This document shows, one piece after another, positions 1 to 64,000 of a stretch of 64,000 bases of DNA (the stretch's first letter is position 1; each line of letters begins with the position of its first letter). The notes under the pieces were generated by a model. That model saw only the letters and a program-made list of their open reading frames with translations, made no database searches and was not told the origin of the DNA. The DNA is from Candidatus Melainabacteria bacterium 17Bon1m (GTDB lineage Bacteria > Cyanobacteriota > Vampirovibrionia > Obscuribacterales > Obscuribacteraceae), in the NCBI GenBank assembly GCA_032128875.1, contig JAVLKG010000002.1, forward strand, positions 224,001-288,000, given 5' to 3'. The position numbers and the translations under genes are program-made.

Positions 1-16
1 GCTTTGCCTGCGGCGA

Positions 17-1015
17 TTGCTGCTAGGTTGCGCTGCGCTGGTTGAGAAGCGTAGGGATGATGCCTGGCATCGCCCGGTCGACGCATGGTGTCTACCCTAC
101 AGTAGAATTGCAGAGGGTGTACTTTCCGCGTTTGTGTTGACGTTTTTTATTTGCGGTATTGCACTCGCGCAAGGTGGACTGGGCGAGCAGAGTGCACCCA
201 GTGCACCCGGTGTACAAGCTCCAGCAAATCAACAAGCTCCAGCCAATCAACAGGCTCCAGCAAATCAACAGTCTGCAGTAATCGCGCCAGGAGCGCAAGA
301 CTCCGCTGTTTCATCGACCAACCAACTTCGCCTGTTGCCGCTGACAAATGTGTTGCCGCCACAGTTTGTGCGCATGGCTCCCTATGGTTCGCCACCAATC
401 ACATCTGACTATTGCGCGTCCGTTTTGGCTGCGACGAAAAATCGTGTGCTGCGTTTCAAAAGCATGCCGGTAAAGGTCTACATCACGCCTTTTCCCGAGC
501 CCGGCTTTACCGAGTCGTGCATCAAAGGCTTTGATGAATGGGAGAATCGAACAAACGGTCTGATTGCATTTCTTAGAGTTGACGATCCAGAGCAAGCGCG
601 CGTAAGAGTCGTCTGGAAGCGCCTCGGTGATAAGGGGAATTCGAAAGATTGCATGCTCGGAGCGCAGACAATCACGCGCTGGCAGGCAAAGCATCCGACT
701 CCAATGGGGGTGGTGCCGGTATCAGGAATTCCTGTTCCGATTTTTATTCCAAGAATTGGCGCGCAATATTCGGTAGAGCCGCAAATCATCGAAGTTAATC
801 TTGATCTGGTCTATTCGCGCGATAAGGACGTAAGACTCCTCGTTTTGAAAAACATCGTGACGCACGAATTGGGGCACGCACTCGGTCTTCTTGGGCATAG
901 TCCGGTGCGAGCCGACCTTATGTATCCGGAAACAGATGAGACCTCGCGTCTGTCCCAACGCGATATCAATACGATCAACAAGCTCTATCAAATGAAAGTG
1001 GACATCCCTCTTTAG
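17..1015 (+). CDS. Matrixin/metzincin-family zinc metalloprotease, probably secreted; start uncertain and may lie before the window
   Basis: HELGHALGLLGHS zinc motif followed by a Met-turn (LMYP); signal-like segment ending ALAQ; Gln/Pro linker. Confidence 0.8.
   Translation: MLLGCAALVEKRRDDAWHRPVDAWCLPYSRIAEGVLSAFVLTFFICGIALAQGGLGEQSAPSAPGVQAPANQQAPANQQAPANQQSAVIAPGAQDSAVSSTNQLRLLPLTNVLPPQFVRMAPYGSPPITSDYCASVLAATKNRVLRFKSMPVKVYITPFPEPGFTESCIKGFDEWENRTNGLIAFLRVDDPEQARVRVVWKRLGDKGNSKDCMLGAQTITRWQAKHPTPMGVVPVSGIPVPIFIPRIGAQYSVEPQIIEVNLDLVYSRDKDVRLLVLKNIVTHELGHALGLLGHSPVRADLMYPETDETSRLSQRDINTINKLYQMKVDIPL
51..100. repeat. Inverted pair of GTAG-type REP-like palindromes
   Basis: GTAGGGATGATGCCTGGCATCGCCC followed by GGTCGACGCATGGTGTCTACCCTAC; CCGGTCGACGCATGG is shared exactly with the copy near 5412. 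Confidence 0.7.
215..268 (+). repeat. 3 x 18-bp coding tandem repeat (QAPANQ)
   Basis: CAAGCTCCAGCAAATCAA / CAAGCTCCAGCCAATCAA / CAGGCTCCAGCAAATCAA. Confidence 0.9.
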
Positions 1016-1222
1016 ACTCTCTCGATGTTTTTTAGCGGAACCTAGCATTGCCGTATGCCTCGGAAGTTTTATTACTGCTGAGGACATCGATCTTGGCGCC
1101 AGCCGCTCGAAAGACTGTGTCACCGAATATGGTGGCTATGTTGACCGGACAAACAACATGGAAGTGAGACCTGAATCACTGCGATGCAATTGCGCTGGGG
1201 CGCTTTGCATGCGCCTCCATTT

Positions 1223-1915
1223 TTATTCTCGACGCTCGTAAGAATTGCTACCGACATTGAAAGTTTGCCGCGTGCGCATATCCATCAAACGGTTGGTCTT
1301 CTCTAGTTGCAACAGCACGCGACGCTTGTCCGCCATGGTTCCGGCAATCGGACGTCCCGTTTTATCAACCGCCTTCGGATCACTGAGTACGCGCATGCAA
1401 TCCAAACACAAGTTCGACTGCTGCGTAACATAAATTGCATAGCCGCGATGAATCTGCTGGGTTTCCGACATGGAATCAAGCTCTTTTATTCGATTGAATG
1501 CCTCGGCATAACGCCCAGCCATGTCTTCTAAAAACTTCTGGTCGCCCTCCGATAAGCCGGAGCCCGGCGGCTTGTTCATGAGTTGGTCGAAGTACTGCCG
1601 CTCGTCTGGCGTGCTCTCGCATTTCCTGCGAATGTCGTCGTACTCCGCAAACCACCTGTCCACGTCGTTTACCGCCGTTGGCTGGTAATACTTGCTTGTG
1701 CCGGGGACGTACTTCTTATCGCCTTTCTGCTGCATCTCTTGGTCAGCAGAAGGACCTTCTTTAGCCTCATCTGGTTCGTCAAAGCCTGTTGTGTCATAAC
1801 CACCCTGGGCCACCGCGGCAGGCTGGCAAAGGTTTGCCAATGAAAACGCACCAATAGCCGACAGAACAGCTAAATTCTGTGCTTGTTTCAAACCAAAACT
1901 CAACAGGCGCCGCAC
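1223..1915 (-). CDS. Secreted hypothetical helical protein, paralog of 1972..2655
   Basis: Signal-like N-terminus; shares WFxxYDxxRR, ETxQxHRGY and TG(R/K)P(I/L)AG motifs with its neighbour. Confidence 0.75.
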   Translation of the reverse strand: MRRLLSFGLKQAQNLAVLSAIGAFSLANLCQPAAVAQGGYDTTGFDEPDEAKEGPSADQEMQQKGDKKYVPGTSKYYQPTAVNDVDRWFAEYDDIRRKCESTPDERQYFDQLMNKPPGSGLSEGDQKFLEDMAGRYAEAFNRIKELDSMSETQQIHRGYAIYVTQQSNLCLDCMRVLSDPKAVDKTGRPIAGTMADKRRVLLQLEKTNRLMDMRTRQTFNVGSNSYERRE

Positions 1916-1971
1916 GTCCGACCTCCGGACTCAGTACATCCTATATATTCCCGTTTGAGCCTGGAAATCGA

Positions 1972-2655
1972 TTAATAGCGATAGGGTGGGATATTGAACT
2001 GCTGGCGCAATTGCTCGTCGAGCGCCTTGTTGTTCATGTCGAGCGTTTCGAGGGCTTGCTTTTTACCCATCAGCACACCCGCAAGCGGTTTGCCAGTGGC
2101 CTCATCCATTGCGAATAGGTTTCCCTGAACCCGCAGGTAGTCCGAAAAGAGCTCACGGGCTTGCGAAAAATATTGGTAATAACCACGATGAAGCTGCTCT
2201 GTCTCGCGAAAAAGGGGCAGTGCCTTCATTTGCTCGGCGGCGGTTTGATATTTGCCGACCAATTTGGACAGGAGATTTTGGGTCACGAGTTTCTCGTCGC
2301 CAGCCAGCATTGCACCCAGCCCTGACATGCCTTTTGACATCAATCCATCTGCTCTAGCCTTTTCTGCCGGCGACATTTGAGCTTGGCGTCTCACCTGGTC
2401 ATACCGCTCGAACCACTGATGAATGTTGCCTCCGCCGCGATTCATCTGATTCGCCTGCATTCCCATCTGACCCGCGGGCACCGGGCTGACCGGGATGTTA
2501 GCTATGTCGTTAGGGCTTTGCGCCAGCGCAACGGTGCAGGGCTGAACAATTGTCAAAACCATCACCGCCGTGCTCATAGCGAGCCTGGCAGCAAATTTCT
2601 GCTTGCCGTTTGAAACTTTCGCGAATGATTTGCTGACAAAAGGCAACATTGGCAC
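1972..2655 (-). CDS. Secreted hypothetical helical protein, paralog of 1223..1915
   Basis: Signal peptide ending ALAQ; same shared motifs. Confidence 0.75.
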   Translation of the reverse strand: MPMLPFVSKSFAKVSNGKQKFAARLAMSTAVMVLTIVQPCTVALAQSPNDIANIPVSPVPAGQMGMQANQMNRGGGNIHQWFERYDQVRRQAQMSPAEKARADGLMSKGMSGLGAMLAGDEKLVTQNLLSKLVGKYQTAAEQMKALPLFRETEQLHRGYYQYFSQARELFSDYLRVQGNLFAMDEATGKPLAGVLMGKKQALETLDMNNKALDEQLRQQFNIPPYRY

Positions 2656-2810
2656 CCCAGCAGGAACTGTAGATATTCTAGCCTTATCAAGCCAAACATG
2701 CCTGAAAGCCGGATTATGCGAAAGAGTAGGGTTTTCGGGTATGAAAGTTAAGAACGGCTTCCGAGCCCGATGAGACCGATAACTACTTCAGCAAGGGATC
2801 CTTAAAGATA

Positions 2811-3695
2811 ATGACGATTTTGGTAGCCGTCAAGAAGAACGGAAAAGTATATTTGGGCTCCGACCGAATCACGACGTTCGGCAACGAGTACGTGACTGAC
2901 TTAGTACGCGGGTCGAAAATAATCAAATTGAAGCATGCCTATCTGGCTACCAGCGGGTATTCTTTGCTCGACAATATTATTGAGCACCTGTATCGAAACA
3001 ATCACAAGATGATGGAGAACACCTTCTCCGACCGAAGCCACGTCTTCTCGTTCTTCCTAGAGCTGTATAACGAACTGAAGAAGTCCTTCACCCTTGTCGA
3101 GCCAGGCAAGGACACCTTTGCGTCGATGTACAACGTCTTTCTGGTCGTCACACCGACGAGCATTTATGGTGTTTCGACCAATTTGAGCGTTAGTGAATAT
3201 CCGCGTTTTGCTGCACGTGGTGCGGGTTCGGATTATTCCGTCGGCTGTCTGTATGGTCTATATGATGTGCTTGATGATGGTTTGGAACTCACAAGAGTGG
3301 CGTTAGAAGCGGCGTGCCACTTTAACGTCTATTGCAAGGAACCGCTAGATATTTTGGAAGTGAAGGCGTCCGATTTTGGCAAGTCCTTCAAAGACACGCA
3401 CAAGGTCCCGCAAAGTCATTTGACGACTTTCACGTCCTTGACTGGTCTGCAGGGTAAATTTGTTTCTTCGAATGGGAAGGGGTCTTCATTTTCTAAAATT
3501 GGCACAGCTGAAGGGCAGACCACTAGTGGTTCGGCAAAGGCAGCACGTGTGAGGAAAACTTCAAAGACATCCGCTGCAAAGTCAGCGGTTCCAAAGTCAC
3601 CAACTGCAAAAGTCTCGGCCGCAAAATCAACGCCGCGAGCGAAAAAGCCTATAACTACTGGTGGTGGCAAAGCGAAGAAAGGTCGCCGGAGGTAA
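2811..3695 (+). CDS. Proteasome-beta/HslV-superfamily (BPH-like) Ntn threonine protease with a Lys/Ala/Ser-rich C-terminal tail
   Basis: Met-Thr start, Asp at mature position 17, SKII lysine, RGAGS loop; basic low-complexity tail. Confidence 0.75.
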   Translation: MTILVAVKKNGKVYLGSDRITTFGNEYVTDLVRGSKIIKLKHAYLATSGYSLLDNIIEHLYRNNHKMMENTFSDRSHVFSFFLELYNELKKSFTLVEPGKDTFASMYNVFLVVTPTSIYGVSTNLSVSEYPRFAARGAGSDYSVGCLYGLYDVLDDGLELTRVALEAACHFNVYCKEPLDILEVKASDFGKSFKDTHKVPQSHLTTFTSLTGLQGKFVSSNGKGSSFSKIGTAEGQTTSGSAKAARVRKTSKTSAAKSAVPKSPTAKVSAAKSTPRAKKPITTGGGKAKKGRRR

Positions 3696-3740
3696 ATGGA
3701 TTCTGTGCTAATCTTGCTGTGTCGGTATGCTTGATTCGCT

Positions 3741-4481
3741 ATGGATGACCATATACAAGCCGTAATTACAATCATCGGAATGACATGCGACGTCATGGGT
3801 GGTCTGTATTTGGCATATGATTTGTTGGGTGGAGAGAATGGACCACTCGCTCGATTGACGAAGATAGTCAATTACAGCGTTTTGCTGGTGCTGCTTTTCT
3901 TGACGACAATGGGCTTCAAATTCGCGCTTATTGTAGGGCTAGCTTTTGGCACAGCGCTCGGATTGCATTTCGATAGAGCGGGGAAAGGCATTCCTGACAC
4001 GAATAAGTTTCTTCTTTTCACTGCTGTATTGCGCGGTGTCGCGATAACTGCAGCTGTTTGGATAAAGGAAAACCATATCTTGGGTCTGGTCATGGGTGCG
4101 CTGGTTTTTGGCATGTCTCTGATTTTGCCTCGTCTAAAGATTTCACCGACTACCCTATACAACTCAGGCAACAAGCCGCAATTGAGCTGGCGGCAAGTAA
4201 TAATTGCGTTCGTGTTGATGGCAGTAGCAATCGCTTCGGGCTTATTCGGCGCTAGTATCGCCCATGGTGATGCACGTACTATTGGTTTCGTCATCAAATT
4301 CGGCTTGACGTTTGGCTTCGCAATTTTTGTGACGTCAATCATCAGCCCCGTCATCGAATGGTATTCCGATCACCTGCCACCGCAATCGTTCGGCACCGCC
4401 GGAGTCGCACTCTTCATCATTGGTTTCGTCATTCAAGCCATTCCATCATTTGCAACGATTTTCGATATGACGAAGAGATGA
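3741..4481 (+). CDS. Multi-pass membrane protein of unknown function
   Basis: About 7-8 hydrophobic segments. Confidence 0.75.
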   Translation: MDDHIQAVITIIGMTCDVMGGLYLAYDLLGGENGPLARLTKIVNYSVLLVLLFLTTMGFKFALIVGLAFGTALGLHFDRAGKGIPDTNKFLLFTAVLRGVAITAAVWIKENHILGLVMGALVFGMSLILPRLKISPTTLYNSGNKPQLSWRQVIIAFVLMAVAIASGLFGASIAHGDARTIGFVIKFGLTFGFAIFVTSIISPVIEWYSDHLPPQSFGTAGVALFIIGFVIQAIPSFATIFDMTKR

Positions 4482-5107
4482 AAATTCCTTTTCCATCTCT
4501 TTCGTTTCCAAATGAAAGATTAGCATTCCGCACTATCGAAACCATGAAAAAGGTTCGGCACCTTGCGTGTGATTTGAAAGTCGTTGCGCAGGCAAGTTCT
4601 TGTGCAGAGCTAGAGAAACAATGGGTTTTGGAAAGTGTCGAAAAGCTCGAATTGTTGACTTACGAAATGATTCTCAACATACAGAACAACAATAATCTGA
4701 GCATCGTTGATGATACTTTTACTGAACATGATTTGGAAGAATTGCGTGCCGCAGTTAGTACCGAAATAGCCGAGTATGACATGGCTTCAGTGACCTGGCA
4801 GCAAATTCAAGACACAGAACTGAATCCATGCGTAGATGAAGAGTCAGCCAAAAAGTGCCTCAGGATTTACACATCAATTGAGCAGTGCCTTAACGCTTAC
4901 TGTGGCAAAATTCGCCGATTGCGATGTCGAAGGAACAAAAAAGTTGACTACGTCATTTATGTTGGCTATTTGCTGAGCTTCTGTGCAGAGGGAAAATTGG
5001 GTTTCTATCTTTTTCACAAAGAACTGGTTCCCGATAAGTTCTGGAGAAGCGTGGTTCAAGGTTATAGGCGAAATGCTGAAAAGAATTTACGTGAGATAGT
5101 GGGCTAG
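4478..5107 (+). CDS. Hypothetical protein
   Basis: ATG at 4478 overlaps the upstream stop (ATGA); the ORF-track start at 4358 overlaps the previous gene. Confidence 0.55.
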   Translation: MKIPFPSLSFPNERLAFRTIETMKKVRHLACDLKVVAQASSCAELEKQWVLESVEKLELLTYEMILNIQNNNNLSIVDDTFTEHDLEELRAAVSTEIAEYDMASVTWQQIQDTELNPCVDEESAKKCLRIYTSIEQCLNAYCGKIRRLRCRRNKKVDYVIYVGYLLSFCAEGKLGFYLFHKELVPDKFWRSVVQGYRRNAEKNLREIVG

Positions 5108-5377
5108 GTATTCCGTACCTCTTGCAGTGATTAGAAACTTTCTTTCGCCGATTTCGATATGGCGATTATCTTTGAGCCAATTTAATGCAGACTCGATTTC
5201 GAGAACGTCTTGAATCCCTAGCAATTCCATCAAGAGCAAGCCTGATGCACCGCCAGGCTGATTGTTACTGTGTTTTCTTTGATGATCAAGTATCCGCAAG
5301 ATGCCAATGCGAATTCCTTCCTCATTCAATTTCTTTTGGTCTGTCATTTCGAAATTGCTCCACTTCCAATATGACAC
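5087..5377 (-). CDS. Small hypothetical protein, winged-helix-like
   Basis: ALNWLKDNRHIE...ITARGTEYL resembles a wHTH C-terminus. Confidence 0.55.
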   Translation of the reverse strand: MSYWKWSNFEMTDQKKLNEEGIRIGILRILDHQRKHSNNQPGGASGLLLMELLGIQDVLEIESALNWLKDNRHIEIGERKFLITARGTEYLAHYLT

Positions 5378-5382
5378 GAAAC

Positions 5383-5438
5383 GGGTGAGGCATGGCCTCG
5401 CCGCTACACAACCGGTCGACGCATGGGGGCGACCCTAC
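5383..5438 (-). repeat. Two tandem GTAG-type REP-like palindromes; the one nearest aroA contains its stop codon
   Basis: Minus strand reads GTAGGGTCGCCCCCATGCGTCGACCG and GTAGCGGCGAGGCCATGCCTCACCC. Confidence 0.75.
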
Positions 5439-6721
5439 AATAAAGACTTCAAATCATCCGCAAAGTTGGGATACGAAATTCTAGGTGATTCGGTTTCTTC
5501 AAGTTCCAAACTTTCGTCGCAAACCAATTGTGCCACCAAGCCGGTCATGGCGAGTCGGTGGTCGTCAGCGGTTGCCCAGTGCGAGCCGCCCTTCAAACGA
5601 TCGCTTCCTTTGATGGTAAAGCCATCTTCGCGCAGATCAATTTCTGCACCAGCGGCGCGTAAATTGTTGGCGATCAATGCGAGGCGGTCTGATTCTTTGT
5701 GGCGCAATTCTTCTGCGCCAGAAACAGAGAGCTCGCCTTTGCAGAGAGCGCCTGCCAGAGCCAAGATCGGTATCTCGTCGATGCCGCGCGCAATTTCCTC
5801 TCCAGTGACTGCGGCGGACGAGAGTTCGCCGTTGTAACGCACGCGAATGTCCGCAACTGGTTCGCCCGAAAGTGAATTTACTCCGATTACTTTGATGTCT
5901 GCATTCATTCGAGAGAGGACTTCAAGAATGAGCGTGCGTCCTGGATTTATGCCAACGTTTTTCAACGTAATTGACGAACCAGGAATAACTGCAGCTGCCA
6001 CCATAAAAAATGCAGCGGAAGAAATGTCAGCAGGCACAACCATGTCTTTCGATGGGATTTCGTCTTCGATTGCTGACACTCTGGTCGTCAATTCATCGGC
6101 AGCTTCAAACGGAATTTCCAAATAGGTAAACATCCGCCTGGTGTGATCTCTCGCGGGAAATGGAAGTTTCACTGTTGTCCTTCCACTTGCCTGCAAGCCG
6201 GCAAGCAAAATTGCTGTTTCAACCTGAGCCGATGCAACATCCAGATCAAATGTTTTCCCTGTCAGATTGCCACCCTTGATGCGAAAAGGCGCCAGACCCT
6301 CGGATTTCACCCAAGAAATCTCAGCACCCATCTCAGCGACACGTGTGAGCACGCGCTTCATCGGACGTTTGCGCAGCGACGCATCGCCATCGAATTCATA
6401 TTCATGCGGACGACCGGCAAGTAGCCCTGAGAGCAAACGCATTGTCGTCCCGCTATTGCCTGCGTCTAGAATTGCTGTGGGCGCGCCGATACCCTGTAAA
6501 CCCTTCGAATTTACAATCGCTGTCGGCGTGTCTGTGTCGTCGAGCAGTTCGATGTCCACGCCAGTAGAGCGCAAGCAAGCAACTGTACTCAAGCAGTCAT
6601 GAGCAGGCGAAAGCCCTTCAATTTTGGATGTGCCCGTGGTCAGGCATGCAAACATAAGCGCTCTGTGCGTTATGGATTTGTCGCCCGGCACAGCTATAGT
6701 GCCTTGTAATGCTTTATGCAC
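5435..6721 (-). CDS. aroA: EPSP synthase (3-phosphoshikimate 1-carboxyvinyltransferase)
   Basis: PGDKSITHR, GNSGTTMRL, RDHT, KESDR and DHRLAM motifs. Confidence 0.97.
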   Translation of the reverse strand: MHKALQGTIAVPGDKSITHRALMFACLTTGTSKIEGLSPAHDCLSTVACLRSTGVDIELLDDTDTPTAIVNSKGLQGIGAPTAILDAGNSGTTMRLLSGLLAGRPHEYEFDGDASLRKRPMKRVLTRVAEMGAEISWVKSEGLAPFRIKGGNLTGKTFDLDVASAQVETAILLAGLQASGRTTVKLPFPARDHTRRMFTYLEIPFEAADELTTRVSAIEDEIPSKDMVVPADISSAAFFMVAAAVIPGSSITLKNVGINPGRTLILEVLSRMNADIKVIGVNSLSGEPVADIRVRYNGELSSAAVTGEEIARGIDEIPILALAGALCKGELSVSGAEELRHKESDRLALIANNLRAAGAEIDLREDGFTIKGSDRLKGGSHWATADDHRLAMTGLVAQLVCDESLELEETESPRISYPNFADDLKSLL

Positions 6722-6834
6722 AGCCGATCACTCTTAATGACAGTAATTGAGACCGTTATTGTAAGATGTTTTTGACCTAAGTCTCACCACCTTTGCTCCA
6801 AAGGTTCACAATAAAGCGGAGAAGGCCCGTCTAC

Positions 6835-8127
6835 ATGTTGCGATTTTTTACTTCCGGCGAATCTCATGGTCCAACGCTCACGGCAATTGTCGACGGTATG
6901 CCTGCGGGCTTGATGATCGACATTGATGCGATTAATGCCGAACTTGCGGCGCGGCAGCAGGGGTATGGCAGAGGCAATCGACAAAAGATTGAGACTGACA
7001 CTGTTTCATTCGTTGGTGGTGTCAGACATGGTGTCACCACTGGTGCCCCGATCACATTGATGGTCGCTAACCGCGACTTTGCCAACTGGAAGTACGTCAT
7101 GTCTGTTGAGCCCACCGACATGACCAGTCCTGAGGCAAAAGAACAAGCTAACAAGAAGGCGATTGAAAGATTCCGCCCTGGCCACGCTGATTTGGCGGGC
7201 ACACTAAAATTTGATCAGTCGGATATTCGTGATGTGCTGGAAAGAGCCAGTGCGCGCGAAACAGCAGCCCGCGTGGCTGTAGGTGCGTTGTGCCAGCAAT
7301 TGCTCGCCGCTATCGGCGCGCGTTCTGTCAATCACGTCGTGCAAGTCGCTTCGGTGAAGTGCGCGGCATTGCCAGTAGATATATCTCTGGATGAGATTGA
7401 AAAACTGGCTTCTGAAAGTGAACTTTCAGCTACTGATAAATCTGTCGAAGAAGCCATGAAAGACGCGATCAAGGCAGCCTGGCAGGAAGGAGACAGCCTG
7501 GGTGGGGTTGTCGAGGTTTTGGTCGATGGTTTACCTGTGGGTTTAGGCAGCTACACACAGTGGGATAGAAAAATAGATGGTCGTATTGCACAGGCAGTCA
7601 TGAGTATTCAAGCTTTCAAAGCTGTAGAGATTGGAGATGGCGTCGTATCGGCGTCTCTGCCTGGCTCGCAAGTGCACGACCCGTTGTATCCGTCTGATAA
7701 AAATGGCAAGAATTCGAATCTGCCTTTCTCGCGCAAGACCAATCACGCGGGTGGAATCGAAGGCGGTATGACGAATGGTTCTCGCTTGGTGGTGAAAGGT
7801 TATATGAAGCCGTTGCCGACCATGCGCAAAGGTTTGGATTCGCTGTCATTTCCGGAGTTTGAACCTGCACGCGCGCACTACGAGCGCTCCGACGTTTGTG
7901 CCATCGCCGCTGCATCGGTCGTAATGAAAGCCATGGTCAACTACGTATTGGCTGATGCGCTGCTCGAGAAGTTTGCTTGTGATTCGATCCGCGCTCTTAA
8001 AGAGAGTTTTGAATCGTATACTTTGCGGGTGCAAAATTTTGCATCCAAGGGAGACCAGGCGGATTCTGAAAAGAAAGACGCCAATTTGAACGTTGAAGAG
8101 GGACCGGAATTGATAGGGGAGTTCTAA
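6835..8127 (+). CDS. aroC: Chorismate synthase
   Basis: MLRFFTSGESHG start, RPGHAD, ERASARETA, GGIEGGMTNG, ERSD. Confidence 0.97.
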   Translation: MLRFFTSGESHGPTLTAIVDGMPAGLMIDIDAINAELAARQQGYGRGNRQKIETDTVSFVGGVRHGVTTGAPITLMVANRDFANWKYVMSVEPTDMTSPEAKEQANKKAIERFRPGHADLAGTLKFDQSDIRDVLERASARETAARVAVGALCQQLLAAIGARSVNHVVQVASVKCAALPVDISLDEIEKLASESELSATDKSVEEAMKDAIKAAWQEGDSLGGVVEVLVDGLPVGLGSYTQWDRKIDGRIAQAVMSIQAFKAVEIGDGVVSASLPGSQVHDPLYPSDKNGKNSNLPFSRKTNHAGGIEGGMTNGSRLVVKGYMKPLPTMRKGLDSLSFPEFEPARAHYERSDVCAIAAASVVMKAMVNYVLADALLEKFACDSIRALKESFESYTLRVQNFASKGDQADSEKKDANLNVEEGPELIGEF

Positions 8128-8129
8128 TC

Positions 8130-9281
8130 ATGACAGTGTCACGACACAAAACGCGTCACCGTGGTCCCGTTATCACAATGCTGTGGAACACGGCTCTAGA
8201 GGTGCGCACCAGGGTAGCAGTCGGCGCCGGAGCGCGCACGAAGTTGTCCGGCATTCTTGCACAAATCAACGCCGGCAAGCGCGTGTTGGTGCTTTGCCAA
8301 CCGACGACAGCCGTTCAATGGCTCCGCGAAGTTTTGGGTGCGATTCCCTCGGAAGATTATCAAGTCACCACACTTGAAGTGCCGGATGGTGAAACCTGCA
8401 AAACGACCGAATGGTTGTTGCGCGTTTGGGAGCACTTGCAAGAACGCCGCTTCGACCGCCGCGACACCATCGTCGCTTTGGGCGGTGGCTCCGTCACTGA
8501 CCTGGCTGGATTCGCCGCATCAACGTATTTGCGCGGGTTGAATCTGGTCATAGTACCGACCTCGCTTCTGGCGCAGGTTGACGCTGCCATCGGCGGCAAG
8601 ACTGGTATCAATTTGCCCGCTGGCAAAAACCTCGCCGGGACATTCTTCTTCCCGAAGGCCGTTCTTGCTGACCCGGAATTGCTTGCTACTTTGCCGAAGA
8701 AGCAGTTTACATCAGGTTTGGCTGAAGTCATCAAATACGCGATGATTGAAGAAACGGTTGCAAAACATACCGATTACGAAGTCGGACAAAAACGTCTATT
8801 TGATGTTCTGCAGCAATTCGTAGACAGTGAGTTTGACTATGAAGACCCTGTCTGCGCCGGTCTTATTACAAGTTCTATCAAGATGAAACTCTTTGTCGTC
8901 GGTCGCGATCCACACGAAGGTGGGTTGAGACGGGTGTTAAACCTCGGTCACACACTCGGACACGCGTTGGAGAAAGTTGCTGACTATCGCCTTACGCATG
9001 GTGAAGCAGTCGCAATCGGCCTCGCCGCTGTCACTAGATTGGCTGTTTCACTGAAGAAGTTTCCGAAAGGCGATGGCGAAAAGGTCATCAACCTGTTGGA
9101 AGGCGCTGGCTTGCCAGTTGAACTGCCACCAGGCGTCGACAGATCCAAGCTGGTTGATTCAATGTCTCACGACAAGAAGCGCGACGGCGAAGCACTCAAG
9201 CTGGTACTTCCGACCACCAAGATTGGCATTGTCGACTATGAGTACTCACTGCCTATGAGTGATCTCGGCAAGCTTATCTAG
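8130..9281 (+). CDS. aroB: 3-dehydroquinate synthase
   Basis: GGGSVTDLAGFAASTYLRG, DAAIGGKTGIN, LNLGHTLGHALE, HGEAVA. Confidence 0.96.
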   Translation: MTVSRHKTRHRGPVITMLWNTALEVRTRVAVGAGARTKLSGILAQINAGKRVLVLCQPTTAVQWLREVLGAIPSEDYQVTTLEVPDGETCKTTEWLLRVWEHLQERRFDRRDTIVALGGGSVTDLAGFAASTYLRGLNLVIVPTSLLAQVDAAIGGKTGINLPAGKNLAGTFFFPKAVLADPELLATLPKKQFTSGLAEVIKYAMIEETVAKHTDYEVGQKRLFDVLQQFVDSEFDYEDPVCAGLITSSIKMKLFVVGRDPHEGGLRRVLNLGHTLGHALEKVADYRLTHGEAVAIGLAAVTRLAVSLKKFPKGDGEKVINLLEGAGLPVELPPGVDRSKLVDSMSHDKKRDGEALKLVLPTTKIGIVDYEYSLPMSDLGKLI

Positions 9282-9309
9282 TTGTTCGGCAACCTCATTT
9301 AGTGAACCA

Positions 9310-10221
9310 ATGAAAAAACAGCAACCACTGCAAGTTGCCTTTCAGGGAGCGCCGGGTGCGTTCAGCCATAGGGCAGGTCAGATTTTTACACAGCAGAATA
9401 ACCTCGATGAAGACACGAAGTATGTGCCGTGTCGCTCATTTGATGAGGTCTTCGAATCAGTGCTCGACTATAAGTGCGCACTGGGCGTGATACCACTGGA
9501 AAACACTTCCATTGGATCAATCGTCGCCAATTTCGATTTGCTCTACCGGCATCCTGTAATGATGGTAGGCGAAATTTACATTCCCATTCACCATCAGCTG
9601 ATTGGATTCGAAGGGACATCACTCAAGTCGATTACATCGGTATATTCACACCCAGCTGCGCTCGACCAATGCAAGGTATTTCTCAAAAGTCTGCCGGCCG
9701 CAAAACCGCAGGCATATTGGGACACTAGTGGTGCTGCGCTTCATGTCAGCGCTTCCAAAGATCGCAAGTCCGCAGCCATCGCCAGTGAGTTTGCTGCGAA
9801 AGAAGCGAACCTCGCAATTTTGAAAAGAAACATTGAAGACCACGAGGGCAATAGCACTAGATTCGGTATCATTGTGCCGATCCCCGAGCATACGTCTGCT
9901 GACAGCAAGAAAAAGCCCGACCCGCGTGTGGCACCACTTGTGGAAGAAACAAGCAGAAAGTATCCGCTGAAAATGTCTTGTGTTGCTGAGCTTCCGCACA
10001 AGCCCGGAACCCTCGCTAATCTCCTCAATGGATTGGTGCACAATCACGTCAACCTCACCAAAATCGAATCGCGACCAGTACCGGATGCTCCTTGGCACTA
10101 CCGCTTCTTCCTTGATATGGTTCTCGATTCGAAAGAGAAAGAAGCGCAAGTTGTTGAAGAGCTAAAGCAACGAACCGAGAATCTAAAACTCCTCGGTCGC
10201 TACCAAATCTGGGAAGGCTAG
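9310..10221 (+). CDS. pheA: Prephenate dehydratase with C-terminal ACT domain
   Basis: VAFQGAPGAFSH, PLENTSIG, YSHP, NSTRF, NLTKIESRP. Confidence 0.93.
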   Translation: MKKQQPLQVAFQGAPGAFSHRAGQIFTQQNNLDEDTKYVPCRSFDEVFESVLDYKCALGVIPLENTSIGSIVANFDLLYRHPVMMVGEIYIPIHHQLIGFEGTSLKSITSVYSHPAALDQCKVFLKSLPAAKPQAYWDTSGAALHVSASKDRKSAAIASEFAAKEANLAILKRNIEDHEGNSTRFGIIVPIPEHTSADSKKKPDPRVAPLVEETSRKYPLKMSCVAELPHKPGTLANLLNGLVHNHVNLTKIESRPVPDAPWHYRFFLDMVLDSKEKEAQVVEELKQRTENLKLLGRYQIWEG

Positions 10222-10228
10222 TCCTTTT

Positions 10229-10374
10229 GTAGGGGCGACGCTATGCGTCGCCCGGTTTTATATGTGGCGATGACATGCATCATTCGTTTTCGTGGGGGCG
10301 CGTTGCACGCGCAGGTTTCCGTAGGGGAGCCGCATGCGGCTCCCTGAACAGGGAGGCACATGTGCCTCTCGTAC
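10229..10374. repeat. Cluster of 4-5 GTAG-type REP-like palindromes between convergent genes
   Basis: GTAGGGGCGACGCTATGCGTCGCCC (10229), GTGGGGGCGCGTTGCACGCGC (10292), GTAGGGGAGCCGCATGCGGCTCCC (10321), inverted GGGAGGCACATGTGCCTCTCGTAC (10351). Confidence 0.8.
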
Positions 10375-10389
10375 GATTTGCAAGGTAGC

Positions 10390-11844
10390 CTAGTGCTTCA
10401 CTGCTTCTTCTTCCTTGGCTTCCTTGTCTTTGGTTTCGCTTACGCCGAATATCTGCATCAGAGTTTTGTTATTGCTGGTGCTGATCTTCGCGCGGAGCTT
10501 TTCCAATCCTTCGCAGGTGAGGAAGTTGTGCCCGACTTTCAACTTGGTGACTGCTTCCTTGTAGTCCTTCGACTGTGTGTCTTCGATAAGTTGTTCTTTC
10601 AAAATTTGTGTTAGCACCTTCTGTGCTTCTTCGTCTTTGACGCCATTCAAAAAGCGTTCTGCAACTTGCCACGGACCTTCACCGGCTTTTTGCGTGCCGA
10701 TTTCAATGAGCTTGTTTTCGTCAACCACTCCGTTGATGTTTACTTCAGGCTTGTCTTGCTTGTTTTCGGTGGTTTCCTTGTCGTCTTTCTTCTCTTCTTT
10801 GTTTTCTACTTTGTCTTTGTCTGTTTCTTCAGAAGAGTCTTTATCGTCGTCTTCTTCTTTCTCGTCCTTCTGCTCGTCCTTGTTCTCTACTTTCTCTTCG
10901 TCTTCTTTCTCTTCAGTAGTCGATGTGCCTTCTTTTGCTTTGTTTACGATCGCGTCTGCGGCTTCCTTTCCACCAACAGCGCCGATGATTGATTCTTGCG
11001 TAATGAAGTGGTCATTTGCTGACCAGAAATCGTAATCGGTCTTTACCAAGGTCGAGTTGCTGTCTTTCTCGTTGTTCTTATCTTCAAATGTGAGTTTCAG
11101 ATTCTCTACAGCCTTCAACTCTTCAGCTGAGAATCTCGCTCTAAATCCTTCGCTGTTTTTGACCCGCTCGAGGAAATCATCTACTTCTTCGTCCGTTAGC
11201 TCGCCATCACCTTTTTCGCCACCGATTTCGTCAACCGCAGCGAACAGAGTTTTGTTCTTCACGAACGTTTCTGCGATTTGTCTATTGAGTTCTCTGGTCT
11301 TTTCGTAGCCAACTTCTTTGGCTGCGTTTTCTTTGCTGCTTTGAAGGACATCAGCTAGTTCGCTGAATTCAAGAACGTCTTCACCGCCGTAATCGTTCTT
11401 TCTCAAGAGGTCAGCAGCATTGCCTAGCAATGCAACTTGCAAATCATCGACTTTGTTTTCGCCTTTGCCATAGGTTTGTTCAAGTTCTTTCTTGTCGAAC
11501 ATGCGCTCCGCTTGGTGCGCGACCTCTTTGGCATCGAATTCGTCTTTGTCGTCAGGGTTAGTGAACTTCTCTTTGTTGTCGTTGAGATAGCCTAGAGAAA
11601 GTCCGGGTAAGAGGTCTGCTTTGCCGGTGTTACGACCGCTCAAAGCCATCATCATTTCGTTTTCCCAAGTGTCCTGCTCAGCAGCAGTGAGCGTCGAAGC
11701 ATTCTTCCGCTCCGCCTTCAGCAGGTCATAAGCTTCTTGGATCCCTTTGTGGCTGAAAGCATCACGGATTGCTTCTGCATCTTTTCTAGCGTCTTCACAC
11801 GCGGCATCCGTGTTCACATTCGCAGCCGTAGCATCGTTGACCAT
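10390..11844 (-). CDS. Acidic hypothetical protein with EF-hand-like loops and an E/D/K-rich linker
   Basis: ATG at 11844 preceded by GAGGA; KGDGELTDEEV loop; long charged low-complexity segment. Confidence 0.75.
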   Translation of the reverse strand: MVNDATAANVNTDAACEDARKDAEAIRDAFSHKGIQEAYDLLKAERKNASTLTAAEQDTWENEMMMALSGRNTGKADLLPGLSLGYLNDNKEKFTNPDDKDEFDAKEVAHQAERMFDKKELEQTYGKGENKVDDLQVALLGNAADLLRKNDYGGEDVLEFSELADVLQSSKENAAKEVGYEKTRELNRQIAETFVKNKTLFAAVDEIGGEKGDGELTDEEVDDFLERVKNSEGFRARFSAEELKAVENLKLTFEDKNNEKDSNSTLVKTDYDFWSANDHFITQESIIGAVGGKEAADAIVNKAKEGTSTTEEKEDEEKVENKDEQKDEKEEDDDKDSSEETDKDKVENKEEKKDDKETTENKQDKPEVNINGVVDENKLIEIGTQKAGEGPWQVAERFLNGVKDEEAQKVLTQILKEQLIEDTQSKDYKEAVTKLKVGHNFLTCEGLEKLRAKISTSNNKTLMQIFGVSETKDKEAKEEEAVKH

Positions 11845-12013
11845 TACAAGATCCTCGGTAGATATAGAGAAGTACAGGGGGATGATGGGAGCCAAAGGGG
11901 GTTGGCTCCGGGTATTCTGCAACTCCCACATCACAGCCAGATAACAGGCGGAATTTTGGCACCTGTTTGCCGTCTGGGTTGTTTTCAAGCGCGAATTTCA
12001 CTTCCCTGTTAGG

Positions 12014-13579
12014 ATGAACTTTGCGTTGGGTCAGCGTGACTATGTGATGGTGATGCTGCAATCTGGTGGAGATGAATTAGTCGTGAATGCGCCGACCGAA
12101 GCTTCTGAGCTTCGGATGACGGTCGCTCTTCCAGAATCTGCACAGAAGGTGATCAGCTACCGTGCTGGATACGGGCTCTCTTGGCTGTTCGCTTTAATGA
12201 CACTAGGGTTCTTCGTCTGGGCTGTCGTTTCAGGCGCCTGGTCTATCCAGCGGATCAAGTTCTTGCTGTTGCTAGATCTTCCAGCGCTGAGACTCTGGTC
12301 TGAAATTCTCTTGAGCTGCGCGTTGCCGGTTTTTGCCACGACACTTGGCTCGGTCACTCTGCTCGTCGCCCGCAATGCTGAGGCGCCATCTATCTCATAT
12401 TCTGAAAGAGGAATTACTTTCGACGAGCAGTGGAGCGACACGTTGCTCGGTATTGAAACAAGAGAGTGGTCTGACATTCATTCTTTGGAATGCACAGGAG
12501 TCGTCAGCCCTAAGAGTATTTCCGAGTGGAAGTATTTCGATGGATGCTCACTGATAATTGATTTCAAGTCCGGTGGCAGTGCGCTTCTTGAATTGGACCG
12601 GCTACAACGCAATGAAGTAGAAGAGTTGTTTTTGGCGGTTGAGAAGTGGTCTGATCAGTCTGTACTATCGCGCCGGGCCTTGCTTCTCGAACGTGGCTTG
12701 GCCGCAGTCGACAACGCAATCTCTTTAAGTTACACATCCATATGGACTGATGCACTCGAATCGCAGTTTGCAGCAACCAATTTCGTTCCGCTCAAAACTG
12801 CAAGCACCCTTCAAAGCGATCGCTACGAAGTGCGCATGCAGTTGGCATCAGGTGGACTGTCTGCGGTTTACCTGGCAAAGATGAAGCCGGATTCTCGCGT
12901 TGTGTTGAAAGAGTCGGTCCTGCCCCCCGACATAGACGACAAGACTCGCGCGAAGGCTAAGGAGCTTTTCGAGCGTGAGGGACGCTTGTTATCACGCCTA
13001 GAACACCCTCAGATAGCCAAAGTTTTGGACTTCTTTGTAGAGGGCGGGCGTGACTACATCGCACTGGAATACATTCCTGGCGTCTCGCTTCGCCAGTTCA
13101 TCAAGTCGGACAATTATCGCGATGAGAAATTGATCCTCTCATGGGCAGCGCAGATTGCGGACATACTTTTGTATCTTCACGAACTTGAACCACCTATAGT
13201 TCATAGAGATCTGACACCAGACAATCTGCTTGCGCGTGATGACGGAAAAGTCGCCTTAATTGACTTTGGCGTCTCCAACGAGTTCATCAGCCGCGCGACC
13301 GGCACCTTAGTTGGAAAGCAAGCATACATCTCGCCGGAGCAGTTTCGCGGTAAAGCGGAGCCCAAGAGTGATGTCTATTCATTTGGTGCGACACTTCACT
13401 TCCTCCTCACTGGCGAAGATCCTGAGCCGCTTTCTACTTCCCGGCCAAAACAATTAAAGCCGGAAGTAAGTCCATTCTTAGATGAGTTTATCGCTCAATG
13501 CACCGATATGGATGTTGAGAAGCGTCCTGATGCGCGCGCGACTCTTGAAACCTGTAGGCGCCTTTTGGAAAGATACTAG
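12014..13579 (+). CDS. Membrane-anchored Hanks-type protein kinase (atypical HRDLT/GK variant)
   Basis: Two TM segments; LASGGLSAVY, VVLKE, HRDLTPDN, DFG, YISPEQ, SDVYSFG. Confidence 0.9.
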   Translation: MNFALGQRDYVMVMLQSGGDELVVNAPTEASELRMTVALPESAQKVISYRAGYGLSWLFALMTLGFFVWAVVSGAWSIQRIKFLLLLDLPALRLWSEILLSCALPVFATTLGSVTLLVARNAEAPSISYSERGITFDEQWSDTLLGIETREWSDIHSLECTGVVSPKSISEWKYFDGCSLIIDFKSGGSALLELDRLQRNEVEELFLAVEKWSDQSVLSRRALLLERGLAAVDNAISLSYTSIWTDALESQFAATNFVPLKTASTLQSDRYEVRMQLASGGLSAVYLAKMKPDSRVVLKESVLPPDIDDKTRAKAKELFEREGRLLSRLEHPQIAKVLDFFVEGGRDYIALEYIPGVSLRQFIKSDNYRDEKLILSWAAQIADILLYLHELEPPIVHRDLTPDNLLARDDGKVALIDFGVSNEFISRATGTLVGKQAYISPEQFRGKAEPKSDVYSFGATLHFLLTGEDPEPLSTSRPKQLKPEVSPFLDEFIAQCTDMDVEKRPDARATLETCRRLLERY

Positions 13580-13599
13580 ACTGTCCGGAGGTTTGTTTT

Positions 13600-15174
13600 G
13601 TGTGGGAAAGTGAGCGAGTACTGAGACTTCCGGCCAGTGTGCCATCGTCGGGGCACTATGTTCTTCACTACAATCCAGAGCGCGCCACCTTTACCGGTGG
13701 TATCGCAGCCAGTGCGCAGAAACATTTTCTAGGTTTTGCCTCAACCGTGATTGCAAGTCTTGCAGTTTTACTATTTGGCTTTTGCGCCGGTTTGGGAAAC
13801 ATCGCGATAGGCTCAGTCTTTTGTTTGCTGCTTGGCGTTCTAGTCATGATTGAACTGAGCCGCCCGACAAATCTCGAGTTTACACAGCAGGGTTTTAGAG
13901 TGCACTGGTTGCACCAACTTTTCTATTACTCTGGTCCATGGATAAACTGGGATTCCGTCATATCTGTTTCGTACAGTGAAGCAAGTGTGCCCGGAATTGA
14001 GAATGCAGAATGCTTTGAGATTACATTTGACCAATCCGGCTATCCGATGCGCCTTTTCGAGCTGATGTCCGTTCCGATTACAGCCAAGTGCGAAAGTCGA
14101 AAATTGACGCTGCGCTTTCTGGAATGTGGTTTTTTTCAGGAAGATGATCGTCTGAACTTTATTCGTGCGTTGCGAATGAATGTACCTGACGAGAAGATCA
14201 ATGCCGAGTTTCTCGCGCATGAAACGTTTGGCGAGGTGCCATCATACACAGCGCTTTGGTTGGAAAATTTGCACGGAGGTCGTGATACAGAGACCGGTGT
14301 TTTGCCTGACGGGGTAAAACTTGCAGACGGCAGGTATCTTGTTGTGAAACGTTTGGGCTCCGGAGGGCAAGCTGTAGTTTATGACGCCGTCGAATCCTGT
14401 ACGAGCGATGCCATGCATCGTCCCCAGGAAATTGCCGCGCGCGCCGGCATCCAGCCGGCATCGGGCAGCTTTAATGCCGAAACAGCAGTTGTCCTCAAAG
14501 AGTTTGTCCTTCCCGTTCGTGGTGGCAGAGAAATTAAACGAAGGGCGATTCATAATATTCAGCGCGAAGCAAATCTCCTCAAGTCGTTTGACCACAAAAA
14601 CATTGTTGGATACAGAGATTTGTTCATCGAAGGCTCGCGTGCGTATCTAGTGATGGAGCGTATTTTTGGTGAAACGTTGCGAAGAAAAGTTGAATCATCA
14701 GGAAAATTTTCAGCCCAGCAAGTTGTTGGTCTCGCACAGCAGATGTGTGTCTTATTGGAGTTTCTCCACGGTAGCGATCCACCTGTGATTCATCGTGACT
14801 TTACGCCTGAGAATCTCATGCTCACCGATGATGGTCAGCTCAAACTCATTGATTTCAACGTCGCGCACAGATTGGAATCATCATCCACACGCACGGTAGT
14901 CGGTAAGCATGCCTATGTGCCGCCGGAGCAATTTCGCGGCAAGCCGACCGAGCAAAGTGACATCTATGCGCTTGGAGCCACCATGTTCTATTTGTTGACC
15001 GGTGAAGATCCAGAACCCATCACTCGCTCGGACCTCACTAACGATCCGACGGTTCCTCCTGAACTGGCATTATTAATTATGAAAGCCACAGAACCCAACG
15101 CGAGTGACCGATTTTTTACCGCTGAAGAAGTACTTGCATCGCTGGACGGAATAAATTCGCAGGATCTTTCTTAA
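13600..15174 (+). CDS. Membrane-anchored Hanks-type protein kinase, tandem paralog
   Basis: Two TM segments; LGSGGQAVVY, VVLKE, HRDFTPEN, DFN, YVPPEQ, SDIYALG. Confidence 0.9.
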   Translation: MWESERVLRLPASVPSSGHYVLHYNPERATFTGGIAASAQKHFLGFASTVIASLAVLLFGFCAGLGNIAIGSVFCLLLGVLVMIELSRPTNLEFTQQGFRVHWLHQLFYYSGPWINWDSVISVSYSEASVPGIENAECFEITFDQSGYPMRLFELMSVPITAKCESRKLTLRFLECGFFQEDDRLNFIRALRMNVPDEKINAEFLAHETFGEVPSYTALWLENLHGGRDTETGVLPDGVKLADGRYLVVKRLGSGGQAVVYDAVESCTSDAMHRPQEIAARAGIQPASGSFNAETAVVLKEFVLPVRGGREIKRRAIHNIQREANLLKSFDHKNIVGYRDLFIEGSRAYLVMERIFGETLRRKVESSGKFSAQQVVGLAQQMCVLLEFLHGSDPPVIHRDFTPENLMLTDDGQLKLIDFNVAHRLESSSTRTVVGKHAYVPPEQFRGKPTEQSDIYALGATMFYLLTGEDPEPITRSDLTNDPTVPPELALLIMKATEPNASDRFFTAEEVLASLDGINSQDLS

Positions 15175-15237
15175 CGCATCTCGTTGGTTGGAATTAACTC
15201 GTCGACTCGCAGTGAGTTGCTCAGCAACACACAGACG

Positions 15238-16896
15238 TCAGCACCTCAAGTTGCTCAGCATCGTATCCGCCGAGAGGCGATAACTCTGCGCGTCGCGCTG
15301 TTTTCCTTGCATCTCTTTCAAATTTGCAACTGCGAGATATGTTCTTGCGATGTCCGGGTGTCCAGGCAGAAGCAATTGCTCGCGGATCTGAAGGCTCTCG
15401 TTGAGAAGCTTTTCCGCGCTGTTAAATTGCCCCGAGCGTACTTTAGAGTCCGCCCAATTTGACAGGAGTTTTGCCTTTGCCAAACGATACGATGGTTTGT
15501 CGGAGCTTTCCGCAATTCTCATCCCTTCCTCGACTGTTCTCTCCGCCATGCCGCTTTCAGAATTCATTGAATAGACCAACGCAAGATCCGCCAATGTGAT
15601 TGCGAGTTGTTCTTCAAACTGTTTTGGCATCTCTTTGCGAACTTTGATAGCCTTTTGCAGATGCGACTTTGCATCATCGTAAGAGCCCTTTATTGTCTCG
15701 ATTTTTCCTTTCAATACTAGGGCCGCAGCAAGCGCGAGTCTTGGTCTTTGCGAAAATCGTTCGTTAGAGAAATTGTCCTGTGCAAGGCGTAACGCCTTCT
15801 CGGCGTGCACAAGAGCTTCGTCGTACATGCCCATGTCGTAATAGATGCAACCGATCGACTCATTGCAAAGCGACTCGACTTCAGAGTTTTGATGGGTATA
15901 TCTGATCTCGGCATCGATAAAAGCTCTCTGAGTCTTACTATCATTTCCTCTTCGCTCAGGTTTGATGTTCGGGCGACTGGCGAGCGTGCTCAAAGCTTTT
16001 TTGCTGCATTGAAGCGCTTTGGGATACTGCAATTGTTCTTGCGCAATTTCCGCTTCCAATCCATATGCAACAGCGGTTTCGAAAGAGCAGTCGCTCATCG
16101 CAGAGGCAATTTTGGTGTTGAGTTTGGCGACCTTTTCTGCCCATTTGAAGTTGCGGTCGCGCGCTAGCGTTCCCGCTACTGCGGGCAGGAAAGAGATGAA
16201 TGCGATAAATCCCAGGCATCCAACAATGAGCACGATAAATGCCATCAGATTTCCCGGAATGGGTCCGAATTGCCAGCTATTGAGACCGTTTTTCAACCAA
16301 ATCATTGCCGCAGCAAATGCAGCGAAGAGCAGTGAAACCTTCACCGATATGTACTTGTCTTTCGGCGCTGCTGCTATTGCTGCACCACTGCTGGAATTCG
16401 ATAGAACTTGCCTCGGTCCGATGTTTGAACCGAAAGAACTGGAACTTGTGCCAAACCTTTGATCGGGGCATTTAGCGATGAATAACATGAGAATTGCTAT
16501 GGCAAAGACCATTCCGACCGAATACTGATTGACGCCGGTCGAAAGGCAAGACACTCCAGGATCGCCTGGCTTGTAGTGGATGGAGATTTGTTTTCCTTTT
16601 GGGAACGCGGCAACCATCAGGTCGTGACTTTGAAGTTGCATGCCGCCGAATTTTATGCGATCGCTGTCGAACGTTTTTCCATCAACTACGTATTGATAGT
16701 GAATTTGGGCTTCGTCGCGTGTTCCGTGTTTTGTCTGCACTTTCTTGACGATGGAGCTGGTCACCTTTGCGTTGACTGTCGGCCACTTTTCGCTGGCGAC
16801 GCCAAGGATGGTCTCGTTGACTGCATACCAGGCGCATCCAATGGCGATTGCATAGCGCATAAACTGCAGAATCGAATACAGAACACTGGTGTTCAT
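15238..16896 (-). CDS. Membrane protein with DUF3592-like N-terminal domain and C-terminal TPR repeats
   Basis: WPTVNAKVTSS...YQYVVDG...IHYKPGDP; TPR repeats ending HPDIA. Confidence 0.8.
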   Translation of the reverse strand: MNTSVLYSILQFMRYAIAIGCAWYAVNETILGVASEKWPTVNAKVTSSIVKKVQTKHGTRDEAQIHYQYVVDGKTFDSDRIKFGGMQLQSHDLMVAAFPKGKQISIHYKPGDPGVSCLSTGVNQYSVGMVFAIAILMLFIAKCPDQRFGTSSSSFGSNIGPRQVLSNSSSGAAIAAAPKDKYISVKVSLLFAAFAAAMIWLKNGLNSWQFGPIPGNLMAFIVLIVGCLGFIAFISFLPAVAGTLARDRNFKWAEKVAKLNTKIASAMSDCSFETAVAYGLEAEIAQEQLQYPKALQCSKKALSTLASRPNIKPERRGNDSKTQRAFIDAEIRYTHQNSEVESLCNESIGCIYYDMGMYDEALVHAEKALRLAQDNFSNERFSQRPRLALAAALVLKGKIETIKGSYDDAKSHLQKAIKVRKEMPKQFEEQLAITLADLALVYSMNSESGMAERTVEEGMRIAESSDKPSYRLAKAKLLSNWADSKVRSGQFNSAEKLLNESLQIREQLLLPGHPDIARTYLAVANLKEMQGKQRDAQSYRLSADTMLSNLRC

Positions 16897-17136
16897 CAGG
16901 CACCTCGCTTTATAGAAACTCGCGCCGAAGCGTGCGAAGAGGGGGCTAAGCAGGGCTGCTTAGTCTTGGAATGAAACTGAGGGAGCGGGCTCAGGATTTA
17001 CCGATTCTACGCCCGCGCTTGACAACATGGGTGAATCGTAACAGAGCCTTCATTTTTGGGCTTTGCCCTACCTATTAATGGAGGACCTGAAGGCTATCAT
17101 TCTGAAAGTCGTCGATAACACACTTCAGATACGGAT

Positions 17137-18213
17137 TTACAGATACGGAACGTATCCGTGCTCGGAGGCGATTGCTTTGTCTTTTTCGGCTTCCACTTTG
17201 TTGCCTAGCTTCTCGTTCAGCTCTGCGCGAAACCACCGCGCATCGATGCAGTATGGGTCCAATTCTGCCGCCGTGTTCAATTCTTGCAAAGCATCTTCGT
17301 TGCGCCCAAGCCGTAGGAGTGAAAGTCCATGGACTGCGCGCATAGAGGCATCTTCGGGGAGCTTTCCAACGGCTTCTTCAGAGAAACGGAGAGCCGTTTC
17401 GTTATCTTTTCTCAGGAGATTCAGCTTGGCGTTTTGCAAACTCTTGATTGCATCCTCTCGCTTTGTTTTAGGTGTGGCGAGCTGAATGCATTCTTGCATC
17501 TTTTCCAAATCGCCCTTATGCGCGTAGAGATCTGCCAAGTCTAGATAAAGGCTTCCTTTGTCGTTGCCTAGTTCTAATGCCTTTGTCATGTCTGCGATTG
17601 CAAGATCTAGTTTGCCAAGCCGGTTATATGCGAATGCTCTGATCGCGAGAGTAAACACCAATTCATCACCGGACACAGAATCGATCACTTCGTTGCACAA
17701 GTCGAGAGCATCAGTGTTCTTGTTCATCGAATGTAGTGCGTGCGCTTTGTGTACCTTTGCTGTTTTGAGAGTGGGGCAGTGCTTTATGACGTGATCAATG
17801 TCTTTCAGCGCATCTTCGTACTTGTATTGCTGAGTATTTGCCAGCATGCGAATCAAATACGAACCCGGGTGTGTCTGCCCAAGCTCGATTGCTTTTGTAC
17901 AGTCTTCAACTGCTTCTGCCGATTTGCACAGTGCGTTGTTCGCTGTTGCTCGAATATAGTGACAGTAGCCAGTGTCACCTTCGAGTTTTAGTGCGGCATT
18001 TATTTTCTCGATTGCTTTCTCTGGCTGGTGCAAATTGATGTGGGCGAGTGCCGCATTAGCGAGAGCACTTTGATCGTTCGGAGTTTTCTCCAATAGTCGA
18101 TTGCTCAATTCAAGAAACGTCGGCCAATCCTGCTTCTCAAACGCTGTTTTCATTGCGTTCTGCTCTGTGGGTTCGAGCTTGTTCTTCACCCAGCTGATGA
18201 TGCGGTTTATCAT
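17137..18213 (-). CDS. TPR-repeat protein
   Basis: Consecutive TPR motifs; C-terminus EAEKDKAIASEHGYVPYL. Confidence 0.85.
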   Translation of the reverse strand: MINRIISWVKNKLEPTEQNAMKTAFEKQDWPTFLELSNRLLEKTPNDQSALANAALAHINLHQPEKAIEKINAALKLEGDTGYCHYIRATANNALCKSAEAVEDCTKAIELGQTHPGSYLIRMLANTQQYKYEDALKDIDHVIKHCPTLKTAKVHKAHALHSMNKNTDALDLCNEVIDSVSGDELVFTLAIRAFAYNRLGKLDLAIADMTKALELGNDKGSLYLDLADLYAHKGDLEKMQECIQLATPKTKREDAIKSLQNAKLNLLRKDNETALRFSEEAVGKLPEDASMRAVHGLSLLRLGRNEDALQELNTAAELDPYCIDARWFRAELNEKLGNKVEAEKDKAIASEHGYVPYL

Positions 18214-18242
18214 GGTTTCCTTTTGGCTCTCAGCACTGGGCG

Positions 18243-19430
18243 TTACAAGTACGGAATGTAGCTGAAGTCTAATGCGATCTTCTTGTCCTTCTCTGCTTCT
18301 TCTATGTTGCCCATTTTCTCGTGGAGTTCCGCGCGGAAGTAATACGCTTCGGCTTCATAGGAATCCTGTTCGATTGCTAAATCCAGAAAACTTTTTCCCT
18401 CTTCCATTCGATTGTTTCTAAGCAACATGAGTCCATGTGTGGAATTCAATGCAGATCTTTCTGGTCCAATTTTCACAGCTTGGGATGAACATTCTAAAGC
18501 GCGCTCTGTATTGCCTGACAACAGCTGTATTCTTGCTTCATTGCTTTCGACGTACCCGTGACGAACCTTCAATTCTCTTTCTTTCGCGAGTATCAACGAG
18601 ATAAACGCACTATCTAAATCTCCCTTTCGACCCAAAATGTAGCATCTGTTTATGTGAACTTCTGCCGAATCTGGTTTTAGTTCCAGGACCTGATCAAGAT
18701 CGTCGACTGACAGGTCAAGATTTCCCAGCCTGCAGTTGATTAGCGCCCTGAGTTGAAGAGCCGATGGTAGTAGTGCGGCATTGCCATTTATCAATACCGA
18801 TGCAACTTCTCTCATGGCTTCAATATTTTGATTTCTGGAGAAGTAAATATGCGCCTTTATTAGGCATGCAAACTCAGGTCGAGTCTGCAATAAAATTGGA
18901 GCCTCTGCATCATTCAGTGCCTGTTCATATTCGTATTGTTGAAAGAATGCGTTAGCTCTAAGCCAGTGGGCTACCCAGCTGGTCTTGCCGAATTTCATCG
19001 CTTGAGTTGCATCAGTTCTACATTGTTCATATTTACCAGAGAAAAGATTGGCTTCCGCCCGCAGGAGGAACAGATTTTCAAGTTTTCCACCAAGGTCAAT
19101 TGCTCGGGACGCATAGTCGATTGCTCTGTCATAGTCCTTGAGGGCGTATGCGCTGTAAGCCGCAAGAACTCTAGGATACTGGTCTTGCGGGAATGCACTA
19201 GTTTGTTTCTCACAGAGCTCAATTGCTTTTTCATATTTCTTGTTGTCGTACTCGATTTTTGCCCAATGGGAGCGGCCACGCCTAATTGCCCAATAACCGT
19301 AGGCCACAACTCCGCATCCTAAGCATATATACAACTTCGGCACGTACACAGCTGCACTTCCAACCACCCACAGCACAGCGATGACGACGGCAAGTACAAA
19401 TAGCAAGTCGGCTTTTGTTTCTGGTTTCAT
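18243..19430 (-). CDS. Membrane-anchored TPR protein, paralog of 17137..18213
   Basis: Two N-terminal TM segments; TPRs; C-terminus EAEKDKKIALDFSYIPYL. Confidence 0.85.
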   Translation of the reverse strand: MKPETKADLLFVLAVVIAVLWVVGSAAVYVPKLYICLGCGVVAYGYWAIRRGRSHWAKIEYDNKKYEKAIELCEKQTSAFPQDQYPRVLAAYSAYALKDYDRAIDYASRAIDLGGKLENLFLLRAEANLFSGKYEQCRTDATQAMKFGKTSWVAHWLRANAFFQQYEYEQALNDAEAPILLQTRPEFACLIKAHIYFSRNQNIEAMREVASVLINGNAALLPSALQLRALINCRLGNLDLSVDDLDQVLELKPDSAEVHINRCYILGRKGDLDSAFISLILAKERELKVRHGYVESNEARIQLLSGNTERALECSSQAVKIGPERSALNSTHGLMLLRNNRMEEGKSFLDLAIEQDSYEAEAYYFRAELHEKMGNIEEAEKDKKIALDFSYIPYL

Positions 19431-19458
19431 TGGAATCAGAGTAATAATCTTTCAACCA

Positions 19459-20007
19459 TTAGATCATCCGCGCTAGCAAATTGTAGTTTCTGCCGCCGAA
19501 TTCGAAAGTATCCACAACCTTCATGTGCAGCTTGTTTTCGTGAGCAGCAAGAGAGCGTGGATTGGCATCATCGACGAAGCACATCGCGACCTCGAATTCC
19601 TTGCCGAACGTTTCAAAAAACGCGTTATAAATCGACTCGAAAATACCTTTGCCTCGTTGCGACTTCGCTATGCAGATCGGTCCGGTCATCACGATTTTGT
19701 ATTGTGCCAATGGCTTTCCATCAAGGTCAATTGATTCTGTTCTTTTGGAGATGGTCTTCAGCAGCTCTTTACCCTGATGCAATTCCAAATGCGACGTGCA
19801 TAAATAGCCCGCAAGTTTCCCGTCATCCTCCGCCACCATGACCGCAACGTCCCGGTCAAACTTCTTGAAGTCGTCTGCTGAGAAATCTCCTTGCACAAAT
19901 CCATCTTTGAGGTCGGCTTCAGCCACCTTTCCCAACAGGCTTTCATTTTGGATGGCGATTATCCCCTCGAGGTCGCTATCTTCCATCCGGCGGCAGTTTA
20001 CAGACAT
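19459..20007 (-). CDS. GNAT-family N-acetyltransferase
   Basis: GPICIAKSQRGKGI motif A and NPRSLAAH; start trimmed to ATG at 20007. Confidence 0.8.
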   Translation of the reverse strand: MSVNCRRMEDSDLEGIIAIQNESLLGKVAEADLKDGFVQGDFSADDFKKFDRDVAVMVAEDDGKLAGYLCTSHLELHQGKELLKTISKRTESIDLDGKPLAQYKIVMTGPICIAKSQRGKGIFESIYNAFFETFGKEFEVAMCFVDDANPRSLAAHENKLHMKVVDTFEFGGRNYNLLARMI

Positions 20008-20106
20008 ATGTCCCGTGGCTCCATAGTTTCCAGAGTGCTCTGATTGCCCATTATCTCCCACTGGCAGGTAGTTCGGGCTGCCGAAGATTAAATCCCAGCG
20101 AAAACC

Positions 20107-20131
20107 GAAACTTCTTTCGCGGAGCGGTGTA
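20107..20131 (+). promoter_or_regulatory. Putative ECF (SigW-like) promoter
   Basis: GAAAC-N16-TGTA upstream of the Spy/ECF operon; SigW consensus is TGAAAC-N16-CGTA. Confidence 0.35.
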
Positions 20132-20180
20132 TGTGCAGTCAGACGCGGCGGAGTCAAGAATGCTGGGAGGCATTGGGGAA

Positions 20181-20714
20181 ATGAGAAAGCTGGAAAACGA
20201 CCGAAAATCCAAGGGTCTTTTGGGAAATAGAACAGGCGCAGTGCTGGCGGTCGGAGCAGGCGCTTTGATTGCGGGGGCGCCATTCATGGCTCCGGCGTTC
20301 GCTGGACCATTGAATAGTGACAGCCTGGTCGATCCAGAGTGGGAAAGCGCTGTGCGCAAGCATGTTGAGAAGCGTTTTTTCAATCTGATCGATGCTACTG
20401 AAACTCAAAAGAGCCAACTGGATGACATTTTCAAGAAAATGTGCGAATCCAATAGGTCCACTCGAGAGCAGGTCAAACAGGGCGCGGTGGATGTGGCAAA
20501 TATGATGGCTGATGGTTCGACGAGCGATGAGCAGATTCGAAGTAAGGTGGCGGACATCAGAAAGTTGCGAGAAAAGATGCAAGATACGCGTCTTGATACG
20601 GCTTTGAAGGTTCGTGCCATTTTGACAAATGAGCAGCGTAAGGTCGTCTCAGACCGTGTTGTCGGTTTCATCACTGGCAATCAGAGGCGCGGCTTGTTGC
20701 GCTCCATGATGTAA
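20181..20714 (+). CDS. Spy/CpxP-family (LTxxQ) periplasmic protein
   Basis: Signal peptide ending AFA; ATETQK and ILTNEQR motifs. Confidence 0.8.
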   Translation: MRKLENDRKSKGLLGNRTGAVLAVGAGALIAGAPFMAPAFAGPLNSDSLVDPEWESAVRKHVEKRFFNLIDATETQKSQLDDIFKKMCESNRSTREQVKQGAVDVANMMADGSTSDEQIRSKVADIRKLREKMQDTRLDTALKVRAILTNEQRKVVSDRVVGFITGNQRRGLLRSMM

Positions 20715-20744
20715 ACCGTTGGACCTGTCGAAAGGACGGGAAAA

Positions 20745-21422
20745 ATGCTAGAGATTTGCTCACTAGATCCAATAGACCTAAGACGATCGAATAATAGGCA
20801 CAAAGGAGCCACAGCCCTGTTTAGCAGCATCATAGCGAGAACACAGGTTGACGACAGCCTTGACGATTCAAGTCTCGTCAAGGCTTGTCTCAACGGTGAT
20901 AAGCGCGCCTACGAAGTGTTGCTCAGGCGTTATCAGAAGCTCGTTTATAACGTGCTTTATCAGATGGTGCACTCGCACGAGATGGCGGCAGATCTCACGC
21001 AAGAGACATTTTTGAAAGCTTATCGGGCGCTTGGCTCTTTCCGCACCGAAGGAAAGTTTAAGCCATGGTTGTTGCGCATCGCGACCAACACTTGTTTGAA
21101 CGCGATTCGAGACAACAAAGAGCACGATTCGCTGGATGACATTCTCGAAGAAAACCCGGGAGCCGAACCGGCTTACGACGAGAAGATTGAAGAGTTGGTT
21201 GAATGGAGGTTGACACATAAAAAATTGGAAGACGCGCTAAAACAGCTGCCGATGAGGCATCGCCAGGTTTTTATCTTGCGCTATCAGCACGATCTTCCAT
21301 ATGAGGAAATTGCAGAGGTGTCTGGCGAACCAGTGAGTACGATCAAGTCTTTGCTGTTTCGCATTCGAGAGAAGTTGCGCAAGATGCTCGCCGAGAGCGT
21401 CGAAAGCGGCATTCTCAGTTAG
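20745..21422 (+). CDS. ECF-type sigma-70 factor (start uncertain)
   Basis: DLTQETFLKAY, FKPWLLRIATN, region 4 YEEIAE...TIKSLLFRIR. Confidence 0.92.
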   Translation: MLEICSLDPIDLRRSNNRHKGATALFSSIIARTQVDDSLDDSSLVKACLNGDKRAYEVLLRRYQKLVYNVLYQMVHSHEMAADLTQETFLKAYRALGSFRTEGKFKPWLLRIATNTCLNAIRDNKEHDSLDDILEENPGAEPAYDEKIEELVEWRLTHKKLEDALKQLPMRHRQVFILRYQHDLPYEEIAEVSGEPVSTIKSLLFRIREKLRKMLAESVESGILS

Positions 21423-21429
21423 GAGAGAG

Positions 21430-21870
21430 GTGATAGAAATGGATGAGAAGAATATTGAGCGGGAAGATGAAGACGAGAAGGAAAATTCGTCCGAAACTCG
21501 CGTTTTCGATCCACCCGCGATTAACGTGTCGAACGATACGAGCGCACCGATGAAGATGCGCGTAAGCGACATTCAAGAAGCGTATCAGATACAGGAGATT
21601 GAGGCTGTGGCTGCGAGTTTGCCACAATACGATGTCTCTGAAGGCTTGACGCAAAACATCTTGCGCGCGGTTGAAGCCGAGCCCGCTTACGGGAAAAATC
21701 GGGATTCGATAATGACGGCTAGCATGATTTTTGCTGTTATTTTGGCGGCGCTTTTTGTGATTGAAACACAAGAGTCTGTTGGTGGAATTCTCTCTTGGAT
21801 GGTTGGTTTAGCTGTGATGTATTCAATCAGCTTGCTGGTATCCTCCGGTCATGAGGCGGAAACAGTTTGA
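21430..21870 (+). CDS. Putative membrane anti-sigma factor
   Basis: Directly after the ECF sigma; acidic cytoplasmic part plus two C-terminal TM helices. Confidence 0.6.
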   Translation: MIEMDEKNIEREDEDEKENSSETRVFDPPAINVSNDTSAPMKMRVSDIQEAYQIQEIEAVAASLPQYDVSEGLTQNILRAVEAEPAYGKNRDSIMTASMIFAVILAALFVIETQESVGGILSWMVGLAVMYSISLLVSSGHEAETV

Positions 21871-22898
21871 AGAATAATCGGAACTGGCAATTTCGTAGCT
21901 ACCGTCTTGTCTGGTGTAGGATGTTAGTCGTCGTTTCCATTGTATTTGTTTGCACAGCGTCTGCTACCATCGCGCAGAGTCCGGCAGCAAAACATAGTGG
22001 ATATGATGAGAATGGTCAGTACTGGCAGTATTCCGATCAAGCTGATTCTGCGAATAAATCTAAAGAATCATCGGAAGTAACCGACAAATCAGCTACGGTT
22101 CAATCCGAGCAAGAAGTAGAACCACTTAAGAGAGAACTGAATTTGAGGGAGCTTCTCTCCAGTCAGCACTCGACTGAAGATGACAACTCATTCGATATGT
22201 CTGCCGAAGAGGAAGAAATGTCATCTACTCAAGATCTTTTGCTGGGACCTGGAAGATGGATTTACAATACGCGCATCGGCAAGAATTTAGCGAAGCATCA
22301 AAATGTCGATATTCGCAGACGACCGATGATGTACTGGCGTCGTTTTGCGGATCGACCAGTTCCACCTCGTGGCACTTTCTTGTTTTTTGTATTCTTCAAC
22401 AGTTTGATTTGTCTGGCGTTTAAGAAGCGTGTAGAAGTTGCTTCAAGTTGCGTGAGAAAGAGCTTCTGGAAGTCACTCTTCGTTGGTTTTACCTTTGTAA
22501 TTTTGATGGGCATCGCCGCACGGTTCTGTTTTGATTCGGCATTGTTTACGCCTGCTGCATTGCTTATTTTAGGCATTGTTCAATTACTTGTTTTGGCAGG
22601 ACTTGCGGTAAGTTCCATGACCGTTGGCACTGCGATTCTCAACAGGCTCGGTGTCACGACAATGTCCGTATCAGAGGCCGAAAGTGTAAGTCACTCAGCT
22701 CATTCGTTTGTAGAAAGACTGAAATGCAAGCTTCACTATCTAGCTCCAGTGATTCTCGCATCAGTGTTGGTAACACTCATCTCCCTGATTCCAACTTTAG
22801 GGTTTTTGCCGCGCATGGGCACACGTTTTGTAATGTGGTTCTGCGTCCTGGGTTTGGGCGCACTGATAAGAACACAGCTCGGTCGTAAGCCTCTATAG
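21867..22898 (+). CDS. Membrane protein in the ECF operon
   Basis: Overlaps the upstream stop; signal-like N-terminus, acidic region, about 5 TM segments. Confidence 0.7.
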   Translation: MKNNRNWQFRSYRLVWCRMLVVVSIVFVCTASATIAQSPAAKHSGYDENGQYWQYSDQADSANKSKESSEVTDKSATVQSEQEVEPLKRELNLRELLSSQHSTEDDNSFDMSAEEEEMSSTQDLLLGPGRWIYNTRIGKNLAKHQNVDIRRRPMMYWRRFADRPVPPRGTFLFFVFFNSLICLAFKKRVEVASSCVRKSFWKSLFVGFTFVILMGIAARFCFDSALFTPAALLILGIVQLLVLAGLAVSSMTVGTAILNRLGVTTMSVSEAESVSHSAHSFVERLKCKLHYLAPVILASVLVTLISLIPTLGFLPRMGTRFVMWFCVLGLGALIRTQLGRKPL

Positions 22899-22977
22899 CG
22901 GCAACGCCATGAGGCTAACGTCTCTAAAGGTGCGTCGCCGGGTTGCCGACGCCGGGCGGCATGTATGCCGTCCCTAC
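22895..22977. repeat. REP-like elements between convergent genes
   Basis: Degenerate ATAGCGGCAACGCCATG and inverted GGGCGGCATGTATGCCGTCCCTAC (22954-22977). Confidence 0.65.
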
Positions 22978-23017
22978 AGCTGGAAGTCAGGACGTGATTT
23001 CTAGTTGTTTGTTGCAA

Positions 23018-24316
23018 CTACTCTACAACGGACTTTGCTCTCTGGAACATTTTTACCAGCTTTTCAAAATCCTTATCATCGAGCGCATCTGATGCTAGTT
23101 CCAGCTGTTTCACCAATTCTTGAATTGCTGCTTGCAGCTCTTCTTTGTTCTGATTGAAAAGGTCCAGCCACATTTCTGGCGGGCTCTCCATCAAGCGCGC
23201 GAGTTGTTTGAAGGCTGGACCGTGTAATTTCAATTCGTGCTCGGTCACGTTTTGGTCCGCAATTGATGCGCCGAGTGCGACTGCAATCAATTGGACCAGG
23301 TGGCTTGTGCGGGCGAGCACTTTGTCGTGTGATGCCGGCGATGCTTCAACTGGCTTGAGACCGAGACCTTCAAGCCAGCGTCTAAATCGTTTTACTGACA
23401 TTTGCGAGGACTTGTTGGTTGGAGTCAGGCAAAATACCGCATCATTGGTTGCCACCGCAGATGATGCATCCAGTCCTGATTTCTGCGAGCCAAACAACGG
23501 GTGCCCGCCGATAAAATCCGCACCGTGAAGGTCCAAATTCTCAGCTATAGTGCAGATTTCCTTCTTGGTCGACGTGACGTCAACAACTAATTGCCGACGC
23601 GAAAGTTTTGGCGCAATCGATTCCAGCAAGTCAATGTTCTTCTTTGGAGGCGCAGCCAAAATGATAAGGGAAGATCGTTCGGCGGCATTTGATGCCTTAG
23701 TTTCGGCGCAGTCGATCAGCCCTTCGCCGAGCGCTTTTTGCAAGACGTCTGGAGCATCGACTGCGGTGATATTTGTTTTCGGAGAGTGCTTGCGGATCAA
23801 TCTTGCGATTGTTCCACCAATGAGGCCAAGACCAATGATTGTTACTGTGGGAAAGTAACGTTGGGGATTGCGGGTCTGGGCGACCGTTTGCTCAGACGAA
23901 TCTTGGCTCGAATTTGCTGCGACTTGGTCGCGCTTCAATTCTTCTTTCGATTCTGAGTTTGCGTTCGCGCCCGCTTGTGCTTTTGGGCTTGTGGTCTCGC
24001 TGAGTTTTTCCTGCAGACCGCGGCTGCCGGCCAACATGGTCGTGTAGATGTCGACCAGTTGCGCGGCGATAACGGGGTCTGATGCTACTGCGGAGACGCG
24101 GCTAAGAACTTCCTTCTCGCGCTTGTCGTCCAGCACCGGTTTGTTCATGCGCTTTTTAGCTTCGCCGATTTCTTTGCAAAGCATGAGCCGTTCGTTGATC
24201 AGGTTGGCGATCAACTCGTCGAGTTCATCAATTCGCGCTCTTGATTCTTCCAATTTAATTGTTGGCTTTCGCCAATCCAGCTCATCGATTTCATCTAATT
24301 GTAAATGCATTGACAT
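23018..24316 (-). CDS. tyrA: Chorismate mutase (AroQ)-prephenate/arogenate dehydrogenase fusion
   Basis: RARIDELDELIANLINER...D..RE mutase domain; GLGLIGG, DVTSTK, GGHPLFG, HD...SHL dehydrogenase motifs. Confidence 0.9.
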   Translation of the reverse strand: MSMHLQLDEIDELDWRKPTIKLEESRARIDELDELIANLINERLMLCKEIGEAKKRMNKPVLDDKREKEVLSRVSAVASDPVIAAQLVDIYTTMLAGSRGLQEKLSETTSPKAQAGANANSESKEELKRDQVAANSSQDSSEQTVAQTRNPQRYFPTVTIIGLGLIGGTIARLIRKHSPKTNITAVDAPDVLQKALGEGLIDCAETKASNAAERSSLIILAAPPKKNIDLLESIAPKLSRRQLVVDVTSTKKEICTIAENLDLHGADFIGGHPLFGSQKSGLDASSAVATNDAVFCLTPTNKSSQMSVKRFRRWLEGLGLKPVEASPASHDKVLARTSHLVQLIAVALGASIADQNVTEHELKLHGPAFKQLARLMESPPEMWLDLFNQNKEELQAAIQELVKQLELASDALDDKDFEKLVKMFQRAKSVVE

Positions 24317-25257
24317 TACCCCCGAGCTGTTTTGCGCGCAATGCGTTTACGCAGTGTGAGTTTGCCGGCGGATTTTGAACCAATGCCTTGAACCACTGTG
24401 ATCTGTCTTTTCTTTTCTACGTCGCCTGCGACCGAGCGGCCAACAGCGGCGGCGATAGGTTTGATGGATTCGACCAGCTCGACCATGTCTTCGAGGGACA
24501 AGGCTTGGCGGGCATCAGAGACTGACTTTTCCGGTTCGGGGTGGCACTCGATGATCAGTCCATCGGCTCCGCAGGCGACAGCGGCACGTGCCAGGTCTGC
24601 GACCAGTTCGCGTTTTCCGGCTGCGTGGCTCGGGTCTACGATGACGGGCAAGTGTGTCAGTTGTTTGAGAGCGACGACTGCGCCGAGGTCGAGCACGTTT
24701 CTGGTGAATGTGTCGAAGCTGCGGATGCCGCGTTCGCAAAGTACGACATTGGGGTTGCCGTGAGCCATGATGTACTCGGCCGCCAGTAGCATTTCTTCGA
24801 TGGTTGCGGAGAGGCCTCTCTTCAGCAACACTGGCTTTTTGGCTTGGCCAAGGGCTTTGAGCAATTCAAAGTTTTGCATGTTGCGGCTGCCGACTTGCAG
24901 CATGTCTGCCTTTTCATCGCAGGCAGCCAGCTGTTCCACAGACATTACTTCTGTGACTGTGGGCAAGCCATGCTTCTGGCTCATGGATTGTAGGATGTCC
25001 AGCCCTTCTTCGCCGAGTCCTTGGAAGGCGTACGGCGACGAGCGAGGCTTGTGCACACCGCCGCGAATGGCGCTGACAGAGCCTTTCAGCTTTTGTGCGA
25101 CGATTTCCATTTGCTCGGCATTTTCTACTGTGCATGGTCCGCCGATGATGACGATTGGCTTGCCGCCGACTTTAAGAGAGTCACCGATGGCGACTTCGGA
25201 TGTCTGACAGCCTTCGGCTCTGGCGGCTAATTTGACTTGGTTGCTAATCTCGCTCAC
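24316..25257 (-). CDS. aroF: DAHP synthase, type I-beta
   Basis: [43 protein letters not shown] start at 25257 with GAGGA RBS. Confidence 0.93.
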
Positions 25258-25275
25258 TGTTTGAATCCTCGTGTG

Positions 25276-25311
25276 AAATAGTGAACCCGGGGGACGTATC
25301 CTCCCGGGCTC
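25276..25311 (-). terminator. Attenuator hairpin 2 (terminator-like, weak U-tract)
   Basis: GAGCCCGGG(A)GGA-TACG-TCCCCCGGGTTC followed by ACTATTT; the 5' arm can alternatively pair with CCCGGGCAGGT in leader 2. Confidence 0.65.
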
Positions 25312-25346
25312 TTCAGGTAACTGTTTGGTGCACTCAGCGTGCCAGC

Positions 25347-25475
25347 TTAAACCTGCCCGGGCGTTCCCCCTGCAAAAAAGAAGAAGTACCAGTAGTAAGA
25401 AGTTGATGGGCATTGAGTCTTCGCGGACTCAGCGCTTCGGAGGGTTAGGTTGTGGGTTATTTCGGTGTTCATCAT
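25347..25475 (-). CDS. Attenuator leader peptide 2, 42 aa: MMNTEITHNLTLRSAESAKTQCPSTSYYWYFFFFAGGTPGQV
   Basis: Hand translation; eight consecutive aromatic codons; TAA stop shortly before hairpin 2. Confidence 0.85.
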   Translation of the reverse strand: MMNTEITHNLTLRSAESAKTQCPSTSYYWYFFFFAGGTPGQV

Positions 25476-25486
25476 CTTTAGCTCTT

Positions 25487-25521
25487 AAACAAAAACCGCA
25501 GACCTTGTTGAGTCTGCGGTT
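25487..25521 (-). terminator. Attenuator terminator 1 (intrinsic)
   Basis: AACCGCAGAC-TCAACAAG-GTCTGCGG then TTTTTGTTT; the 5' arm overlaps antiterminator strand CTGGTGAACC. Confidence 0.88.
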
Positions 25522-25547
25522 CACCAGTTGGGACAAAGTAAGCTATC

Positions 25548-25598
25548 TCACCCCTGGCGAACCTCAAAGTACCAAAAATAAAAACCAAAATTGCTCAC
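25548..25598 (-). CDS. Attenuator leader peptide 1, 16 aa: MSNFGFYFWYFEVRQG
   Basis: GTG start 6 nt after AAGAGAG; 7 of 8 consecutive codons are aromatic; TGA stop. Confidence 0.85.
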   Translation of the reverse strand: MSNFGFYFWYFEVRQG

Positions 25599-25650
25599 GA
25601 CTTACTCTCTTAAATGCCAGGGCGTGCGCCCCGGGCGTTCCAATGCACCC

Positions 25651-25679
25651 ATAGTATGTGCATACCGACGGTGTGTCAA
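25651..25679 (-). promoter_or_regulatory. Sigma-70 promoter of the leader-aroF-tyrA transcript
   Basis: TTGACA (25679-25674), 17-nt spacer, TACTAT (25656-25651). Confidence 0.8.
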
Positions 25680-25923
25680 TCAAAAAGTGTCCTGACGGCC
25701 CACGAGTGTCTGCAAAAAAATACGATGAGGATGCCGCAAATGCTTGGTAGTACAGGTTTTTGGGCGTGAAGCTTTTAGGTGCCATTGTGTAAAGCGTCAA
25801 TCGAAACATATCTGCGCAAAACCAAAACCACGCAAGTTCCGCATGTTTGGCGCGTCTTCACATACTTATGCTGACCGAACGTTCAACAAATGAATGCGAT
25901 CGAGAGAACTTCTTTCATTCAAT

Positions 25924-25984
25924 AGATCTCTTTGTCCAAATCTCTTCGTCTAAATCTCTTCGTCTAAATCTCTTTGTGCAAATC
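25924..25984. repeat. Intergenic 14-bp tandem repeat, four copies plus a partial
   Basis: AGATCTCTTTGTCC AAATCTCTTCGTCT AAATCTCTTCGTCT AAATCTCTTTGTGC AAATC. Confidence 0.85.
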
Positions 25985-26253
25985 CTTATATAGAAGAAGT
26001 TGGATCAAATCCGGGAAATTGGCTCCCTCTTTTCCGTCAGGGTGGGAAGATTGTTATAGGCATCAGTTATAAGCATCAATTCTTCCGCGGTTTTCGGAAT
26101 TTTTGGTTTTGGGCGTTCAAAGTAGGCACTATTGAGATTTTGCTGCGTCAGCGTTGTGAAAGGAAACTCTGATATCCACTAAGAGCAGGAAGTTTGGCGG
26201 TTCGCCATGGGCGAGAGACGAGACTGCGTTGAGAGTCTGTAAGAGAGAAGAAC

Positions 26254-26724
26254 ATGAGTTCAATGAACATTCTGGTCGCCATTGATGATTCGACGTTTTC
26301 GGACGCCGCTATCTCTTCTGTAATAGAGCGGAGCTGGCCGGAGGGCTCGAAGTTTAAGCTGCTCAGCGTCGTGGAGCCGTTTCACCCTGAATACGCCGGC
26401 TGGCATACAAACTACATGCCTGTGGCTGTTGAAGCTCAAAAGGAGTTGGTCGAGGCGGCAAAAACGCTGGTCAACGAGAAGGTAAAGCAGCTGACGAGCA
26501 CTTTTGGACGGGAAAGCGTCTTGGCTGAGGTTCGAGAAGGATATGTCACGGATACGATTCTGGAGGCAGCCAAAGAATGGCCGGCAGACCTCATTGTCGT
26601 TGGGTCACACGGGCGCACAGGCATCACCCGCTTGCTTTTAGGTAGCGTCTCGGAGGCGGTTGTATCTCAGGCGCCTTGCTCGGTCGAAATAGTAAAAATG
26701 CCCAAAAAGCATGCTAAGGCTTAG
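26254..26724 (+). CDS. Universal stress protein (UspA family)
   Basis: ILVAIDDS...ADLIVVGSHGRTG...LLGSVSEAVV...PCSV. Confidence 0.93.
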   Translation: MSSMNILVAIDDSTFSDAAISSVIERSWPEGSKFKLLSVVEPFHPEYAGWHTNYMPVAVEAQKELVEAAKTLVNEKVKQLTSTFGRESVLAEVREGYVTDTILEAAKEWPADLIVVGSHGRTGITRLLLGSVSEAVVSQAPCSVEIVKMPKKHAKA

Positions 26725-27210
26725 TTTTCGGCATTTTATTAGATTGAGTCTTTGTTAAAACGGCATGAAAAAGACGCCCCCTGGAGGGCGCCTGATTTCC
26801 TGAATGCCGGAATTAGGCGTGCTTTTCGGCTTCGTCTTCCGGAAGGTTTTCCCAAGAGTCGAAATAAGCCTTCTTTCCGCCCATCCAAAGCGAAAGAAGA
26901 ACCCAAATTCCCATAATGGAAATCAGAACGATTGGCGTTGTTGAAGCTGGCGTGTTTTCCATTGTTCACCCGGTATTTGACTGTTTTGAAAGCTGAAAGA
27001 CCTGCTACTGGCTGAGTATACAGCAATAGCCACTCCTCAGATTATAAACATTTGAACCGCAGGTTGGTAGTATTAACTCCAATTAGCTTCCTCTTGTAAT
27101 TGCCACAGATTGAGGCTCTGGCGCTATAAAGCGGCTCATGGCTTCTATTAGCTATGTGCTATAAAGACGGTTGGTTTCAACACCGTCAGGGTGAGAAGAG
27201 GAATTTTTCA

Positions 27211-28239
27211 ATGAGTTCTAAACGTTATTCGTCGCTGCTTTTGACTGCTTTGTTTATCAGTTCTACAGCAGCTGCCAACGCCGGTTCTAAGTCCATGCTG
27301 GACCCATACGCCGCCGTTCAAGCGCCTCCCAGCAAGAAACCGAAACCTATCGCTCGCCCGGCACATCAAGATGTGACCGAGTCGACGCATACAACTTATA
27401 TATCGATGCCGATGCCAGCCGAAGAAGCAGCGAAAGCCAATGGCGGTGGCGGAAAGTTCGGCGGGCTCTTTGGTGGCAAGAAAGAAAAAGTTGCCAAGGC
27501 TCCGAAGCCGGAGAAAGTTGCAGAAGCGCCAGCCGAGAAAGGTGATGGCATTGCAGCCAAGTCTCTTGATTCGGTAAAGAGTGCTGGTTCGACCATCGTA
27601 GGCGGCACTAAAGCGGCGGGTTCCAAAATCGCTGAAGGTTCGAAAGTAGTTGGTGGCGGCATTGCCACCGGTGCTAAGAAAGTGGGCGGTGGAATCGCCA
27701 GCGGAGCCAAAGTCTCCGGAGATTATTTGATGAAGGGCGTTCACGCCATCGGTCACGGTTTTAAGGCCACCGGTGAAAAGGTGAAAGACGGCGCCGGATC
27801 TGCAGGCTCTAAAGTTGCCGGGCTTCCCAAACTTCCCAAACTCTGGGGCAAGAAAGGCGGTGGCGGCCAAGAAAAGGCAAAGCAAGAAGCAATCGCCAAA
27901 GCAGTAGCTGAAAGAAAAGCCGCACAGCAAGGCGCTGCGCAACAAGGACAAGAAGTCGCCAAAGATTCAGAATGGAACAGCGATCCAGTAGCTAATGGTG
28001 AATCCAAGCCAGTTCCGATTGCCTCTCCTGGTCAACAAAATACTGTTGGATTCCAGGCACTGCAACAGCAAGCGAGCAGAGGACAGAGTAAAGGCGGCGG
28101 TATCACCGGCGGATTCTCGAAAGCAATCGGCAAGTTGAATCCCTTTGGTGGCAAGTCCAATTCAGCAGTGCACCCTGTAGTTCGCCCGCAATCAATGAAT
28201 CAATCGACTGCGGCAACTCAAGAAGCAATCCCGCAATAA
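27211..28239 (+). CDS. Secreted Gly/Ala/Lys-rich protein with about 11-residue repeats
   Basis: Signal peptide ending ANA; repeats such as GSKIAEGSKVV / GGGIATGAKKV / GGGIASGAKVS. Confidence 0.75.
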   Translation: MSSKRYSSLLLTALFISSTAAANAGSKSMLDPYAAVQAPPSKKPKPIARPAHQDVTESTHTTYISMPMPAEEAAKANGGGGKFGGLFGGKKEKVAKAPKPEKVAEAPAEKGDGIAAKSLDSVKSAGSTIVGGTKAAGSKIAEGSKVVGGGIATGAKKVGGGIASGAKVSGDYLMKGVHAIGHGFKATGEKVKDGAGSAGSKVAGLPKLPKLWGKKGGGGQEKAKQEAIAKAVAERKAAQQGAAQQGQEVAKDSEWNSDPVANGESKPVPIASPGQQNTVGFQALQQQASRGQSKGGGITGGFSKAIGKLNPFGGKSNSAVHPVVRPQSMNQSTAATQEAIPQ

Positions 28240-28291
28240 CGCACTCGACTGCAATCCAAGAGTAGTTCACAGCAAATCTATAGCCAAAAAA

Positions 28292-29254
28292 GTGAAGTCT
28301 CTCGACCAATCACTGGACCATTTGTCCGCGGTTAGAAAGGCAATTCGCCCCACCACCCTTATCCGAAGCCCCAGGCTGGATGAGTTGGTTGGCGCCGAGG
28401 TGCTGATTGCCAGCGAGTCTTTTCAGTACACCGGCAGCTTTAAATTTAGAGCAGCCTATTCGGCAGCTTTTCGTTCGCCCGCTAGTCGCTTGATTGCCGC
28501 TTCTTCAGGCAACTTTGGACAGGCTCTGGCGTATGCCGCCTCCTTGATGAAAAAGGAGGCGATCATCGTCATGCCTGATAATTCAGCTGGGGTTAAGATT
28601 GAGTCTGTGAGGCGGTTTGGCGGGCGGGTTGAACTCGTCGAAACCAAGAAAATAAGCCGCGCTGAAAGAGTCGCACAACTGTCTGCAGAGTATCCTGATG
28701 CCCAGGTGTTGAGCGCTTACGACCACGACGATGTGATTGCCGGAAATTCTACTTTAGGAGCAGAACTGGCTGAGCGTGCCGGCGATTATGATGCGGTGAT
28801 AGTGCCTGTTGGTGGTGGCGGCTTGAGCGCCGGGTTGATCCTTGGAATGCGACAAGCAGGCTCCAATATGGACGTCTATGGTGCAGAACCTCTATTGGCC
28901 AACGATGGGAAACGCTCGCTGGATGCCGGCAAGATCATCGTAAACGAGTCAGAACCGCAGACAATTGCCGATGGTGCACGAACGGTAAGTTTGGGAGAAC
29001 GCAATTGGGCGATATTGCAAAACGGCATCAAAAACATTCTTGAAGTTAAAGAAGAAGAGATTGAAGGTGCTGTCCGCTCCTTGTTCAACCTGGCCAATTT
29101 GAAGTCTGAACCCACGGGCGGATTGGCTCTGGGTGCCGCAGTTGCACATAGGCAACTTTTCCAAGGCAAGCGTATTATCTGCATCGTCAGTGGGGGCAAT
29201 GTCGATACGGAAGTTTTCTTCCGCATTGTTGCGCAAAGCGAGCTGGCATCGTAA
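28292..29254 (+). CDS. PLP-dependent threonine/serine dehydratase family, no ACT domain
   Basis: TGSFKFRAA, ASSGNFGQ, PVGGGGL, TIADG, SGGNVD. Confidence 0.88.
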   Translation: MKSLDQSLDHLSAVRKAIRPTTLIRSPRLDELVGAEVLIASESFQYTGSFKFRAAYSAAFRSPASRLIAASSGNFGQALAYAASLMKKEAIIVMPDNSAGVKIESVRRFGGRVELVETKKISRAERVAQLSAEYPDAQVLSAYDHDDVIAGNSTLGAELAERAGDYDAVIVPVGGGGLSAGLILGMRQAGSNMDVYGAEPLLANDGKRSLDAGKIIVNESEPQTIADGARTVSLGERNWAILQNGIKNILEVKEEEIEGAVRSLFNLANLKSEPTGGLALGAAVAHRQLFQGKRIICIVSGGNVDTEVFFRIVAQSELAS

Positions 29255-29262
29255 GCACCGCT

Positions 29263-29286
29263 GTAGGGGAGCCCCATGTGGCTCCC
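29263..29286 (+). repeat. GTAG-type REP-like palindrome
   Basis: GTAGGGGAGCCCCATGTGGCTCCC, near-identical to the copy at 10321. Confidence 0.8.
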
Positions 29287-29321
29287 TGTCAGGACAGCTC
29301 GGCGCTTCCCGTATTATTCCG

Positions 29322-30089
29322 TTAGCGAATGATTTCGCATTCGGGCAGCCATTTCGTCAATTCGACCATGCCCGGATAAGTAACCAGGGTGCTGCGCAGC
29401 CAGAGTTCTTTCAAGCTGGTCATGCGACACAATTGAGTGACGCCTGCATCTGTCACTTTTGTGCAGTTTAGGCGAAGTACTTTCAAATTCTTCAATGACT
29501 TGAGAGCGCTCAGCCCCTTGTCAGTGATTTTGGTAAAAGACAGCGACAGTGTCTCCAGCGATTGGAGGCGGCCAAGATACTCCAGGGCGCCGTCGCCGAT
29601 GTCCGTGTCGTCCAGCTGGAGTTCTTTCAATTCACCGTAATAGGCAAACAGCGGGGCGGAAATGTTTGTGATTTTTGTCGATGAAAGGTTGATGCGCTTC
29701 AGTTTCGATAGACCTTCCAGAAAATGCATGCCGATGTCGCCGACATCAGTGCAGCTTATATCCAGCTGTCTCAGATGGATCAGGCGCCCAACATGCTCGA
29801 GGTCTTCATCTGTAATCTCAGCTCCCAGAAATGAAACTGAGTGCAGTACGTCATTTTGAACACGAGTCAGAGGCTGGCAACCCAATAGCTCGTCAAAACT
29901 AAAATACAACGCCAATTTAGCGTCGTTTGGCACTTTTACTGGGCCGATTGCCTCACCCAGAAAAGTCGTCGCACCATTGTCGCTCAGGGTATACAGCTCA
30001 CCCAAAGACCTTTCATTCGGAAACTGGATAGTTTTGACGTCTGGAATTGAGGACACCATAGTGAGATCCCGAGGCATTTTTAGTCGCAC
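29322..30089 (-). CDS. Leucine-rich repeat protein
   Basis: 24-residue LxxLxLxxTxI/VTDxG repeats. Confidence 0.88.
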   Translation of the reverse strand: MRLKMPRDLTMVSSIPDVKTIQFPNERSLGELYTLSDNGATTFLGEAIGPVKVPNDAKLALYFSFDELLGCQPLTRVQNDVLHSVSFLGAEITDEDLEHVGRLIHLRQLDISCTDVGDIGMHFLEGLSKLKRINLSSTKITNISAPLFAYYGELKELQLDDTDIGDGALEYLGRLQSLETLSLSFTKITDKGLSALKSLKNLKVLRLNCTKVTDAGVTQLCRMTSLKELWLRSTLVTYPGMVELTKWLPECEIIR

Positions 30090-30378
30090 AGCCTGACACG
30101 TCCGCGTGAACGCAATGAACGTGCCTTTTTATTATTACCCACCCAGTAAATTTTGCATAGGAACGCACCTGGAAAGAAAGTTGTGATCACCCAATTGAGG
30201 GATTCTCGCCGTGGGATTTTACCCTACCTCGTTAGGGTTGTGGCGCCGTAACTCGGTACCTCAAAGACAGCCCAGGACGCCTTTATCGGAAGTCTAGTTC
30301 TTCCGGAAACCGTTCCAAAAACCATTCCAAAAAGTGGTCCGAAAAACAATCGATGAAATTTTCCAACTGCGCTTCAAA

Positions 30379-30415
30379 GAAAAGACACCACAGGTGGTGC
30401 CCGTGGTGTCTTTTC
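30379..30415. terminator. Bidirectional intrinsic terminator-like hairpin
   Basis: GAAAAGACACCAC-N11-GTGGTGTCTTTTC with flanking A and T tracts. Confidence 0.65.
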
Positions 30416-30442
30416 ATTTTAGAGATTTCTACCGCTAACTAA

Positions 30443-30467
30443 TAGGGAAGGCTTTCGCCTCCCCTAC
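30443..30467 (-). terminator. Hairpin just after speD, possibly REP-derived
   Basis: GTAGGGGAGGC-GAAA-GCCTTCCCTA then TTAGTT. Confidence 0.55.
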
Positions 30468-30473
30468 AGATTG

Positions 30474-30899
30474 CTAGACTGAAGCAGCCATTCTTTCGCG
30501 TTCGCTTTCCACGATGCTGCCGGCTCTCGCCAAGCTGCGCGGGAATTCCCGTCCGCGTTGAAGCACTTGCTTCTCTACGGATGTGGGCTTGAAGACGCTC
30601 TTGAAATAATCGATTGCTGCGTCAACATCAAATTCACGGCAAGAGAAAATGTCGAGAGTGACAAATCCCTTATCCGGGAATGTGTGGATGGAGATGTGCG
30701 ACTCGGCGATTAGCACTACGCCGCTTACTCCCCAGTCATCCGGTACTGTACCGGAATATCTGAACACATACGGCGGCATGATCTTAGTCATATCTAGTTG
30801 TGCCGGGTATGCATCCAGCGTTTCGCTAACCAATCCGAGATCTCCGAGAAGATCTTTGGGGCAGCCATACGCTTCGAGAATGAGATGTGGTCCGAACAT
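30474..30899 (-). CDS. speD: S-adenosylmethionine decarboxylase proenzyme (pyruvoyl, class 1B)
   Basis: FGPHLILEAYGC, GVSGVVLIAESHISIHTFP (E|S cleavage site), DIFSC; GAGGGGG RBS. Confidence 0.9.
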   Translation of the reverse strand: MFGPHLILEAYGCPKDLLGDLGLVSETLDAYPAQLDMTKIMPPYVFRYSGTVPDDWGVSGVVLIAESHISIHTFPDKGFVTLDIFSCREFDVDAAIDYFKSVFKPTSVEKQVLQRGREFPRSLARAGSIVESERERMAASV

Positions 30900-31520
30900 G
30901 TTTCTTCCCCCTCTTGTGTGCTCGTTGGTGTGACGAACACGTAGTGGAATCCAGTGTGTCCAGAGCGAGAGCTCTGTGGGGTACACGAAACGCTTACTTA
31001 ACACCAGTGTTGGACTACTTCCTTTCTGGGAGTTGGGCGTTGTTGTGTGGTGCGAGTCGTCCTCCGTTGGGATTAATGACAAATGCGTTTCGCATTCTAC
31101 AAGTAAAAAGTCTGATTTGCACGGAAAATGTTCCCGCCGCAACATTTTCGCTCTTGAGCCCGACAGGCACCAAAGAAGCGCTCCTTGATAAGGTGGTTTT
31201 TTAAGCTCTAAAATCACCACTTGAAGACGCGCTATATATGCCGGTTTTCGACATTTGTTAGTTTTCGTTAATGTTGGGTTTCGCGCGCCATTTTCTCCCT
31301 CCTGCGGGGGAAGTCAGAGGCTGACAGCGTTTCCGTAAGTGTTACGAAGAACGGCTTGGTAAGCCAGTATTGCTAGACCAAGAAAAATTGGCCCAGTCTT
31401 TTTCAAGCCAAGCGGATCAGTTTTGTTTCATCTCTGAGCGCGCAACACTTTTAGCTTGTGCCTGTGAAGACCTGCTTCTGATGCGCGCTTTTGAAGGCGT
31501 CCTTAAGGTTTTGTTCAAAA

Positions 31521-34500
31521 TTAGACTCTCACGCGAGCAATCTTCACCGCGACATTGTCCTTGAAGTTGGAGGTGATGTTATCTGCCAATCGCTGGTCAG
31601 CGGTCACCCAAAACTGGCTTCCCACGAGGATCGAGTGATTCTTTTTGCCTTTCGGGAAATTCAGAATTACCGGATCTTCACCCTTGTGGACATTCAATAT
31701 ATCTTTCAATCGGTGCAAGTCTGCAAAAGTTTGTTCGGAGGAGAACGAGATGCTGACGAGCGAAGCATCAGCTATCAGGCGGACTGAATTGCACATCAGT
31801 GACAAGCCTTCATCGTTTTTCTTCGTCTTCGCTTTTACCAGCAACAAGTTTTGCGGCAGAAGAACATCGGCTGGAATCTTTTCCAACTGTTCGCCGTAGA
31901 TGACGACTTCTCGCGTGCCAAGCAGGTCTTCAAGCTTGACGATACACAGAAGTTTGTTCATCTTTGTGAGCTTCTTTTCTATGCCAGCTGCCAGACCGCC
32001 GACGATGACGTTGCTGCCGTCAGGAAGGTCGTTGAGTTCGACCAGTGTGTGGGTCGTGAGCAGTTTGAGGCGGTTGAAGACTCGTTTGAGCGGGTGGCTG
32101 GTGATGTAGAAACCGAGAAGCTCATGCTCATATCGCTGCAACTCGTGCTCTTGAAACTCTCCGGGATCTCCGCGCAGAGTTTCGTCGACTTTAGCAACGC
32201 CGCTGTCTGCCGCGAAGTTGAAGAGGTTCATCTGTCCGGTCGCGAGTTCAGTCTGTCTGCGCTGTCCGGATTCAACAAGACTGTCGAGATTTTCCAGAGC
32301 TTGTTTGCGCGAAACATTGAGGCTTTGGCAAGCGCCGCACTTGATCAAAGCTTCAAGTGTGCGCTTATTGACGACGCGCAGGTCAATGGTTTCGAGAAAC
32401 TCTTTGATCGACTTATACGGACCTTTATCTTTTCGTTTGGAGACAATTTCTTCTACGGCCGCTTCGCCGACGTTTTTGATCGCCGAGAGTCCGAAGCGAA
32501 TGGACTGACCATCGGCGGTGAAATCCGCACCGGAGACGTTGATGTCCGGCGCAAGGATGTCGATACCTATTGATTGGCACTCGGCAATGTAACCACGTAC
32601 CTTTTCTTGGTCGTCAGCGACACTGGACAGGAGCGCGGTCATGTATTCGACCGGATAGTGCGTCTTCAGCCACGCTGTTTGATAAGTTAGCAGCGAATAT
32701 GCTTGCGAGTGAGATTTGTTGAAGCAGTACTCAGCAAACTGAACCATCGTGTCGAACAGCTCGTTGGCCAATTCAGGAGAGACGGCATTTTTCGCGCAGC
32801 CACTGACGAATATTTCGCGCTGCTTTTCCATCTCTTCGGGCTTTTTCTTACCCATCGCTCGGCGCAGCAAGTCGGCTTGTCCTAAGCTGTAGCCGCCGAG
32901 TTTTTGAGCGATCATCATGATCTGCTCTTGGTATACGATTTGCCCGTAGGTGTCCTTCAAGATTGGCTCGAGGAGCGGTGTCTTGTAGGTGATTTTCATC
33001 CTGCCGTGTTTGCAGTCGATGAATTTGTCGATCATCCCTGAATCGAGAGGACCTGGTCGATACAGTGCAATGAGCGCGGATAAATCTTCCAGGTTGGAAG
33101 GTTTCATATCGCGAGCGACCTGTCGCATCCCTGTTGATGTTTCTAACTGGAATATCCCTGTCAGGTCGCCATTACTTACAGTCGTGTAGACCTTTTCGTC
33201 ATCGAGCGGAATCTTGTCCGGGTCGATATCAATACCTTTTGTCTCTTTGAGGATCTTGATCGCTTTGTCGATCATCGTCAGGTTGCGCAGACCAAGGAAG
33301 TCCATTTTGACGAGCCCAACGTGAGCTACGTCTTCCATGTAGAACTGCGCAATGACCGTTCCGTCATTGTTGCGTTGCAGCGGACAGATTTCTTCCAGTG
33401 GCACGTCGCCAATGACGACGCCGGCTGCGTGCATGCCGAAGGTTTTGTTGCAGCCTTCCAGCTGTTTTGCTACGTCAATGACTTGGCGTGCTTCTTCATT
33501 GGTCGCGTAGACCTTTTTAAAGTCAGGGTGCTCCGCGATCATTTCTTTGAGCGGAGTTGGCTTGCCCCGTACTACCGGGATCATTTTTGCCAGCTTGTTG
33601 GACTCTGCAAATGGGAAATCCAGCACACGTGCGACGTCTTTAATAACCGCTTTCGAGGTCATTCGGTTGAAAGTAATGATCTGCGCGACGTGATCTTGTC
33701 CGTATTTTTCCGCAACGTACTTGATTACTTCTTCCCGGCGTTCGATGCAGAAGTCGGTATCGATATCGGGCATGCTCTTTCTTTCCGGATTGAGGAATCG
33801 CTCGAAGAGCAAGTTGTAGCGAATAGGGTCGATGTTGGTGATACCCAAGCAATACGCGACTAGCGAGCCCGCAGCAGAACCCCGGCCCGGTCCAACTGGA
33901 ATACCTTTGTCACGCGCATATTGAATGAAGTCAGCCACGATAAGGAAGTACGAGGCGAAATTCATGTCCTCGATGACTTTCAACTCGGTGCGGGCGCGGT
34001 GCGTGACCTCATCTGAAAGGTCTTGTCCGTACCGTTCTTTGGCGCCTTCAATTACAAGGTGATTGAGGAAACTTTCGGCCGTGTGTCCGGGCGGCATTGG
34101 AAATACCGGCAGTCGCGGATCGGCCGCCAACTTGACTGTCTCAACTTTGTCGGCAATTTCCAAAGTAGAGCGGAGTGACTCTTCAATGTATTCCGTGTCC
34201 AGGTGGTCACGGAAGAGATAAGCCATCTCGTCGCCATTTTTGATGTACTCCCATCCGGTGAATTTCATCCGGTTTGACTCAGTCACCGATTTGCCCATCT
34301 GAATGCAAAGCAAGCAGTCATGCGCTTGTGCGTCATGCTTATTGGTGAAGTGGCTGTCATTGGTGGCGACGAGTTTGATATTCAACTCGCGCGCCAATTG
34401 AATTAGATAACGATTGGCTTTTCTGTCTTCTACCTGGCCATGGTCTTGAATCTCCAGGTAGTAGTCGTCGCCGAGAACTTCTTTGTACCAGGAGGCGACA

Positions 34501-34970
34501 CGTCTAGCTTCGTCGAATTCGTCTTTAAGGATATATTGGCAAATTTCGGAGCCTAGGCAGCCGGACAGGACAATCAGACCTTCGCGGTTTTCCTCCAGCA
34601 TCTCTTTATTGATGCGGGGCTTGTAGTAATAACCCTCCAGGTGAGCGCGCGTATTGAGCCTGACGAGGTTTTTGTAGCCTTCTTTGTTTTTTGCAATCAT
34701 CGTCAGGTGGTAAAGCGCAGTGCGCTTCGTCTTGTCTTTGATGTTGCCGTCGATGATGTAGCCTTCGCAGCCGATGATGGGCTTGACTCCACCCATTTCT
34801 TTGCACGTCTTGGTTAATTCCACGGCACCATACATGACACCATGGTCCGTAATTGCGACCGCGGGCATATTCTCAGCCTTGGCTTTCTTGACGAGATCTT
34901 TGATCATCGTCGCGCCGTCCAAGAGACTGTATTCAGTATGTAGGTGAAGAGGAACGTATGGACGTGGCAT
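31521..34970 (-). CDS. dnaE: DNA polymerase III alpha subunit, unsplit and intein-free
   Basis: HLHTEYSLLDG PHP domain, GRGSAAGS, PDIDTDF, FNKSH, OB fold; start trimmed to MPRPY. Confidence 0.98.
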   Translation of the reverse strand: MPRPYVPLHLHTEYSLLDGATMIKDLVKKAKAENMPAVAITDHGVMYGAVELTKTCKEMGGVKPIIGCEGYIIDGNIKDKTKRTALYHLTMIAKNKEGYKNLVRLNTRAHLEGYYYKPRINKEMLEENREGLIVLSGCLGSEICQYILKDEFDEARRVASWYKEVLGDDYYLEIQDHGQVEDRKANRYLIQLARELNIKLVATNDSHFTNKHDAQAHDCLLCIQMGKSVTESNRMKFTGWEYIKNGDEMAYLFRDHLDTEYIEESLRSTLEIADKVETVKLAADPRLPVFPMPPGHTAESFLNHLVIEGAKERYGQDLSDEVTHRARTELKVIEDMNFASYFLIVADFIQYARDKGIPVGPGRGSAAGSLVAYCLGITNIDPIRYNLLFERFLNPERKSMPDIDTDFCIERREEVIKYVAEKYGQDHVAQIITFNRMTSKAVIKDVARVLDFPFAESNKLAKMIPVVRGKPTPLKEMIAEHPDFKKVYATNEEARQVIDVAKQLEGCNKTFGMHAAGVVIGDVPLEEICPLQRNNDGTVIAQFYMEDVAHVGLVKMDFLGLRNLTMIDKAIKILKETKGIDIDPDKIPLDDEKVYTTVSNGDLTGIFQLETSTGMRQVARDMKPSNLEDLSALIALYRPGPLDSGMIDKFIDCKHGRMKITYKTPLLEPILKDTYGQIVYQEQIMMIAQKLGGYSLGQADLLRRAMGKKKPEEMEKQREIFVSGCAKNAVSPELANELFDTMVQFAEYCFNKSHSQAYSLLTYQTAWLKTHYPVEYMTALLSSVADDQEKVRGYIAECQSIGIDILAPDINVSGADFTADGQSIRFGLSAIKNVGEAAVEEIVSKRKDKGPYKSIKEFLETIDLRVVNKRTLEALIKCGACQSLNVSRKQALENLDSLVESGQRRQTELATGQMNLFNFAADSGVAKVDETLRGDPGEFQEHELQRYEHELLGFYITSHPLKRVFNRLKLLTTHTLVELNDLPDGSNVIVGGLAAGIEKKLTKMNKLLCIVKLEDLLGTREVVIYGEQLEKIPADVLLPQNLLLVKAKTKKNDEGLSLMCNSVRLIADASLVSISFSSEQTFADLHRLKDILNVHKGEDPVILNFPKGKKNHSILVGSQFWVTADQRLADNITSNFKDNVAVKIARVRV

Positions 34971-35258
34971 CTTCTTATGACTCCTCTCTCTTTGTCGCCA
35001 CCTACTCTGTGCCCGGAAATTTAGTGCTGAAGAGGTTTGCCCGGCACATTTTAAGTGCTGAACGAAATTCTCTGCCGCCTTCGCTGCCGGAAGCCCCGAA
35101 TAGGTGTGCAAAACCTAGCCACTGCGTGACCAGATACTTCTTATTCTACTTTTCTTGACACCGGGCCGCCTATATATCGCCTGTTTATTTCTCCTGCATA
35201 TAAAGACGAAGCCACCCGGCAAAAAGTTCAACGTATATACGGAAGATATACGCAAAGG

Positions 35259-35286
35259 AAAAGGGAGCGTTGGGACGCTCCCTTTT
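35259..35286. terminator. Bidirectional intrinsic terminator
   Basis: AAAAGGGAGCGT-TGGG-ACGCTCCCTTTT. Confidence 0.75.
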
Positions 35287-35334
35287 AACTTTCTCTCTTG
35301 GTTGGGGGGTGCAATTCTTCTCTCGGGCTTGAAG

Positions 35335-35556
35335 TTAGACGAGTACTCCTCGTCCATGTGTGGTGACACGTCCGCGTGATGGACGTTTTACCCCAACGGC
35401 ATTAGTTCTGTGAGCTTCGGCACCTTCGAAGAAAGCGCGGTCGCGAATAATTGCAGCGGTGGTTTCTTCGATTTCTACTTGAGCTATAGCTTGTCTAAAC
35501 CACATGCGTAGACATTCTTTCTCTTCATTTGACAGATCTATGTCGTTGTCGAACAT
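35335..35556 (-). CDS. Small hypothetical protein (about 73 aa)
   Basis: TAAGGAG RBS before ATG; followed by a terminator. Confidence 0.65.
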   Translation of the reverse strand: MFDNDIDLSNEEKECLRMWFRQAIAQVEIEETTAAIIRDRAFFEGAEAHRTNAVGVKRPSRGRVTTHGRGVLV

Positions 35557-35983
35557 ACGCAATCTCCTTATTCGGCCTCAGATCAATAGGAATCTTCTTC
35601 CAGAACTGGGAAGTGATTCTCTTGGCAACCGTGCGGTTTTCTTTTTGCTTCCGCTGGCGATGAAACGATGCCTGACTTTAATGGCATGTCTCTCGAATCC
35701 AAGTTCTCTAGCGGCATACGGCGAGCCGAACTGCAACGCCACCAGAGGTCATATTTGCATTGTATGGGCTTCCAAGGGGTTAGCAATACTTGACATTTTG
35801 TCTTTCGGCTTATAATCAGCTCATCCGAAAATTGAGTATGCGAAGATGCTCTGTTCATGCGGTTCTTTACAGGTGGTATTTTTCGGATTTTCCTGGTGGA
35901 CTGCGCCAGTTTCTGAGTTTCTGCTAAAGAATGACCGCCGAAAACCGGACTGCGTTAATGTTTCGGCTACTCCTAGTGAGTGG

Positions 35984-36958
35984 CTAATACACATATGGAA
36001 CGATTTTCCAGCGTGCGGTAGAGATATCCAGCTGTTCACCATCGCCGGCGAACAGCGCGGCAGACGCTCTTCCATTCAAATACCACTTCATACCCACAAC
36101 AATTCCTGGCAAACTCAAGAGCGGCATCCAGACGTTTTCCACAAGAGAAATGCCACCAATAATGAGCAACCATGCGGAAAGCTCCGGGTATTGAACAAGC
36201 GGCGTAGCAACTACTTTGCCTGATTTCGACTCGCCACGGGGGAGGCTATCGCTCTCTTGCTGCGGAGTTTCCTGCGAATCTTCATTTGTTATATCGCTAG
36301 GCTCTGTCTCTTTTTCGCTTGTTTTATCGACGGTCTTGTGGTGACCCTTGCCGTTTCCATTGCCATTCACGTTGCCGTTCCCGCTGCCATTCCCGGAGCC
36401 ATTGCCGCTCCGTGGCTGGGTAACCTCGACTACTTTCTCGTGGGCTGCGTCCGGTTTGTAGATAAGGCTTAGTCCAAGAAGCAAGCCTCCACATATAAAG
36501 ACCAGCAGTCCAAGCGTCGATACGACCAGTTCCGCTTCGGCAGTGCTCGCAATTTTGGTTGCCGAGATTCGCTTGCATAGTACAGCTGCTGCCGTGTTGA
36601 GTAGGACTGTCGTCTGCAAAAGCAAGAAGGCTTGGTGATTTGCTATGGTCCTCTTAACCAGTCCCAGAGCCTCTTTCCAGTTGCTCGGCGCGGTAATTTT
36701 TTCGATGATGGTTGGTGGGAAATGTGCCGCTGTCTTGTGAGCAGCTCCTGCCGTGATGGCGCCGAAAACGACTGCCAGATTGATCAAAATGCGTTCATTC
36801 CAGGCGAGCACATTTATGTTTTGCAGGGCGCCTCTCGTCATGGCGATCATGGGAAGCGCCACTGTTAGTGCGGCGCAAACGAGCCCGCCAAGAATGCTTC
36901 GCCAATATTTGGCATCATTTATAGATACAAACTTCAATCTTAAGTTCCAGAGTTGCAC
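35984..36958 (-). CDS. Membrane protein with a Gly-Asn repeat and acidic loop
   Basis: Several TM segments; GNGSGNGSGNGNVNGNGNG. Confidence 0.7.
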   Translation of the reverse strand: MQLWNLRLKFVSINDAKYWRSILGGLVCAALTVALPMIAMTRGALQNINVLAWNERILINLAVVFGAITAGAAHKTAAHFPPTIIEKITAPSNWKEALGLVKRTIANHQAFLLLQTTVLLNTAAAVLCKRISATKIASTAEAELVVSTLGLLVFICGGLLLGLSLIYKPDAAHEKVVEVTQPRSGNGSGNGSGNGNVNGNGNGKGHHKTVDKTSEKETEPSDITNEDSQETPQQESDSLPRGESKSGKVVATPLVQYPELSAWLLIIGGISLVENVWMPLLSLPGIVVGMKWYLNGRASAALFAGDGEQLDISTARWKIVPYVY

Positions 36959-36995
36959 ACTAAGTACAGGCTAGCAGCTCAGGGCTTATAGCGCG

Positions 36996-37625
36996 CTATG
37001 TCAATTGATGCGATCCCAAAAGCTTGAGGCTGAAGCGAACCAGCTCCTCGACATCATCGATAGCAGCTTCTTCTCTTGCTTTCTTTAGCGTCATGTTGAT
37101 TTCGGTAGGCGTGTAACCAAGTCCTTCCAGGATAGCTTCCACTTCTTCCTCGACTCGCGAAGCCGCCTTGTCCTCGCTGCTGGCGCCGATTCCCTTGCGA
37201 CTTACCCATTCGTCAATCTTGGTTTTCAATTCCAAAATAATGCGTTGAGCTACTTTGGCGCCTACTCCTGGCGCTTGGCTGATGAGCTTTTGATTTTCCG
37301 AAAGTACCGCGTCAACGAGCTGCTGAACACCAAGAGTGCCAACGACAGCCAGTGCAAGCTTCGGTCCGATGCCTGAAACAGTCTGGAGAATTGCAAATAG
37401 TTCGCGCTCATCCTGGCTGCCGAAGCCAAATAGCGTCCATTCGGTCTCACGAATAATTAGTGAGACGGGCATCATCGTCTTCTCTCCGACGGCGCCTTGC
37501 GTGAGCAACGTGCGCTTGGAGACAATTACTTCAAAACCAATACCGCCGACATCCAGAACCATTCGGTCTGCTTGTCCGCTCGTCAGTTCTTTTTCTCGAA
37601 TTTCGCCCTTAAGATAGGCAAGCAT
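36996..37625 (-). CDS. ruvA: Holliday junction branch migration protein RuvA
   Basis: MLAYLKG, LFGF, VSGIGPKLAL, PGVGAKVAQRIILELK, LEGLGY. Confidence 0.95.
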   Translation of the reverse strand: MLAYLKGEIREKELTSGQADRMVLDVGGIGFEVIVSKRTLLTQGAVGEKTMMPVSLIIRETEWTLFGFGSQDERELFAILQTVSGIGPKLALAVVGTLGVQQLVDAVLSENQKLISQAPGVGAKVAQRIILELKTKIDEWVSRKGIGASSEDKAASRVEEEVEAILEGLGYTPTEINMTLKKAREEAAIDDVEELVRFSLKLLGSHQLT

Positions 37626-37670
37626 GCGACTTGTTTTGCCTTTATTCGAATCTTTAGGGTAAGAAGGAAA

Positions 37671-37744
37671 TCGGGGCGAGAGGATTTGAACCTCCGGCCT
37701 TCCGCACCCGAAACGGACACGCTACCAAGCTGCGCTACGCCCCG
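37671..37744 (-). tRNA. tRNA-Pro(CGG), CCA not encoded
   Basis: CGGGGCGTAGCGCAGCTTGGTAGCG...TCCGT-TTCGGGT-GCGGA...GGTTCAAATCC...CGCCCCGA cloverleaf. Confidence 0.95.
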
Positions 37745-37755
37745 ATATGGGTTTG

Positions 37756-37764
37756 ATTCTAGCA
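37756..37764 (-). promoter_or_regulatory. Extended -10 promoter for tRNA-Pro (and possibly ruvA)
   Basis: TG-C-TAGAAT 11 nt upstream of the tRNA 5' end. Confidence 0.5.
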
Positions 37765-37865
37765 CACCATAAATATGAGACCCTCAGGTCAAGACGTCAT
37801 CTTAACGAGATTTACGAAGCGCTCTAATGTTCCAAAATGCCCACAGGGACAGCTTGGCAGAGAAT

Positions 37866-38780
37866 TTATTGAGCCATTAATGTAACGTTGCCGCCGCCAT
37901 TGTGCCCTTGTTGAAGAGCGGCACGCGCGTGAGCCATAAGGACCTTGCCATCCTCATCCATCTTTTCGCCCCATTGGCAAATGCCAACGCTAACGGTGAT
38001 GTTCAATTCCATGCTATTGGCATCGAAGGCTGTATCTTGGATCTTCGTGCGCAGGCGTTCTGCAACTTCGATGGCGCCTGTGGAATTTGTGCAAGTAAGA
38101 ACGATGGTGAATTCGAACTCGGCGGTGCGCACAACGATGTCCGAATCTCGCATTTGCTGATCGATCATCTTTGCCAATTTATTGATTACGTTGTCGCACT
38201 CTTCCTTGCTGACCGCGCGACTCAATTCTTTGTGCTTGTCGACTTCAACAACGACAATGCTGAGTGGCACTTTGTATCGCTTTGCCTGGCGAATGCCGGT
38301 CTTCAAAAACTCATTAAGGTAGCGAGCAGTTTTCAGCTCCGTGAGCGGATCCGTAAGAGACAGCTCTCTCAGTTGCTGCTCTTTGGCTCGGAGCTCGTCG
38401 CGCAATGCTTTCTCGCGCAAAACTGACTTAACTCGGCTCAGTAATTCTTGCGGCTCGAACGGTTTGAAAAGCACGTCTTCCATATCGGTCGGCGTTTTCA
38501 AATCTTGCAGAGTCTGATCTCTTGAACCAAGGAAGATTATCGGAATGTTTGCAGTGCGCTCGTCGGCGCGCAGCCGGTTGAAAACTTCGACGCCGCCGAT
38601 GAGCGGCATGTGCAAGTCGAGCACGATGATATCGGGCAATCTGACTTTGCAAGCGGCTATCGCTTTGAAACCGTCATTTGCTGAAGCCACCTGATAGCCG
38701 GCTTTTTTCAACAAATCAGTCAGAGCAATGGTATGGGCTTGCTCGTCGTCCACTACCAGTATGTTTGGGCTTTCCTTCAC
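37866..38780 (-). CDS. Response regulator receiver plus degenerate GGDEF domain
   Basis: ILVVDD...LDLHMP...KPF receiver; TDPLT, RDSD I-site, AEFEF in place of GG(D/E)EF. Confidence 0.85.
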   Translation of the reverse strand: MKESPNILVVDDEQAHTIALTDLLKKAGYQVASANDGFKAIAACKVRLPDIIVLDLHMPLIGGVEVFNRLRADERTANIPIIFLGSRDQTLQDLKTPTDMEDVLFKPFEPQELLSRVKSVLREKALRDELRAKEQQLRELSLTDPLTELKTARYLNEFLKTGIRQAKRYKVPLSIVVVEVDKHKELSRAVSKEECDNVINKLAKMIDQQMRDSDIVVRTAEFEFTIVLTCTNSTGAIEVAERLRTKIQDTAFDANSMELNITVSVGICQWGEKMDEDGKVLMAHARAALQQGHNGGGNVTLMAQ

Positions 38781-38953
38781 GATATCTCTTTTTCTAACAA
38801 CACCTAACCCTGATGATACCCGCTATCAAGGCATTTTTCACATCTGATTATCTGCCGTTTCTCCTTGCGCTCATTCACTTTTCAAGTCGAAAGCCCTGGT
38901 CCTGAATTCAATGGTGTTTGAATTTTGACTGGCTTTTCGGTTTTGCGGTCAAT

Positions 38954-39319
38954 CTAAGGTGACTGATGCGACGTCGTGAAAGCAATTGTCGGCATTGGCA
39001 TTGCTTTTATGTCTTCACTTTCAACAAGATGCAGAGACTGTCTGATTATCTCCAGGTAGGGCAAAACATTGATCGCCAGCGTGTTCTGCTCGACACTTTC
39101 GGCACGCGCGACCGCTCGAGTCAACAATTTCTTTGCACCGACTTTGTTGCCCCTTCCAAAATGGTAGTACGCGACTGCAGCTTGAATAATCGATTGGACA
39201 AGCTCTTTCTCATCACCAGAAAGCGTATTCCAGTAGACTTCAAGCGTTTCATGAGCGTCGAAAAATTCGCGCGCGTTGAATTCTTCTATTCCTTTTACTA
39301 AAAGTGGATGGTGATTCAT
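38954..39319 (-). CDS. DUF309-family protein
   Basis: FN..EFFDAHETLE.YW...IQAAVAYYH...GN..GA. Confidence 0.85.
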   Translation of the reverse strand: MNHHPLLVKGIEEFNAREFFDAHETLEVYWNTLSGDEKELVQSIIQAAVAYYHFGRGNKVGAKKLLTRAVARAESVEQNTLAINVLPYLEIIRQSLHLVESEDIKAMPMPTIAFTTSHQSP

Positions 39320-39346
39320 TCGAATATTATTTGAATCGCTTGTGAC

Positions 39347-41542
39347 TCACCTGTCGATACTCGCGATCGCCACTACTTTGGCGTCTGCAGGCAGCTTTTC
39401 GACTTCGGGCGCAGACAGCGTCGTGACCTGAGAAGCATCCATTAATCCGGAAAGATCCACGAGCTTGGGACCAGCCAGCAAGAAAATTGACGGAATCACT
39501 TTGCCGGCATCGCCCCATTGAGAATGCGCTTCGACGAGTTGGTTTATCGCACGGCCAGACTCTGAAGGACTGCTAACGAGACAATCACCATCTCTAATTT
39601 GCAAGCGAATATTGCCGGAGCGATCAACGACTCGAATTGGATTGATTTCGCTTTGGAGCAATCCGAAAAACTTTTTCGCAGTAGCTTTGCCGCTGTATAC
39701 CGAGAAGTGGTCTGTCCCGGCTTTCATCGTAACTGTAGAGACCTGCGCGTGCATCGATTCTGCCGCTAACTGCAATTTCTCGTCGTCAGTCAAATCTTGC
39801 TTTAGTTTGTCTGTGTCAGTCACGCTCGTTGCACCAACTGCGGTGGCGCGAATAATATTTGCGCGTGAGTCGATTTCAACATGTATTTCAATTGATGCCG
39901 GGTCTGCACCCATTTTAAGAACAGCAGTCTGAGCCTCATCGCGCAGTCTCAAAATATCGTCGTTGGTTGGATTTACTACTTGCCGCTCGACTGTTTCTCT
40001 AATCAGCGCCAATGCGACACCTATAGCTGAAACAACATCAGAGTGTTGCGACAACTTGTGGGGAAGGTTCATCTTCTTTGCGAGAAACGGCACAATAGCA
40101 GCTGCTCCGCCGCCTCCACCAACTAGAGTGACCATAGATTGATCGAGTTTATTGTCTTTCATCAGCGCTTGCACAACGGCTTCGTTTTTTGCCGCTGCAA
40201 GCGTGAGCATATCGGTGGCAATCTTCTTAGAATCAGTTGAAAGCTCTTTGCCGAGGCTCTCGAATGCGGCAGAGATTGCTTTATTGTTGCCTTTTGCGCA
40301 GTCGTCGTCGGGGACCAAACCTAGATAATTGGAAGCGCATGTTGGTGTTAGCGTATAGCGAGCTTGAGTTTCATCGCTTCCTTCCGATTCTGAAAGTTCC
40401 AAATAATCTTTTGGATCTCCTTCGAATGGCTGAATCAACTTTGATTTTAGACTCATCGGTTTGTCCGCAAATGCTACGTATTTCAATCCGGCGATGTGCG
40501 CACTGCGTGGACCGATGTCGATAACTTCTCCAGGGTTTCCACTTTTAATTCTCGGCATCGAACCGCCAGCAACACCGACCGTTCTCACGTCGAGCGTGTT
40601 GGTGTAAATGCGGTGACCGCCGATCTCACCTGGTTTGATGCGTGCCTTTCCGTTGACTATCGCAGATATGTCTGTGCTGGTTCCACCCACTTCAAGGAAT
40701 ATGCCGTCCGAAATGTGCAAATACATCATGGCTGCTGCAACGCCTGCAGCCGGACCGGACAACATTGTCAGAATAGGTCTTTCGCGCATTGCCGAGATAT
40801 CCATGACGCCGCCGTCCGAGCGCATGATCATAAGCGGGGCTTTTATTCCCGCGCCGCGAACACTGCTTTCCGTCATATTGGCACTTTCGAGCATGCGTGG
40901 AAGCATCGATGCGTTGATGACGGCTGTCCGTGTCCGTACTTTCAAGCCATACAACTGGCTTACTTCTGATCCGCAAGTGGCAAGGATTCCCTTGCTCCTG
41001 GCGAGTTCTACCACCTTTTGTTCGTTGTCTCCATTGTCTACTGCAAATGCTTCGCTAGCCGCAATTGCACCTGCGCCCTGTTTAACCAAATCGTCCAAAA
41101 CAGCCATGACAGCCTCATCTTTCAATGGCTGCGATGTGTCTATAAATCGATGATGTGTCTTTAAAAACTTGCCGGGTGCCAATTCTATTTTTCCGACTTG
41201 GGTCGAAAGATTTGCCATGAAAGCATTAACGCCGCTGCCCATGCCAACGATACCGACAGTCGCTACGTCGCCTTCCAGCAGCGCGTTAGTGGCTTGCGTT
41301 GTCGAATGAGCGATGAAAGTAACTCGCTCTGGTTCAATCTTCGCTTTGTCTAAAAGCAATTGCAGTGCATCGATGATGCCTTTCGCTACACCTTCTTTGG
41401 CTGTGTGGGTCGTGTGCACTTTGACTTTCTCGATCATCTCGAGCGTTTCTGCATCAAGAACAACCGCATGAGTGAATGTGCCGCCTACATCGATGCCGAC
41501 GCGGACTTTTGAGTGGGATTTTCGCTCAGGCTTTTGTGTCAT
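39347..41542 (-). CDS. Hydantoinase A / 5-oxoprolinase family (actin-like ATPase) protein
   Basis: GIDVGGTFT, HSTTQATNALLEG, MRSDGG, SGPAAG, EVGGTSTD. Confidence 0.88.
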   Translation of the reverse strand: MTQKPERKSHSKVRVGIDVGGTFTHAVVLDAETLEMIEKVKVHTTHTAKEGVAKGIIDALQLLLDKAKIEPERVTFIAHSTTQATNALLEGDVATVGIVGMGSGVNAFMANLSTQVGKIELAPGKFLKTHHRFIDTSQPLKDEAVMAVLDDLVKQGAGAIAASEAFAVDNGDNEQKVVELARSKGILATCGSEVSQLYGLKVRTRTAVINASMLPRMLESANMTESSVRGAGIKAPLMIMRSDGGVMDISAMRERPILTMLSGPAAGVAAAMMYLHISDGIFLEVGGTSTDISAIVNGKARIKPGEIGGHRIYTNTLDVRTVGVAGGSMPRIKSGNPGEVIDIGPRSAHIAGLKYVAFADKPMSLKSKLIQPFEGDPKDYLELSESEGSDETQARYTLTPTCASNYLGLVPDDDCAKGNNKAISAAFESLGKELSTDSKKIATDMLTLAAAKNEAVVQALMKDNKLDQSMVTLVGGGGGAAAIVPFLAKKMNLPHKLSQHSDVVSAIGVALALIRETVERQVVNPTNDDILRLRDEAQTAVLKMGADPASIEIHVEIDSRANIIRATAVGATSVTDTDKLKQDLTDDEKLQLAAESMHAQVSTVTMKAGTDHFSVYSGKATAKKFFGLLQSEINPIRVVDRSGNIRLQIRDGDCLVSSPSESGRAINQLVEAHSQWGDAGKVIPSIFLLAGPKLVDLSGLMDASQVTTLSAPEVEKLPADAKVVAIASIDR

Positions 41543-41552
41543 GATTCGCCGC

Positions 41553-42983
41553 CTAACTCATTGGGACAAACTTGAATGCGACAGCCAGGCAAAGCCCGGC
41601 TATCGTCGCCAGCCAGGCGTACGGTGCTGTTTTTCTCAAAAGTGTCTGTGTATCTGTGCCAAGATAAGTCGCAATCCAGATGTTGTGCGTGTTGGTTGGA
41701 TCGCAAATTCCCTGAATTTGCCCGACGGACATGAGCATTCCCATAATCGCGCTTGATGCAAGGCTAGTCGATTTCTGAATCAAAGCGACCAAGCCGCTGC
41801 CCATTCCCCACAGACTGAGTGGCCCGCGATAGAGCGCGAGTGGGGCGGCAAGTGTGAATATCACTACGTAAGGTATCGCTGTGGTTGGTACAACCTGCTT
41901 TACGATTGGTTCTATCGCGCTTGCGATATTCGGGTGGCGCACCGCAGTGATTAGCATGCCGATGCCGACCATCAGCACTACTGCAGGTATTACCGAGCTG
42001 ATTCCATCGATGATAGAGCGAGTTAGCACGGTGATTGAATCGCGCTTCCAGGTAGTTAGTACACCGTATGTGATACCGGCGAGAAACGCTGGTATGAAAT
42101 CCCAGTGGCAGACAAGAACAAGTATAAGTGGAGTAATCGGGGTAAACAATGCGAGACCGGAAATGCCTTCTTCTTCTTTTCGAACGTGCCTTACCACGGC
42201 CAGAATAATCAAACCGACAAATATTGCCGATACGATTGATGAGGCTACGGGATCCGCCGCCGTTACGGCTTTAGCTGCTGTCGGTGTGTCCGCTCTTTGC
42301 GACAGAATTGGAAAAGCGAAAAACTCGACTATCAGCGCAAGCGCGAGGTATTTCAGGTTGCGCCAATTTCTCAGCTCGACCACGAGGAAGGTCACCACAA
42401 TCAATGCGATGATTGCTGCGAACGGCACAACAAAGCTGATGATCGAGCTTGGATCCAGATGAAGGACATCCATGTAGAGAGCCCATCCGGCGATATTGAA
42501 CATCCCTCCTAAGCTGATGCCGAAAAGAAAGAGAGCGCCGGCAGTTACACTGGAAATGCTCAGTGAGAGCAATGCTGGAAGCACGATTGTGCCGACCATG
42601 ATGACTGCACCCAGTCCACCGAGGGTCGAAAAGAGAAGGGCGGTAACAAGTGTCATCACTAGCCCAAGAACGAATTGATTGTCCCCCGAGAATTCAGCCA
42701 CCCAGCGAATCAGTGATTTTGCGATACCTTGCTTGTTCATCAAGTCGGCAAGCACAGCACCGAACATTGTCGTTGTGTATGCAGCGTGCATCTTTATGGC
42801 GCCCTGGTTGATAACGTCGGAGAGAATCTCCTTCTCCGGGATACCAGAGAGTATTGCCATCAGGATTGCCATCACCGGTAAAGCCAAAAGCGCAGATATG
42901 CGACGGCTATACATCAGCATCGCCATCACCGCAAAAACGGCAAGACAGGCGATTCCAACTAACGCGTGATTTGATTCCGGCAC
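41553..42983 (-). CDS. Ion-transporter-superfamily permease (CitMHS/GntP-like)
   Basis: About 12 TM segments, DPTNTHN motif; directly upstream of the hydantoinase-like gene. Confidence 0.75.
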   Translation of the reverse strand: MPESNHALVGIACLAVFAVMAMLMYSRRISALLALPVMAILMAILSGIPEKEILSDVINQGAIKMHAAYTTTMFGAVLADLMNKQGIAKSLIRWVAEFSGDNQFVLGLVMTLVTALLFSTLGGLGAVIMVGTIVLPALLSLSISSVTAGALFLFGISLGGMFNIAGWALYMDVLHLDPSSIISFVVPFAAIIALIVVTFLVVELRNWRNLKYLALALIVEFFAFPILSQRADTPTAAKAVTAADPVASSIVSAIFVGLIILAVVRHVRKEEEGISGLALFTPITPLILVLVCHWDFIPAFLAGITYGVLTTWKRDSITVLTRSIIDGISSVIPAVVLMVGIGMLITAVRHPNIASAIEPIVKQVVPTTAIPYVVIFTLAAPLALYRGPLSLWGMGSGLVALIQKSTSLASSAIMGMLMSVGQIQGICDPTNTHNIWIATYLGTDTQTLLRKTAPYAWLATIAGLCLAVAFKFVPMS

Positions 42984-43045
42984 AGAAAAATTCGATTACT
43001 ACATGCGTAATGATCTTCTGTTTAAAACATCTCTGTCAAGTAGAT

Positions 43046-45841
43046 CTACTTGCTTGGAAATGCGTCAAGCATTTTTTCTTCTTGCTTACTCTCTTTCATC
43101 AGCGCGTTGTAGCCGTTTAGGAGCTTCTTCTTTAGAGAGTCAGGCGCAGTAGGTTGTGAAGCTAAAGTTTCAAATGCTTTCTGATAAAGACCTTCTGCGT
43201 TTGCATAGTCCGAACTGTGATGTTTGAGCACTGCCAGATTGCGAATCAGTTCAACCTTCTCCAGCTGGTCGAAATCCGCCAACTGGTCGCTGTATTCGAT
43301 TACTGTCGGAAGTAAGTCTTCGAGATCGCTTCTCTTCTGAGCTACAAGGTATATGTCGCATAGGTCTAGGTACGACTTGAGGATGTCGCGCTTGTCGTAA
43401 GGGCGGCTGCGGGTCAAGATAGCGATGGAGCGCTTTAGCTTTGCCTCCCCGTTGTTAGCCAGCTTTTTTAACTCTTCTGCTGCAGTTGGTGAGAAGCCTG
43501 AGTCCTTAAGCCTCTTCTCGAACGAGACAATGGCAAGGATGTCGATCAGGTCATTTTCTGCCGATAAACGCAAGGACTGTGCGATCGCCCAATACTGGCT
43601 CGGTAGCTGATTTCGCAGTATGGGAAGCAACGAATTGATTTTCTTGCTGCTTTCCTTTTGACGCTGACTCATCAAATCAAGTGTTGCCGCCGTGAGCAAT
43701 TTGAGAGTCTCTGGCCCGGAGGCAGCCGCTTCGTGTGTCGATTGCTGGATCGCTTTGAGGGCGTCTTCTCTTCTATTCATCTGCCAGTAAAAACAACCCA
43801 AAGCATATTTGAGCAGGGCTCTGTCACGTGTGAGCACGTCCGACTCTTCGCTCATTGCATTGCTCGTAGCTGCCAGCAGATTTGCAGCCTCTCTGGACTT
43901 TCCGATGCCGGCAAGATACTGAGCTTGCTTTACCAGCAGCTCAGCGAAGTCAGGAACCTTACTGATCATCAGCATCTTGATGTGGTTGTTCGCTTGCTCG
44001 AAAAGCTTCAGCGCCTCCCCTTCGGTTGGGGCTGAGAGTGCCAGGTCGGTGGAGGTTGCGGCAATTTTCATCGCCGCCAGCTTTTGATCATCGCTCAGGT
44101 GAATGGAACTTTTTGCTTCAGGACTCTCTGCTGCACTGAACTTCTGAAGCTCTGCAAGCATCTCTTCGCGTGTGGGAGTAGGTTGCAATTTTTGCAGCTG
44201 CTCTTTGTATTGGGCGCTTGCATCCTTGAAATTTACGCCGTCAGAAATTCTGCCGTGATTGAAATTCATAATCACGAAAGAAAGGTCGATCAGATGTTCG
44301 AGCGTGGTGCTCATGATTAAATTGCTGTTGTCATCTTTGATATCATTAGCGCTTCGCAAGGCTTTTCGGAAGTAATCATGGGCTGAAAAGTAATTACCGC
44401 GGTCGAAGTATGTTTCTCCCGTGTGCATGTCATCTTGCCAGCAGGCAAGCTCTTTTGACGTCTGAGACATTACGGAGATAGAGATGGGTCTGTCGTTGTC
44501 TCGCTTTTTGATACCGCTGTAGACGTCGTAAATTTCTTTTGCTGTGAATGCAACGACAAGAAGCAAAGCTGCTCCAGCCAGTATTTTTCGCTTGCTGAGA
44601 GGCATCTTGCCGTCGGATTTTTTTTCTTGTATCGTGTCGGCGAGTTTTTTCGCAGTGCTGGCGACAGGTCTCACGCCGGATTGCGCTGCTTTCATGTCAT
44701 CAGCGGCCTTTTTCACTTCGGCGGCCTTTCGTGCGCTTGCAGCATTCTTCGACTCTTGCGCTGCCGCGGCTGCAGCTGCTCGTCCGCCCGCGATCAGAGC
44801 TTTTTCCGCATCGTCCCGTGCTTTTGATTCTCGATGTGCGATCTTGAGTTTTTCAAAAATTGGCTCAAGGTCTTCAGAAACATCGCCCATTGTCTGATAT
44901 CGATCTTTGCGCGCCTTTTCCAATAATTTCGATAAGACCAAATCAAGTTCTTTTGCGCTGCTCAAATCGGGGCGGACTTGCGCTAAAGGCTTGTGTGAGT
45001 CGTTGAAGTGCATGCCTACAGTGTCTGCAAAATCGACCCCGATAAATGGGGCTTTGCCGGTCAAAAGTTCGTAGAACATACATCCGAGAGAGTACATGTC
45101 CGAGCGCTCATCCAGCCGTTCTCCCCGGCACTGCTCGGGGCTCATGTAGAGCGGGCTGCCAAAGACTTCGCCTGTTTCGGTCAAACGCTGGCCATCTAAT
45201 TCTTCTACTTTTGCGATCCCGAAATCGATGATTTTTACAACTTCTGCGCCGGTGTCCGGATCTTCGACGATCATAACGTTGCTGGGTTTGAGATCGCGGT
45301 GGACCACTCCTTTGTTGTGGGCGTGCCGAAGCGCTTCTATGCACTGCTTGATGATTGAGACTGCTCTGAAGGCGGGCAACGCTTTTTTCGGCGCCATTAC
45401 GTCAGACAAGGAAACGCCTTGCAGGAAGTCCATGACGAGATATGGTTCGGCGCTATCTGCGTCACCAAATTCATAAACCTTGATCAAATTCGGGTGGTCG
45501 AGCTTGCTGAGCGCGATTCCTTCTTGGACAAAACGCGCCCGAGCCTTTTTGTCCAGCTTTCGCTTGTATGCTAAAACCTTGACCGCCACATGTCTCTTCA
45601 GGTTGCGGTCATAAGCTTTATAAACCGCGCTCATGCCTCCTTTGCCGACCATCTCAAGGATTTGATAGTTCTTCCCGAACATCATTCCGGGATTCAAATC
45701 GCGCGAAGGATTAGTCGCGCCGAGCATAGGCACCATCACTGTCGACTTTGAATCATCTTGACTATCGGTGGTCGTGTCAAAGTCGGCGCCAGCTTTAGGC
45801 TTTTCGCCGTCACGAATCTGTTTTTCAGGGATGTCTGGCAC
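43046..45841 (-). CDS. Canonical Hanks-type Ser/Thr kinase with TM helix and TPR-like C-terminal region
   Basis: GKGGMSAVY, VAVK, HRDLKPSN, DFG, GSPLYMSPEQ. Confidence 0.93.
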   Translation of the reverse strand: MPDIPEKQIRDGEKPKAGADFDTTTDSQDDSKSTVMVPMLGATNPSRDLNPGMMFGKNYQILEMVGKGGMSAVYKAYDRNLKRHVAVKVLAYKRKLDKKARARFVQEGIALSKLDHPNLIKVYEFGDADSAEPYLVMDFLQGVSLSDVMAPKKALPAFRAVSIIKQCIEALRHAHNKGVVHRDLKPSNVMIVEDPDTGAEVVKIIDFGIAKVEELDGQRLTETGEVFGSPLYMSPEQCRGERLDERSDMYSLGCMFYELLTGKAPFIGVDFADTVGMHFNDSHKPLAQVRPDLSSAKELDLVLSKLLEKARKDRYQTMGDVSEDLEPIFEKLKIAHRESKARDDAEKALIAGGRAAAAAAAQESKNAASARKAAEVKKAADDMKAAQSGVRPVASTAKKLADTIQEKKSDGKMPLSKRKILAGAALLLVVAFTAKEIYDVYSGIKKRDNDRPISISVMSQTSKELACWQDDMHTGETYFDRGNYFSAHDYFRKALRSANDIKDDNSNLIMSTTLEHLIDLSFVIMNFNHGRISDGVNFKDASAQYKEQLQKLQPTPTREEMLAELQKFSAAESPEAKSSIHLSDDQKLAAMKIAATSTDLALSAPTEGEALKLFEQANNHIKMLMISKVPDFAELLVKQAQYLAGIGKSREAANLLAATSNAMSEESDVLTRDRALLKYALGCFYWQMNRREDALKAIQQSTHEAAASGPETLKLLTAATLDLMSQRQKESSKKINSLLPILRNQLPSQYWAIAQSLRLSAENDLIDILAIVSFEKRLKDSGFSPTAAEELKKLANNGEAKLKRSIAILTRSRPYDKRDILKSYLDLCDIYLVAQKRSDLEDLLPTVIEYSDQLADFDQLEKVELIRNLAVLKHHSSDYANAEGLYQKAFETLASQPTAPDSLKKKLLNGYNALMKESKQEEKMLDAFPSK

Positions 45842-46003
45842 CGAACTTAGTAATCTCCCTCAGATACGCTGCACGTACCTGTACCCCTTCAATGTTCTAC
45901 CCTAAAACAGTCGATTTGAGTGTTTTTTGTGCTAATCATATGAAAGGCCATGATTTGGTAACTAAAATAAAAAGACCCATCAACCTGATGTTTCTGATTT
46001 GAA

Positions 46004-46369
46004 ATGAGCATCGCCACATTCTTCGTTTTTCACTTCGTGCAGATCGTTCTGGTCGAATCGATCGTCATGTGGCGTCTCAAATGGGGTACTTACCGGCATT
46101 CGCTGGTCGATGCGCTGATGATGAATTTTGCCTCTATTCTTGGGCTACTTCTGGGACTGGCGCCCTTGATCCGAGGAGCTGGTCCATTCGGTCTCATGCT
46201 CTTTTGCACGTACAGTTTGATGGTTGAAACAGTAACTCTGATGCTGCTCGAGCGGCACCCCTGGAGAAAAGTGGTAAGCACGGTTTTGATTGCGAATCTG
46301 TGCAGTTGTGTTCTTCTGGCTGGTGAGAGTTTCATGAACTGGGCTGACTTCTCGGGACTTTTTCGATGA
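46004..46369 (+). CDS. Small 4-TM membrane protein
   Basis: Four hydrophobic helices; ATGA-coupled to the next gene. Confidence 0.7.
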   Translation: MSIATFFVFHFVQIVLVESIVMWRLKWGTYRHSLVDALMMNFASILGLLLGLAPLIRGAGPFGLMLFCTYSLMVETVTLMLLERHPWRKVVSTVLIANLCSCVLLAGESFMNWADFSGLFR

Positions 46370-47757
46370 TTTCGCCTGAACGTTCGGCGCTGTTTTTCCT
46401 TCCGATAATTTTTCTCTCTGCATGCTCCGCTGATTCTGGAGAGTTGTCCGAGTCCCGCTGGCAGCAGGCCTATGAAAGCGGCATCGCTGCAAAAGACTCA
46501 GGCGATTTGGACAAAGCCGAAGAGAATTTCCGAGCTTCACTTGAGGCTTTGCATGGGCAACAGCCGACTCAGAAAACGGCTGATTCGAACTTGGCCCTGG
46601 CTAGTGTGCTTTTAGAAAAACATGATTGTGCCGCGGCGCTACCCAGTGCACAAGATGCGATGAATTTTTTTAAGGGGAAGTGGAAGCCACTAAAAGCCTC
46701 TTCTTCACTGGATGAGAGTGGCAAAAGTTATTTGAATTCGATGCTTGTTGTTGGCCGCGCACTGAATTGCCAACATCGTTATGCAGAGTCGTTGCCGCTG
46801 CTAAAGAGAATTCGCACGCTGCAAGAGCATGTCATTGTTCCTGTTAAATTCAATCATGATCTCAACGATGCCTTGAGGCAGGCTTTGGAAGCCGTTGGAG
46901 AAGACGCGGAAGCGCGTCGGTTGCGTGAAGAAATTCGCTCGACAGAGTCCTCGGCGGCTTCCGGTTATCTGGGAGACGTCAGTGCGTTACGCTATGATGA
47001 CGCTCTTAGGGAGGGTAAAAGCGCACTTCAAGGTGGCAATTTTGCGTCAGCGGAAAAGCTCTTGCAACAAGCTGTGGAGACTGCCAAAAAGGAAGACAGG
47101 CATTCTATGAAAACTGCCGAAGCATTGCTTTGGCTTGGAGATTTATATTCTTCAAAAGGGCGTTACGCAGTGGCAAAGCCAATGTTGGAAGAGGCTCTTT
47201 CCATTGCCCGAAAGAAGTTGCCGAAAAACGATCGTGATTTGAAGGACTATATGCAACGACTTGCTAGTGTTTGTGCGAATCAGAATGACTGGAAAAGAGC
47301 GATGGCACTGGATGAGGAAGCGTTGACTCTTATCTTTGCTGAAGAATATGGGCACGATAGACGCGCGCATCGCTCTAGAGATTTGATGGACGCGCTCATT
47401 GATATTTATAAGAAAGCGGGTTTGCTCGATAAAGCTGAGAAGATGGCGCATCGCAAAATCGCCATTGAGGAAGTGGCCTACGGCAAGGACAGTCGAAAAG
47501 TCGGTGTTAGCTTGTGCATGTTGGCGGAAGTCATGGCGCAGAAGAAGAACTTCAAAGAAGCTGAGAAATACTTCGAACAGTCACTCGAAATTTTGAAGAA
47601 CAACAGCAAGACTGATCCTCCCGAGCTGAGCAAAATTTTCAGGTCTTACGGCAACTATTTGGACAAAAAGGGCGATAAAGTGCGCGCAAAAAAATTGCGT
47701 GACGAAGAGGATGCTATGAACACTGAGTTTGTCGGCGATTTGAGCGGAAAAGAATAA
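46366..47757 (+). CDS. TPR-repeat lipoprotein
   Basis: Lipobox LSA-C; TPR repeats. Confidence 0.8.
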   Translation: MISPERSALFFLPIIFLSACSADSGELSESRWQQAYESGIAAKDSGDLDKAEENFRASLEALHGQQPTQKTADSNLALASVLLEKHDCAAALPSAQDAMNFFKGKWKPLKASSSLDESGKSYLNSMLVVGRALNCQHRYAESLPLLKRIRTLQEHVIVPVKFNHDLNDALRQALEAVGEDAEARRLREEIRSTESSAASGYLGDVSALRYDDALREGKSALQGGNFASAEKLLQQAVETAKKEDRHSMKTAEALLWLGDLYSSKGRYAVAKPMLEEALSIARKKLPKNDRDLKDYMQRLASVCANQNDWKRAMALDEEALTLIFAEEYGHDRRAHRSRDLMDALIDIYKKAGLLDKAEKMAHRKIAIEEVAYGKDSRKVGVSLCMLAEVMAQKKNFKEAEKYFEQSLEILKNNSKTDPPELSKIFRSYGNYLDKKGDKVRAKKLRDEEDAMNTEFVGDLSGKE

Positions 47758-47857
47758 GAAAAACGACCGTTGTCAAGCCCAGGACCGGCTTTGCGGTTGA
47801 TGATGGGGTCAACGGGGCATAAAAAGCAGGTCAGGCCATTTATAACGGGCGCTCATT

Positions 47858-49468
47858 ATGCTTAAAAAGACGAGTTTAGCATCCAAGACATTGCAGAAAC
47901 TTCCGGCTGCGCCAGGGCTTTCGGAGATTCACCACTTTCTGTCGGTAGCAATGGAGCAACGGGGGAGGCAGGTTGAGATCACCTGGGCAACGCCCGATAA
48001 AATGATGGATTTCTCGCTCAACATCCACTGCCCGATAAAAGGCGGCGATACCAACTGGAAGTTGTTCTTGGGGACTGGTCAAGGCGCTGAGCTTTTGTGG
48101 GATTACAGAAGTTGCGACGTGCTGCTCGTTTATAACCTGATTGTTTCCTCGTGCGGCGAAGTACACCAGAGCATTCAAGCTGAAGGTGCGATTACTGTCT
48201 CCGAGTCATTCCGCGACGCATCCAGAAAACGCGATACTTATTTCATGCAGGCAAGCCGGTCGCTCGGCGACGGTGATATGGCCAAGGTTTCGGCCGTAGG
48301 ATTGCAAGACAACTCCTGGTCAAAGGGCACGCAGGAGATGCAGGGCGAGCTGAGCCTTGTTCCGACATCAACATTGTTGCAGTCGATTTTGCTTTCCAAG
48401 ACTACCGGCAAACTTGTTATCAGCAGTCAGAAGGACAATGTACAGATTTATTTTGTCGAAGGTCGAGCCGTTTATGCGGAGGGGCTTGGACAGTCAGGCG
48501 ACGAGTGCTTGCTAGAACTGATGTCTCTGCGCGACGGCAAATACAACTTTGAGCCGCGTGCGCGTACAGAAAAGCAAAATGTGGTTACTGATCTCGAAAC
48601 TCTCATCGTTCGCGGTGTTCAGCTAACAGACAGCATCACTTATCTTCGTCACGCAGGAGTTGCGCCTGAATCGATTCTATTGAAGGCGCGCAAAGATACG
48701 ACTGAGTTTGAACTCTCTTCGAGCATCGAAGGCAATCAAGCAATCAACGGCGAAGCTATGCTTCAGCTCTACATAGCTATCGATGATCGCTCGATGCTCA
48801 AGCAGGTTACACGCATGGCCGAACTCAAAAAGAGTGAATGGGTGCCCGTGTTGTGTCACTTGATTGAGAAGGACTTTGTTACGTTCTCCAATGAGCACGT
48901 TAAATCGAAAAGTGAAAGATCAAACCTGCAGGGCAAGCAGATTGATACGTCCCTCATTCACAGTGTGATGATGACCTTGCGTCGACCAGAAACCGGCATG
49001 TTCACTTATCCGGCGTTCTTGTACTTCTTAGAGCAAGAATATTTTCGAGCATATCGCTCCAGTAGCCCTCTTTCGATTATTCTCTTGGAGATGCGCTTGG
49101 TTGGTGCACCACCCAATTTTGGACGTGATCCGTTGGACGTCGGAGCGGCGGCTGAAGCCTTCCGTCGTATCAGCAAAATCAAACGACATATCGATATGGT
49201 TTGCCACTATGACACTTATGATTATGGTCTGATTTTGCCGAATACAAGGACCGCCGGTGCCAACATATTTGCTCGCAGAATTTTGAAAGCACTAACGAGT
49301 GCGCCGCTACCTGGTATAGATAACAATCGACTCTCAATTGTTATGGGCATCGCCACAGTCCCTGATGATTGTGTCGACCTGGCCGTGTTGCTTTCGGCAG
49401 CAGAAGCTGCCAAATCGCAAGCGGTGAAAACGGTATCGCCTATAGTGCTCTATCAGGATGTTGTTTAA
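47858..49468 (+). CDS. DUF4388 (PatA-N-like) domain plus degenerate GGDEF domain protein
   Basis: MQGELS...LLQ...KTTGKL...IYFVEGRAVYA; ETG...E..RA.R...PLSIILL, RHID, IVMGIA. Confidence 0.75.
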   Translation: MLKKTSLASKTLQKLPAAPGLSEIHHFLSVAMEQRGRQVEITWATPDKMMDFSLNIHCPIKGGDTNWKLFLGTGQGAELLWDYRSCDVLLVYNLIVSSCGEVHQSIQAEGAITVSESFRDASRKRDTYFMQASRSLGDGDMAKVSAVGLQDNSWSKGTQEMQGELSLVPTSTLLQSILLSKTTGKLVISSQKDNVQIYFVEGRAVYAEGLGQSGDECLLELMSLRDGKYNFEPRARTEKQNVVTDLETLIVRGVQLTDSITYLRHAGVAPESILLKARKDTTEFELSSSIEGNQAINGEAMLQLYIAIDDRSMLKQVTRMAELKKSEWVPVLCHLIEKDFVTFSNEHVKSKSERSNLQGKQIDTSLIHSVMMTLRRPETGMFTYPAFLYFLEQEYFRAYRSSSPLSIILLEMRLVGAPPNFGRDPLDVGAAAEAFRRISKIKRHIDMVCHYDTYDYGLILPNTRTAGANIFARRILKALTSAPLPGIDNNRLSIVMGIATVPDDCVDLAVLLSAAEAAKSQAVKTVSPIVLYQDVV

Positions 49469-49519
49469 ACATTCTGAGCAGGAAAACCTTTAGAACAGAC
49501 CAAAGAGGAATGGCACCAG

Positions 49520-50101
49520 ATGCCCAAGGTAACTAACCAACTCGGTTTGCTTTTGCTGGAATCCGGCTTTCTCACAGATGAAGACATTGAGGCAGCTGAA
49601 AAACGCGCATCCTCGACGGGTCTTCCGCTTGGCCGTATGCTTGTTTTAAGCGACAAAATTGATGAGAAACTATTGGAACAAGTGCTGGAGACAATGATCC
49701 ACCTTCGAGATAATGCGATGTTCACTGAAGGTGATGCGCTAGAGGTTCTCGGAATGCTCAAGAGTGCGAAGGATGGAACAATCAAGGACGTGGATCAGGC
49801 GCAGCTCAGAGCGTTCTTTTCAAAGAAAGGTCGTCAAATGCGTGTAGGAGAGCTTCTCGTGCGTTCCGGTTTGGTCACCGACACCGATGTTATGAACGCA
49901 GTCGAAGAGGGGCTTGCAACACGCCGGAAGGTTGGACAGGTTCTCGTCGGCAATTCGTACACTACCAACGAAGCAGTCGACATGGCACTGAGTTTGTTGG
50001 ACGGTGTTCGCTCTGGCGATATTGATGTTTCCGAAGCTGCGAAGAATTTGCGCGAAGCACACAGCTATCCTGAGACGGATGAAGATGAAGACGACAAATG
50101 A
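49520..50101 (+). CDS. Stand-alone protein with tandem MshEN-like motifs
   Basis: QLGLLLLESGFLT...PLGRMLV and RVGELLVRSGLVT...KVGQVLV. Confidence 0.7.
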   Translation: MPKVTNQLGLLLLESGFLTDEDIEAAEKRASSTGLPLGRMLVLSDKIDEKLLEQVLETMIHLRDNAMFTEGDALEVLGMLKSAKDGTIKDVDQAQLRAFFSKKGRQMRVGELLVRSGLVTDTDVMNAVEEGLATRRKVGQVLVGNSYTTNEAVDMALSLLDGVRSGDIDVSEAAKNLREAHSYPETDEDEDDK

Positions 50102-50152
50102 TTTTGCGCTCGCATTTCGTTTTTAGAGCGAGCCGATTATTCAAGAAACTAA

Positions 50153-50179
50153 CAAGCTCCCCTCACTGAGGGGAGCTTG
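50153..50179. terminator. Hairpin terminator between convergent genes
   Basis: CAAGCTCCCCTC-ACT-GAGGGGAGCTTG. Confidence 0.7.
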
Positions 50180-50208
50180 CTGTTTCCACGAGTTCACGCA
50201 GTGTGGAA

Positions 50209-50991
50209 TTAATTCCAGCCTCTGTAGCCACCGTATCCACCATAGCCATTGCCGTATGCGGTCGGGTAGTTAGGTGTGCGGAGGGCCGATGCGATCAGAC
50301 TGTCGAGTTTTCTCAGACTGTCGTTCATCTTATCGAATTCTTTGTCATCAAATCTGTTGTTGCTGCGAGCAAGTCTGTCGAGCTTTTTCTCTTGATCTGC
50401 GAGACGATCTTTGAACAGGTTGTACTCATTAATAGAAAGACGACGTTGCAATTTTCCTGTCTCGACTTTGCTGCGCATATTGCTGATATCGTTGCGCACT
50501 TGTGTCACAGCAGACATGAAACGCCTGTTGTTGAATCTGTCACCGAATCTGCCACCGAATCTATCGTCAAAGCGATTGCCATATCCCCAGCCACCAGGTG
50601 CGGTGGCAATAAAGCGGTCGACACGATTGTCTATGCTGGCGAATCTATCGGTCAGTGTACGGGCTTCCGATACACTCAGGTATCCATCAGCTTCGTATGA
50701 TGCTTGAAGATTTACCAGCCCTGCCAATTCGGTGCGCAGGGAAGCAGCTTGTGATGCGTTGATTCTTCCGGACGTGAGAGCGTATGAAATGTTTGCTTCG
50801 ATCTCATTGCGTTTGCTTTGGAAGTGAGTGCGTGCGAACGATTGTGGGTTGCGGAGATTGGTGACGTTTACACCGAGCGTGTTTTGAAAGAAGTCGACCA
50901 GATCATTTGCATGTGATGGTTGTACGAAAGTAAATGCCGAGGCAATTGCTATAAGTGATGCAGCTCCAGCCAGTTTTTTCGAAATACGCAT
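50209..50991 (-). CDS. Secreted hypothetical protein with two helical repeats and RF-Gly/Asp repeats
   Basis: GGAGGA RBS, MRISKK signal peptide ending SHA; RFDDRFGGRFGDRFNNRRF. Confidence 0.75.
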   Translation of the reverse strand: MRISKKLAGAASLIAIASAFTFVQPSHANDLVDFFQNTLGVNVTNLRNPQSFARTHFQSKRNEIEANISYALTSGRINASQAASLRTELAGLVNLQASYEADGYLSVSEARTLTDRFASIDNRVDRFIATAPGGWGYGNRFDDRFGGRFGDRFNNRRFMSAVTQVRNDISNMRSKVETGKLQRRLSINEYNLFKDRLADQEKKLDRLARSNNRFDDKEFDKMNDSLRKLDSLIASALRTPNYPTAYGNGYGGYGGYRGWN

Positions 50992-51265
50992 AATTCCTCC
51001 TCCGTCCAAAGGCTTCGCTACAGAAGCTTCAAACGGTGTAATTGTGTTGTGTAAGGCGCGCTCAAATCGGCGATGAGTAAATTGACGACCTTCCAAATTT
51101 TTGGTTCCCAACAGGTGCCGGGCTGTGGTGCGTAACCTAAAAATGTGATTATTACTAGGCTTTTCAGTCTTCCGTTTCACAAAATGAAGTCTGCTTTTGA
51201 GTACAATTCTTTCTCCAACCAATTAATTAGCGTCTAGAAGCAGATTTGAACGGAAAAATTCAATA

Positions 51266-53242
51266 ATGAACACAACTCTCACCGATGTAATCTGGCAACC
51301 CAAGGGCGAATACCTCGAATGTCGTGCAGCAGACTTCATCAAGAAGCACGACCTAAAAGATTGGAAGGACCTTATCAAGAGATCGACCGACGACATTGAA
51401 TGGTTCTGGACGGCGGCACTTGATTACATGGGAATGCGCTTCAATCGCAAGTATGACCGCATTCTCGACATGTCAAAAGGTATGGAATGGGCGCAGTGGT
51501 TCGTTGGCGGTGAGCTGAACATCTACGACAACTGCATCGACTGGCATTTGAAAAAAGGACAAAAGGAAGGTGTTCGAACCAGCGTCGGCGCCGATCACGA
51601 GGCTGTGATCTGGGAAGGCGAAGACGGAAGAATTCGCAAGCTGACTTATGGCGAATTGGACGAAATGGCATCGCGCACAGCTGGACTGTTGAAGCGCCTT
51701 GGCGTGGGCAAAGGTGATGCAGTAGGCATGTACATGCCGATGGTTCCTGAAGTGGTCGCTGTTCTTCTGGCTTGCTTCAAGATTGGTGCAGTCGCGGTTC
51801 CAGTATTCTCTGGATTCGGTGCAGAAGCGCTTCGCAGCCGTCTTGAAGATTCCGAAGCAAAAGTACTTTTCACTGCAGACGGCGGTTCGCGTCGCGGCAA
51901 ACTCATTCCTATTAAAGAGAATGCGGACAAAGCAGTAGAAGGTCTCGCTCATCTGAAGCACACCGTCGTTCTGAAACACATGGGCAATTCCGTTGCCTGG
52001 AACGACAAGACGGACCTCTGGTTTGACGAATCAATCAAAGCCAGCGAGCGTGCTGAAACTGTTAAAGATCTACCTGCAGAACATCCTTCTATGTATTTGT
52101 ATACGTCGGGCACGACAGGCAAACCGAAGGGGACTGTTCATACGCATGCCGGTGCATTGGCGCAAATCTCGAAAGAACTCGGATTTTCATTCGACTTGAA
52201 GTCTTCCGATATCTTTTTCTGGTTTAGCGATATCGGCTGGATGATGGGACCTTGGGAAATTATCGGCGTCACTTTCTGGGGTGGCACCATGGTGATTTGC
52301 GAAGGAACACCTATTTATCCTCAGCCCGATCGTCTCTGGGACATGATCGACAGGCATAAGGTAAACACGCTCGGCATCAGCCCCACTGCTGTTCGCGGAA
52401 TGAAAGCAGAAGGCGATCAGTGGGTGGACAAACACGATCTCTCGAGTTTGAGATTGCTCGGGTCCACTGGTGAACCATGGGATCACGATAGTTACATGTG
52501 GCTTTTCGAAAAAGCGGGCAAGAAGAAATGCCCGATCATGAACATCTCGGGTGGAACAGAAATTGTCGGCGGTCTGCTTACTCCGCTGCCGCTTATGCCG
52601 CTCAAGCCATGCTCTCTGGGTGGACCCGGGCTGGCGATGGACATTGATGTATTCGATGAAGATGGAAAGAGTTTGAAGAATGCCATCGGACATCTCGTGT
52701 GCAAGAAGCCGGGACCCTCGATGACTAAAGGTTTTCTCAAGTCGCCCGAACGTTATATAGAGACCTATTTCAGCAAATTCCCAGGCGTCTGGTATCACGG
52801 CGATTGGGCTAAAGTTGATGATGATGGATCTTGGTTCCTCTATGGTCGCTCGGATGACACTATCAAGGTTGCTGGAAAGCGTGTTGGACCGGGAGAAGTT
52901 GAATCAGTTCTTGTTGAACACGCAGGAATCGCAGAGGCGGCAGTCATTGGCGTCCCTCACGAAATGAAAGGTGAGGCTCTAGTTTGTTTCGTGCGCACAA
53001 TGCCGGGACAAGAAGCGACTGAAACGTTGAAGAATGAATTGAAGTCTCTCGTTGGAGAGCGCCTTGGTTCGGTTCTCAAGCCAGAGAAAATTCACTTTGT
53101 CGCAGCACTTCCAAAGACACGTTCTGGAAAAATCGTGCGCAAGAACATTCGCCTTCAATATTTGGGCGAACCTGTCGGCGATCTCTCGTCGATAGAGAAT
53201 CCCGAAGCGCTGGATGCGATTAAGGAACTCGCCGGTAAGTAA
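51266..53242 (+). CDS. Acetyl-CoA synthetase-like AMP-forming acyl-CoA ligase
   Basis: YTSGTTGKPKG, SGGTE, GD, GRSDD, LPKTRSGKI. Confidence 0.92.
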   Translation: MNTTLTDVIWQPKGEYLECRAADFIKKHDLKDWKDLIKRSTDDIEWFWTAALDYMGMRFNRKYDRILDMSKGMEWAQWFVGGELNIYDNCIDWHLKKGQKEGVRTSVGADHEAVIWEGEDGRIRKLTYGELDEMASRTAGLLKRLGVGKGDAVGMYMPMVPEVVAVLLACFKIGAVAVPVFSGFGAEALRSRLEDSEAKVLFTADGGSRRGKLIPIKENADKAVEGLAHLKHTVVLKHMGNSVAWNDKTDLWFDESIKASERAETVKDLPAEHPSMYLYTSGTTGKPKGTVHTHAGALAQISKELGFSFDLKSSDIFFWFSDIGWMMGPWEIIGVTFWGGTMVICEGTPIYPQPDRLWDMIDRHKVNTLGISPTAVRGMKAEGDQWVDKHDLSSLRLLGSTGEPWDHDSYMWLFEKAGKKKCPIMNISGGTEIVGGLLTPLPLMPLKPCSLGGPGLAMDIDVFDEDGKSLKNAIGHLVCKKPGPSMTKGFLKSPERYIETYFSKFPGVWYHGDWAKVDDDGSWFLYGRSDDTIKVAGKRVGPGEVESVLVEHAGIAEAAVIGVPHEMKGEALVCFVRTMPGQEATETLKNELKSLVGERLGSVLKPEKIHFVAALPKTRSGKIVRKNIRLQYLGEPVGDLSSIENPEALDAIKELAGK

Positions 53243-53315
53243 TAGCCAGAGCTTCTAAATTGCCCTGTTTTTCAGAGGCAAGATCTACATTTACTTGTGG
53301 CTTTTCCTTATGGAG

Positions 53316-53990
53316 TTAGTCAGTTGTTAACTCCTGGGTGTTGACAAGTCCGTATCTCAGGGCCTTGACAGCTGCTTGCGTCCGGTCGGAGACTGCCAGT
53401 TTATCCATCAAATGTCTGACGTGAGTCTTTACTGTTTCTTTGGATATCTTTAGTTTTTCAGCAATAGCCTGATTGGAGAACCCCTCAACGATCAGCTGCA
53501 ATACTTGACTCTCTCGATCGGAAAGTTCTGCGTAAATTGGTTTTCTTTGACCAGACTTCGGTTTTGACCTTGGCAGTAAGTTCAAAACCTTTTGCGCAAT
53601 TGAGGAGTCTAACCAGAGATCTCCACAGATTACGGCGTTAACAGCTGCTTCTAGTCTGTTGAAATCGGCATCCTTGAGACAATATCCATTAGCTCCAGCT
53701 GCCAATGCTGCGAAGATATCTCGATCGTCGTCATGCGAAGTGAGCATGATGATCTTAAGGTCGCTACGCCTTTCCTTAAGCGCGCTGCAGGCTTCTATCC
53801 CATCCATCACAGGCATGCCGACGTCGAGCAAAATTAGGTCCGGGGAGTATCTGGATTCAACCCTCATTGCTTCCATTCCATCAGCCGCTTCGAAGATTTG
53901 TCCGATGTTTTCGCTTTGCTCAAACAGTTCTCTGAGGCCTGCTCTGAGGTTTGCGTCATCGTCAACTATTAATATCGTTGTTTTTGACAT
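53316..53990 (-). CDS. NarL/LuxR-family response regulator
   Basis: Receiver domain plus LSDRE...GFSNQAIA...TVKTHV HTH. Confidence 0.93.
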   Translation of the reverse strand: MSKTTILIVDDDANLRAGLRELFEQSENIGQIFEAADGMEAMRVESRYSPDLILLDVGMPVMDGIEACSALKERRSDLKIIMLTSHDDDRDIFAALAAGANGYCLKDADFNRLEAAVNAVICGDLWLDSSIAQKVLNLLPRSKPKSGQRKPIYAELSDRESQVLQLIVEGFSNQAIAEKLKISKETVKTHVRHLMDKLAVSDRTQAAVKALRYGLVNTQELTTD

Positions 53991-53996
53991 TTCCTA

Positions 53997-55829
53997 TTAA
54001 CCACTTGAATCGGAACCAATCTGCTCGTAAGTTTTTTGACATTGTCCTTGTTCAGTGTCAACAACAACATCATCATCATCATCATCAATATCTTCTTCTT
54101 CTAAGTGTGGGAAGCTGACAGTGAAGGTTGTTCCACTGCCTTCTTCACTTTGGAAACTGATATTTCCTCCAAGGGCTTCAGTAATCTGTTTGCATAGATA
54201 GAGCCCAATACCGGTTCCGCCAGATGACTTTTGACCGAGTTCTCCCTGCCAGTACGGCGTAAAAAGACGTTCTTTGTCTGCTTCCGATATGCTTGGACCG
54301 AAGTTTTGAACTGCAATACTCACGCTCGTCTCAGACTTTGTCACCTGTATTGGAACTTTGCTGCCTGAGCGAGAGAACTTAATGGAATTCTCCAACAGAT
54401 TCGTGATCAGGTGCGAAAGTGCCGATTTATCGGCGATAACGATAATATCGTCAGAGTTTGTCACCAAGGCAATGCTGACATTGTTCAACTGGCAGCGATG
54501 CGCGAGTTTTTTTATTATTTCATCAATCAATTCCACTATCTGCACAGGCTGCATAGAAAGGATTTCTTTGCCTCCTCGGTACTTTGCTATCTCCAGCATG
54601 TTTTTCACCATACTCAGTGCATTTTCATTGCTGTCTTTCAAACGCAGCATTAGTTCGCTTGCGCCATTTGCGTTCGAGCCGAGTTTCTTCTGTACTGCCT
54701 GAATAATGTAGTTGGAAGCTATCAACGGACTTTTGAGATCATGTGCAATAGTCTGTTGTATTACTTCCTTGTGATGCGAGAGAATCGTTTTTTCAGAGAT
54801 GTCTTCGATCATAATGATCACGCTGCGTACTTTGGAATCTTCTACTATTGGCCAGGCTGCTAGATCCCAATAGACTTTTCGCCCGCAGTGTTTTCCGAAA
54901 CGAGTAAAATACAGACCTTTTAAGATTGCCGGTCTTCCCGATTTTACAGTCTCAATCAATTTTTCTTTAGGCATCTCGGGCAACAATTCCCATATTGATG
55001 TACCGGCTGGAAAGTCCACATCAACAAGGAAGTTTTCGAAAACGCCATTTACCTCTTGAATCCTGAACTCCGTATCGAGCTGAAGGATCCCGATTGGCGC
55101 GTGTTTCACAATCTCCCGCGAGACGCTCTGCTCTACCAGTAATGCTTTCTTTGAAGCGTAGATGTATTTTTGAAGTAAAAATGTGAGAGGCACAACGAAT
55201 AGAAAAATGAAACCTCCCAAGCACAGGAAGGTAATGGATGTTCTTTCTGTATTGTTTTTGTATTCCGTGAGCCTCTGTTTCAGCAGTTCCCTCTCCTCGA
55301 CATCAATGATAATGAGTCGGCCCCTCATCACCTCGAGAAGTTTTTGCGATTTGCTGAGATTGTCGGTTGCATTTACTTCGTTGCCGTTGTGTTTTTCTTT
55401 GACTGCAGCATCAAGTGTTTTTTGAAACTTTTGAGCGACTAGTTCAAGATAGGTAAGGTGCCATCTTCTCCAACCTTCGTCATCACCGATTCGCTTTATG
55501 TGCTGAATGCACTGCTCCAGGGTTGCCCTGTCGGATGTGTAGCGGCTTTCCGCTCCCACAAAACCTCTTGTTACATAGGTTTCTGCCTGTAACTGCATGT
55601 CGTTCATTGTTGACACGCTGGTTTGCAGATAGCCCAGAAGTTCTTGCGATTTGTCTATACTCTCGGCTGTTTCCATCGCTCGAGAAGCGAAAAAGTATGC
55701 CGACATGGCAGCGATTGTGACCAGAAAGAAAGTGACAACGACGGTCACTATCAGACTCTTCTCTGGCGCACGCAGCAGTCCGCCGAATCCCGGTAGTCCA
55801 GTGTTTGCATTGGTGGCGCGAATTAACAT
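53997..55829 (-). CDS. Sensor histidine kinase (CHASE3-like sensor, PAS, HisKA, HATPase)
   Basis: Two TM segments, IAHDLKSPL, NLLENSIKF, GTGIGL, GTTF. Confidence 0.92.
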   Translation of the reverse strand: MLIRATNANTGLPGFGGLLRAPEKSLIVTVVVTFFLVTIAAMSAYFFASRAMETAESIDKSQELLGYLQTSVSTMNDMQLQAETYVTRGFVGAESRYTSDRATLEQCIQHIKRIGDDEGWRRWHLTYLELVAQKFQKTLDAAVKEKHNGNEVNATDNLSKSQKLLEVMRGRLIIIDVEERELLKQRLTEYKNNTERTSITFLCLGGFIFLFVVPLTFLLQKYIYASKKALLVEQSVSREIVKHAPIGILQLDTEFRIQEVNGVFENFLVDVDFPAGTSIWELLPEMPKEKLIETVKSGRPAILKGLYFTRFGKHCGRKVYWDLAAWPIVEDSKVRSVIIMIEDISEKTILSHHKEVIQQTIAHDLKSPLIASNYIIQAVQKKLGSNANGASELMLRLKDSNENALSMVKNMLEIAKYRGGKEILSMQPVQIVELIDEIIKKLAHRCQLNNVSIALVTNSDDIIVIADKSALSHLITNLLENSIKFSRSGSKVPIQVTKSETSVSIAVQNFGPSISEADKERLFTPYWQGELGQKSSGGTGIGLYLCKQITEALGGNISFQSEEGSGTTFTVSFPHLEEEDIDDDDDDVVVDTEQGQCQKTYEQIGSDSSG

Positions 55830-55885
55830 TTTATGTGCTGCAGGTCACTCCTCTTACCTCATTTTATAGCTCGGTATCTGAGGAA

Positions 55886-55919
55886 ACCAAAAACGCTCCT
55901 CCCGGGGAGCGTTTTTGGT
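55886..55919. terminator. Bidirectional intrinsic terminator
   Basis: ACCAAAAACGCTCC-N6-GGAGCGTTTTTGGT. Confidence 0.8.
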
Positions 55920-55943
55920 ATGCGACGGAGTATACTTCTTCCA

Positions 55944-57800
55944 CTAATTTTTCTTTTTCTTGGTTAGTTTCTGTCCGGAAGCGTTGTTCTGTGCTGCTAC
56001 CCGGAACCGAATGCTGACCGCTGAACCGTTTTGCAGGTAAGTTCCGGGCATTCCCGTGCCGGTGGGATACGACACGATGGTTGGTCCTGGAGTGGTCGCT
56101 CCTCCGAAGTCATCTCGTGGACCGAAGGAAGCAGGAGGCAGACCACCGCTTGATGAGGCGTTTGCGCTGCCACCACTGCTGGCGCCGTCGCCGAATCCGC
56201 CCATATTTCCGAACCTGAATTTGAAGTTGTCTCGTCCCGTGGCAATTAGATTGCTCGTATTCTTGTGGCAAATGGATTTGAACGAACTGCCTGGAGCCAG
56301 TGCAACAAGTGGATTTGAAAGCGGGCGACCGCCGTGATTGCCACCATTGATGGTGCCAAGTTCTGCTACCTGATCGCGAATGTATACGTCCCAGTCTGCA
56401 GGCGAGCTGCTTTTCCCTGCTGTTGTAGTGGCAATACTCTTGCTTTCTGCATACATTTGCTTGTGACTTACTGCTTCGAATGGCTCTGGGTCGATCAAAA
56501 CCAGCTTCTGCGTGATATTGCCATTCGCGTCAACTCTGAAGATGTCCATGTAACCAGTAGTGAATGGTCCCGATGCACCAGCGGTGAGAAGCGGGTCTGT
56601 GAGCATGTCAACAGCGTCCTGGGCATTTAACTTGGTTCCTGATAGCCGGAGCCAGTCGTAGAATGATCCGGAAAAGACGTTTTTGATTGTCGATGATCCC
56701 GGTCCACTCCAACTGTTTGGGGTCATTGCTGTGCCGCCCGGATTTGGGAAGTCGTCCGTGGATGGCGTTTTTATGGTCATGATCGGAGCGCCTGCCAGTG
56801 CAGGAGAGTTGAGGATGTCGTATGGTGTCGCGATGAATGGTGGTTTTCCATCCGGAAAGGCGATGCTCAATGTACCCGGTGCCGGTTTGGGGTCGAATAC
56901 GCTGGCCGCCGTCGCAGCCGCCGAAATGTGAACGATTCGGTTTTTGTCATACATCTGGTCCGCTTCGGCCTTAACGACTGACGGGATGGTATAGGGCAGA
57001 CCCGTCGACCCGGTCTGGAATTGCTGTGTGTTCACCAATTTGATGTTGTTGCTGATACTGCCAAAGACAAAGTCTTCTCCATCGTAGGGACAATTGATCT
57101 CTGATACGTAAAAACCTGAGCGGCTCTGATTCGTAGAATCTACAAGTGCCCACGAATTCGGCTTGGGAAGTGGGATATTAGTCTGCACGCCCTGGGAGAG
57201 GCTGCCTAAAGTGAGCTTCAGTGAACCTTTGACATATCGGGAGTCGCCGGTCATGCGCACTTTGTTTTCTTCATAGGCTTTTTCTGCGCTTGCGTACGGC
57301 TCTACGAGAGCACCGTCAATATCCTTGCCTGAGCCTCCCGGTTGTATCGCTGCCTGCAGGGCGGTGACAAGCTTGTCTTTGGCCAACTTCAGGTTGGCAA
57401 GATCTTGCTTGCAGAAGTATTTCATCGTCGCATTGTTTGTTTTGTCGGCGATGATTAGGTCGAGTCTCAGCGTTCCGACGACGGTATTCAACCCGCATAC
57501 AGGCAAACTGAAGCCGTCTGCCGCTGCCGTAGCACTGCCTACTGGGGCAGCATCGGATAAACCTATGTATCCGAAAGTGGCGTCATTGATGACGATTCTT
57601 CCAAGGTCTTTCGCCGCGGCAATGGAGGCTGCTTCGATGGCAGTTTTCTGCTCCTGGTTGCCACCAATCAGTCTTGTGTACGAGAGAGCGAACAGAAGAA
57701 TCAGTATGAGAACACTGGCGGTGACAGCGGCAACAAGTGCGAGAGTGTTTCCCGCTGCCTTTCTTCCCGTACGATAAATTTGTGAGAGCGACACATTCAT
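55944..57800 (-). CDS. TadG/pseudopilin-like N-terminus with a large extracellular domain
   Basis: Basic leader, Gly, hydrophobic helix, then EQKTAIEAASIAAA. Confidence 0.6.
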   Translation of the reverse strand: MNVSLSQIYRTGRKAAGNTLALVAAVTASVLILILLFALSYTRLIGGNQEQKTAIEAASIAAAKDLGRIVINDATFGYIGLSDAAPVGSATAAADGFSLPVCGLNTVVGTLRLDLIIADKTNNATMKYFCKQDLANLKLAKDKLVTALQAAIQPGGSGKDIDGALVEPYASAEKAYEENKVRMTGDSRYVKGSLKLTLGSLSQGVQTNIPLPKPNSWALVDSTNQSRSGFYVSEINCPYDGEDFVFGSISNNIKLVNTQQFQTGSTGLPYTIPSVVKAEADQMYDKNRIVHISAAATAASVFDPKPAPGTLSIAFPDGKPPFIATPYDILNSPALAGAPIMTIKTPSTDDFPNPGGTAMTPNSWSGPGSSTIKNVFSGSFYDWLRLSGTKLNAQDAVDMLTDPLLTAGASGPFTTGYMDIFRVDANGNITQKLVLIDPEPFEAVSHKQMYAESKSIATTTAGKSSSPADWDVYIRDQVAELGTINGGNHGGRPLSNPLVALAPGSSFKSICHKNTSNLIATGRDNFKFRFGNMGGFGDGASSGGSANASSSGGLPPASFGPRDDFGGATTPGPTIVSYPTGTGMPGTYLQNGSAVSIRFRVAAQNNASGQKLTKKKKN

Positions 57801-58114
57801 AAATCATCCTCGAAAAAGAAAATACTTCACCTGACAAGGGTCGACGTTCCAGTCGAACGGACATATCAGGCGATTTCGACGGCTTTGCGGGTTCCTGCAA
57901 CCAATCTATGGGTGAATGCAAATTTCAACATCCCGCCAGGGGGGGATGGTATGAATGCTATTGAAGAACGCCCGTTCAGCCACTCCCCGAGCGATTGAAA
58001 AACGCCGAATCGTCTTTGTGGCGCAGCGTTTTCAACTTCGAATGAAAATTGTGCGGCAAATCATGAAGGATAATCGCGTATAACGGCGACTTTTGCGGCA
58101 GGGAGATCGCGTGC

Positions 58115-58990
58115 GTGTCTGATAAACAAAGCGGCGGGTTCCCAGGCTTCAGTGAAACGGAGAATCGTTTCGTCAGCTCTCTTTCACCTGTGTTCGCGGC
58201 GAAACTGATGTTTGGCGTGATCGGGCTACTGGGCGTATGCCATGCGGTCAACTATTACATAAAGAAAAGCGAGATAGAGTTTTTTGGTGGCGGTTATTTC
58301 TACAGATTCTTCGATTTGAATCTGGAACAGAATATTCCAGCGTGGTATGCGTCAGTTCTTTGGTTTATGGTGTTTCAGCTGTCGTTGCTCAATTATCTTT
58401 TGGAGCGCCTGCGGCGTGACCGAAAACCACACTCCTGGGTGTGGTTGTTCTTCGCGATACTGTTTGTTGTTGCTTCTGCCGACGAGGTGGCCACAATACA
58501 TGAGCATGTCGGGTCTTTGCTTCAGGATCTCGTGGTACCAACTCTTCGGGCGCAGATTGCCACTTACTTTGTCAGACATGGATTTAGTCCCGAATCTTTC
58601 GTCGTGCATTTTTCCACCTCGAAGTCTCCATGGGTGTTGTTTTATGCTCCGTTTCTGATTGCTGCCGGAGGATTTTGCTGGCTTTTCCTTTGGCGGCGGT
58701 TTTCTTGCAGTCGTAACTTGCGCCTTCTTATGATCCTTGCTGCCGTGTGCTACCTGGTTGCAGAGTCCTTCGACTTTATTCAAGGAATGCGCAGTCCGCC
58801 TGTCGCCATGTTTCCTCAACCACTTGGGTTGGATTGGCCCACTTTCCTTGATCTGACAGTGATGGTTGAAGAATTGCTTGAAGATGCCGGCTCCGCGTTT
58901 ATAATTCTGGCCCTACTCCAGTACTTTTGTGCCGGATTTGTTGAACCTATTCCAGAAGGGACTTCGAGTGAAGATCAAGCAGCCCTCTGA
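58115..58990 (+). CDS. Multi-pass membrane protein with conserved-looking acidic/His motifs
   Basis: FDLNLEQNIPAWY, DEVATIHE, EELLE; 6-7 TM segments. Confidence 0.75.
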   Translation: MSDKQSGGFPGFSETENRFVSSLSPVFAAKLMFGVIGLLGVCHAVNYYIKKSEIEFFGGGYFYRFFDLNLEQNIPAWYASVLWFMVFQLSLLNYLLERLRRDRKPHSWVWLFFAILFVVASADEVATIHEHVGSLLQDLVVPTLRAQIATYFVRHGFSPESFVVHFSTSKSPWVLFYAPFLIAAGGFCWLFLWRRFSCSRNLRLLMILAAVCYLVAESFDFIQGMRSPPVAMFPQPLGLDWPTFLDLTVMVEELLEDAGSAFIILALLQYFCAGFVEPIPEGTSSEDQAAL

Positions 58991-59651
58991 GTGCCGCACT
59001 CTTACGCAGGTGTCAGGCGTTCTGATTGTAAGTATTTTCATCCTGCCTGTTTTTTTCACCTGCGCTTGTTCGGCCAGCAAGGAAATAGTGGTGAAAAGAG
59101 CGAAAGAATCAATAGAACGGCATACTTACGACCAAGGCAGTCGACCGGAAAGTAGAGTTGCTTCACACCCTTCCGACGAAGCAAATACGCACTGGGAATT
59201 TGAGTTCGTCCCGGAGATTGGCGTGGAGCGAATTAGTCTAACGCGGGCGAACAATCAGTTCGTATCAGTCGTTCGTGTTAAGAGGGTAGAAGTTCAGCTG
59301 GGATTGCCGATTCAAGTGTGGTTACCGGCGAGCGTCACACCTAAGGTTTCTGCACACGAAGGTGGGCATATCGAAATTTGCAGATACTTTTATTCAGATG
59401 CCGAGCGCAGTGCTCATATAGCAGCCGAAGGCATTTTCAATCGCGAATTTTCCGGTACTGGCTCTACCGAAACTGAGAGCATGCAGAATGCAGTGGAGTC
59501 AGCAGGCGCAGCGCTGGCCGCTCCATTTCGAAATTCGGTCGTTTTGCCTGCAAGCAGAGCCAGCGCTATCTATGATGACTTGACGAAACATGGGCAGGCT
59601 GGGACAGAAGTTGAGGCGGCGGTCAGAGCTGCGATTGCACAAGCAAAGTAA
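58929..59651 (+). CDS. Putative exported zinc peptidase, DUF922-like (true start probably later)
   Basis: AHEGGH (HExxH) and YDDLTKHG; lipoprotein-like signal. Confidence 0.6.
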   Translation: MPDLLNLFQKGLRVKIKQPSECRTLTQVSGVLIVSIFILPVFFTCACSASKEIVVKRAKESIERHTYDQGSRPESRVASHPSDEANTHWEFEFVPEIGVERISLTRANNQFVSVVRVKRVEVQLGLPIQVWLPASVTPKVSAHEGGHIEICRYFYSDAERSAHIAAEGIFNREFSGTGSTETESMQNAVESAGAALAAPFRNSVVLPASRASAIYDDLTKHGQAGTEVEAAVRAAIAQAK

Positions 59652-59795
59652 GTTTTGCTGGGAGAAGAGTGAGAAATGTTGTCTGCACAACCAAATTCGA
59701 CGGCTTCGGACACAAGAAAGTTAAATCAGCGTCACCAATAATATTGGCGCCGTTCCATTTGCGCCTGAATAGGGAAAGCTCAAGATAGAGCAAGC

Positions 59796-60431
59796 GTGAG
59801 GTGCCTTTCGATGAACCGCAATAGCAATGCACATGACAGGGCTCGCAAAGAGAGTAATGTCAAAGAATGGGTCATGTCGATGATGGCGCTGACGTGTTTG
59901 ATATTTCCATCGGCGGCACTGGCTGATGATGATGCTATGCAAAGCTCGGGTTCCACGCGTATTCAAGTCCAACGACGTGACCCACTCAAGGCTGGTGCAT
60001 CAGTTGATCGAGATCTTGGCACGCTCAACAATGATGAAGCTTCGAAGCTGCGAGCCATTTTTGCGCAGCAAGCTGATGGTAACAAACCAGCCAATCTACA
60101 TGGAAATGCGGCTCAGGAAGATACCAACTTTAGAGGGCAAACGCCCATGTTGGACAGGGTTTTTAAGGGACCGAACAACCAGAATTTTTTCAAAGCCAAA
60201 GCCCAAGAACAAGGCTCGGATAATGCGCCCTACATTTGGTGCCAAAGCGCGGGCGGTGGTTATTATGACTGCACCAACACTTATAAAGGAACTGTTCCCG
60301 GTTATAGGCTGAGAGAGCTAGGCGGCAAATTCGTTGATGGTACGCCAGTTCCCAAAGGTGCAGTGAAAATGAATGAGGCTGGCCACGTGTGGTGGCAAAA
60401 CGGCTTGAGCCCGAGTTTCAAGCACTACTAA
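59796..60431 (+). CDS. Secreted hypothetical protein
   Basis: Signal peptide ending ALA-D; start may be later. Confidence 0.65.
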   Translation: MRCLSMNRNSNAHDRARKESNVKEWVMSMMALTCLIFPSAALADDDAMQSSGSTRIQVQRRDPLKAGASVDRDLGTLNNDEASKLRAIFAQQADGNKPANLHGNAAQEDTNFRGQTPMLDRVFKGPNNQNFFKAKAQEQGSDNAPYIWCQSAGGGYYDCTNTYKGTVPGYRLRELGGKFVDGTPVPKGAVKMNEAGHVWWQNGLSPSFKHY

Positions 60432-60438
60432 AGAGTTC

Positions 60439-60459
60439 GGTCGATGCCATGCGTCGACG
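60439..60459 (+). repeat. Degenerate REP-like palindrome
   Basis: GGTCGATGCCATGCGTCGAC matches the CCATGCGTCGAC core of the copies at 76-100 and 5413-5438. Confidence 0.55.
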
Positions 60460-60482
60460 GTGGCTAAATAGACCAGCCGTTT

Positions 60483-61358
60483 TCAACGATGAGCAGCCGC
60501 GAATTTATCTGCCTGGATTTGTTGTAGCAGAACTTTGATATGTTCGATTTCGTTGCGATTCGCCGGAAATTTTCGTACCGCAATTTCTTGCGCCGCGACT
60601 AGCTTTTCCTCAGCTTCGGTCATCTTCTTCAACTGCAGCAATGCTATACCTTGAGCTTTTAAGCACAGCATCATTTGTTCCGGTCGCTCTGGATCTGACG
60701 AGCTGCAGACTTCTTCCACCATTCTCAGATATTGCAAAGCGCGCTTGGGATTGTTGAATGGCGGCGACAAGTAAGTCTCTGCAAGCCATATTAGACATTG
60801 CGATGTTTCTACGGATAAGGAGCCATTGAGAGCTTGCGAGCAGCTAAGAGACTGCTGAAATTGATCTTCTGCTTGCGTGAATTTTTTATTGACGTAGCTG
60901 AAGATGCCTTCTCTCTCGAGAATTTCGCACGTTATTTTTTCTTCTTCGAGGTGGTGTTCGATCACAACTGCCTTTGCTTTTTCGAGTGGTGCAAGGGCTT
61001 TATCCCATTGCCCATTTTCTCGGTATAGGTCAGAGAGGCTGACCAGCCATGTTGCCTTTTGAATCCAATCATTGGATTTTGAACTCTCCATCAGTTGGAG
61101 AGCTTTCTCCGTCTGCTCAATTGCTTCTTGCCGCTTACCTGCCGCTTTGGCTGTGGTCGCTAAAAAGAGAAAAGAGTTGAGCTGGTGTTGAACTTTGAGA
61201 GGCGGTGTTTTTGCCTCTTCAATCTGAGGTGAGCCAACGCGAAAGAACATCGCTACCAGCACTACCATGCCGAGTACAAGTGCAAGTCCGGCGAGGAGTG
61301 GTAGATTTGCTCTCACCCGTTTTCTTGGCGATTGGTTCGATGTGGGTGTCTGGACCAT
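60483..61358 (-). CDS. Membrane-anchored TPR protein
   Basis: N-terminal TM helix, TPR repeats; start overlaps the ftsY stop. Confidence 0.8.
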   Translation of the reverse strand: MVQTPTSNQSPRKRVRANLPLLAGLALVLGMVVLVAMFFRVGSPQIEEAKTPPLKVQHQLNSFLFLATTAKAAGKRQEAIEQTEKALQLMESSKSNDWIQKATWLVSLSDLYRENGQWDKALAPLEKAKAVVIEHHLEEEKITCEILEREGIFSYVNKKFTQAEDQFQQSLSCSQALNGSLSVETSQCLIWLAETYLSPPFNNPKRALQYLRMVEEVCSSSDPERPEQMMLCLKAQGIALLQLKKMTEAEEKLVAAQEIAVRKFPANRNEIEHIKVLLQQIQADKFAAAHR

Positions 61359-62464
61359 TAACCAAACAGTGCTTCTACAAACAGCTCCGGCTCAAAGTCT
61401 CTGAGGTCGTCCATCTTTTCGCCCAGTCCAATTAATTTGACCGGAATATTGAGCTCTGATGAGATTCCAAAAACGATGCCACCTTTGGCGGTGCCATCAA
61501 GCTTTGTCAAAATTACGCCTGTCAAAGGACATACTTCCGTGAAGACTTCAGCCTGTTTCATGCCATTTTGACCAGTGGAGGCATCCAGCACGAGGAGTGA
61601 CTCGAGAGGCAAGCCTTTGCCGTGCTTTTCGATGACGTTGCGGATTTTTCCGAGCTCAGCCATTAAATTTGTTTTGTTATGCAGACGACCCGCAGTGTCG
61701 ATAATGATGACGTCGTAATTTTCGTCTTTAGCTTTGTTGAGGGCTTGGAAAACTACAGCACCCGGATCAGAGCCGTCAGGTAGTCGGCAAATGTCTACCT
61801 GAGCGCGTTCTGCCCAGATTTCCAATTGCGACTCTGCGGCTGCTCTAAAAGTATCGGCTGCGGCAACAAGAACCTTCTTGCCTTGCGAACGGAAACGATA
61901 GCAGAGCTTGCCGATACTGGTGGTTTTGCCTGTGCCGTTGACGCCAACAATCAAATAGAGATTGAGCTTGCCTTCCTTGTATTGAAGCTTGTGCTGCGGG
62001 GCGTTTTTAAGTGTTTTCGCAAATTCCGTCTTGAGGAAATCTTCGACGTCATTGGACATCCAGTTTTTGCCTTTTGCTTCTTTGCGCAAATGTTCGACCA
62101 TGGTTTCGGCCGTCTTCACACCGATGTCGGCTTTGATCAATTTTTCTTCCAGCTCTTCTAAATAGTCGCCATCAATTGGGCGCGGAGCGGACTTTGCACG
62201 TGATGATGAAAATTGCGGCGGGCTCAATGTGCTTACATTGTTTGGCACATTTGAGCCGGAAGCGTTATGGGAAACTTCGGAGGCCGGCGCAGCAACATGT
62301 GTGTCACTTGCGTCTGCTTCTTGAAACTCTTCGGATTCCTCTACCGATTCGCGGTCGAGAACATCATCTACAACCTCATGGCGAGTGCGTTTGAGGGCAG
62401 ACTTTAACTTCGACAGCGTCGAGCCCCAAAAGCCGGATTTTTCCTTCTTATCTTCGTCGTCCAT
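61358..62464 (-). CDS. ftsY: Signal recognition particle receptor FtsY
   Basis: [36 protein letters not shown]. Confidence 0.97.
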
Positions 62465-62473
62465 GACTTGTAC

Positions 62474-63286
62474 CTAGAGTGTTGTTTCTTCCAACGATTC
62501 GCCTCGCTGCTCTGCTGCTGCTACCTGAGCGGCATTGCGAATGTACTCCGGGAATTCGCCGGTGTTTCGGAATGTTTTGGCTTGCTCTGCAAGATCTGCA
62601 AGAACACCGTTGACGAATTTCGCTGCTTTTTCGTCAGCGAAGCGGTGGCACAATTCAACAGCTTCGCTGATAGCCACATTGATTGGCACTTCGTGAATGA
62701 AGAAAGCTTCTGCGCATGCGAGTCTGAGAATGTCTCTGTCGATAGAAACCATTCTGTCGACGTTCCACTTCGAACGCGTAGATTTGATGTACTCGTCGAT
62801 TTCTGCCTTGTGATCGATATAAGCATTAAGAAGCTTGATCAGGAAATCGCGAATTTCAGCATGCGAATATTTTTCGAATGTGGCCCTATTTGTGTGACCA
62901 CATTGTTTGCAAGGAATGTTGATTGATGAGCTGCCACTGGCGAGCGTCATTTCCGGAACATCCAGCGCTTCTGCGACTAAATGCAGTGCTCTTTCCACCT
63001 GAGCAATTTGCTCTCTCAATTGTTCGGTCGTGAATTGAACCGGCTTCAACACCTGCGTGGAGCGGGCATTGTCCTGGTGTTCTGCTTCGATGTTGTGCAA
63101 TTCGAAATTGGTCTTTTCGAGAATCGCGCCGGCGTCCAAAAGGTTTTGCTTGGCATAATCGGCCAGCATTCTCACTGTCTTTTCGACGAGTGCGCCCATC
63201 TCAAGCGCTTCGCCACCCTCCTTTGTCTTAGGGAGCTGTGGCATTAGGATAACTGCAATTTCGCGGGCAACGCGCCGGGCTGTCAT
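62474..63286 (-). CDS. nusB: Transcription antitermination factor NusB, long form
   Basis: ARRVARE..., W..DR...IDRDILRLA, VAISEAVEL, KFVNGVL. Confidence 0.93.
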   Translation of the reverse strand: MTARRVAREIAVILMPQLPKTKEGGEALEMGALVEKTVRMLADYAKQNLLDAGAILEKTNFELHNIEAEHQDNARSTQVLKPVQFTTEQLREQIAQVERALHLVAEALDVPEMTLASGSSSINIPCKQCGHTNRATFEKYSHAEIRDFLIKLLNAYIDHKAEIDEYIKSTRSKWNVDRMVSIDRDILRLACAEAFFIHEVPINVAISEAVELCHRFADEKAAKFVNGVLADLAEQAKTFRNTGEFPEYIRNAAQVAAAEQRGESLEETTL

Positions 63287-63424
63287 GATCGGTCACTCAT
63301 ATATGGGATGCCAGTAGAAGCAAGTTGCCATGTTACCATGGTCCGGTGTTCAGCTGATTATGTTATGGACCGGCTCTTCATGCCTTAGTTCTAGATTATA
63401 AGTCGGCTTCAGGCGGAGCGAATT

Positions 63425-64000
63425 TTGCGTATTACGGGCGGTACAGCAAGAGGTAGGAGCGTCGAAAGTCCAATTGGGCTGGACGTTCGCCCTACGGGCG
63501 CGAAAGTTCGCCAGGCCCTTTTCAATATTCTTGCCTTTCGCATGAATGGAGCTAGATTTCTCGATATCTGTGCCGGGACGGGGCTGGTTGGTATCGAAGC
63601 GTTAAGCAGAGGCGCCGGGACGCTTGTTTCGATCGAGGAAAACCGGGCTGTGGCGAAAGCCGTAGACAACAGTCTCAAAAAGCTCAAGCTGGACGGCGAA
63701 GTAATTTGCGGCGATTGGAAACGTGTATTGCCAATTCTCGAGCCAAAATCCTTCGACATAATTTTTGCTGACCCGCCGTACAAATCTCCATATATCAAGG
63801 ACATACCGTTGTCAGTGGAAAAGTACGACCTTCTGGCCGATGGTGGGCTCTTGGTAATCGAACACCTGAAGGGATATAAGTTCTCGCAAGAGTGCACGGT
63901 ATTGTCTCTTCAGTCGACGCGCAATTATGGCCAAACTTGTTTGTCCTTCTTTTCAAAAAGCGAAGTTAGCCAGCGAGATCAAAGAGGCGAAAAAGGGCAA
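63425..64000 (+). CDS. rsmD: 16S rRNA m2G966 methyltransferase RsmD; runs off the window end and is absent from the ORF track
   Basis: TTG start after GGAG; MRITGGTARGR...RPTGAKVRQALFN...LDICAGTG...EALSRGA...FADPPY...RNYG; no stop before 64000. Confidence 0.92.
   Translation, partial: MRITGGTARGRSVESPIGLDVRPTGAKVRQALFNILAFRMNGARFLDICAGTGLVGIEALSRGAGTLVSIEENRAVAKAVDNSLKKLKLDGEVICGDWKRVLPILEPKSFDIIFADPPYKSPYIKDIPLSVEKYDLLADGGLLVIEHLKGYKFSQECTVLSLQSTRNYGQTCLSFFSKSEVSQRDQRGEKGQ

Follow-up and report, generated by a model that had tools for sequence, protein, structure and literature searches.

Leader-peptide attenuation is a textbook mechanism of gene control, tied mainly to Proteobacteria and Actinobacteria. 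Could a relative of the cyanobacteria use it to control entry into aromatic amino acid synthesis, and use it twice in a row? This question is raised by a stretch of 64,000 nucleotides from Candidatus Melainabacteria bacterium 17Bon1m, referred to as the window in the following. On its minus strand, an operon encoding a DAHP synthase and a chorismate mutase/prephenate dehydrogenase fusion is preceded, in this order, by a promoter, leader 1, antiterminator 1, terminator 1, leader 2, antiterminator 2 and hairpin 2 (Table 1). An earlier note on this DNA had proposed the promoter, the leaders, the antiterminators, the hairpins and the ribosome-binding site, and direct reading of the minus strand found each of them where it had been placed. 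From the comparative and folding analyses described below, we consider it probable that this leader represents a series of two complete transcription attenuators of the ribosome-mediated type, which would sense the charging of aromatic tRNAs.

Table 1. Features of the leader and the operon, listed in the direction of transcription (window coordinates).
Feature	Position	Strand	Remarks
Sigma-70-type promoter, TTGACA-17-TACTAT	25651..25679	-	score 10/12 (promoter scan)
Small 5' stem-loop, CCCGGGG...CCCTGG	25617..25635	-	just 5' of the leader 1 ribosome-binding site
Leader ORF 1, GTG 25598 to TGA 25550-25548, MSNFGFYFWYFEVRQG	25548..25598	-	16 codons
Antiterminator 1, 5' arm GGTTCGCCAG	25554..25563	-	within the last codons of leader 1
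Antiterminator 1, 3' arm CTGGTGAACC	25518..25527	-	final 5 nt form the terminator 1 base
Terminator 1, 12-pair stem GAACCGCAGACT/GGTCTGCGGTTT, 6-nt loop, then TTTTTGTTT	25487..25522	-	terminator scan; stem spans 25522-25493
Leader ORF 2, ATG 25475 (second in-frame ATG 25472) to TAA 25349-25347	25347..25475	-	42 codons
U-rich run of aromatic codons, predicted to pair with GGGGGAAC...	25357..25392	-	ribosome-free minimum-free-energy fold
Antiterminator 2, 5' arm CCCGGGCAGGT	25351..25361	-	last codons of leader 2
Antiterminator 2, 3' arm: ACCTG, 5-nt bulge AAGAG, CCCGGG	25303..25318	-	
Hairpin 2, GAGCCCGGGAGGA-TACG-TCCCCCGGGTTC	25283..25311	-	-20.8 to -22.3 kcal/mol, depending on the segment folded
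GAGGA ribosome-binding site and GTG start (GTG 25257) of the DAHP synthase gene	25255..25270	-	
DAHP synthase, type I family, 313 aa	24316..25257	-	Pfam DAHP_synth_1 5.2e-74
Chorismate mutase/prephenate dehydrogenase fusion, 432 aa	23018..24316	-	Pfam CM_2 8e-18, PDH_N 1e-26, PDH_C 3e-18

The promoter is the sole promoter-like site that the promoter scan found between 25000 and 26300 (its own position being 25679-25651), and its TTGACA element is invariant in all 13 sequences from the window's genus. The same 13 sequences retain GAGGA and GTGAGCGA at the DAHP synthase start, and at the position of the small 5' stem-loop the other genus sequences form a CCGGG-ACG-CCCGG hairpin. Within the operon, the two genes overlap at the DAHP synthase stop and the chorismate mutase/prephenate dehydrogenase start. 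The leader of 394 nt is more structured than its shuffled versions (z = -3.7), none of 100 shuffles folding equally well. Across both strands of the whole genome (7.55 Mb), 70 short ORFs carry an aromatic cluster, defined as at least six aromatic residues in a window of nine within an ORF of 9-51 codons; just two same-strand pairs of them lie no more than 300 nt apart, and leaders 1 and 2 form one of these pairs. A further candidate attenuator in the same genome lies upstream of hisG, where a leader with a stretch of seven His codons occurs together with a terminator. Four runs of one sample labelled 'RNA-Seq' contain the whole stretch, with contigs of 4.7-9.6 kb spanning this region; since the longest records reach 137-182 kb, DNA is present in these libraries, and the sample may be the one from which the stretch came. 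One contig break, at 25502-25515, falls inside the terminator 1 hairpin and is most simply an assembly break.

In the first unit, leader 1 is preceded by AAGAGAG, and seven of its 16 residues are aromatic (F4, F6, Y7, F8, W9, Y10 and F11); its GTG start, found in the window's genus, counts against the attenuator reading. The antiterminator arms GGTTCGCCAG (25563-25554) and CTGGTGAACC (25527-25518) are complementary, one G-U pair included. Terminator 1 provides an intrinsic terminator between leader 1 and the structural gene. That antiterminator 1 overlaps it, as claimed earlier, is correct, but the overlap is limited to 5 nt (GAACC): antiterminator 1 displaces only the lowest five of the 12 terminator pairs, while a 7-pair hairpin stays in place, 2 nt from the U-run.

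The second unit follows the same plan. Leader 2 is preceded by AAGAG, which is kept in 12 of the 13 genus sequences (AAGAC in L013), and ends in ...STSYYWYFFFFAGGTPGQV. It contains the run SYYWYFFFF, in which codons 27-34 (YYWYFFFF) are all aromatic, and nine of its last 17 residues are aromatic. The arm CCCGGGCAGGT (25361-25351) is able to base-pair with ACCTG (25318-25314) plus CCCGGG (25308-25303), and this CCCGGG doubles as the 5' arm of hairpin 2.

These elements suggest the following mechanism. The last codons of each leader would serve as the 5' arm of an antiterminator, the partner of which is the 5' arm of the downstream terminator. When aromatic aminoacyl-tRNAs are plentiful, the ribosome would reach the stop codon and cover the antiterminator arm, whereupon the terminator would form and transcription would end. 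When one aromatic aminoacyl-tRNA is scarce, the ribosome would instead stall on the upstream aromatic codons and leave the arm free to pair with the emerging 5' arm of the terminator, and RNA polymerase would continue. We infer stalling, termination in vivo and the serial logic of the two gates; as read-through would require both gates to be open, their outputs would multiply, and lower leak as well as a steeper response could be expected from such an arrangement.

The earlier note had suggested folding the leader with ribosome footprints, and in such folds both window units indeed flip between terminator and antiterminator depending on ribosome position (footprint assumed from -15 to +11 relative to the first base of the A site). 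In unit 1, antiterminator pairs form with a probability of 0.76-0.93 when the ribosome occupies codons 1-8, and of 0 when it occupies codons 11-17. The lowest four terminator pairs behave the opposite way, at 0.18-0.25 for A-site positions in codons 1-8 and at 0.85 for positions between codon 11 and the stop. In unit 2, an A site within codons 28-32 (Y W Y F F) lowers the terminator probability to 0.33-0.39, and it is 0.98 elsewhere. Both 5' antiterminator arms lie within the last four to five codons of their leaders, and in both units a predicted pairing tips the balance towards the terminator if the leader is not translated; in unit 2, it is the 25357-25392 pairing that is predicted to restrain antiterminator 2 when the ribosome is absent (terminator probability 0.98).

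With the assumed footprint, the productive codons are F4, F6, Y7 and F8 in unit 1 and Y28, W29, Y30, F31 and F32 in unit 2. At the Trp codon of unit 1, the terminator-base probability is 0.37-0.66 in every lineage modelled. The only Trp codon of this unit is thus at the margin of its productive zone, so that unit 1 might open mainly by stalls at Phe and Tyr codons; a division of labour, with unit 2 also reading Trp, is conceivable but doubtful. The cyanobacterial versions of unit 2 behave differently at equilibrium: in five of seven loci modelled, the terminator forms with a probability of ~1.0 at any ribosome position. In predicted folds of cyanobacterial unit 2 transcripts that end before the 3' arm, the antiterminator does form. 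The model for these units must be kinetic, because equilibrium folding does not flip, which counts against the reading.

How widespread is this arrangement? The whole leader layout is kept in all 12 congeners and in most genera of the window's family. By BLAST, unit 1 was found in 18 of 24 family genomes. A covariance model, R1, was then applied to five of the genomes missed by BLAST (G023 being left out of this retest) and recovered unit 1 in four of them, each time adjoining an orthologous DAHP synthase gene; the fifth has neither unit 1 nor the orthologous DAHP synthase. BLAST alone therefore undercounts the carriers in this family. Beyond the family, a scan of GTDB species genomes for the terminator 1 pattern returned at least 119 stretches, most of which belong, by their titles, to Cyanobacteria (Nostoc, Calothrix, Leptolyngbyaceae, Gloeobacterales) or to Melainabacteria/Obscuribacterales. 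The collected sequences were aligned as A1 (118 distinct unit 1 sequences) and A2 (113 distinct unit 2 sequences).

The tandem layout predominates: leader 2 with full flanks was obtained from 113 of 117 unit 1 loci, and in a phylum-wide sample of 151 genomes, 18 of 20 unbiased R1 matches are tandem. Single units also occur, with unit 1 only in G076, unit 2 only in G127, and probably a single unit in G016 as well; since each unit is also found alone in some genomes, each can be regarded as a complete module. A further genome, G013, carries two copies of the unit 1 type, for which we rejected a recent duplication, as they are 64% alike and no closer to each other than to copies from other genera. 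No further unit 1 copies were found in the window's own genome with R1 at E-values up to 1. In sequence, unit 1 has the near-invariant core GGTTCA...GAACCGCAG...CTGCGGTT, and the short RNA that would end at terminator 1 retains a stem core, CCGCAG/CUGCGG, with hardly any change across the phylum.

In these alignments of the relatives' upstream regions, an analysis that had likewise been proposed earlier, both short ORFs and the stems are conserved and compensatory changes are present. Antiterminator 1 (A1 columns 63-76 with 115-128) is paired in 87% of cells and has compensatory pairs at 72:119, 73:118 and 74:117; its covariation score was reached by none of 500 shuffles. When the partners were slid by one to three columns as a control, 29-48% of cells were paired, versus 83% for the whole structure tested. 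Antiterminator 2 (A2 columns 66-76 with 127-137) is paired in 83.5% of cells, with pair 69:134 occurring as UA (69) or CG (18) and pair 70:133 as UA (83) or CG (19). Terminator 2 (A2 columns 127-136 with 150-161) is paired in 90.9%, again with compensatory pairs, and AA-to-GG changes in the arm it shares with antiterminator 2 are matched by UU-to-CC changes in the partners of both helices. Compensatory changes thus support both antiterminators and terminator 2. For terminator 1, compensatory variants are found among the relatives detected with R1 (GGACCGCAG/CTGCGGTCT and CCGTGG/CCACGG).

A weak point of the double arrangement lies at the end of unit 2. Within the window, the U-run after hairpin 2 is absent, the tail reading ACTATTTCAC, and the terminator scan made no call there. 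Among the 113 relatives, the five columns after hairpin 2 are all T in 94 and contain two T in 11, ten of which belong to the window's genus, while L013, the most divergent congener, has TTTCTTTTT at this place. Judged by these tails, hairpin 2 appears to be a terminator in the relatives, and the second gate may be weak in the window's genus, since its hairpin lacks the U-run and escaped the scan. Leader 2, antiterminator 2 and a strong, covarying hairpin are in place, but the hairpin lacks its U-run here.

It is conceivable, if rather improbable in our view, that only unit 1 is effective in this genus and that unit 2 is decaying or has been repurposed as a hairpin affecting RNA stability, as a pause site or as a weak terminator that depends on a factor; with the U-run of unit 2 lost, the operon would in effect be gated once. 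The altered tails, the missing scan call and the single-unit relatives fit this idea. Against it speak the 13 genus genomes, in which leader 2, its aromatic run, the CCCGGG arms and ACCTG are nearly unchanged, although the flanks have diverged (74-95% identity overall). Likewise, the fold of unit 2 in the window still switches with ribosome position, and L013 has retained TTTCTTTTT after the hairpin.

Much less probable is a role of the hairpins mainly in the translation of DAHP synthase or in mRNA decay rather than in transcription termination. Hairpin 2 does end ~12 nt before GAGGA, its loop contains GGAGGA, and its U-tail in the genus is weak, as would suit such a role. By contrast, the ribosome-binding site is unpaired in every predicted fold, canonical U-runs follow terminator 1 and, in relatives, terminator 2, and in cyanobacteria the regulated gene begins 40-250 nt past terminator 2.

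The attenuator reading further implies that the short ORFs are translated, and both show signs of this. In A1, the TGA of leader 1 is invariant (118/118), and 117 of these sequences also have an in-frame start. Its last 16 codons contain a mean of 6.1 aromatic residues in frame, versus 3.5 and 2.0 in the other two frames. Phe, Tyr and Trp are all represented in 114 of 118 leader 1 and 109 of 113 leader 2 sequences. In the 113 relatives, the leader 2 stop lies at one fixed place but is TAA in 66, TGA in 28 and TAG in 19, and the core TTT and TAT codons of this leader vary between T and C at the third position. Length changes of leader 2 within the genus are mostly multiples of three (two net 3-nt changes), and a 1-nt deletion in L005/L006 shifts the stop by four codons. 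The peptides are free to vary in their upstream parts, with the frame preserved. That the RNA structures function irrespective of any translation of the short ORFs, perhaps as a switch binding a ligand or protein, with the aromatic runs as a U-rich by-product, is therefore scarcely credible: the nucleotide sequence of unit 1, with its near-invariant core, is unusually conserved, but the three stop codons at a fixed place in leader 2, the start and stop of leader 1 kept in 117/118, the aromatic enrichment in one frame only, the third-position changes in core codons, the variable peptide parts with their preserved frame and the absence of an Rfam family match all speak against it. Taken together, the ORFs, their codon enrichment, the mutually exclusive covarying helices and the footprint-dependent folds support the earlier reading as leader-peptide attenuators.

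What, then, is regulated? The window's DAHP synthase is a member of the paralogue class (63-71% identity) with which the leaders are associated in cyanobacteria. This class is present in 20 of 150 other sampled genomes, 19 of which have an R1 match. For a second DAHP synthase paralogue in the window's own genome (G000:C8), no aromatic leader was found upstream. By these sequence comparisons, the module goes with a single DAHP synthase paralogue and is common to the window's family and many photosynthetic cyanobacteria. A quick tree of this regulated enzyme separates all 24 cyanobacterial rows from the window's family by a single branch. It could be speculated, though we find it doubtful, that the double gate was selected early and pre-dates the split between photosynthetic cyanobacteria and Vampirovibrionia/Melainabacteria, its units doing different work rather than being redundant.

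Several known systems resemble this leader. In E. coli, the position of the ribosome selects the antiterminator or the intrinsic terminator at trpL-trpE, pheL-pheA and pheM-pheST (as outlined in the accessible part of PMC11802643). These attenuators likewise have a short translated ORF with codons for the end product and a predicted pairing that favours the terminator without translation. They differ from the present leader in that the latter has two complete serial units, each mixing Phe, Tyr and Trp codons, targets DAHP synthase, the first step shared by the whole pathway, and occurs in another phylum with no sequence or Rfam relationship. Accordingly, Rfam gave no match at the leader in the window at the gathering score (its only match being a tRNA elsewhere in the window), nor at the loci L001, L022, L028, L038 and L059 at E-values up to 1. 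By analogy to the Sinorhizobium trp leader RNA, which is said in the accessible text of PMC12612679 to act in trans, the short RNA ended at terminator 1, with its conserved stem core, could conceivably have such an activity as well, though we find this doubtful.

Closer in its target is aroR-aroF of Corynebacterium glutamicum (Neshat et al. 2014, via PMC11802643), where, as far as this secondary account goes, a leader peptide with Phe-Tyr-Phe precedes an operon that includes aroF, a gene for DAHP synthase, stalling raises transcription, and the response is reported for Phe, not Tyr, limitation. The shared feature is the aromatic leader peptide upstream; compared by description only, aroR-aroF differs in being a single unit and in belonging to Actinobacteria. 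Similarly, the uORFC-13-1 motif upstream of aroF in Acholeplasma, proposed by comparative analysis (Brewer et al. 2021, PMC8632094), combines a candidate upstream ORF with Phe codons and an intrinsic terminator, both ahead of a gene for DAHP synthase. As described in the text accessible, it is a single unit from one Mollicutes genus and environmental sequences, and no Rfam match links our leader to it.

The closest precedent for the architecture is the Salmonella mgtCBR leader (Lee and Groisman 2012, PMC3641672), which contradicts the earlier note's statement that no tandem leader-peptide attenuator was known to have been described. In the portion of the article available, tandem attenuators with the short ORFs mgtM and mgtP, called 'a singular example', read ATP and proline-charged tRNA, independently and additively. 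As here, one leader RNA contains two short ORFs, each governing its own alternative stem-loops; unlike there, going by that portion, both units here carry the same three kinds of codons, and each has its own terminator hairpin, which is why we would expect a multiplicative rather than an additive combination. Tandem leader-ORF attenuation is hence a known kind of control, of which the aromatic leader would be a further version. Tandem riboswitches and tandem T-boxes also place two sensing units and two terminators in series, with a sharper or tighter response, but they sense a ligand or uncharged tRNA directly via RNA, whereas the sensor here would be the translating ribosome. Our search of open PMC and bioRxiv (subscription journals and supplements being outside its scope) found no description of a double aromatic attenuator, in agreement with the earlier remark that no attenuation was known to its author in this lineage.

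If our interpretation is correct, the two units would represent two RNA families beyond the current Rfam, and a natural pair of like-signal serial attenuators that would be useful for studies of leak and steepness. For cyanobacterial metabolic engineers, they would offer a concrete target to release the control of the aromatic pathway. Many cyanobacteria and their non-photosynthetic relatives would gate a dedicated DAHP synthase isozyme, and with it the entry into the shikimate pathway, by ribosome-sensing switches, which would imply the coupling of transcription and translation in these lineages.

The minus strand of the window, read directly, carries the layout proposed in the earlier note at the positions given there: two predicted leader-peptide attenuators in series ahead of the operon for DAHP synthase and a chorismate mutase/prephenate dehydrogenase fusion. 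The leader folds better than its shuffled versions (z = -3.7; none of 100 shuffles as good), and its pair of ORFs is rare. In the whole 7.55-Mb genome, there are 70 aromatic-dense short ORFs (at least six aromatic residues in nine) and two same-strand pairs of them less than 300 nt apart, one being leaders 1 and 2. The other pair, MREFFYYFINQFHY... and MCNSLLYYFLVM..., lies at ~54498-54863 on the plus strand of the window, lacks any terminator-like site and probably arose by chance in an AT-rich stretch. Two further plus-strand genes flank the region: a universal stress protein gene (26254-26724; Pfam Usp 4e-29) ~570 nt upstream of the promoter, and a sigma-70 family gene with regions 2 and 4 (20745-21422) downstream of the operon.

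Elements of the leader and the operon behind it, in window coordinates
Feature	Position	Strand	Basis or remark
Promoter TTGACA-17-TACTAT	25679-25651	minus	single promoter-like site found in 25000-26300
Small stem-loop	between promoter and leader 1	minus	read in sequence
Leader 1, 16 codons, MSNFGFYFWYFEVRQG	GTG 25598 to TGA 25548	minus	read in sequence
Antiterminator 1, GGTTCGCCAG complementary to CTGGTGAACC	25563-25554; 25527-25518	minus	read in sequence
Terminator 1, 12-pair stem with TTTTTGTTT	25522-25493	minus	terminator scan
Leader 2, 42 codons, ending in STSYYWYFFFFAGGTPGQV	ATG 25475 to TAA 25347	minus	read in sequence
Antiterminator 2, CCCGGGCAGGT complementary to ACCTG and CCCGGG	25361-25351; 25318-25314 and 25308-25303	minus	
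Hairpin 2, strong	25311-25283	minus	
GAGGA, then DAHP synthase start	GTG 25257	minus	
First gene, type I DAHP synthase		minus	Pfam 5e-74
Second gene, chorismate mutase/prephenate dehydrogenase fusion			start overlaps stop of DAHP synthase gene

A DNA search of 40 relatives (BLAST) found the whole leader, 74-95% identical, in 12/12 genomes of the genus; for unit 1, the count was 18 of the 24 family genomes. Within the genus, the promoter hexamers, both leaders and every helix arm are kept, while the region upstream of the promoter has diverged; length changes in leader 2 are mostly multiples of three. In six further genera of the family, the DAHP synthase gene is likewise preceded by two aromatic-rich short ORFs. 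Applied to five family genomes missed by BLAST, a covariance model of unit 1 (R1) recovered the unit in four, each time directly upstream of the orthologous synthase. The tandem layout is clear in two of these; a third has a second ORF that is doubtful, and the last seemingly has unit 1 only. The fifth yielded neither unit 1 with R1 nor the orthologous synthase. One genome of the six further genera (G013; locus L017, 1473-1757) has two unit-1-type copies, just 64% alike, in place of units 1 and 2. In two family members (L166 in G014 and L167 in G017), Trp codons are missing from both leaders (MSNKSYYFYFFAPRFI / MTTANTYFYFFGSANRGSPE and MKSVRYFYFFSPEVHLP / MRIQNTTNFYFFYYAASRGSPE, respectively). 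Different genera seem to sense different sets of amino acids.

The element extends far beyond the family. The terminator-1 pattern, run against a single genome for each GTDB species, matched at least 119 stretches; among 80 with long flanks, ~72 have an upstream aromatic leader and the remaining ~8 are unrelated terminators from other phyla. Titles among the matches listed include Nostoc, Calothrix, Leptolyngbyaceae, Stenomitos and a Gloeobacterales MAG, as well as 'Candidatus Melainabacteria' and 'Candidatus Obscuribacterales' MAGs, two of which carry the leader type of the window's genus. In cyanobacteria, a DAHP synthase of the same type follows 40-350 nt downstream, and another leader, typically reading M..SWFYGFYFWPRxSSG, occupies the spacer together with a hairpin of its own (CCCGGAAC..GTTCCGGG) and a U-run. 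Of the 117 unit-1 loci, 113 contain leader 2 complete with flanks, and two more contain it in sequence that ends too early; L017 has its second unit-1 copy at this place, and L067, not among the leader-2 matches listed, presumably lacks leader 2.

In an evenly drawn sample of 151 genomes of the phylum, own genome included, R1 matched at least 21, and at least 8 of the 29 other families, both lower bounds because 22 candidates per genome were scored. At the same depth, 50 small genomes of one family (f6) gave no R1 match. Besides the own genome, 18 of the 20 positives are tandem; G076 (L160) has unit 1 only, and in G088 (L158) the match precedes a disrupted or truncated DAHP synthase gene. A protein search found DAHP synthase homologues in 135 of the 151 genomes, in two classes: one of 63-71% identity, in 20 other genomes, and one of ~50%, present in nearly all cyanobacteria. 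Since 19 of these 20 carriers are R1-positive and the twentieth (G127, L161) has unit 2 only, the leaders belong to one DAHP synthase paralogue. The own genome has a single copy of unit 1 by R1 search and a second paralogue (L162; G000:C8:7719-8498), 66% identical to the window's, with no aromatic-rich short ORF within 650 nt upstream; in a quick tree, its neighbours are family-level sequences. A branch with SH-aLRT 92 separates all 24 cyanobacterial sequences from the window's family, a split that, in this unrooted tree, would fit old vertical descent.

Both short ORFs bear signs of translation. Among 118 distinct unit-1 sequences (alignment A1), all close leader 1 with TGA and 117 open it with an in-frame start; its median length is 18 codons. 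F, Y and W all occur in 114, and the leader frame has an aromatic content of 6.1 vs 3.5 and 2.0 in the others. In 113 distinct unit-2 sequences (A2), the stop of leader 2 sits at one fixed place (TAA 66, TGA 28, TAG 19), and the TTT and TAT codons of its core vary only by third-base T/C.

The competing helices covary as well. Antiterminator 1 (A1 columns 63-76 with 115-128) is paired in 87% of cells, with compensatory changes at 72:119 (CG 94, UA 12, AU 3), 73:118 (GC 62, AU 23, UA 14) and 74:117 (GC 97, AU 7); none of 500 shuffles reached the covariation score, and sliding the partner by 1-3 columns lowered pairing from 83% to 29-48%. The search pattern fixed the stem of terminator 1 throughout A1; sequences found with R1 contain the compensating variants GGACCGCAG/CTGCGGTCT and CCGTGG/CCACGG. 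In A2, antiterminator 2 and terminator 2 are paired in 83.5% and 90.9% of cells, and a change of the shared arm from AA to GG is matched by UU to CC in both partners, a triple co-change that two mutually exclusive helices require. From Melainabacteria to Nostocales, there is almost no change in the stem core of terminator 1, CCGCAG/CTGCGG (window 25493-25522; A1 columns 121-130, 143-150), or in the arm GGTTCA/TGAACC, far more conservation than a terminator stem would need; overlap with the coding frame and two helices explains this for the arm, but not for the stem core.

When a 27-nt ribosome footprint (assumed size) was stepped through the leaders codon by codon, both window units switched helix with its position. 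In unit 1, antiterminator probability is 0.76-0.93 with the footprint on codons 1-8 but 0 once it has moved to codon 11 or beyond, up to the stop; the four lowest terminator pairs rise from 0.18-0.25 to ~0.85. Nine of ten diverse unit-1 sequences behaved like that of the window. The proposed overlap with terminator 1 holds, but antiterminator 1 reaches only the lowest five pairs and leaves a 7-pair hairpin standing. In unit 2, the antiterminator is favoured when the A site lies on codons 28-32 (Y W Y F F) and nowhere else; terminator probability is 0.33-0.39 there, vs 0.98 at other positions and without a ribosome. Cyanobacterial unit 2 differs: at equilibrium, the terminator prevails at all positions (5/7 loci modelled), and in transcripts ending before the 3' arm, the leader tail holds the 5' arm except with the ribosome on the final five or six codons (11/12 loci), which in these models is a kinetic form of the classical mechanism. 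As for hairpin 2, the hairpin itself was read correctly, but its U-run has been lost in this genus (2/5 T, vs 5/5 in 94 of the 113 unit-2 sequences). The second terminator is in doubt here, and the second gate may be leaky or need a factor.

Another possible attenuator of the own genome lies outside the window, at G000:C12:178588-178665 (L163:189-266): a 25-codon ORF, MPLNTRVIVETAARNHGHHHHHHHS, with seven consecutive His codons, ahead of the hairpin GACCCGCT..GGCGGGTTTTTTT and then hisG (Pfam HisG 7e-38). It resembles a his leader-peptide attenuator of the classical type; the one Rfam match there, to Trp_leader, is weak (23 bits, E 0.07).

In the proposed mechanism, ribosomes would stall in the aromatic leaders, the hairpins would terminate transcription in vivo, and the two serial gates would combine by a product rule. 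It is the mechanism of trpL/pheL (PMC11802643). The same review summarises a leader peptide upstream of a DAHP synthase gene, Corynebacterium glutamicum aroR (Neshat 2014); PMC8632094 proposes a similar leader, uORFC-13-1, in Acholeplasma. The earlier note knew of no tandem leader-peptide attenuator, but Salmonella mgtCBR has tandem attenuators with two short ORFs, which there read different signals (PMC3641672). The note's impression that attenuation is undescribed in this lineage agrees with a statement in a 2016 paper that there is no reliable evidence of it in cyanobacteria (PMC4833913), and we found no description of the two-unit element in open PMC, bioRxiv or Rfam 15. Overall, the leader is real and conserved and is probably an aromatic leader-peptide attenuator of two units; as far as searched, it would be the first such case for the phylum.
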